From assembly GCA_026991575.1 (NCBI GenBank), contig JALXBF010000176.1:1-35527 (forward strand): DNA of 35,527 bases, in the 5' to 3' direction. Shown here in pieces: positions 1-35,527 of this stretch (position 1 is its first letter; the number at the start of each line of letters is the position of its first letter). The stretch comes from Planctomycetota bacterium (GTDB taxonomy: Bacteria > Planctomycetota > Planctomycetia > JALXBF01). The position numbers and the translations under genes are program-made. The notes below the pieces were generated by a model that had not been told where the DNA came from, did not search any database, and saw nothing but the letters and a program-made list of their open reading frames with translations.

Positions 1-136
1 CACCGGATAGCGAGTGTCCTACGCGGAGGCCGTCCCTGTCACCGTCGAGCACGTGCATGGACGCAACGGTCAGCTCGCGGTGACCACCGCATTTTGCGGC
101 GCAGCGCGGCGGTTGCCGGTTCGTTACCGGGGCATA

Positions 137-1063
137 CTACTGGAGTGCTCCCTTGGTCAGTTTCAAGAAGGCGGTCTCGAGGCTGATTTCCTGCTCGCGA
201 AGCATTCGGAGCTTAAGACCGTTTTCCAGCAACAAGGCGGGAATGAACGTGTAGTCGACAATGCCCTCGCGCAGCGTGACCTCGAGCACGCCATCCTTTT
301 CTCCGACGGACTCCACGTCCGGGTGATCCTCCAGCAGTTTGGCGGCCCGATCGGTTCCATCGGCGACAGCGACCTGCAGTACCACGTTGCGCCGGACCTT
401 CGCCATCACTTCCTTGACGTCTCCCTGGACGAGCATCTCGCCACGCTCGATGATGCCGATCTTGTTGCAGATATCGGCAAGCTCGGGCAGGATGTGGCTG
501 GAGACGAGGATGGTCTTACCCATGTTCCTCAGCTCTTTCAGCAGGCTGCGGATCTCGATGCGTGCCCGCGGATCCAGGCCGCTGGCCGGTTCATCCAGCA
601 GCAACACCTGCGGGTCGTGAAGCAGCACGCGCGCCAGCCCAAGCCGTTGTGTCATGCCGCGTGAAAGGCTTGTCACGAGCGCGTCCCGCTTGAACGCCAG
701 GTCGACCAGCTCCAGCACCTCCTCGCAGATCTTTCGTCGTTTCGGCGGCCTGATTCGATACGCGGCGGCGAAGAACTCCAGGTACTCCATCACGGTCATG
801 TCGTCGTAGACGCCGAAGAAATCAGGCATGAACCCGATCAACCGTCGGATTTCGCGTGGGTTGGTGTAGATCGAATAGCCGCACACGTATGCCTCACCAA
901 AGGTCGGGTTCAGCAGCGTGGCGAGAATGCGCATCGTCGTCGTCTTCCCGGCACCGTTCGGTCCGATGAACCCGAACACGTCCCCCTTTTCCAGCTTCAA
1001 GTTGACTCGGTTAACCGCGTACAGGTCGCCGTAGACCTTGGTGAGGTCATGTGTCTCGATCAT
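137..1063 (-). CDS. ABC transporter ATP-binding protein (ABC-2/multidrug-type ATPase)
   Basis: Walker A GPNGAGKTT, signature-like LSRGM, Walker B LLLDEP and H-loop SSHIL. The ATG overlaps the upstream stop (ATGA at 1060-1063). Confidence 0.93.
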   Translation of the reverse strand: MIETHDLTKVYGDLYAVNRVNLKLEKGDVFGFIGPNGAGKTTTMRILATLLNPTFGEAYVCGYSIYTNPREIRRLIGFMPDFFGVYDDMTVMEYLEFFAAAYRIRPPKRRKICEEVLELVDLAFKRDALVTSLSRGMTQRLGLARVLLHDPQVLLLDEPASGLDPRARIEIRSLLKELRNMGKTILVSSHILPELADICNKIGIIERGEMLVQGDVKEVMAKVRRNVVLQVAVADGTDRAAKLLEDHPDVESVGEKDGVLEVTLREGIVDYTFIPALLLENGLKLRMLREQEISLETAFLKLTKGALQ

Positions 1064-3312
1064 AGCTGTTCCCCTTCTGAGATCCCCGTGGTCGCTGATT
1101 CTCGGTGCCGCTCTGTGACGGGCAGGATGGCACGCAGCAGGACGGCAGATTCTTCTTCCGGCTGCATGGCGCGTCTAGCCTGCACCAGCAGCTTGCCCAC
1201 ACTTCCCTGCGGTGCCCAGGCAAGTGCCACGGCGCGGTTTTCGCTTTCCATGAACTCGGTCAGGTCCAGATGCATCAGGCTGTAGTTCGTGTAGCGGAGC
1301 GTGTCGCCGAGGTGCCTGTAGAAGGTCAGTTCCGTTAGCCGGCCCAGTAGCTCGGCGTGCTGCTCCAGCCCTTTGGGTAACACGCTGAGCGATACCGGTT
1401 CGCCGTCTTCCACACGGACCACCGCACCGGGCGGTACGTCTCGGAGCACGTATGCCCGTTTGTTGTACACGACCGCTAGCACCTCGAACGCCAGACTCGT
1501 CTTGTTCTCCAGCGTTCCCCTCAGGTGAAACCCCGCTACCGCAGATAGGTCCGTCCCGAGCGCTGTCTCTGCCCGGGCCAACCAACTCCACTCAAACAGC
1601 TTCGCCGACCAGGCGTGAACGGGCACGCGCTCCAGTGCGGCCAGGTTACGACCGTAGCGGTAGGCCCGGGACACGACGGGCAGGCTACCGGAGCGATCGA
1701 AACCACCGATGGCGGCATCCGGGATGCCGAACCAGTTCATTGCCAGCGCCGGGTCAGCGCGTCGTTGCAGCGTTTCCGCCGGCGGTCCTGGCTGATAGCT
1801 GAGATCGAGCGACTGGGCCAGCGGTGCGAACAGACCGGCAAACCCATGACCACGAGCCAATCCCGTTCCCGTCTGATCCACGTCCACGATGCTCAGGGTG
1901 CGAATCCGGTAGGAGCGGCCCTTCAACTGAACGGCCGCGAACCACGCAACCAGGCTCACAACCACGGCCATCACCGGGAACGTGACCCATGTCAGTTCAG
2001 GCCGCTTCAGGACCTTCCGCACCAGGACGTAGTCCACCGGGCCTATCAGAATGATGTACAGGAAGATGAAAAACAGGACCCATTGGAACGGCAACACACG
2101 CACGTTTCGGAAGCTCTCCAGCCATCCTTTGATCAACGACGCGTGGTCATCGAGCGCCGCGTACCGAAATGACCGGGATGCCGGCAGACCCTGCCAGAGA
2201 CGTGCGTGAAGCAGCGTCGCCAGCACGTCAGGCAGCCCCTTCCAGCCGGCGACGGTCGAAGAGGTCAACGGCAGCGCCACCACAATGACGGATCCGAACC
2301 CGTACACGGCCCGGACCACGATCGGCTGGCCACGCTCGGTAACCAGTGCCCGCCCGTGACGCAGTTTCAACCGAGGTAGCGATAAGCCTCCTTCGCCGAG
2401 AGCCAGGCGGTGAGGCGTGTTAAAGTAGGCCTCCAGTCCGGGCAGCGAGCGGACTCGGAACGTACCGGTCACCTCAACCGGTAACAGCTCTCTGAGCGGC
2501 GCGTCAGCCAACTCCGGTATGCTCCGGGACAATCCGATGACGATTGTGCCCCCCCGCCGAACCCAGTCCAACAGAGCACGCTGTTCCGTGGTTCCCAGCC
2601 GAGCAAGCGCCGCTGCGTCGTCGAGGGCGAGCACCACGGCATCGGCTGTGTCGTAGCCGAGCCACCGTGGCGGCAATTGACTGCTGTCGATCGGCACATG
2701 TCGGAACGTGACGTCCAGCGTTCCGCCACGCCCCAACGCTCCCTGCCCGGCGCTCTGCTTGAATGTCGTTACATCGAGGAGCTGACCGGTTCCGATACCG
2801 AGCACCGTGAACGTGCCCGCGGTCACTGGTTGTAAGTCGGACGCTGCCGCCTTGCGCGAACTCACCACCCGGTGCCGCTCGTCCCATAGCTCGATGCCGA
2901 TATCTGTGCCAAGCGTTCCGGGACGCACGAATGTCCGGAACCAACGCGATTCCCCGGGACCGAGCGCCACCGCATACCCGCCGCCATCCTCCGACGGTGC
3001 ACCATAGAGAACCGGCACGTCGTCCGGGTCGGCGGCTCGTGTGACGAGATAGCCCTGAAAGCCGTCCTGATCAGCGGAGACCAGCACACGCACCATGCAC
3101 CACCGGCCCGGCTTGTACACCCCGCCGAGCCCGACGGTCACCTGTTCAATGCGGTCCTCGGCCTCGGCTGGCGGAGCGGCGCAGGGCAGAAACGCTACCA
3201 CACATGCCAGCCCGAGCCAGCATCTCAGGCACTGTGCCGGAGTGATCCGGGCCGATGGTTCTGGCACGCCGGCTGACACTGTTTGTTCCGAGGAACGCGC
3301 GCGTTCAAGCAC
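1060..3312 (-). CDS. Large exported/membrane hypothetical protein, probable ABC-associated partner; central class-I GATase-like fold segment and 2 TM helices
   Basis: 750-aa ORF with a signal-like N-terminus (WLGLACVVAFLPCAAPPAEA), a WLGYDTADAVVL...LLDWVRRGGTIVI segment and a TM hairpin (FQWVLFFIFLYIILIGPVDY...WVTFPVMAVVVSLVAWFAA). Translationally coupled to the ABC ATPase. Start uncertain. Confidence 0.8.
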   Translation of the reverse strand: MLERARSSEQTVSAGVPEPSARITPAQCLRCWLGLACVVAFLPCAAPPAEAEDRIEQVTVGLGGVYKPGRWCMVRVLVSADQDGFQGYLVTRAADPDDVPVLYGAPSEDGGGYAVALGPGESRWFRTFVRPGTLGTDIGIELWDERHRVVSSRKAAASDLQPVTAGTFTVLGIGTGQLLDVTTFKQSAGQGALGRGGTLDVTFRHVPIDSSQLPPRWLGYDTADAVVLALDDAAALARLGTTEQRALLDWVRRGGTIVIGLSRSIPELADAPLRELLPVEVTGTFRVRSLPGLEAYFNTPHRLALGEGGLSLPRLKLRHGRALVTERGQPIVVRAVYGFGSVIVVALPLTSSTVAGWKGLPDVLATLLHARLWQGLPASRSFRYAALDDHASLIKGWLESFRNVRVLPFQWVLFFIFLYIILIGPVDYVLVRKVLKRPELTWVTFPVMAVVVSLVAWFAAVQLKGRSYRIRTLSIVDVDQTGTGLARGHGFAGLFAPLAQSLDLSYQPGPPAETLQRRADPALAMNWFGIPDAAIGGFDRSGSLPVVSRAYRYGRNLAALERVPVHAWSAKLFEWSWLARAETALGTDLSAVAGFHLRGTLENKTSLAFEVLAVVYNKRAYVLRDVPPGAVVRVEDGEPVSLSVLPKGLEQHAELLGRLTELTFYRHLGDTLRYTNYSLMHLDLTEFMESENRAVALAWAPQGSVGKLLVQARRAMQPEEESAVLLRAILPVTERHRESATTGISEGEQL

Positions 3313-3416
3313 TTCGGTGTCCGCTCCCGTCGAAATGCCTGCTCTTCAGGACTCCACTGCCCCCACTACCCATTAAACGGACCGGAGCCGGGCGGGGTTT
3401 GCAACACCAGCCATGC

Positions 3417-3773
3417 TCAAGGTTTCTCCGCTTCGGAACAGACACACGGCACCTGGCCGCATCCCGGGCAACCTTTGCCGTACTTGGCCCGCACCGCGGT
3501 TGCCAGATCCACGCCGGCAACGTTGGCGATCGTGGCAAGCCAGGCGAGCACGTCGGCAAACTCTTCGGCGATCAGCTTGCGGTCTCCGCTACGCAGTGCT
3601 GCCGCCAACTCGCCCACTTCTTCCATTAGCCACATAAATGTCCCGTCAATGCCGCGCGCCACATCTCGGTCCAGATACATGGCCTCGATCGCAATCTGCA
3701 GTTCCCTCAGACCCATGTCCTCCGGACCCGCGTCGGCACCCCTGAGAGACCGATCAGACGTCGAGTGTGTCAT
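3417..3773 (-). CDS. MazG-like nucleotide pyrophosphohydrolase with C-terminal Cys cluster
   Basis: WLMEEVGELAAA...EEFADVLAW matches the all-alpha NTP-PPase EExxE...ExxD motif. C-terminus is CPGCGQVPCVC. ATGA overlap with the upstream gene; alternative start at 3716. Confidence 0.88.
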   Translation of the reverse strand: MTHSTSDRSLRGADAGPEDMGLRELQIAIEAMYLDRDVARGIDGTFMWLMEEVGELAAALRSGDRKLIAEEFADVLAWLATIANVAGVDLATAVRAKYGKGCPGCGQVPCVCSEAEKP

Positions 3774-6706
3774 TGCTTGTTCCGGCCTTTTTCCCGGTCG
3801 GGTTCTTCGTTCTCAGTGTCTTTGTTCACTCGGCTCAGTAATTCCCTGGCCTCTGCGTTCATTGGTTCCAGAGTCAGCAATTCGGTGAGCACCTTACGGG
3901 CCTCGTCGCGCCGGCCGCCGTCAAGCAGTAACCTGGCGGCTTCCAGCATTCGCTCGCCACGCTGAGCGGGCTGCAGGAGGGCCAGGGCGTAGGTTGCCCG
4001 CGCTGCCTGGGCGGGCTGCTTCAGGGCCAGATAAGCCTCACGCAGCCACTCATATGCCCTCGGCTCGGTGGGCTTCACCAGCGCAACCTCCCAGGCCCAC
4101 CGCTTTAACTGCTGCCAATCCTCTGCCGCGCGCGCAAGCGCCGCCAGTTGGCGGCGGGCGGCCAGATCGGTTGGATCCCTGGTTGCCAGCTCCGTTAGTG
4201 CCCGCTTCAACGTGTCGCTGTCCTTGGCCAGAAGCGCCACCCGCGCAAGCCCCGCGTACCAGCGGTCGTCACCCGGGAATCGTCTTGCTCCCAGCTCGTA
4301 CAGCTGCTTGGCACGCTTCAGGTCGCGGGCACGCGTGGCGCGGTCGGCCAGCAGTAGCAGCACCCTCGGATCGGGTCGGTCTGGGTTGAATGCTTTCCAG
4401 AGCAGTTCCTCGGCACGCTCGTCCTCGCCAATTTTCAGATACAGCCGAGCCAGAACGTACAGGGCTACCGCATGCTGCGGGTGCTTGCGCAGCACGGCCC
4501 GCGCCAAGTCGCGTGCGCGCCGATAACCCCGGCGCCGATAGTAGGCCAGAGCCAGTTCGGCCGCCGTGTCCGGGTCGTCCGGGTTGGCCTGGTGACGCTT
4601 TTCCAGTTCCAGGAACGATGCCGGCCGTTGAGGACGCCGATCTTTGATCTGCTTGATCGTCCGGTCGATGTAGTCGCGGTATCCCTGTTCGAACTCGGCC
4701 AACGTCACATGGAAGGCAACCTCGACCGAACGCGGGTCACGGTGACCGGCAGCGTAAGCGGCTAACAGGCGGGCGGGCGCGTCCTGGCCGAAGCGCTCGA
4801 TCATGTAGTCGAGGTAGAGCTTGCTCTGGTAGTAGGCCTGTGCCCAGCGGGCACGGTTCTCAATGCGAATGAACGCGGCGTTAATGGTGCTGAGATCGAG
4901 CAGGTCTCCGTTCTCGGCCGCCTGGATCAGCACTTCCTCCCACAGTGACGGCGTCGCGAACCCTTCGGCACGCACGGCAAGTGCTTCGGTAAACCAGTGT
5001 GTGATGTTGAAGTCAGTCTGCTGTAGGGTGATCGCATGCGTGAGTTCGTGCCGCAGCACCCTGCCCCAGTTGAAGGGATTGCGCAACGCCGAGGGCGAGA
5101 CCATCGCCACAACCTTCCCAGTACATGCCCCCACCGTTCCGATCCACGGCAAACCGATCGTCCGGGCACTGAACCATTCGTGTCCGCTGTGTCCCTTGGC
5201 CCGGTTAAACACCTCGATCAATACCGGCTCCTTCGGCACATAACCGAACTCGGCGGCCAAACGCTGGAAAACGTCCTCCAGGTACCAGGCTGCTACGTAG
5301 CCAAGAACGCGGTCCAGCTTCGGATCGACGCGTAGCACGAGATGCTTGGTCCGGATGGTAGCGTAGCTGTCCAGCACGTCGAGCACTTCCAGAGTGTTCT
5401 TGATGCGGACGCTGAACGGGTCACGTGCAAAGGCTTCCTCCAACAGCTCCCGAGCCTGCTCTTCGCGGCCGATCCGCATCAGTAGCATGCCCAGGGCTGC
5501 CCGTGCGGGATTGAAGTCCTCATCCAGCTGCAGCGCACGCTCCAGATAGTGACTTGCCAGGCGGAAGACGCGTTGATCCTCCAGATTTCGGCCCAGCTCG
5601 TGGTAGAACGCGACTGGTGCGGGATTCACCCGCTCAGCCTGTGCAATAACCTCCTTGATCGCGTCCCGACGGCCTGAGACCCAGTGAGCGGCCCCTAAGC
5701 AGGCCAGCGCGGCCCAATGGGCCGGGTTCTGCTTCAGTGCCTCCCGTGCCGCCGCGATGGCCTTTGCCGGTTGAGCTTGCGCCAGGTACACGCGAGCGGC
5801 AAGGGCATGAGCATCTGCCAGCGTCGGGACGAGCTCCAGCGCGAACCGCGCCTGTTCAAGCGCCTCATCAAGCTTGAACTCATTCAACGCCAACTCCCCG
5901 AGCGCAACGTACACGGGAGCGGCTGAGGGGTTGATCCGCACCGCTTCACGCAGGTCGCGGTCTGCGTCGCCGCTGCGGTACTTGGCCAGAAAAAGCAGAC
6001 CCGACGCATATCGCGCCTGCCAGAACAGCGGATCTTGCTGATAAGCACCATCGTAGAAGTCGTTCAGCACGCGGTTGAGCGCCTGAGCCTGCTCCGCGTC
6101 CCGCAGATGACGTTCTGCATAGGCGCGTAGCAGATGGCCGGCGTACAGCAGTTGTTCCGCCTCATCAGGCGGATCGTGGGCTACCAGCAGAGCTGTCTGC
6201 TTCAGGACCCGGTCAGCTTCCTCGTGGCGGCCCAGGCTGCGTAGCGCACGATAGCGCTGCCAGTTGAGCGCGTAGTCGTCGGGCCAGTGTCGTTGTGTCG
6301 CGTCGAGGACGGCCAACGCCTCAGGGAACTTTCCCTGCTCTACCAAAAGCTCAGCGCGCAGCGCAGCCAGCCGTGCGCTGCCTTTACCGGCCGCCGGCTC
6401 AGCACAGCGCTGGATCGCCTCGGCAACGCGACCCAGCTCCGCAAAGCAACGCGCTTCCAGATAGTTCTTGATTTCCTTTTCCACCTCGTCGGCTGGCTCT
6501 GCTTCCTCCAGCACAGCCAGCGCCTCCTCGTACCGTCCCGTCTGGAGCAGCTGGCGGCTTTGCTGTGCCCACTCCGGCTGTTCCGCGCATGGAGCCACCT
6601 GCGCGGTCGCCGTCAGCGTTAGCAGCAGGACACATGCAGCGCGGACAAGCAGCCATCCGAGCACACTACGGCTAGTACCGGTCACCGATCGTGACTCTGG
6701 GGGCAT
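3770..6706 (-). CDS. Exported TPR-repeat protein with central zincin metallopeptidase (peptidase MA-like) domain
   Basis: Signal peptide, many TPR-like helical repeats on both sides, HELTH (5036-5050) and downstream HWFTEALA. ATG 6706 has GGAGG 6 nt upstream, so it is preferred to TTG 6745. Confidence 0.85.
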   Translation of the reverse strand: MPPESRSVTGTSRSVLGWLLVRAACVLLLTLTATAQVAPCAEQPEWAQQSRQLLQTGRYEEALAVLEEAEPADEVEKEIKNYLEARCFAELGRVAEAIQRCAEPAAGKGSARLAALRAELLVEQGKFPEALAVLDATQRHWPDDYALNWQRYRALRSLGRHEEADRVLKQTALLVAHDPPDEAEQLLYAGHLLRAYAERHLRDAEQAQALNRVLNDFYDGAYQQDPLFWQARYASGLLFLAKYRSGDADRDLREAVRINPSAAPVYVALGELALNEFKLDEALEQARFALELVPTLADAHALAARVYLAQAQPAKAIAAAREALKQNPAHWAALACLGAAHWVSGRRDAIKEVIAQAERVNPAPVAFYHELGRNLEDQRVFRLASHYLERALQLDEDFNPARAALGMLLMRIGREEQARELLEEAFARDPFSVRIKNTLEVLDVLDSYATIRTKHLVLRVDPKLDRVLGYVAAWYLEDVFQRLAAEFGYVPKEPVLIEVFNRAKGHSGHEWFSARTIGLPWIGTVGACTGKVVAMVSPSALRNPFNWGRVLRHELTHAITLQQTDFNITHWFTEALAVRAEGFATPSLWEEVLIQAAENGDLLDLSTINAAFIRIENRARWAQAYYQSKLYLDYMIERFGQDAPARLLAAYAAGHRDPRSVEVAFHVTLAEFEQGYRDYIDRTIKQIKDRRPQRPASFLELEKRHQANPDDPDTAAELALAYYRRRGYRRARDLARAVLRKHPQHAVALYVLARLYLKIGEDERAEELLWKAFNPDRPDPRVLLLLADRATRARDLKRAKQLYELGARRFPGDDRWYAGLARVALLAKDSDTLKRALTELATRDPTDLAARRQLAALARAAEDWQQLKRWAWEVALVKPTEPRAYEWLREAYLALKQPAQAARATYALALLQPAQRGERMLEAARLLLDGGRRDEARKVLTELLTLEPMNAEARELLSRVNKDTENEEPDREKGRNKQ

Positions 6707-6841
6707 GTCGTGCCTCCGTTCATCGGTGCTGGCGGTCGGCAACAACGGCCGACGTGGTCCGCCTAAATCAGTTTACGGCCGCGTTGGCAACGGCCAAAGC
6801 ACTGTGCCCCGAGGAACTGCGGGCGGGAGACAAGGACGTAC

Positions 6842-9800
6842 TCACTCGCTTAGCTGGTCACGTTGCTTGCCGCGCTTACCGGGCAGTACGTCTAACGGGG
6901 CGCCCACGGTCGTCTCCGACGACTCGACCGGCGATGGGCGGAAGAAGTTGACTGCGTCGGTTGCGGCAGGTAACTCGTCGGCGAAGTCCATGGCAAATCC
7001 GATGTCCACCACGGCGCTGTCGGTTTCGCTTCGATACGGGTCACTCTCGAACGCATCCACAGGCAGCGACACCTGTCCGTGGCTTTCCTGGGTGTCGGTC
7101 AGGCTGAGCCACGGTCCACGGAACGCGTACGCATTGCCTGAGCCGGTCCAACGAAACACGTTTGCCTGACCACCAGTCTGGTCGACGACCTTCGTACCGC
7201 GTAGCATGATCCACGGTTCCTGGCCGGCCGTCTCAAACAGGCACCGGCGTGCCGTCACGTGTAGTGGCACCAGCCACTGGCGATCACCCTTGGCCTGGGC
7301 GGCAATCAACTGGCGGTGGGTTCGTACCGTGCAGCGTTCCAGATCGAGCTGCAGCAGCGCGCGCTGGCTGACCGGTTCGGCCGACGGCGAAACGCTGAGG
7401 AGGATCCCGCCTGCAATGGCCGAGTCTTTGAACCTGATAGCGGCCTCAGCTAGGGCGGGCGCGCGGAGAACGTAGCCGCGGGCCAGTACCACGGATCGTT
7501 CGACCGTAACAGTTCCCTGCGCGAGCGGAACGCCACCGAGGGGGCTTTCACCGGAAAGCTCTGCCATCGTCCCACGTGCCGGCGGCTGCACGAGCTCGAC
7601 GATTGGCCCCTGCGCGAACTCGTTCCGCAACGTCGAATTGCGCACCACGAGCGTGGCATCATCCAGTTGCACGATTGTCCACGGACTCACCCGCGCGGAG
7701 CCGGTCGCAGACAAGTCGATCGTAACGCCGTCCAATTCCAGCGTGGCACGCCGGACGGTCAGCAGCGCGAACGCGTTCGGCGTCTCGTGGGCTGGGTCGT
7801 AGTCGAGCGTAAGCACGGGGCGAAAGCCCGAGGCTGCGCGCACGACGACATGCTTGCCGCTCAACACGGCTGGCTTCAGTCGAACCGCGCCGTCAACGGC
7901 CAGCTCCAAGACGGCACCGTCCGGACAGCGCTCTAGCGCTTCCTTGAGCGAGCGGAAGCTGCCCTGACCGTCAGCGGTGATGCGAAAAACACCGCCCGAT
8001 ACCGCCGACTCGTCCAACCCTCCGGTGCCTCGCGTCGGTTCCAGCTTGTCTCCGGAACTCGAAGGCCGCTCCGCCAAGGTGGCCGCCCGGTCGTTCTCTG
8101 CGGCGGTTGTCGTCATCGGAACCGACGGGGACTCGCCCGCTGCGCCGGCCGGTCCGCCTCCGGCCGCTTCGACCGTCCGCGTCAGCGCCTGGACCAGAAG
8201 GCCCAGCGCGCTTTCGCCGTAAATACTGCCGACCGGGGCCACGTGCCGTGTGCCCACCGGTCCCCCGTCGGCCGCTAGTTCGTAGCCGCGACTGGATCGG
8301 GCCAGACGCAACGCTGCACGGACCAGCTCCTCACCGTGATGCTCGGCAACTCTGCCACGCGGCACATCCCATGGCCAATCGCTCTGCTGGACGGAGTCGG
8401 TCTCGGAGACCTGTCGCTGCCGACTCCATTCCCAGAGGGTCTCGGCCCGGGCCTCGCTACCGTCCTCCTGTTGGCTCCGTGCGTAAGCAGCCAGTCCGTA
8501 GTAGAGGTTGCGCGCCCCGCGCCACAGATACGCAGCCGGCGCGATCGTCTGCAGCAACGTAGTCTGATCAGGGCGGTACGCGGCTACGACGCACTCGGTC
8601 AGCGTGATAGTTGCCGCAGCAGTGTTGCCGGGTCCTCCGGACGCTTCGGAAGCGCCGCCTTCGGAGCCGACGAGTGTCACCGTGAACAGCGTGCCAGTGG
8701 TGGTCGTCAGCGTACACCGTTGCAGTTCGGTGACCACTACTGGATGATGGTCGTTTGCGTAACCCGGAGCAGTCAACAGAAACGTCCGCTCGAACGGCAG
8801 CCAGGCAGAGTCAGTCGCGCGGAACCGCACCGGGCCCGTGGTCCACAGGAAACCATGCCCGCCGGCGAAGAGCGAGCGGTGTACAGTGACGGTCGCAGGC
8901 ACGATTTGCTCGGAAAACGTCGAGCCCGTCAGCGGGCGAGCCGGCATGCGGAGCCCGCCACCCGCAACGATGACCCAATTGCCGACACTTCCTTCCGTTC
9001 CGTCCGAGTCGGAAGGTGACACCGGTTCCGTCTGATCGACGACCATGCAGTTTTCCAGTCGCAGCGTCCCATTGTCGCAAAGGAACGCGATCATCGGCCG
9101 GTCAAGGCGGTTTCCGACCAACTCGAACCGGATGCCTTCAAACGTTACGGTCGCTTCTTTCAGCTCAGCCAGGATCCACTCGGCGACGTCTGGGGCGTCC
9201 GGGCGATAACGTAGGCGAAGTACCGGGTAAGAACCCGGTGTGCCCCGGATCGTGATCGTCTTGCCATGAATGCGCAGCCCGGCGACGCCTTCCTGATGCC
9301 CCTGGCCGTTCGGCGTCAGCTCGATGATGCCGTCCGGGGGGGCAAGCTCGATGAGACTGCCGTCGCGGGCCTCGGCAACGGCAGCCCGTAGCGATGCCTC
9401 ATCGGTCACACGCTGCAGTGCTGGTGCCGGCTGGGAGTCCTGGGACGAGCTGTCCGTGCTGTCTCCCGCGGCTGGTGCCTGTCGACCGAGCGTGCTGCGA
9501 CCTGCTCTGTCATCTACCGCCACCGTGTCTGGTGGCGACGGTGCCAGCGGTGATGGCGGAACGGACTGGGGAGATGTAACTGAAGCATCGGCCGGTGATG
9601 CAGCGTCAATGTCGGACGTGCGTGCCGCGGGCATCAGCAGCTGCAGGTGCGAGCGAAACATGAAGCCGACGAGCCCTACCAACAACAGGAGCGATGCGGT
9701 CCAGAGCAGCAGCGAACTCCAGCGGGCCGAAGGCGTGCCTGCGGTTTCCGCCCAGGGGATTCCGTCCAGCAGCACCGGCCGGATGCGCAGCTCACTGGCT

Positions 9801-10792
9801 ACCTCGATCAGATCCGTGATCAGGTCAGCGGCCGTCTGGTAGCGATCCTCCGGTGCCTTGGCCATCATCTTGCGGATGATCGCCGCGAGCTTGCGCGGAA
9901 CGGCCGGGTTCAGTTCGCGCACGTCGGGCGGCGGTTCGGACTGGTGCTGCAAGAGTTTCTGCACGACGTTGCCGTCCGGGAATGGTGGCCGGCCGGTGAG
10001 CATGTGAAACATGGTGCAGCCGAGCGAATAGATGTCGCTGCGGATGTCGGCAGAGCGGGGATCGCGTGCCTGTTCGGGGGCAATGTAATCGAACGTGCCC
10101 AGTGTGACACCGGTCTGGGTTAGCCCGCCGAGCCGCTGATGCTCGAAGAAGCGGGCCAGTCCCATGTCCACCAGCTTGATGCGGCCGCCGGCGGTGACGA
10201 TGATGTTCGATGGCTTGATGTCGCGGTGCACCACGCCGCGGGCGTCGGCATGCGCTAGCGCGCTGGCCACCTGAAGCGTATAGGCCACCGTTTCGGCCAC
10301 CGACAACCGGCCCCGCTTCTGGACCAGATCGCGGATCGTCTCCCCCCGGACATATTCAAAGGCAATGTAGCTGATGCCCTGGTCTTCGCCAATGTCATAC
10401 ACGCGTGCGATGTTCTCATGGTCAAGCTGGGCAGCGGCGCGGGCTTCGTTGCGGAAGCGCTGCACGATCGTGCTGTCGTGCGCGAATTCGGGCGGCAACA
10501 CCTTCAGCGCGACGTCTCGGTCAAGCTGCAGGTCACGTGCCAGGAACACCGTTCCCATGCCGCCCGTGCCGATGTGGGCTTCGATCTGGTAACGGCCCAG
10601 CCGCTGTCCGACCAACGAGTTGATGAACCGCTGGCGCGCGGCAGTCGGGTCGTGCGGCGACCCCGAGCCAGATGCTCGTGGCACCACCGTCGGGGCCACG
10701 TCAATGTCCGGCGGAATCGGTGAACCGTCCGCACCGCGTGCGCTGGATGGCTGCTCCGTACGAAATGGCGCCCCTTTCACAGAATCGGACAT
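6842..10792 (-). CDS. Membrane-anchored Hanks-type Ser/Thr protein kinase with two extracellular beta-helix-like domains
   Basis: Kinase motifs GTGGMGTV, VALK, HRDIKPSN, DMG and GTFDYIAPEQ. TM segment LLLWTASLLLLVGLVGFMF, then a Pro/Ser linker and two similar beta-rich domains. Confidence 0.93.
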   Translation of the reverse strand: MSDSVKGAPFRTEQPSSARGADGSPIPPDIDVAPTVVPRASGSGSPHDPTAARQRFINSLVGQRLGRYQIEAHIGTGGMGTVFLARDLQLDRDVALKVLPPEFAHDSTIVQRFRNEARAAAQLDHENIARVYDIGEDQGISYIAFEYVRGETIRDLVQKRGRLSVAETVAYTLQVASALAHADARGVVHRDIKPSNIIVTAGGRIKLVDMGLARFFEHQRLGGLTQTGVTLGTFDYIAPEQARDPRSADIRSDIYSLGCTMFHMLTGRPPFPDGNVVQKLLQHQSEPPPDVRELNPAVPRKLAAIIRKMMAKAPEDRYQTAADLITDLIEVASELRIRPVLLDGIPWAETAGTPSARWSSLLLWTASLLLLVGLVGFMFRSHLQLLMPAARTSDIDAASPADASVTSPQSVPPSPLAPSPPDTVAVDDRAGRSTLGRQAPAAGDSTDSSSQDSQPAPALQRVTDEASLRAAVAEARDGSLIELAPPDGIIELTPNGQGHQEGVAGLRIHGKTITIRGTPGSYPVLRLRYRPDAPDVAEWILAELKEATVTFEGIRFELVGNRLDRPMIAFLCDNGTLRLENCMVVDQTEPVSPSDSDGTEGSVGNWVIVAGGGLRMPARPLTGSTFSEQIVPATVTVHRSLFAGGHGFLWTTGPVRFRATDSAWLPFERTFLLTAPGYANDHHPVVVTELQRCTLTTTTGTLFTVTLVGSEGGASEASGGPGNTAAATITLTECVVAAYRPDQTTLLQTIAPAAYLWRGARNLYYGLAAYARSQQEDGSEARAETLWEWSRQRQVSETDSVQQSDWPWDVPRGRVAEHHGEELVRAALRLARSSRGYELAADGGPVGTRHVAPVGSIYGESALGLLVQALTRTVEAAGGGPAGAAGESPSVPMTTTAAENDRAATLAERPSSSGDKLEPTRGTGGLDESAVSGGVFRITADGQGSFRSLKEALERCPDGAVLELAVDGAVRLKPAVLSGKHVVVRAASGFRPVLTLDYDPAHETPNAFALLTVRRATLELDGVTIDLSATGSARVSPWTIVQLDDATLVVRNSTLRNEFAQGPIVELVQPPARGTMAELSGESPLGGVPLAQGTVTVERSVVLARGYVLRAPALAEAAIRFKDSAIAGGILLSVSPSAEPVSQRALLQLDLERCTVRTHRQLIAAQAKGDRQWLVPLHVTARRCLFETAGQEPWIMLRGTKVVDQTGGQANVFRWTGSGNAYAFRGPWLSLTDTQESHGQVSLPVDAFESDPYRSETDSAVVDIGFAMDFADELPAATDAVNFFRPSPVESSETTVGAPLDVLPGKRGKQRDQLSE

Positions 10793-10951
10793 CGGACTCG
10801 ATTCCGGACTGTCCAGTTAACCGGTTCCTTCCTGCGTGTCCGCTGGACCGCCTTTTGCTCGATCACCGAGCCGAAAGGAGATCTGCCGAACGTGCTCGTT
10901 CCCCGGACCGGCCCAGTGAACAGGACAGGTGCGTTAACGTCTGCAGTCACT

Positions 10952-10981
10952 AGTATAGCACACCCCAAAACCCGCGGTCAA
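10952..10981 (-). promoter_or_regulatory. Sigma70-like promoter upstream of the kinase gene
   Basis: Minus strand reads TTGACC(10981-10976)-N18-TATACT(10957-10952), with an extended -10 TG. Confidence 0.6.
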
Positions 10982-11182
10982 TCAGCCGGAGCGTCCCGGC
11001 GGCGCAGGGCACCGGGGCCATCTGGAACCAAGCTGTATCGTGCGCGCCGCCGCGGGCCAGCGGGGCTGGTCTTCGAAAGGCTCGCCGCGCGGCCCGCAGC
11101 TCTGTCTTCATGGTCCCACCGCAGCACCGAACGTGACCTGCTCGCAGATGGTGATTCCTCCGTGCACCAGGCTGCTTTCGGC

Positions 11183-12073
11183 TCAGAGAAGCCCGTAACG
11201 GATCAGCTCTTGCCTGAGCACCTCGCGCGCGGCCCCGTCCAGCGGCACCAGCGGCAAACGAAGCTCGCCGGTGTCACGGCCCAGCAGCTGCATGGCCGCC
11301 TTGATCGGCACCGGATTGACCGACAGGCTCAAGAGAGCATGCGCCAACGGGAAGAGCCGCATATGCCATCGCTGGGCCTCGGCCACGTCCCCCTGAACGA
11401 ACGCTCGAATCATCGCTTGGACGTCGCGCGGCACGATGTTGGCAATCACCGACACGACGCCTTGGCCGCCAATGGCCAGCAGCGGCAGCGTCAGCGTATC
11501 GTCCCCGGCAAGCACTGTGAGCGAACTGTTGCGGAGAATCTCGGAGGCCTGGTCCAGTGACCCGCTGGCTTCCTTGATGGCGACGATGTTGGGCAGTTCG
11601 GCCAGACGGATCACGGTCTCAGGAGTCATGTTGCGACCGGTGCGGCCAGGAATGTTGTAGAGCACGATGGGCAGGTCGACCGTTTCGGCGATCCTGCGGA
11701 AGTGCTCGTACAGCCCGCGCTGGTCCGGCTTGTTGTAATAGGGGCTGACCATCAGGGCACCGTCGGCACCCACCCGAGCGGCAAAGCGGGTCAGCCGGAG
11801 CGCTTCGCTGGTGGAGTTCGAGCCGGTGCCGGCCATCACCTTGATCCGCCCGGCGGCGTGCTCAACCACCGTCGCAATCACACGCTCATGTTCCTCATGG
11901 CTCAGCGTGGGCGACTCCCCCGTGGTGCCCACGGGCGCGATGCAGTCGGTGCCCTGTTCGATGTGCCAGTCCACCAGTTGCCGAATCCGCTCGAAGTCGA
12001 TTTCGCCATTGCGGAACGGCGTGATGAGTGCCACGGTTACGCCGGCAAACTGTTCACCCTTCCGTTCGCTCAT
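11183..12073 (-). CDS. dapA: 4-hydroxy-tetrahydrodipicolinate synthase
   Basis: Motifs [32 protein letters not shown] and NPVPIK. ATG 12073 follows GGGGTGAG. Confidence 0.96.
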
Positions 12074-12132
12074 CGACGTCTCACCCCTGGTGTTATCGAA
12101 GCCCTTCGGCAGCAACGGTTGGCGCGTACGCG

Positions 12133-12138
12133 ATTATA
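12133..12138 (-). promoter_or_regulatory. Possible -10 box for dapA
   Basis: Perfect TATAAT on the minus strand about 60 nt upstream of dapA in a GC-rich context. No good -35. Confidence 0.4.
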
Positions 12139-12495
12139 GTTTGCCGAGTGCTGGGACGTGGTGCACTGGAGGCGAGCAAGCAAAGAGCCGGTTCGCCGTG
12201 CCGTGCGACCCGGTCCCAATGCGCTGTTCCCCAGGCATGGCGCGTCCGCTCGGCTCACTGACGCGGCGTCTGCGGCCGTACACGCGACCGATCCGATCAC
12301 GTACTCCGGGCCTATCGAGCCGATTGACCTTGGCCCATCGGAACGATCGATGCCATCTGCCGCCGTGATTCTGGCCGGTCGCAAGCGGACGCCCTGGCCA
12401 GACACCGCATTGGTCGGCCAAGACCGACGGCAGGCCGCGCGGGTGGGGCGGTTGCCATTGCAGCAAACCGCCGCGTGTGGCAAACTGCTGCCGCC

Positions 12496-13725
12496 GTGAC
12501 GAAGAGAGACACCTGCGATCCAAAACAATCGGTAGTCGGCCGCCGTTTGCTCCTGGCAGCAGCTATGGCCACCGTGGTCCTGTCTGCAGCGGGGTGTGCC
12601 CGGCCCAGGCCGATCAGCTTCCGCTGGCCGTGGGCCCGTTGGCAGTCGGGCGACGGTGCCGAGACGCGTGCGCACGGTGGGCGGCCCCGGCGGTTGGCCT
12701 CCCTGGAGCCGATCTTGCTGGCTGATGCGACGGAGGACGGCCACGCCGGCGTGAAGCAGGCCGCTGGCGCGACACGGTCAGCCAAGGACACAGAGGTCAT
12801 CTCGACCGTCGTGGCACGGGTTAATGGCGAGCCGATCGTGGCCGAGGACCTGCTTGCTCCGCTCCGCAGTCGGCTTGCTGAAGCACGGCAAACGATGAGC
12901 AAGGCCGAGTACATTGCGTTCCGGGACCGGTTGCTTCGCCAGCAGCTGGACAACCTCATCGAGCGGCAGCTTCTTGTGCAGGCGGCACGCCGAGCGTTTC
13001 CCGAGCCGATCCAGCGGCGGATTGAGGCGTTTGCGGATCAGCAGTTCGAAGAGCAGCTCAAACAGGAGGCCAAGCGGCTCGGGCTGGCTACGGTCGAGGA
13101 ACTGAAGCAGCATCTGCGCAAGCAAGGGCAATCGGTTGAACGGATGAAGCAGCTCAACCGTGACACGATCCTGGCCCAGCAGTTTGTCCGCTCCCGGGTT
13201 GCGAGCAAGATCGAGGTGACACGGCGTGAGATGCTGGAGTACTACCGGGAGCACAAGGCGGAGTTTGAGCAGACGCCAGCTGTGAAGTGGCGCGAGATCC
13301 TTGTCAGTGTTGCGCGGCACAGTTCAGACGAGGCGGCCCGGCGGCATGCGGAGCAGTTGGTGTCTAAGCTTCGGGCCGGCGCCGACTTCGGTGAGCTTGC
13401 CAAGCAGGAAAGTGACGGCGCGACGGCGGCTCAGGGGGGACAGTGGCCGTGGACGCCTCCCGGCAGCTACATTGTCGATGCGGTGGATCAAGCACTGTTC
13501 AGCCTGCCGGTGGGCCAGGTGAGTGATCCGATTCCGGGTCCGGAAGGCTACCACATCGTGCTCGTCGAGGACCGGCGCGACGGAGGGCCGCGTCCCTTCG
13601 AAGAGGTGCAGGACGAGATCCGCGAGCGGATCCGGCAGAAGAAGATCGAGCAGGCCGTTTCTCAGCTCATCGAGCGGCTCAAGCAAGAAGCCTACATCGT
13701 TACCGTCTTCGATACGGCCGACTAG
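12496..13725 (+). CDS. SurA/PrsA-like parvulin peptidyl-prolyl isomerase/chaperone, predicted lipoprotein
   Basis: VVARVNGEPI...LIERQLL SurA-type N-domain and parvulin domain (FGELAKQESDG, GQVSDPI, GYHIV). Lipobox AAGC with Cys at 12595. Start uncertain (12475, 12496 or 12565). Confidence 0.88.
   Translation: MTKRDTCDPKQSVVGRRLLLAAAMATVVLSAAGCARPRPISFRWPWARWQSGDGAETRAHGGRPRRLASLEPILLADATEDGHAGVKQAAGATRSAKDTEVISTVVARVNGEPIVAEDLLAPLRSRLAEARQTMSKAEYIAFRDRLLRQQLDNLIERQLLVQAARRAFPEPIQRRIEAFADQQFEEQLKQEAKRLGLATVEELKQHLRKQGQSVERMKQLNRDTILAQQFVRSRVASKIEVTRREMLEYYREHKAEFEQTPAVKWREILVSVARHSSDEAARRHAEQLVSKLRAGADFGELAKQESDGATAAQGGQWPWTPPGSYIVDAVDQALFSLPVGQVSDPIPGPEGYHIVLVEDRRDGGPRPFEEVQDEIRERIRQKKIEQAVSQLIERLKQEAYIVTVFDTAD
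12595..12633 (+). other. Post-lipobox peptide CARPRPISFRWPW (copy 1)
   Basis: Direct translation; 9 of 10 residues identical to the motif in the BamD-like gene. Confidence 0.8.
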
Positions 13726-13765
13726 GCACCGTGACGTCTCGGCTGACGCACCTAAAGCGCCGCCG

Positions 13766-14194
13766 CTAGCCAGCACCGCCCATCGTCACCACAACGTAGG
13801 AGGCAACCGGGCCGAACAGCATCAGCGCGATGATGCCCACGCCCACGGCATGGATCGGTTGGAAGCGGAAGCAGAGCAGGCACGCCGTTACCCAGATGAC
13901 CGCGTGGAACCAGAGCGCGGCACTGTAGAACATGTCCGGAAAGCTCAGCGGCCACTGCACCAACAGTGCAGCCAGAATCGGCGAAATGGCGACGACACGC
14001 CAGGCAAGCAGGTCGACCCGCTCTTCGTAAATGTAGCGCTGCGCGGTCTCAACGGTCAGAAACAAGGTTACGCCGACGATGGCCCAGACCAGTAGCCAGA
14101 TCCCGATAACGGCCAAGGCATTCCTCCGCAACGAGTGTGCCGGCGCTTGCTGCGTCGCCCCGGTGCACCGCACCGCCGGGGCCGATCGTGCCAT
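13766..14194 (-). CDS. Small hypothetical membrane protein (about 4 TM helices)
   Basis: Strongly hydrophobic C-terminal part of track ORF 13766..14443. ATG 14194 avoids overlap with the ArsR gene. Confidence 0.7.
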   Translation of the reverse strand: MARSAPAVRCTGATQQAPAHSLRRNALAVIGIWLLVWAIVGVTLFLTVETAQRYIYEERVDLLAWRVVAISPILAALLVQWPLSFPDMFYSAALWFHAVIWVTACLLCFRFQPIHAVGVGIIALMLFGPVASYVVVTMGGAG

Positions 14195-14214
14195 TGTAGC
14201 CCTATGGGGATCCG

Positions 14215-14649
14215 TCAATCCTGGTCGCCGCTGCGCAGCTGCAGTTCGATGCCCCCCAGCTTCAGCACCCCCTGACCGTTGCCGAGCGAGCGGAACAGAC
14301 TGCCGAGCAACTGCGCGAAGGCTTCCTCCTGGATCGAGTAGAAGTTGTGCTTGCCGGAGCGGCGCACTTCGATGAGGCCGGCGACGCGGAGCAAAGCCAA
14401 GTGGTGGCTGACGGCAGGCTGGGACTGCTCGAGCCGGCGGCACAGTTCCGTGACGTTCAGCTCGCCAGAGCGGAACAGGTGCAGGAGAATCTTGAAGCGG
14501 GTCTCGTCAGCAAGCAGTTTGAACACACGGCAAAGGTCCTTGACGAGGGTCTCCGGCACTGTTGGAGCCTTCGGCTCTGAACCGTCCGCTCTGTTCGCAT
14601 CTGTTCCTGCCGCTACGTGGCTCACCTCTAAAGCCTCGACTGGATTCAT
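14215..14649 (-). CDS. ArsR/SmtB-family transcriptional regulator
   Basis: Winged-HTH pattern FKLLADETRFKIL...NVTELC...SQPAVSHHLALLR...GKHNFY. GGAGGT RBS upstream of the ATG. Confidence 0.93.
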   Translation of the reverse strand: MNPVEALEVSHVAAGTDANRADGSEPKAPTVPETLVKDLCRVFKLLADETRFKILLHLFRSGELNVTELCRRLEQSQPAVSHHLALLRVAGLIEVRRSGKHNFYSIQEEAFAQLLGSLFRSLGNGQGVLKLGGIELQLRSGDQD

Positions 14650-14941
14650 GGCACCTCCACGCGCTGACTGGCGGTGGTCACCAGCCGACAGCCTACCTGC
14701 CGGTCAGCAGCTCAACAGCGGCCGGCGCTAGCGACCGTGAACCGCCTGAGCCTCAAGGCCAGAGCATGTGCACCACAACCATTGCGACGAACTAGGCCGC
14801 CATAACGACTTGGCCGCGCTTACGGTCGAGATGTCTTCGACCGAGTGGCCAGGTGCCTGTCCTTCTCACCCGAACCAACCCGCACGCCCGGTTGACTTGT
14901 CCGGCGAAAGCAGTCGCCCGCATGCGGGATCCTTGGCCCGT

Positions 14942-14969
14942 ATTTTACCGCGCCGTGCACCGATTTCAA
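14942..14969 (-). promoter_or_regulatory. Sigma70-like promoter pointing toward the ArsR gene
   Basis: Minus strand reads TTGAAA(14969-14964)-N16-TAAAAT(14947-14942) in an AT-rich patch. Confidence 0.55.
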
Positions 14970-15379
14970 CAGAAAATGACCACGCCAGGCGAGCGGTTCG
15001 CCCGGATCGACGTGTCGCGTTGTTGTCGGCGTGCCTGCTTTCCGATCGTGAACTCGGGGCCATCCGGGGCTCATTCGGCGCGCCTGCGCACCGGCATGGC
15101 CTTCTGTTTGCAGTTTGCCCGGGCGTGCGTGGGGAGTGGCCGCAGTCGATACCGGCGCAAGGTGCCTGCCACGGGTAGCTGCCGCAGCTTGCAGCAAGAC
15201 AGCGATCAGGTCCTGCCGCGGCGGGGACGAGCGGAGAGGTGCAGCCACATCGGTCCGTGCCGTTGAACGATGCTGCGGTGGCCGACCCGCACCCGGTCAT
15301 CGAACCCGTCCGTCGCCTAAGGCATCCCGGAACGGCATGGCCGCCGACGGCATAGAAGGCTAATAGAATGCTTGGGTGC

Positions 15380-15429
15380 TGCTGAAGAAAAGACCGCTCT
15401 CTCGCGTGCGAAAGAGCGGTCTTTCAGCA
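15380..15429. repeat. Long inverted repeat/hairpin upstream of carA
   Basis: AAAGACCGCTCT(15389-15400)/AGAGCGGTCTTT(15413-15424) is a perfect 12-bp stem, extendable by TGCTG/CAGCA. On the minus strand it ends in TTTTCTT. Confidence 0.75.
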
Positions 15430-15560
15430 AGTCAGCACACACGGCACTGGCCGTTGGCACTGCCACAGCCAGCACCAATTATCGTCGCAGCGCGGGACGT
15501 GGCTTTAGCTCTCCTGGCCTGGCCCCCCCGGTACGCGGCTACTCGTGCACGGTGCGCAAA

Positions 15561-16742
15561 ATGGGCAAGCCTGCTAAGCTAGCACTCGAAGACGGGACCA
15601 TCCTGACCGGTACTTCATTCGGTGCCGACGGTGAGGTGGCCGGCGAAGTCGTCTTCAACACGAGCATGACGGGCTACCAGGAAATCCTCACCGACCCGTC
15701 CTACAAAGGCCAGATCGTCACGATGACCTACCCTCACATCGGCAACTATGGTGTGACACCGGAGGACGAGGAAAGCGATCGGCCACAAGTTGAAGGGTTC
15801 ATCGTGCGCGAAGCGGCGCGGCGGCACTCGAACCACCGTGCGCGGGAATCGCTACAGGATTATCTACGACGTCACGGGATCGTGGCATTGGAAGGAGTAG
15901 ACACGCGGTTCCTGGTGCGGCACATCCGGCTGCAGGGGGCGATGCGCGGCGTCCTGTCAACGGTTGACCTGAACGATGACAGCTTGGTCGCGAAGGCCAG
16001 GGCCATTCCCCCCATGGCTGGTAGAGATCTGGTACGCGAGGTCGCGCCGTCGGCAAGCTATCGGTGGCGGCGCGGCTTTGAGTCCCCGTTCGCGCCCCCT
16101 GAGTGGGTGTACCGCTGTGGGTATCGCTGGGATCCGGCCGTGACGCACCACGTGGTGGCACTTGACTTTGGCATGAAACGCAACATTGCCCGGTACCTGG
16201 TCGAAATCGGCACGACGTTGACGGTCGTTCCCGGCACGGCCACTGCTGAAGAGGTCCTTCAGTGCAGGCCGGACGGTATCTTTCTCTCGAACGGGCCGGG
16301 TGACCCGGCCGCTGTCACGTACGCGATCGAGACCATTCGCAAGCTACTGGACGTGGCGGCAACCGAGCGGCTGCCGATCTTTGGGATCTGCCTCGGCCAT
16401 CAACTGCTGTCGCTTGCCCTCGGCGCCCGCACGTTCAAGCTGAAGTTCGGACACCGTGGTGCCAACCAGCCGGTGCGCAATGAGCGGACCGGTCGCGTCG
16501 AGATCACGACGCAGAACCACGGCTTTGCCGTCGATCCCGACAGCCTGCCAGCCGAAGTGGAATGCACCCACTGGAACCTGAACGACCGGACGCTGGAAGG
16601 AATCCGCCATCGGGAGCTGCCGGTCTTCAGCGTGCAGTATCATCCGGAAGCGTCTGCCGGCCCACACGATAGCGCGTATTTATTCGCCGAATTCCGTCGA
16701 CTGCTTGATGCCCGCGCTGGCGTGACAGCGTCGGCGGACTGA
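15561..16742 (+). CDS. carA: Carbamoyl-phosphate synthase small subunit
   Basis: Motifs [30 protein letters not shown], catalytic GICLGHQ and QYHPE. Real start likely ATG 15561 ([12 protein letters not shown]). Confidence 0.97.
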
Positions 16743-18107
<1,365 letters not shown>

Positions 18108-18140
18108 CAGAGGAACCGTGCCAGCGCGCGGACGCAAGCA

Positions 18141-18922
<782 letters not shown>

Positions 18923-18923
<1 letters not shown>

Positions 18924-19801
18924 TGCTCCGAGTACGCTTGCTCGCCGGCGGTCTTTTCCTCGCACTGCTGGTTGTCGTCGTCTGGCTCGATCTCAGCGTC
19001 GACCGCCCCTACCCTGGCTGGCTGCTGCTGTGTACCGTTTGCGGGGTGGCGAGCTGCCAGGAGTTGACGGTCCTGCTGGAGCGCATGGAGCTTCGCCCGT
19101 TCCGTCGCGTGCTCTGGCCCGGCGTGCTGTTGTTGATCTGGGTTCACTGGCTGCCGGCTGCCTGGGAGCTGTACTACGGCGACGGGTCGACCCTGGCGCG
19201 CTGGCCGACCGTGCTCGTGGCGCTGGGCGGTGCGACCGTCGCTGCGTTAGCCGTGGGCATGACCGGTTTTGATGGCACGGCCCGATCCGTGCGCCGCTCG
19301 GCTGGCACCGTGCTTGGGCTGCTGTACCTCGGTGGCGGTGCGACAGCCCTGGTGGCAGCCCGGTGGCTACCCCAGGGGCTGGCTGCCGTCATGCTGCTAA
19401 TCCTGGCCACGAAGGCGGCCGACAGCGGGGCGTACTTCACCGGCAAGCTCCTGGGCAGGCGGCCGTTGGCGCCGGTGCTCAGTCCGAAGAAGACGCTCGA
19501 GGGGGCCGTGGGGGCGGTGCTCTGGGGGGCGGCCGCGGCCGTGCTCGTGGCCGCCGTCTCCGGCTACTGGTGGCAGAGCTGGTTGCCGTTTGGCTGGGGC
19601 ACGCTGGCGGCGCTCGGGGCGCTGCTGGGTGCCTGGGGCCAGCTGGGCGATCTGGTGGAAAGCTGGCTGAAGCGGGCGGCGGCGGTGAAGGATTCCTCCA
19701 GCTGGCTGCCTGGACTGGGCGGCATGCTGGACGTGCTGGACTCGCTACTCTGGAACGCGCCGCCCTTTGCGCTTTGCTGGTCCCTGCTGCAGCCGGCATG
19801 A
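18923..19801 (+). CDS. cdsA: Phosphatidate cytidylyltransferase
   Basis: Multi-TM protein with DSGAYFTG, SPKKTLEG, GDLVESWLKR, KDSS and GGMLDVLDS. TGATG overlap with uppS. Confidence 0.95.
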
Positions 19802-20066
19802 GCGAAGTGCGGCACGGGGATTGCATGCGCCGCAACCTGATTGCCTGTTGAGAGGCAATGACTTAGAGTTGTTAAGAACAGCCGGTGAGTGCGGTCGCAG
19901 TCCAGGCCACGCTACCGGCATCCGGGCGGTCGCCCAACAAGCAGCACGGAGGCAGGCGACGCCGATAAGCACAACTGGGCAAAGCACCGACGATGTTCCT
20001 CGTACCGGATGGCTCACTCCAGGAGGCAGCAGCCTCCGGACACAGGCGGATTGAGACCTGTTGCCG

Positions 20067-21146
20067 ATGAGCACGCTGGACTACGAGGGGAGTCAATCGA
20101 CTCACCGTAGCGAGGCCACAGACGACGAACCGCCCGAACGTTCGTCCGCGTCTCTGGTCTTCACCGACCGCGACGAAGCCACAGCCGTTCTCGGGGCGCG
20201 GGACCAGTATCTGCGCAGGGTACGCGACACGTTCGGCGTACGCGCCTGGGCACGCGCGGGGCGGGTCTACGTCGAAGGCGATCCTCATCGGGTGGAACAA
20301 GCGATCCGCGCCCTGCGTCAACTAAGAGAGCTAGCCGACCGACACGGATCGGTCGATGAAGCAGACGTGGTACGAGTTCTCGGACAAGTAAGCCAACAGC
20401 CACAGGAAGGCGGCCCGCCAGGGCCGGCCGCAGTGACGGAAGTCGTCAAAGCGAAACGCTGGGTGCGGCCGCGGACCGAGGGACAACGCCGCTATGTGGA
20501 GGCGATGCGCGAACACGACATCGTCCTCTGCATCGGCCCCGCCGGCACAGGCAAGACGTATCTGGCCGTCGCCGTCGCGGTCGATCGCCTCCTACGTGGA
20601 CTGACCGAGAAGATCGTCCTGGTCCGTCCCGCCGTGGAAGCCGGTGAGAAGCTGGGCTTTCTACCCGGCGACATGGTTGCCAAGGTCAACCCGTACCTGC
20701 GGCCCCTTCTCGATGCGCTCCACGACCTGCTGGACTTCGAGCAGATCCAGCGGTACATGGCCGCGGACGTCATCGAGGTTGTGCCGCTGGCTTACATGCG
20801 TGGCCGCACCCTCAACAATGCCACGATCATCCTGGATGAGGGCCAGAACACGACGGTCGCCCAGATGAAGATGTTTCTCACACGGATGGGCGAGAACTCG
20901 CGGATCATCGTCACAGGCGACGTCACCCAGATCGACCTACCGGCCACGGTACGCAGTGGACTGGTAGACGCCGTCCGACGGCTGGCAAACATTCCGGGCA
21001 TTGCCGTCGTGCGGTTGACCAAGGGCGACATCGTGCGGCATCCGCTGGTTCAAGCCATCGTCGACGCTTACGAGCAGCGCGGCGAAGGACACGGACCGGC
21101 TGACAGCAAACGCCCGGAGCATCCTGAGACGCGTCAGCAACGATGA
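20067..21146 (+). CDS. phoH: PhoH-family ATPase (YbeZ-like)
   Basis: Motifs GPAGTGKT, RPAVEAGEKLGFLPG, LAYMRGRTL, DEGQN, GDVTQIDL and DIVRHPLV. Confidence 0.95.
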   Translation: MSTLDYEGSQSTHRSEATDDEPPERSSASLVFTDRDEATAVLGARDQYLRRVRDTFGVRAWARAGRVYVEGDPHRVEQAIRALRQLRELADRHGSVDEADVVRVLGQVSQQPQEGGPPGPAAVTEVVKAKRWVRPRTEGQRRYVEAMREHDIVLCIGPAGTGKTYLAVAVAVDRLLRGLTEKIVLVRPAVEAGEKLGFLPGDMVAKVNPYLRPLLDALHDLLDFEQIQRYMAADVIEVVPLAYMRGRTLNNATIILDEGQNTTVAQMKMFLTRMGENSRIIVTGDVTQIDLPATVRSGLVDAVRRLANIPGIAVVRLTKGDIVRHPLVQAIVDAYEQRGEGHGPADSKRPEHPETRQQR

Positions 21147-23407
21147 GCACTGCAGCCGACAAGTCCGGATCTACTGCTTCGGCGATCCCCTTCGAGAACG
21201 GCCAGGCCCGCTCCGTGCGTTGGTGGCCCACCCGCCGGCTCTGGGCCGTGCTGATCGGCGGGATCATCGCCTGCACGTTCCTGATCCTGCTCGGGCCACA
21301 GCCGTCGTTGCGCGGCTTCGCGACCGAGCCGTTTACGTACCGCGTGGGTGAGCGGACCGAGTGGGAGGTGCGTGCGCGGGTGCCGTTTCAGCAGGTCGAC
21401 GACGCTCAGACCGTGCACCGCCGCTCAGAAGCGGCCCTTGCCGTGCCTCCGGTGTTCCGAGTCGATCGCCAGGCAGTTGAGCACGGGCGGCAGCGGGCAG
21501 AACAACTGGTGCGCGCGCTGGCCAGCCCGATGAGCGCCGCGGGTGCCGCCGCCCGCGTCGAGCTCGATGAGCGTCAGCGGCGCGTGCTGAGCGAACACCT
21601 GCAAAACGAAGCACAACGGGTCGCTGCTCTCGAGGTCGTGGATCAAGTCGCCCAGCAGCTCCTGCAGACCGGATGGCTCGACCGCACCACCGCCGCCCGC
21701 TTCCTATTCCCTGGCGGTAGGCTCCTGATCCGTTCCGACGGGGACCGTCGCGAAACGACCGTCGACCAGGTCGACGCGGAGCGCATCTTCGCTGCCGGCG
21801 GACCCGTTGATCGGTTGCTCCGGCAGCAGCTGCGCGATTGGTCGCCCGAAGCACGGGCAGCACTGCTGCGGTTACTGGCCGTGTGCTTCACGGACTCAGG
21901 ACCGGCTCTGATCTACGACGAGCTGGAAACCGAAGCGCTCCGCGAGGAGGCCCGACGGCGAGCGGGCCAGGCCGTGCTGCAGTTCAAGGCAGGCACGCGG
22001 CTGATGGGGCGCGGCGAGGAGATCACGCCCGAGAAGCTGGCGCTGCTGCGGCGCGAGCATGAACGGTACCGTGAGAGTGTGCCGTGGGGGGCGCGCCTTG
22101 CACGCGCCATCGGAGCGCTGGTCCTGGTCACCGGCGTGTTCTTCTCGGTGGCCTTTTACGTCTGGCGGTTTGAGCCTCGGTTGGGCAAACGCCAGGGGGC
22201 ATTGGAGCGGCTGGTGGCCACCGTGCTCGTTACGCTGGCGCTTGCCCTACTCTGCCATCGCTGGCACGCGTCGTTCGTGCCGGCGATCGTGGCCGCCATG
22301 GTGCTGGCCGTCGCGTACGGTCCGCCGTTTGCCGTGCTGGTAACGCTGGCCGTGGACCTGTGCATTGCGTGGGCCGTCGGGTTTGGGTTGCTGGAGTTCG
22401 TCGTCCTGGCCGGGGCCACGACGGGAGCGTGCTTCGTGGTCGGCGTCGTCCGCAGCCGGCTCCAGCTTGCGCTGGCCGCGCTGGCGATTGGAGCCACCCT
22501 CTTCGTGCTGACCTGGGCCACTGGATTTCTGGGCGGCCAGCCCTTCAACCTGATCCTGGCCGATTCGCTTCAACGGTTCGTGCTTGGTGCCGGTGCCGTG
22601 TTGCTCGTCAGCGCCCTGTTGCCTGTGATCGAATGGGTCTACGACGTGACCACGCGGTTCACGCTCCTGGAACTGAGCGATGCGGGACACCCGCTGCTGC
22701 AGGAGCTCGCGCGGCGTGCACCGGGCACGTACAGCCACAGTCAGGCGGTGGCTGTGGCGGCCGAGCAGGCGGCCAAGGCCATCGGTGCCGATGCGCTGCT
22801 GGTCCGGGTCGGCGCCTACTACCACGACATCGGCAAGATGGACAAGGCAAAGTACTTCGTGGAGAACAACGAACATGCCGCCGCTCTCCATGCAAAGCTC
22901 GAACCGGCCATGAGTGCCCGAATCATCATCGGCCACGTGCGCCATGGCGTCGAACTGGCCCGCAAGCACCGGCTGCCAGAACCGATCGTGGACCTGATCG
23001 CTCAGCACCACGGGACCACGCTCGTGGAGTACTTCTATCACGAGGCGCTTCGCGAAAGCCAACGGGACGAAGACCATCGTACAGAGGCGGAGGAGTCACT
23101 GTTCCGGTATCCGGGGCCAAAGCCGCAGACCAAGGAGGCCGGCATCTTGATGCTGGCCGACGCGGCCGAAAGCGCTAGCCGGGCGCTGGAGGAGGTCACG
23201 CCGAAGCGGTTGCAGGACATGGTCGAGACGATCGCCCGCCGTCGTCTGGTGGACGGACAGCTAGACGAATGTGACCTGACGATGCGTGAGGTCCGCAGGA
23301 TCGTCGATGCCCTGGCTCAGGCCCTCTACAGCGCCGCGCACGCACGCGTCCGCTACCCGAGCCAGGACACGGCCGAAACCGAGGAGCCGGTCTTAAGCCG
23401 GCGGTAG
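21143..23407 (+). CDS. 7TM-HD (HDIG) phosphohydrolase, PgpH-like c-di-AMP phosphodiesterase family
   Basis: N-terminal TM, extracytoplasmic domain, multi-TM block, then APGTYSHS, YYHDIGK, QHHGT, FRYPGPKP and MLADAAES. Lies between phoH and ybeY. Confidence 0.88.
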   Translation: MSTAADKSGSTASAIPFENGQARSVRWWPTRRLWAVLIGGIIACTFLILLGPQPSLRGFATEPFTYRVGERTEWEVRARVPFQQVDDAQTVHRRSEAALAVPPVFRVDRQAVEHGRQRAEQLVRALASPMSAAGAAARVELDERQRRVLSEHLQNEAQRVAALEVVDQVAQQLLQTGWLDRTTAARFLFPGGRLLIRSDGDRRETTVDQVDAERIFAAGGPVDRLLRQQLRDWSPEARAALLRLLAVCFTDSGPALIYDELETEALREEARRRAGQAVLQFKAGTRLMGRGEEITPEKLALLRREHERYRESVPWGARLARAIGALVLVTGVFFSVAFYVWRFEPRLGKRQGALERLVATVLVTLALALLCHRWHASFVPAIVAAMVLAVAYGPPFAVLVTLAVDLCIAWAVGFGLLEFVVLAGATTGACFVVGVVRSRLQLALAALAIGATLFVLTWATGFLGGQPFNLILADSLQRFVLGAGAVLLVSALLPVIEWVYDVTTRFTLLELSDAGHPLLQELARRAPGTYSHSQAVAVAAEQAAKAIGADALLVRVGAYYHDIGKMDKAKYFVENNEHAAALHAKLEPAMSARIIIGHVRHGVELARKHRLPEPIVDLIAQHHGTTLVEYFYHEALRESQRDEDHRTEAEESLFRYPGPKPQTKEAGILMLADAAESASRALEEVTPKRLQDMVETIARRRLVDGQLDECDLTMREVRRIVDALAQALYSAAHARVRYPSQDTAETEEPVLSRR

Positions 23408-23455
23408 CCGTTTGCCACGACCTGCGGGGACCGACTCCCCAGTGCGGCTCAAGCC

Positions 23456-23911
23456 ATGCCAGCCAACGACTACCGGATCGCCGTCGTCGACCAGCAGCAC
23501 GTAGCTGCCATCGACCGCCGCAAGCTGAAACAGGTCGTTGGGGCTGTCCTGCAAAGCGAAGGCATCAAAGAGGCTGCCATCGGCGTGGCCCTGCTGGATG
23601 ATCGCCGCATCCGCGAGCTGAATCGCCAATACCTGCAGCACGATCGGGCCACCGACGTGCTCAGCTTCACGTACCGGCGTGACGACGGCCTCCTAGAAGG
23701 CGACATCGCAGTCAGCGTCGAGACTGCGGCGCGCGAGGCAGAACGACGGGGCATCCCGCTGGAGACTGAACTGGCCTTTTACGTCGCCCACGGCGTGCTT
23801 CACCTGATTGGCTACAACGACGCGACCCCGGACGAGCGGAGTCGGATGTGGCAGCGGCAAGTCGAGATCCTGCGCGACCTGCGCTATGAGGATGCAGATC
23901 GACTGCTGTGA
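23456..23911 (+). CDS. ybeY: rRNA maturation endoribonuclease YbeY
   Basis: Motifs ELNRQYL, TDVLSF, GDIAVS and HGVLHLIGYND; phoH neighbourhood. Confidence 0.93.
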   Translation: MPANDYRIAVVDQQHVAAIDRRKLKQVVGAVLQSEGIKEAAIGVALLDDRRIRELNRQYLQHDRATDVLSFTYRRDDGLLEGDIAVSVETAAREAERRGIPLETELAFYVAHGVLHLIGYNDATPDERSRMWQRQVEILRDLRYEDADRLL

Positions 23912-24067
23912 TCGGCCCGTCACGGTGTCGGCCCCCTCGAGCGCTGGCTGGGACTCGAAGAGCAGGACGCAGCCGTCGGGACCGCGTCCGACGCTGGCCC
24001 GTGCACCAGGTCAACCGCTGCAGGCCCGCGGTGCGCTGTTCGAAAGGGAGCATCGGAACTGGGAGCG

Positions 24068-24853
24068 ATGAAAGGACAGGCCACCGAAGCCATCGTGCTT
24101 CGTTGCAGTGAGTTTCGCGAGAGCAGCCTGGTGGTGCAGCTGTTCACGCGGGAGTTCGGCCGTGTGGCCGGTTTAGCCAGGGGGGCTCGGCGGCTGAAGC
24201 AGTACCGTGCGGGCGCTCTTGACCAGCTCTGCGTATCGCGTATAGTCCTGCGGCGCCGCAGCAGCAGAGGCCTTGCGCTCATTGACGAGGCCAGGTTGCT
24301 GCAGCCGTTTGAGCCGCTGACGCTGCCGTACCGCGCAGCGCTGGCCGGCTTCCTGGTCGCCCGGCTGCTGCTGGATTTTGTGCGCGAGGGGCTGCCCCAA
24401 GCGGACGTTTTCCGCGCGGCGGTGGACACGCTTGCTACGATCCGCTCCGGCGGAAACTGGGAGCTGCGCGCGCACCGCTTCGTGTGGGAACTCATTGTCT
24501 ACAGCGGCTACGGCCCACGGCTGGACCGATGTGCCCGCTGCAACAGACCGCTCCCCCGAAGCGGACGGCTTCGCTTCTGTCCGTTAGCTGGCGGCTTGCT
24601 CTGCCCGAGCTGCCCGCCGCTGTCGCGCGTTGCAGCAAGTCTGTCGGCGGGTACCGCAAAGCTCCTGGGGCACCTGACCGACGTGACGACCACGACCTGG
24701 CAGTCGCTGCGCGTGCAGGAGCGACTGAACCGCGAGCTGTGGCGCGTCGAAGCGGCGGTGGTCCGGGCGCTGGCCGAGCAGCCAGTGCATGTCATGACGT
24801 TGCTTGCACCGCCGCCGGCTCGGCAGCGGAACCGGGTGGCAACTACGGCGTGA
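24068..24853 (+). CDS. recO: DNA repair protein RecO
   Basis: OB-fold start AIVLR...ESSLVVQLFTREFGRVAGLARGARR and Zn finger GYGPRLDRCARC...CPSC. Confidence 0.92.
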   Translation: MKGQATEAIVLRCSEFRESSLVVQLFTREFGRVAGLARGARRLKQYRAGALDQLCVSRIVLRRRSSRGLALIDEARLLQPFEPLTLPYRAALAGFLVARLLLDFVREGLPQADVFRAAVDTLATIRSGGNWELRAHRFVWELIVYSGYGPRLDRCARCNRPLPRSGRLRFCPLAGGLLCPSCPPLSRVAASLSAGTAKLLGHLTDVTTTTWQSLRVQERLNRELWRVEAAVVRALAEQPVHVMTLLAPPPARQRNRVATTA

Positions 24854-24887
24854 ACTCGACCCCACGTCGCTTCGGCAGGACGAGGGC

Positions 24888-26231
24888 ATGGTGACGTTGC
24901 ACGGAGGCCGCACAATTCGGCAACTGATCGTCTGGACCGTCGCTCTCTGCTGCTGCTGCGGCGGCTGTGCCGGCGGACCACGCCCGATACGCTTCCGCTG
25001 GCCCTGGCAGCAGCCCTCCGCGGTACCGGCCCAGCCGGCCGGCGGCTTGCACGAATATGAGCTGCGCAATGGCCGATGGGTGCGGCGCGAATCGGTCCGC
25101 CCGATGCCACCCGCACTCAGGCGGGCTGAAGCACTCATCCAGGAGCAACGCTACGACGAAGCGATCAGCCTGCTGGACGACACCATCGATGCCGACGACG
25201 AAACACCCGGTGCCGTCCATCGCTACGGGTTGTTCCTGCTGGCAGAGGCGTATTACTGGAAAGGCGACCTCGTCGCCGCGCGGACCCACTACGAGAAGCT
25301 ACTGGACCGGTATCCCGGCACCGAGGAGGCACTCACCGCGGCGACACGCCTGTACCAGATCGGCACGCGTTGGTTGGACGCTGCAGCCAACGACGATACT
25401 CAGCCGGCCGGCATGCTACGGCGCATCGCATTCTGGCGCCAGAGCGACCGGCCTTGGATCGATGCGGATGGCCATGCGATCAAAGTGCTCGAATACATCC
25501 AAGAGCACGATCCCGGCAACCCGCTTGCCGACGATGCCATCCTGGCCATTGCCAACTATCAGTTCCGTCGCGGGAACTTCGAGCAGGCTGCCTTCTACTA
25601 CGACCTGCTGATCCAGGGTTACCCGAAGAGCGAACACCTGGCACACGCCTACCTACGGGCGGCTGAGGCCCGACTCGCCCTGTATGACGGCGCCGAGTAC
25701 AACGCGAAGCCGCTCGAAGAAGCACGCAGGCTACTGCAAACGGCAGCCACCCAGTTTCCGGAACTGGCGGACCAGCGGCCGCGCATCTACGAAATGCTCC
25801 ATCGCATCGAGGAACGGCAGGCGGAGCGGGACTTTCAGGTGGCGCGGTTCTATGAGCGCATCGGCCGGCCCGACGCAGCCAGAGTCTACTACCAGCTCGT
25901 CATCCGCGACTATCCCAAGACATCGTGGGCCCAGCGAGCACGGCAGCGATTGGAGGAGCTGGGGCTCGAACAACAGGGGCCTCAGCCCAAACGGCTCTCG
26001 GACCTGCTCGATGAACTCGTGCCGTCGCTGGCGGAGCGCTTTGGCCTTGAACCCGATGAGGCCCCGGCCGACCCGAATGCCGGTGACGAGGCGCGGCCTA
26101 GTCCGGGTACTGACGCTCGGAGCGCGGGTGAGAGCGACACTCTGTTGCGCCGGCCCGAGCTAACGCCGACGTGGCCGGGGACCGTTGCCGAGCCGGGCCC
26201 TCTGCCTGGCCCACCGGGAGGGCTGCCATGA
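24888..26231 (+). CDS. bamD: Outer membrane protein assembly factor BamD-like TPR lipoprotein
   Basis: Lipoprotein-type signal, TPRs and BamD-like C-terminal AERDFQVARFYERIGRPDAARVYYQLVIRDYPKT. Acidic/Pro-rich tail. Coupled to an lptE-like gene. Confidence 0.82.
   Translation: MVTLHGGRTIRQLIVWTVALCCCCGGCAGGPRPIRFRWPWQQPSAVPAQPAGGLHEYELRNGRWVRRESVRPMPPALRRAEALIQEQRYDEAISLLDDTIDADDETPGAVHRYGLFLLAEAYYWKGDLVAARTHYEKLLDRYPGTEEALTAATRLYQIGTRWLDAAANDDTQPAGMLRRIAFWRQSDRPWIDADGHAIKVLEYIQEHDPGNPLADDAILAIANYQFRRGNFEQAAFYYDLLIQGYPKSEHLAHAYLRAAEARLALYDGAEYNAKPLEEARRLLQTAATQFPELADQRPRIYEMLHRIEERQAERDFQVARFYERIGRPDAARVYYQLVIRDYPKTSWAQRARQRLEELGLEQQGPQPKRLSDLLDELVPSLAERFGLEPDEAPADPNAGDEARPSPGTDARSAGESDTLLRRPELTPTWPGTVAEPGPLPGPPGGLP
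24966..25007 (+). other. Post-lipobox peptide CAGGPRPIRFRWPW (copy 2)
   Basis: Direct translation; matches the motif at 12595-12633. Confidence 0.8.
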
Positions 26232-26746
26232 CGCGGAGCATCGGCTGCCTGAGTGCATTGCTGCTCGTTCTGACGGCGGGTTGCGGCTACACCACCCGAC
26301 CGCCCTTCCCAGGGCACATCCACACCGTGTATGTGCCGATATTCGAATCGGACGCGTCGCGGCGGGATTTTGAGTTCTTGCTCACCAGAGAGCTCATCCG
26401 CGAAATCGAGCGCAGCACCCCCTTCAAGGTGGTCAACTCACCGGAAGCCGCCGACAGCATCCTGGAAGGCAGAGTCAAGTACATTGCCAAGAATGTGCGG
26501 GTGGAGAACCCCGACAACGAACCGCGGCAGATTCAGCTCACGGCCGGCGTGGACATCGTTTGGCGCGACCGACGATCGGGCGAGGTACTCAGGAAAATGC
26601 GTGTGGGCGCTCCGGAAAGCAGAGCCCACGTGCGCCGCTCGGTGCAGTACGCGCCCGAGTTGGGCCAGACCTACCGTACGGCCTCGCTGCAGCTAGCCCG
26701 CCAGCTCGCTCAGCAAATCGTCTCTATGATGGAAGAGCCCTGGTAG
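26228..26746 (+). CDS. lptE: LPS assembly lipoprotein LptE-like
   Basis: Lipobox LTAGCGY, IHTVYVPIFES, ADSILEGRV and C-terminal LARQLAQQIV...W. ATGA overlap with bamD. Confidence 0.8.
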   Translation: MTRSIGCLSALLLVLTAGCGYTTRPPFPGHIHTVYVPIFESDASRRDFEFLLTRELIREIERSTPFKVVNSPEAADSILEGRVKYIAKNVRVENPDNEPRQIQLTAGVDIVWRDRRSGEVLRKMRVGAPESRAHVRRSVQYAPELGQTYRTASLQLARQLAQQIVSMMEEPW

Positions 26747-26952
26747 CGCCACGCCTGGCAGCTGCCAGCAGGACTCACGACTGGCAAGCCAGCGGAAGCT
26801 GCTCACCTGCACGGCACACCTGCTAGCCAACGGTGGCGGTCACCCCGCCCCGCGGCGGCTGTGCACAGGTCGGTCGACCTTGTCACCGCAGTGGCGTGTG
26901 TCGGATCATGTGGACGGGGCTCCGCTGAGCTGTTCCGAAGGGGGGCAGCGCG

Positions 26953-27825
26953 ATGGTTCCGGACCCGCGTGCCTGCGTTTGGCTTGTGGGCGACCGCAAG
27001 CTTACGGTTACCGCGCACAGACCCCTGATCATGGGCATCGTCAACGTAACGCCTGACAGCTTCTCGGACGGGGGCCTGTTTGCGCACCGCACGGAAGCTG
27101 TGCGCCACGCGCTGGAGTTACTCGACGCCGGGGCTGACATCGTAGACATTGGCGGTGAGTCGACCCGTCCCGGGGCCAGGCCGGTGCCCGACGCCGAGGA
27201 ACTGGCCCGGGTGCTGCCGGTGGTTGAGGGGGTCGTGAGCGAACGGCCCGACGCGCTCGTTTCCATCGACACAAGCAAAGGGCGGGTCGCGCGTGAAGCG
27301 GTCGCCGCCGGGGCTTGCATCATCAACGACGTGCGTGGCGGCGCTGATCCCGAGCTGCTTCGGGTCGCTGCACGCCACCGCGTGGGATTGATCCTGATGC
27401 ACATGCGAGGCACCCCGACTACGATGCAACGCCTTGCGCAGTACGACGACGTTGTTACCGAAGTGCTCAATGAGCTGCGGGCTCGGGTGCGGCTTGCCCA
27501 ATGCGCCGGTGTGGCGCCGGAACAGATCGCCATCGACCCGGGCATCGGCTTTGCCAAGAAGTTTCGACACAACTGGGCGTTGCTCAGGGATCTGGATCGT
27601 TTTCACCAGCTTGGCCGGCCGCTGTGCGTGGGGATTTCGCGGAAGGGTTTTCTGGGCGAAATCGTGCCGACCGAACCTGCACAACGGGATGCGCTCACGG
27701 CCGGCGTCATGGCAGGCTGCTGGTACCGCGGCTACCACATCGCACGGGTGCACGACGTGCGCACCGTGGGCCACGTGCTTGCCGCACTGGCCCGCTTAGA
27801 ATTGGGCGAATCCCCGCCCCACTGA
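26953..27825 (+). CDS. folP: Dihydropteroate synthase
   Basis: Motifs MGIVNVTPDSFSDGG, DIGGESTRPGA, SIDT, DPGIGFAK, SRKGF and RVHDV. Confidence 0.97.
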   Translation: MVPDPRACVWLVGDRKLTVTAHRPLIMGIVNVTPDSFSDGGLFAHRTEAVRHALELLDAGADIVDIGGESTRPGARPVPDAEELARVLPVVEGVVSERPDALVSIDTSKGRVAREAVAAGACIINDVRGGADPELLRVAARHRVGLILMHMRGTPTTMQRLAQYDDVVTEVLNELRARVRLAQCAGVAPEQIAIDPGIGFAKKFRHNWALLRDLDRFHQLGRPLCVGISRKGFLGEIVPTEPAQRDALTAGVMAGCWYRGYHIARVHDVRTVGHVLAALARLELGESPPH

Positions 27826-27866
27826 GCGGGATTCCGGAAGACGTGAGACATCCTGTGGGACAGCCC

Positions 27867-29135
27867 ATGGCCGACACGGTCAAGAACCTGGCCTCATATG
27901 CCGAAGCGCTCGCACGGCGTGCCCATCGGGCGGCTGCAGCCCTGCGCGCAGCCCGCGCCGAGCAGAAGGACGCCGCTCTCAGGGCGATCGCCGATCGCTT
28001 GCGCGCCGAGCAGGACGCGATCCTCGCAGCCAACTGCAGGGACCTCGCGCGGGCGGACGAGTTCGGTTTGACCCCGGCGCAGGTCGACCGCCTCAGGCTG
28101 TCCCCTGATCGGATCGAGGCAATGGCCCGGGGGGTGGAAGCCATCGTCGCGCTGCCGGACCCGGTCGGCGAGGTGATCGACGAATACATCCGCGACGACG
28201 GGCTCCAGATCCGACGCGTACGGGTACCGCTCGGCGTCGTGCTGTTCATCTACGAGTCGCGCCCGAACGTCACGGTCGACGCCGTTGCGCTCTGCCTGAA
28301 GAGCGGTAATGCGGTGATCCTGCGCGGCGGCAAGGAAGCGGCCTATACCAACGACGTGTTGCACCGGCTAATGGTCCAAGAGATCGAACGGGCCGGTCTG
28401 CCCGCCGATGCGGCAGTGCGCGTCGACATCCAGGACCGGGAACTGGTTGGGGAATTACTTCAGTGCGACCGATACATCGACCTGGCCATTCCGCGCGGCG
28501 GCGAAGGACTGATCCGTCGCGTGGTGCAGCAGGCGCGCATGCCTGTGCTGAAACACTACAAGGGCCTGTGCCATGTCTACGTCGACCGCGCAGCCGATTT
28601 GACAATGGCCCGCCGGATCGTGGTCAACGCCAAGTGCCAGCGGCCGGGGGTGTGCAACGCGGCGGAGACGGTACTGGTGCATGAGGCCGTCGCGGATCGC
28701 TTCCTGCCCGGTCTGCTCGAGGAACTATTTGCACGCGGCGTCGAAATCCGTGGCTGTGAGCGGACTCGGCAATTCGACCGGCGCGTACTACCGGCTACCG
28801 AAGCGGACTTCAGCACCGAATGGCTCGACCTGAAGCTCTCCATGCGTGTCGTCCGATCGCTGGAAGAAGCCATTGAACACATCGCGCGGTACGGTTCGGG
28901 GCATACGGAGGCAATCGTCACGGATGATCCCCACGCCGCCGAACAGTTCCTGACCATGGTCGATTCAGCAACCGTCATGCATAACGCCAGCACGCGGCTG
29001 TGTGACGGAGGCGAGTTCGGGCTGGGGGCAGAAATCGGCATTTCCACCGATAAGTTGCACGCGCGTGGCCCGTGCGGATTGCGTGAGCTGACGACGTACA
29101 AGTACGTTGTCCGGGGCAGCGGGCACATTCGCTAG
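27867..29135 (+). CDS. proA: Gamma-glutamyl phosphate reductase
   Basis: Motifs VPLGVVLFIYESRPNVT, KSGNAVILRGGKEA, CNAAET and GAEIGISTDKLHARGP. ATG 27867; the track's 27501 start overlaps folP. Confidence 0.97.
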   Translation: MADTVKNLASYAEALARRAHRAAAALRAARAEQKDAALRAIADRLRAEQDAILAANCRDLARADEFGLTPAQVDRLRLSPDRIEAMARGVEAIVALPDPVGEVIDEYIRDDGLQIRRVRVPLGVVLFIYESRPNVTVDAVALCLKSGNAVILRGGKEAAYTNDVLHRLMVQEIERAGLPADAAVRVDIQDRELVGELLQCDRYIDLAIPRGGEGLIRRVVQQARMPVLKHYKGLCHVYVDRAADLTMARRIVVNAKCQRPGVCNAAETVLVHEAVADRFLPGLLEELFARGVEIRGCERTRQFDRRVLPATEADFSTEWLDLKLSMRVVRSLEEAIEHIARYGSGHTEAIVTDDPHAAEQFLTMVDSATVMHNASTRLCDGGEFGLGAEIGISTDKLHARGPCGLRELTTYKYVVRGSGHIR

Positions 29136-29337
29136 AACCGTTCCCGTCCCGCCGTACTTTCCTGATCGGAACAGCCGCACCGGTGGCGCGCCTTGCCCGG
29201 CTCGCTGGACGTGTGCCGGTGAGCTATTGGTTGGAGTGAGGAGTTCCCGCCAGTCCAGAGGAAGCGTGTTCACCGCATGCCAGCCTGCCCCCCTGCCGGG
29301 CCAGAACACCCCCCCCTGAGCGATCGGAGAGGATGTC

Positions 29338-31050
29338 ATGGCAAGCAAGAGGACAAGACTGTTCCTGGAGCCGCTTGAGGAACGCCTTTGCCTGGCCGTC
29401 AGCGCGTCGGTGGTCAACGGGTCGCTGATTGTCACTGGCGAGCCTAACGGCGCGGTCCAGATTAACGCCGTGGCAGCGACGACATACCAGGTGCTCGATA
29501 ACGGCGTGGCCATCGGTACATTCGCGGGCGTGACCCGCAACATTCGTGTTGCAATCGATAGCTCGGTGCCGCGCACTAACGACAACGTCATCATTAACCT
29601 GGGTGGGTTCACCACGCCGCTGGGTATCCGCCTAGACGCCGGAGACGGCAACAACATCTTCACCGTGCAGAATGGCACGGTCGGCACAAGCATTCTGGTC
29701 TACGGCGGCAGCGGCAACGACACGCTGGTACTCCAGCCAACCCTCACCGTCACCCGACACGTGTGGTTCATCGGCTATGGCGGTAACGACACGCTCACCC
29801 TTCGTGCCGCGGTGGGTGGTAATGTGATCTTCCGTGCTGGCAGCGGCGCGGACACATTCACGTTTGACGAGCCTGCAGTCGTCGGCGGCCGGACCACGAT
29901 GCTTGGCGGCCGCGGCGGTGACATGGCGACACTGCTGGGCCAGAGCTTTGGCAACATCCTGCTCGACCTCGCCGGTGGCGATGACACCATTACGTCCGGT
30001 GATTTCTTTGCAACGACCGGCACGAGCACTCTTCGGTCCGGCCCGGGTGACGATTCGCTCACACTGGACGGCTGGTTCCTCGGTGATCTGACCGTTCAGT
30101 CCGGCAACGGCGACGACACACTAGAACTGGACGGGCGTTTCAGCGGTGAGTTGACCGCGGTTGGCGGCCGGGGCAACGACAGTTTCCTCTTCGACAGCGA
30201 GGCGATGTTCGAGGACGCCGTGTCGTTAACCGATCGCCGCGGTAATGACCGTGCAACGTTCTCCAGTTACTTTGCGGACGGGGTGTTTGCAAGCTTCGGA
30301 GCACAGGACGACACCGTTGTGCTTGATGGTTCGGCCTACTTCCTGAACGATCTGCTGCTGCGCATGGGTGCCGGCCACGACAGCGTGACGTCCAGTGCCG
30401 CGGTGGAAGGTCTCTTTGATGTCGCGGGCGGAGGCGGTCTGGACACGCTGACGCTGGCGGACGGCTACTTCGGTAGCTTCCTGGTACGCGGCTTTGACGA
30501 GGGGTTCGGCGGTGTCGTCAGTGTGGATGCCAGCCAGGTTGACCTGCTGGATATCCTCCTGTCGGCCGACCAGCTCGTGGCGGTTGACCGGACGCTGCTG
30601 GTGATCAATGACCGCCTGGCGCAGGAATCGACCGCAGTTCGCCTGGTGGATGGTACTCGCTTCCCGGTGCAGCTGGACGACTTGGTGGACGCATTGCCCG
30701 AAGCTGCGTTGGACGACCTGCTGAATGTGCCGGCCGGTCTTGCGGTCGTGCTGGACCAGGACGAGGTAGACAGGGTGCTGACGCTGGGTGGGGACTTCTT
30801 GGTACCCCGCTTCGAAGGTGACTTGGCCGCAGGCCTGCCCGGTAGCCCGGTCGACTCCGTCGGTGGTTTCGAGATCCAGGACCTGGCGCTTGCCCAGTTA
30901 ACCGCCACGCTGCGGCAGCAGCAGCTTCTCGCGGGCGTTGCCCCGGGCGTGGACGTGGCCACACCGACCGATACGCTCAGGAGCGTCCTCGGACGCATGC
31001 TGTTGTTCACACCGGGCGGAACGCTGACGGGACTGCGTACATTGAGCTAG
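29338..31050 (+). CDS. Secreted planctomycete-type extracellular protein with GxGxD (RTX-like) beta-solenoid repeats
   Basis: N-terminal RLFLEPLEERLCLA (planctomycete extracellular/LEPR-xLL-like motif), 13 GxGxD-type repeats and an acidic C-domain. GGAGAGG RBS. Confidence 0.8.
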   Translation: MASKRTRLFLEPLEERLCLAVSASVVNGSLIVTGEPNGAVQINAVAATTYQVLDNGVAIGTFAGVTRNIRVAIDSSVPRTNDNVIINLGGFTTPLGIRLDAGDGNNIFTVQNGTVGTSILVYGGSGNDTLVLQPTLTVTRHVWFIGYGGNDTLTLRAAVGGNVIFRAGSGADTFTFDEPAVVGGRTTMLGGRGGDMATLLGQSFGNILLDLAGGDDTITSGDFFATTGTSTLRSGPGDDSLTLDGWFLGDLTVQSGNGDDTLELDGRFSGELTAVGGRGNDSFLFDSEAMFEDAVSLTDRRGNDRATFSSYFADGVFASFGAQDDTVVLDGSAYFLNDLLLRMGAGHDSVTSSAAVEGLFDVAGGGGLDTLTLADGYFGSFLVRGFDEGFGGVVSVDASQVDLLDILLSADQLVAVDRTLLVINDRLAQESTAVRLVDGTRFPVQLDDLVDALPEAALDDLLNVPAGLAVVLDQDEVDRVLTLGGDFLVPRFEGDLAAGLPGSPVDSVGGFEIQDLALAQLTATLRQQQLLAGVAPGVDVATPTDTLRSVLGRMLLFTPGGTLTGLRTLS

Positions 31051-31232
31051 GCGGTGCGCGAACAGCCTGATTCCAACGGCACCGTCGGCATCCCACAGCC
31101 CTGGCCCAAGGATCAGACGAGCACGGCAAGCTGTTTGCCGTGCTCGTTCTGCTTCGCGGCGAAAGGACCGCGTCGATGCGCTCCAGACCGCCCGTGAACC
31201 GGGTTCTTGCCTGCCGGAGCGGGGAAGCTAAG

Positions 31233-31306
31233 GGTGGGCGACGGGATTCGAACCCGCGAATGCCGGATCCACAGTCCGGTGCCTTAACCGCTTGGCTACG
31301 CCCACC
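31233..31306 (-). tRNA. tRNA-His (GUG)
   Basis: Minus strand reads G-GTGGGCG TAGCCAAGCGGTTAAGGC A CCGGA CT GTG GA TCCGG CATTC GCGGG TTCGAAT CCCGT CGCCCAC C. Full cloverleaf with G-1 and a C73 discriminator. Confidence 0.97.
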
Positions 31307-31322
31307 GTCCTGCAACGCTTTC

Positions 31323-31352
31323 AGTCTATCGACGGGCGACAAGCAGGGTCAA
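31323..31352 (-). promoter_or_regulatory. Sigma70-like promoter for tRNA-His
   Basis: Minus strand reads TTGACC(31352-31347)-N18-TAGACT(31328-31323), 16 nt upstream of the tRNA. Confidence 0.65.
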
Positions 31353-31525
31353 GGACAGCCGCCTTCCTGGGGCCCATTCAGCCCTTGCGCACGCTCACGC
31401 GGCCGATCGGGTCGATCGCGTGATCGAGGATGATCACGCCTGCGGTGGCGCCAGCACCGGGCCGATCCCAGTGGCCATCAGGGTGCCGTGCCGCTCCAGC
31501 AGACCGGCTCGGCAGCCGAACCGTT

Positions 31526-32893
31526 CTAGTCCCACCACCAGCGGTGGGGATCCTCCGGCAAGGGGGCAGGCTCGCTGATCATGCCCTCCCCCGTCCTGCG
31601 GACGCTACCGAGGACAGTTCCTGCACTGTACTGCACGCCACCGACCGGCGTCGTTGCCATCGCGCCCTTGCGGAGCACGCGGGTCAGCGTTTGGGCTGTA
31701 TGTGGCGTGGGCCAGGCCCGCGGCTCGTAACCGCCTGAGGACAGCCATGCACTGCGGTCCCAACCGGCCTTCTCTGCGGCTTTACCGTATTCCAGAACGA
31801 TGGCCACGGTTAACAGGTCGAATACGTTCTCTAGCTCCGCGAACACCGGCGCCCTGCGTGCAAGCTCGTCGAAGTGTTCCGTGAACCGGCGGGCGAACGC
31901 TCGGTTCCATCTGTCCTGGCCACTCCCGGCGGGACGGTCGCCGTAGCGGCGGGCCCGGTAGTCACTCTCACCGAGCAGCCAAACACGCTCCGTACCCAAG
32001 GACCAGACCGTGCCGTCTTCCGAACGGGCGAGCGACCCGGATGCGGGTACAAACCACCAGCGCTGGTACAGGGTCCGGCCCGCCTGTGTCAGCGGCACCA
32101 TGTCCACGTAGCTCTTGATGGCGCGCACGGGCGAGCGCACGACGCCAAGAGCTAGCATCTTCATGGCATAGTCAGCGGCCACCAGCTTGAACGCAACGCT
32201 TGATTCGTGCGGCACGCCAAAGACAACCACCTGATGGGGCCCCATGGCCGCCTGCAACCGCGCGGCCAATCGAGGTAGCGCCGCCGGGTTCAGGCCACCA
32301 CGAAGCTGGGCCAGCACCGCCTTCACGCGGTGCGCACCGTCGGGAGTCGGGTCAATGGAACAGCCGACCGCGCGGTCCGGAGGCGCGCCGGGTGGGAAAG
32401 CACGGATCGCCCAGACCAAGTCGTCCAGTTCCAGGATTACCTCTCCGCTTCGCTGGCCAATGGCATGGCCGGTCGCTGTGACCCGCCACCCTTCGGCCGG
32501 CCCCGCGATCACCACTTCGCCAGCTTCCGGGTACACGAACACATAGTCGACGCGGTAGAGTCCGGCCAGGTAACGAACCTCCTCGCGGACGTCCTCGTGG
32601 GCGTTTGCTGCAATCAGCCTGGCCAGGCGCGTTAGCGACACCTTGCGTAGCTCGGAGGGCCGGGCCACATCCGAGGTCAGCTTCGGCGCACGACCTCTGA
32701 GCCGCCGAGCCTGACGGGACGGAACCAGTTGAACCGAGCGCAGCATCCCTTGCGCATCGACGTGTACTCCCTGCACGATGCGTTGGGGCCGCTGGGCTTG
32801 GACAGGCGCGTGGTGGACACTGAGGATAAGGACCGCTACGACGGTAACCACTGCCGGCCGCACCACCATGACCCTGCTCCTTGTTTTGGACAT
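31526..32893 (-). CDS. DUF1598-like exported planctomycete protein
   Basis: Signal peptide ending VQA. Segments ELRKVSLTRL, YVFVYPEAGEVVIAGPAEGW, GCSIDPT, ADYAMK, RWWF and FAELENVFDL, recognised from memory as DUF1598 blocks. Confidence 0.78.
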   Translation of the reverse strand: MSKTRSRVMVVRPAVVTVVAVLILSVHHAPVQAQRPQRIVQGVHVDAQGMLRSVQLVPSRQARRLRGRAPKLTSDVARPSELRKVSLTRLARLIAANAHEDVREEVRYLAGLYRVDYVFVYPEAGEVVIAGPAEGWRVTATGHAIGQRSGEVILELDDLVWAIRAFPPGAPPDRAVGCSIDPTPDGAHRVKAVLAQLRGGLNPAALPRLAARLQAAMGPHQVVVFGVPHESSVAFKLVAADYAMKMLALGVVRSPVRAIKSYVDMVPLTQAGRTLYQRWWFVPASGSLARSEDGTVWSLGTERVWLLGESDYRARRYGDRPAGSGQDRWNRAFARRFTEHFDELARRAPVFAELENVFDLLTVAIVLEYGKAAEKAGWDRSAWLSSGGYEPRAWPTPHTAQTLTRVLRKGAMATTPVGGVQYSAGTVLGSVRRTGEGMISEPAPLPEDPHRWWWD

Positions 32894-33105
32894 GCTTCGA
32901 ATGGTACGCTCTCCATCTTACCGCACCACGCTGATAACATCCATGAGCCTCGCCGGGCACGTATCCGTTCTAGCATCGGCAACGCCCGGCCCCTTCACTG
33001 CTCCGATTCCTTGCCGGGAACCCTGGGGGTATGATGGTCTTCGAGGGGTCGGTTTCGGACGTTACCGGCATTAGCAAGGCTGCATTGACGGGCAACATAC
33101 ACGGC

Positions 33106-34230
33106 ATGTGGCACTGGAGAGTTGGTGCGATCTGCCTGGGCCTCTGCGTTTGCGTCATTACCTTAGGCCGCGCCAGTAGTGGACGACCCGTGCAACAAGA
33201 GCAGCAACACCATCGGCCACGTTTGCGTGAGCTCGGCATCCAGATCGGTCGACTGGCACCTGGCCCCTGGAATGCGATCACGGACGTGGCAGGCGTCCGC
33301 GTCGGCCACGTTACGCTGATTCGGGGCGACTCGGTGCGTACCGGCGTGACCGTCATTCTGCCGCACGACCGCAACCCGTACCGGCACAGGGTACCGGCGG
33401 CTGTGTATGTGGCCAACGGTTTCGGCAAGCTCGTCGGCTATACCCAGCTCCGCGAGCTGGGGGAGTTGGAGACCCCCATCGCACTCACCAACACGCTCAG
33501 CGTCTGGGATGTCGCCATCGGCCTTGTCCAGTACGTGCTGTCCCTGCCCGGCAATGAACGGGTTCGTTCCGTGAACCCGGTGGTCGGCGAGACAAACGAT
33601 GGCTATCTGAACGACATTCGCGGCCGGCACGTGCGGCCTGAACATGTGCTGGACGCGATACGCAACGCGCGACCAGGGCCAGTAGCCGAGGGAGCGGTTG
33701 GTGCGGGGACCGGCACGGTGTGCTTTGGTTTCAAGGGAGGCATCGGTACCAGCTCGCGGCAGCTGGCCCCGGATAGCGGCGGCTGGACAGTAGGCGTGCT
33801 CGTGCAGACAAACTTCGGTGGCAAGCTAACCGTAGCGGGACGTCCGGTCTGGCGCAGCCTTCGACCAGGCACCGGCCAACACGACGGCTCCTGTATGATC
33901 GTGATTGCGACGGACGCCCCGCTAAACGCCCGACAACTGGGCAGACTGGCCCGTCGAGCCATTGCTGGCATGGTCCGAACAGGGGCCAGCATGAGTCACG
34001 GCAGTGGCGATTACTCGATTGCCTTCTCGACCGCCGGCCGACCGTCTTCGTCCGGTTCGGTTGGGAGCATCCAGCCAGTGCCTGACCGAATGCTCGACCC
34101 ACTCTTTGAGGCCGTTGCCGACGCTACGGAGGAAGCGATCCTGAACTCGCTACTGCAAGCCACGGACATGACGGGCTACCAGGGGCATACGGTGCGGGCG
34201 GTGCCTCTGGAGTTATTCCGAGCTAAGTGA
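33106..34230 (+). CDS. P1/S58-family (DmpA/BapA-like) aminopeptidase with signal peptide
   Basis: Motifs NAITDVAGVRVGH, NGFGKLVG, NPVVGETNDGYLND, GAGTG, FKGGIGTSSR, autoprocessing DG/SCMIVIATDAPL and GSGDYSIAFST. ATG 33106 precedes a hydrophobic signal. Confidence 0.92.
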   Translation: MWHWRVGAICLGLCVCVITLGRASSGRPVQQEQQHHRPRLRELGIQIGRLAPGPWNAITDVAGVRVGHVTLIRGDSVRTGVTVILPHDRNPYRHRVPAAVYVANGFGKLVGYTQLRELGELETPIALTNTLSVWDVAIGLVQYVLSLPGNERVRSVNPVVGETNDGYLNDIRGRHVRPEHVLDAIRNARPGPVAEGAVGAGTGTVCFGFKGGIGTSSRQLAPDSGGWTVGVLVQTNFGGKLTVAGRPVWRSLRPGTGQHDGSCMIVIATDAPLNARQLGRLARRAIAGMVRTGASMSHGSGDYSIAFSTAGRPSSSGSVGSIQPVPDRMLDPLFEAVADATEEAILNSLLQATDMTGYQGHTVRAVPLELFRAK

Positions 34231-34254
34231 TGTTGGCCATGCCAGCTGCACGAG

Positions 34255-35527
34255 ATGGCTGTTAGCCGCGCGGCGCGACAACGGATGGCGACGTTGGTTC
34301 CTGTACTGGCGGCCGGCCTGCTCGCAGTGTGGCCGGTTGTCGGAGCGGGAGCGAAACGCGACGTGGATTGCTCCGCTGCCGCGCCGTTCGCTGCGGCTCG
34401 GGCTCCGGACGGGAGCTACATCAGCTGGCGCGAGCACATCATCGACGACGCAGAAGTGGCCGGTGAAACAATACTCGGTGCCGATGGACTAGCTTGGCAC
34501 GACTTGGATGGAGACGGCGTACGCGATGTTGTCGCCGTCCATGAGGATAGCTCGCACGTCCGCATTGTCTTCGGTCCACGGACCAGGCGTGAGCTGCTCA
34601 GGAAAGGCTGGTCCGGCAGCGTTACGCTGGCACGCGGTCGACTGGCCCACGCGGTAGAGGACGTGGCAGTGGCCGATTTCGACGGTGATGGCAGGGCGGA
34701 TGTGGCCATTGCTGCTGAGGGAGGCCACGTTGCCGTCTTCTTTGCCACAGGCAACGTGCGCCAGGTCGGTGGATGGCAGCCTGTGGTTATCCAGTGCACC
34801 GTGAATCGCGGCAGCTGGATCCGCGTGGAGGCGGCAGACCTGGATGGCGATGGTCATGCGGAACTGCTGGCGGCCAACAAAGGTGGCACGGCCGTGAGCG
34901 TATTCGATGTGGCGCCAGGTGCGGCCCGAAACGGGGCGGCGTGGCAGGAACAGGTACTCTGGCGGACACGGGTGCCGATCAATGCCCAGGCCATAGACCT
35001 GGACCGGGACGGCGACCTGGATGTGGTGGCCGCCAGTCGGGGCGAGCGGTGCATTGTGTGGCTTGAGGCCCTCGACGGCACGTGGCGTTTGCATCCGATC
35101 TACGCTGGCGCGGATCCCCCTACGGAGGGGTTCATGATGTGGTTCGTCGATCTCAGCGGTGACGGTTTGCCGGATATAGTCACCGAGGAGGATCACGGCG
35201 GAGCGGTCTTCTGGCTGGAACAGCGCCGCGATGACCGATGGCTGTTGCACCCGATCGGGTCGATTGCACCTGATCACGCCACGGGACTTGGCGTCGCGGA
35301 CATCAACGGTGATGGGCGAGCCGACCTGATGGTGGGGGGCTACAGCGCCGGACCAAGGCTGCGCGAGCCGTCGCAGGTTCGGGCCACGGACCGTTGCGGA
35401 CGGCTAGCCTGGTTCGAACAGCCCATGAACCCGCGTCAGCCCTGGCGACGCCATGACATCAGTCGTCGCCGCCGCGGCATGTTTGACATGTTCATCCCAG
35501 CGGATCTCAACGGCGACGGTCTCGTCG
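34255..35527 (+). CDS. FG-GAP/VCBS-repeat beta-propeller protein, exported, truncated by window end
   Basis: Manual translation is open from ATG 34255 (or 34285) to the window end. Signal-like LVPVLAAGLLAVWPVVGA and seven Ca-blade motifs: DLDGDG, DFDGDG, DLDGDG, DLDRDG, DLSGDG, DINGDG, DLNGDG. Confidence 0.9.
   Translation, partial: MAVSRAARQRMATLVPVLAAGLLAVWPVVGAGAKRDVDCSAAAPFAAARAPDGSYISWREHIIDDAEVAGETILGADGLAWHDLDGDGVRDVVAVHEDSSHVRIVFGPRTRRELLRKGWSGSVTLARGRLAHAVEDVAVADFDGDGRADVAIAAEGGHVAVFFATGNVRQVGGWQPVVIQCTVNRGSWIRVEAADLDGDGHAELLAANKGGTAVSVFDVAPGAARNGAAWQEQVLWRTRVPINAQAIDLDRDGDLDVVAASRGERCIVWLEALDGTWRLHPIYAGADPPTEGFMMWFVDLSGDGLPDIVTEEDHGGAVFWLEQRRDDRWLLHPIGSIAPDHATGLGVADINGDGRADLMVGGYSAGPRLREPSQVRATDRCGRLAWFEQPMNPRQPWRRHDISRRRRGMFDMFIPADLNGDGLV

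Follow-up and report, generated by a model that had tools for sequence, protein, structure and literature searches.

Why do two lipoproteins of unrelated fold carry almost the same ten residues directly behind the cysteine at which each is predicted to be lipidated? The question is raised by a contig of a planctomycete genome (G000; contig JALXBF010000176.1, of which the 35,527 nucleotides analysed are called the window here), where a SurA/PrsA-like parvulin lipoprotein contains the peptide PRPISFRWPW and BamD the peptide PRPIRFRWPW. The two genes lie on the + strand, 12 kb apart. A sequence-only reading of the window had taken the common peptide for a candidate tether or sorting signal. In this work we show that the shared motif is genuine and under selection, and that this short linear motif is restricted to one lineage and, within it, to two lipoproteins of the BAM pathway. 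It has the look of a peptide for local anchoring or docking rather than of a general sorting signal.

The two copies and their carriers

The gene of the SurA-like protein occupies positions 12496-13725 (+). Its open reading frame opens with a GTG at 12475, the likely start being the GTG at 12496, as judged by alignment with the N-terminus of the orthologue from G001, another species of the same family. The translation of the frame (12475-13725, +) reads ...VVLSAAG-C-ARPRPISFRWPW-ARW. The signal peptide and the lipobox LSAAG-C, at which lipidation is predicted, extend over 12496-12597 (+), the Cys codon being 12595-12597, and the motif (12604-12633, +) follows as C-AR-PRPISFRWPW, that is, as mature residues P4 to W13, starting at +4 from the lipobox Cys. 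The bamD gene (24888-26231, +), whose stop codon overlaps the start of the LptE gene (ATGA, 26228-26231), lies in an open reading frame (24804-26231, +) with a likely ATG start at 24888 and the translation ...CCCCGG-C-AGGPRPIRFRWPW-QQP. Here the signal peptide (24888-24968, +) ends with a run of four Cys followed by GG-C, again with predicted lipidation (Cys codon 24966-24968), and the motif (24978-25007, +) reads C-AGG-PRPIRFRWPW, mature P5 to W14, starting at +5. Nine of the ten residues are identical, the sole difference being Ser/Arg, and the distances from the Cys differ by one residue. The translations of both frames thus reproduce the letters and positions reported in the sequence-only reading, as well as the nearly equal spacing (+4 vs +5) which it had pointed out. 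It had also considered that the true starts might lie downstream of the motif. This can be ruled out, because the orthologues conserve a signal peptide and a lipobox ahead of it: a hydrophobic stretch followed by [GA]-C in the SurA-like proteins (WLSGC, GASGC, TVVGC), and FCLGC, SAVGC or LSAC in BamD.

The carriers are indeed unrelated, as had been claimed: Pfam finds a parvulin domain and a weak SurA_N match in one, YfiO and TPR in the other. In the SurA-like protein the peptidyl-prolyl isomerase domain is recognised by PF13145 (E 2e-20) and PF00639 (E 7e-18), and the SurA_N matches stay below the cut-off (23 vs 27.2 bits). Its AlphaFold2 model (pLDDT 86, 45-sequence alignment) has as best PDB matches by Foldseek the E. 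coli SurA chains 9hg5_F (E 7e-14) and 1m5y, followed by a leptospiral SurA-like protein and then by PrsA; judged by the match of the predicted structure, the protein probably contains a chaperone module of the SurA N/C type. The scores with the SurA equivalog NF008038 (55.8 bits, cut-off 394) and the PrsA equivalog NF002827 (62.6 bits, cut-off 343) fall short, and the protein has one parvulin domain and a lipobox, whereas SurA is a soluble protein with two parvulin domains. As no NCBIfam equivalog cut-off was reached, we chose the name SurA/PrsA-like. The gene is the only match to its own query in the genome. BamD is identified by TIGR03302 (93.4 bits vs cut-off 81.4) and by PF13525 (42.2 bits vs cut-off 25). 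The genome has one Omp85/BamA gene with five POTRA-like repeats, located on contig C100. LptE, the outer-membrane lipoprotein encoded beside BamD, does not have the motif in its sequence; the 'weak echo' CGYTTRPPF, which had been noticed there, is present, but it has no more than R-P-P and an F in common with the motif.

To judge whether such a likeness is to be expected by chance we used a crude list of 269 candidate post-Cys 30-mers from the whole genome, which includes many false positives and gives 36,046 pairs. Eight or more identical residues out of ten occurred in one paralogue pair and in the SurA-like/BamD pair, and in no other. With matches weighted by composition and residue rarity the motif pair scored 38.8 bits; in 40 shuffles the maxima had a mean of 28.2 (sd 1.2, top 31.2), which the pair exceeds by about 9 sd. 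In the DNA the two motifs agree at 24 of 30 bases; of the six substitutions five are synonymous (CCC/CCA, AGG/CGC, ATC/ATA, CCG/CCC), exactly as the sequence-only reading had listed them, and one exchanges Ser for Arg (AGC/CGC). The flanking 30 bases on the two sides match at 8/30 and 6/30 positions, which is background. The synonymous differences and the background-level flanks mean that the likeness is confined to the peptide and is held at the protein level; the motif pair did not originate by recent duplication or as an assembly artefact.

Conservation and distribution

Close relatives are few: besides this genome GTDB lists a single species from the family (G001) and two from the order, and metagenome proteins add three SurA-like and two BamD orthologues. 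The evidence for the motif consists of seven sequences from one uncultured family. Behind the Cys, the SurA-like protein of this genome reads C-ARPRPISFRWPW, P0005/P0038 (79% identity) C-SGPRPLTLRWPW, P0006 (62%) C-VRPRPVHIRWPW and P0007, the protein of G001 (60%), C-TGPRPIRLKWPW. All four family orthologues conform to PRP[ILV]x[FLI][RK]WPW, and in each the core hydrophobic-x-hydrophobic-[RK]-W-P-W is equally far from the Cys, with W-P-W at +11 to +13, while other parts of the tether have diverged. The BamD orthologues are more variable. Next to the BamD of the window (C-AGGPRPIRFRWPW), P0025 (70%; C-ATPPTGVTFRWPW) has FRWPW at the same positions and PPTGV in place of the PRPI part; in these two W-P-W is at +12 to +14. 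P0026 (69%; C-SIPIRPPALPWPS) has a degenerate L-P-W-P-S with W-P at the same positions (W12-P13), and P0027/P0040 from G001 (49%; C-RFSSKLPLGPLRPSRG) has no motif and no Trp. The core is thus found in two of the four BamD sequences, degenerate in a third and missing in the fourth.

In the picture that emerges, the motif is old in the SurA-like protein of the family and a later arrival in BamD of one sub-branch; there the copy in the window has grown similar to the SurA-like one, also in the residues upstream of FRWPW, although its codons are different. Protein-level selection, which had been proposed from the synonymous differences between the two copies, is borne out by the orthologues: four of four SurA-like and two of four BamD proteins keep the motif although other tether parts have diverged and synonymous codons differ. 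It is hardly credible that the motif has no function at all, being either a chance match or a neutral remnant left when one gene converted a short piece of the other. The location of the genes 12 kb apart on one contig and the mere 30 bases of common sequence would suit such a conversion, but the score far above the shuffle maxima speaks against chance, the five synonymous differences and the unrelated flanks oppose a recent copy, FRWPW is common to the BamD proteins of G000 and P0025 though most of the surrounding tether differs, and the motif was kept in every SurA-like orthologue down to 60% identity.

Beyond the family the motif was found in none of 28 further SurA-like and none of 28 further BamD loci from other families. 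It is therefore restricted to the SurA-like protein and BamD of one bacterial family, in agreement with the lineage specificity suggested earlier. The SurA-like protein of G002, which belongs to a sister family, contains a related but rearranged sequence, RPRWTSFWKR. A profile built from six N-termini and run against 5.8 billion proteins (E up to 10) returned just the six inputs among 6300 candidates. An exhaustive hmmsearch with a two-sequence profile against 1.84 billion representatives gave two hits with E up to 0.001, both unrelated proteins with internal repeats; this search was too insensitive, as it did not recover the motif's own family. The DNA pattern C-x2-3-P-x-P-x4-WPW matched in 205 of 401 genomes of the class, approximately the rate of the reversed control, and is thus uninformative; a stricter pattern applied to genome contigs matched at least 119 stretches, and in the 80 loci examined no lipoprotein signal preceded the match. 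A scan of metagenome loci for BamD found P0026 again and nothing else. Full-text searches of the literature brought up no account of the motif.

Within the genome F.WPW occurs 15 times in a six-frame scan, and the SurA-like and BamD copies are the only two that follow a lipobox. When the scan was relaxed to W-P-W-type strings preceded by a hydrophobic stretch, it yielded 83 hits but no third post-lipobox motif. Four of the 83 belong to propeller proteins, whose start, WP.W[RG]G, is unrelated. Among the 269 crude lipoprotein candidates two have the motif.

These counts bear on the suggestion of the sequence-only reading that the peptide is a sorting signal. As such it would direct the sorting or retention of lipoproteins and be read by the lipoprotein transport machinery. 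The placement of the motif directly after the predicted lipidated Cys, at a fixed spacing, would agree with this, and lipoprotein transport may be unusual in this bacterium: LolA (PF03548) was not found in the 97.8%-complete genome, and the best LolCE-like permease scored 183 bits against a curated cut-off of 362. The LolA and LolCE results say nothing firm about sorting. A signal of this kind would be expected to recur in many lipoproteins of the same destination. Such recurrence was not seen in the candidate list, in the F.WPW hits (2/15) or in the profile search, and the check which the sequence-only reading had proposed, a search for the motif in other lipoproteins, detected none beyond the SurA-like protein and BamD in the 269 crude candidates and the six-frame scan. 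LptE does not have it, nor does the BamD of G001, though bound for the same membrane. Lol-avoidance residues are located at +2/+3 and known sorting signals lie within about +2 to +5; the motif spans +4 to +14. Because there are only two carriers, because LptE and the BamD of G001 lack the motif and because it lies beyond the positions of known signals, a general sorting signal is the least likely reading of its role, and we consider it very unlikely.

The tethers and the possible role of the motif

In the AlphaFold2 models both motifs appear to be located in disordered tethers, at the end next to the membrane. In the SurA-like protein mature residues 1-69 (12595-12801, +; 45 sequences), which connect the anchor with the chaperone fold, have pLDDT values below 50, and the fold begins at about residue 72. 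The BamD tether, mature residues 1-27 (24966-25046, +; 42 sequences), has a pLDDT of about 50 and precedes a beta hairpin (strands within 28-43) and the TPR helices, which extend to residue 358. Docking of the motif on its own protein was considered and dropped, as it was not seen in the monomer models of either carrier; the models suggest that both motifs are undocked on their own proteins.

Along the motif every other residue is hydrophobic (i, i+2, i+4 and i+6 are [ILV], [FLI], W and W). From the sequence, the motif can be described as a putative one-sided amphipathic strand with the basic residue and the prolines on the opposite side, a net positive charge and no acidic residue. Positions +2 to +19 of the SurA-like protein include three Trp and four Arg and no acidic residue, the corresponding region of BamD two Trp and three Arg. 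The best 10-mers have computed interfacial partitioning energies of -4.6 (SurA-like) and -1.7 kcal/mol (BamD), compared with a median of +0.9 for the 134 candidates kept. The motif region is thus, by computation, cationic, Trp-rich and favourable for interfacial partitioning, as is typical of membrane-binding peptides.

The other suggestion of the sequence-only reading, a membrane-docking peptide that could bring chaperone and BAM together, is compatible with the evidence. Our preferred, though tentative, explanation (probability about 0.4) is that the motif acts as an interfacial membrane pin which co-localises the SurA-like protein and BamD. In both tethers it would fasten the first dozen residues to the periplasmic face of the membrane in which the lipid anchor sits. 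In an extended form I/L/V, F/L/I and the two Trp would lie on one face, Arg/Lys and Pro on the other; at a distance of 3 to 13 residues from the acylated Cys the peptide would be at the head-group interface, where its Trp rings would insert and its Arg side chains would contact phosphates. The result would be a second, short-range anchor of fixed geometry, giving the SurA-like chaperone and BamD the same membrane micro-environment while the body of the chaperone would still be free on a further linker of about 55 residues. Lipidation, insertion of the Trp face and co-localisation with BAM are all steps that we infer. Several observations are consistent with the pin: the distance from the Cys is fixed, without insertions or deletions, even P0026 keeping W12-P13; the composition (Arg/Lys, Pro, Trp, no acidic residue) and the computed energies suit an interface; in the AlphaFold2 models neither motif is structured or docked on its carrier; and the rearranged RPRWTSFWKR of the G002 protein is of a related kind. 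In addition, the BamD tethers of relatives in the class are generally richer in aromatic residues close to the anchor, where Trp and basic residues tend to occur, with at least one Trp at +2 to +14 in 13 of 24, compared with 7 of 51 control candidates from G000, and a mean aromatic count of 1.25 vs 0.55 (Mann-Whitney p 0.0017, from related genomes that are not independent); loose conservation at the level of composition is typical of membrane contact. Indolicidin, a Trp/Pro/Arg peptide in which W-P-W occurs twice, is described as behaving likewise: according to the account in PMC13429792 it is disordered in water, and in bilayers its Trp residues are buried while Arg/Lys stay at the interface. 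Some points do not fit the pin so well. A triacylated Cys is already a stable anchor, and the benefit of a weak second one is doubtful, most of all for the SurA-like protein, whose body stays on a flexible linker some 55 residues long. If the pin were generic, more than two of 269 candidates might be expected to have it, the SurA-like tethers of other families are not enriched in aromatic residues (Trp in 2/17, p 0.18), and the precision of the conservation, with W-P-W invariant in six sequences and the BamD of the window matching in PRPI too, would better suit recognition by a protein.

The last point leads to an explanation that we regard as close to the pin and as possible, if on balance not probable: the motif could be an amphipathic beta strand docking on the edge of a BamA sheet (a membrane-near POTRA or the barrel rim) or on another BAM component, so that the origin of both tethers would be tied to BAM itself. 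A precedent is known from E. coli, where, as reported in PMC11366764, six otherwise unstructured N-terminal residues of mature SurA dock by beta augmentation on the edge strand of POTRA-1, and their deletion is described there as approximately as severe as the deletion of surA. The strict two-residue periodicity with the prolines on the parity opposite to the hydrophobic face, the invariance of W-P-W and the basic residue in six sequences, the correspondence between GPRPIRFRWPW in the BamD of G000 and GPRPIRLKWPW in the SurA-like protein of G001, which extends upstream of the core despite different codons, and the limitation to two carriers, both in the BAM pathway, all argue for docking; it would also explain the benefit for a chaperone on a long linker. 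Against it, the positional counterpart of the E. coli strand is not the motif but DTEV[ILV]ST (mature 65-71), just before the first core strand; the W-P-W motif (mature 4-13, core from about 72) lies some 55 residues upstream of this stretch. Moreover, G001 has the motif in its SurA-like protein and not in BamD, hence the two copies are not needed together, and in known systems BamD already binds BamA through its TPR domain. When mature BamA (residues 40-797, 15-row alignment) was modelled together with residues 1-40 of the SurA-like tether, the predicted complex scored 0.00, which speaks neither for nor against binding. Mimicry of a client offers another protein-level explanation, which seems clearly unlikely: F-x-W and W-P-W, resembling an OMP strand or beta signal, would occupy the client site of the chaperone or the signal site of BamD/BamA, and the tethered copy would regulate or couple the SurA-like chaperone, BamD or BamA. 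The motif does have the Ar-X-Ar pattern that E. coli SurA prefers; the account in PMC11401910 names Ar-X-Ar and Ar-X-Ar-X-Pro peptides, with hotspots that lie in the core domain and in P1. However, in the AlphaFold2 monomers neither motif is docked on its carrier (pLDDT below 50 and about 50), L or I replaces F in three of the four SurA-like orthologues, leaving W-P-W as the only aromatic-x-aromatic unit, and G001 again has a SurA-like copy without a BamD copy. We give a small, somewhat larger chance to the bolder idea that the motif, with its alternating hydrophobic residues up to W-P-W and its two overlapping aromatic-x-aromatic units, is a membrane-anchored mimic of an OMP strand that plugs into the sheet edge or lateral gate region of BamA or into the chaperone's client site. 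If this were true, one and the same plug would link the chaperone and BamD of this planctomycete family physically to the insertase, an arrangement that would be a lineage-specific counterpart of the docking of E. coli SurA on POTRA-1 and a natural peptide ligand of BAM.

Comparison with known peptides and proteins

It is instructive to compare the motif with the systems it resembles. With lipoprotein sorting signals it has in common that it is a short, position-dependent peptide right after a lipidated Cys. Those signals mark whole classes of lipoproteins and are located at about +2 to +5, and the export signal of Bacteroidetes, described in PMC5080379 as a short acidic sequence with which many surface lipoproteins begin at their N termini, has the opposite charge; the motif is basic and aromatic, spans +4 to +14 and belongs to two proteins. 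With residues 23-28 of E. coli SurA (PMC11366764), which pair with POTRA-1 of BamA, it shares the nature of a short unstructured N-terminal peptide of a SurA-type chaperone, outside the folded core, and a putative role in the BAM pathway. In E. coli these residues stand immediately ahead of the core of a soluble protein. The motif comes right behind a lipid anchor, some 55 residues ahead of the core, is rich in Trp, Pro and Arg and is present on BamD as well; its binding to BamA is putative. Sorting signals behind a lipobox and the docking residues of SurA are thus its relatives in kind, and the motif is unlike either of them in where it lies, in its chemistry and in its distribution. The likeness to peptides of the indolicidin type comprises the W-P-W units, the net positive charge, and the disorder in water and interfacial Trp insertion reported for them (PMC13429792); they are free, secreted host-defence peptides, the motif is a segment of two bacterial lipoprotein tethers, and we do not claim homology.

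The SurA-like carrier resembles the PrsA-type lipoprotein parvulins and SurA in having the SurA/PrsA fold, one parvulin domain and a lipobox, and differs from both families in reaching neither of their equivalog cut-offs. We know of no comparable tether motif in the SurA or PrsA families. The envelope of Planctomycetes is unusual, and to our knowledge the retention of chaperones at the BAM machine is largely unknown outside Proteobacteria. Although the weight of our observations is limited by the small number of sequences, all from one uncultured family, and by the partner being still putative, a selected peptide common to the only SurA-type chaperone and the BamD of a lineage provides a compact handle on this question: a ten-residue element can be mutated, transplanted onto a reporter or used as bait. 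It also shows that the tether after a lipobox, which is usually ignored, can carry specific information beyond the classical sorting positions +2/+3.

We also considered whether the motif is part of a wider 'vocabulary' common to the SurA-like and BamD tethers of different families (F..W.PWSKK; VLGPPP; DVQQVSY). This idea was dropped: the pairs exceeding the shuffle maximum of 29.0 were the BamD of G000 with the SurA-like proteins of G000 (40.1) and of G001 (34.7), and no others.

Tether peptides of SurA-like lipoproteins in other families

Elsewhere in the class, outside the family to which the window's genome belongs, SurA-like lipoproteins carry a conserved motif in the tether (the disordered stretch between the lipobox Cys and the fold) that is different from the PRPI[S/R]FRWPW of the two proteins in the window. 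This motif, [DNAH]-P-V-x-G-P-P-P-P-R, was found in family f6 (loci L006, L011, L014, L016, L017, L019, L021 and L023), in L015 of family f3 and in the proteins P0008, P0009 and P0011. Its spacing from the anchor is likewise nearly constant, the Gly falling at position +14 or +15 when the lipobox Cys is counted as +1. It was absent from the BamD proteins of the genomes whose SurA-like protein has it. A third motif, P-V-x-x-x-(V/L)-P-(S/P)-(I/L/V)-(H/T)-(D/S)-(T/V)-I-N-(R/H)-G, is common to the SurA-like tethers of family f5 (L020, L022, L024, L026 and L027). It seems that, among the SurA-like proteins, each family keeps a tether peptide of its own.

BamD tethers across the class

Aromatic residues near the anchor, Trp among them, were commoner in the BamD tethers of the class (relatives' loci L032-L060) than in controls: Trp occurred between +2 and +14 in 13 of 24 BamD tethers of relatives vs. 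7 of 51 control candidates from the window's genome. Family-specific forms could be recognized also here, C[QH]S[FW]..FRER in family f7 and P[LFI]..WR..YD in f5.

Near the mature start, the pattern F-x-x-W-x-P-(P)-W-S-K-K-[ES]-A was observed in the SurA-like protein of one family (L018, genome G005) and in BamD of another (L053 and L056, genomes G017 and G022); in an ungapped test this resemblance was not above shuffle noise.

Features of the two genes in the window

The recorded call for the SurA-like gene (P0004) starts at ATG 12565. With this start only ten residues would stand ahead of the Cys of the lipobox, a stretch too short to be a signal peptide; the orthologues support a probable true start at or before GTG 12496. 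Downstream of the tether motif, the peptide DTEV[ILV]ST (12787-12807, mature residues 65-71) is kept in 4/4 family orthologues. It stands immediately ahead of the first core strand, is unstructured in the predicted model, and by position it is the counterpart of the residues with which SurA of E. coli docks on POTRA-1 of BamA.

The signal peptide of BamD contains four consecutive Cys codons (TGC, 24939-24950) just ahead of GG-C, and we infer from the orthologues only which Cys is the likely lipidated one. Ahead of the TPR helices lies a predicted beta hairpin, HEYELRNGRWVRRESV (25047-25094, mature residues 28-43), an N-terminal addition that is conserved within the family, with similar stretches in genomes G001-G003. 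At the other end of the gene the BamD stop overlaps the LptE start (ATGA, 26228-26231), which suggests that bamD and lptE are translationally coupled.

Lol components and other secreted proteins of the genome

LolA (PF03548) was not found in the whole genome (97.8% complete), and the best LolCE-like permease (C113:10204-11694) scored 183 bits, below the cut-off of 362. In several secreted proteins (contigs C76, C146, C156 and C181) the first mature residues read W-P-x-W-[RG]-G-[PT]; this N-terminal motif, which we take to be typical of PQQ-like beta-propeller proteins, is unrelated to the tether motif.
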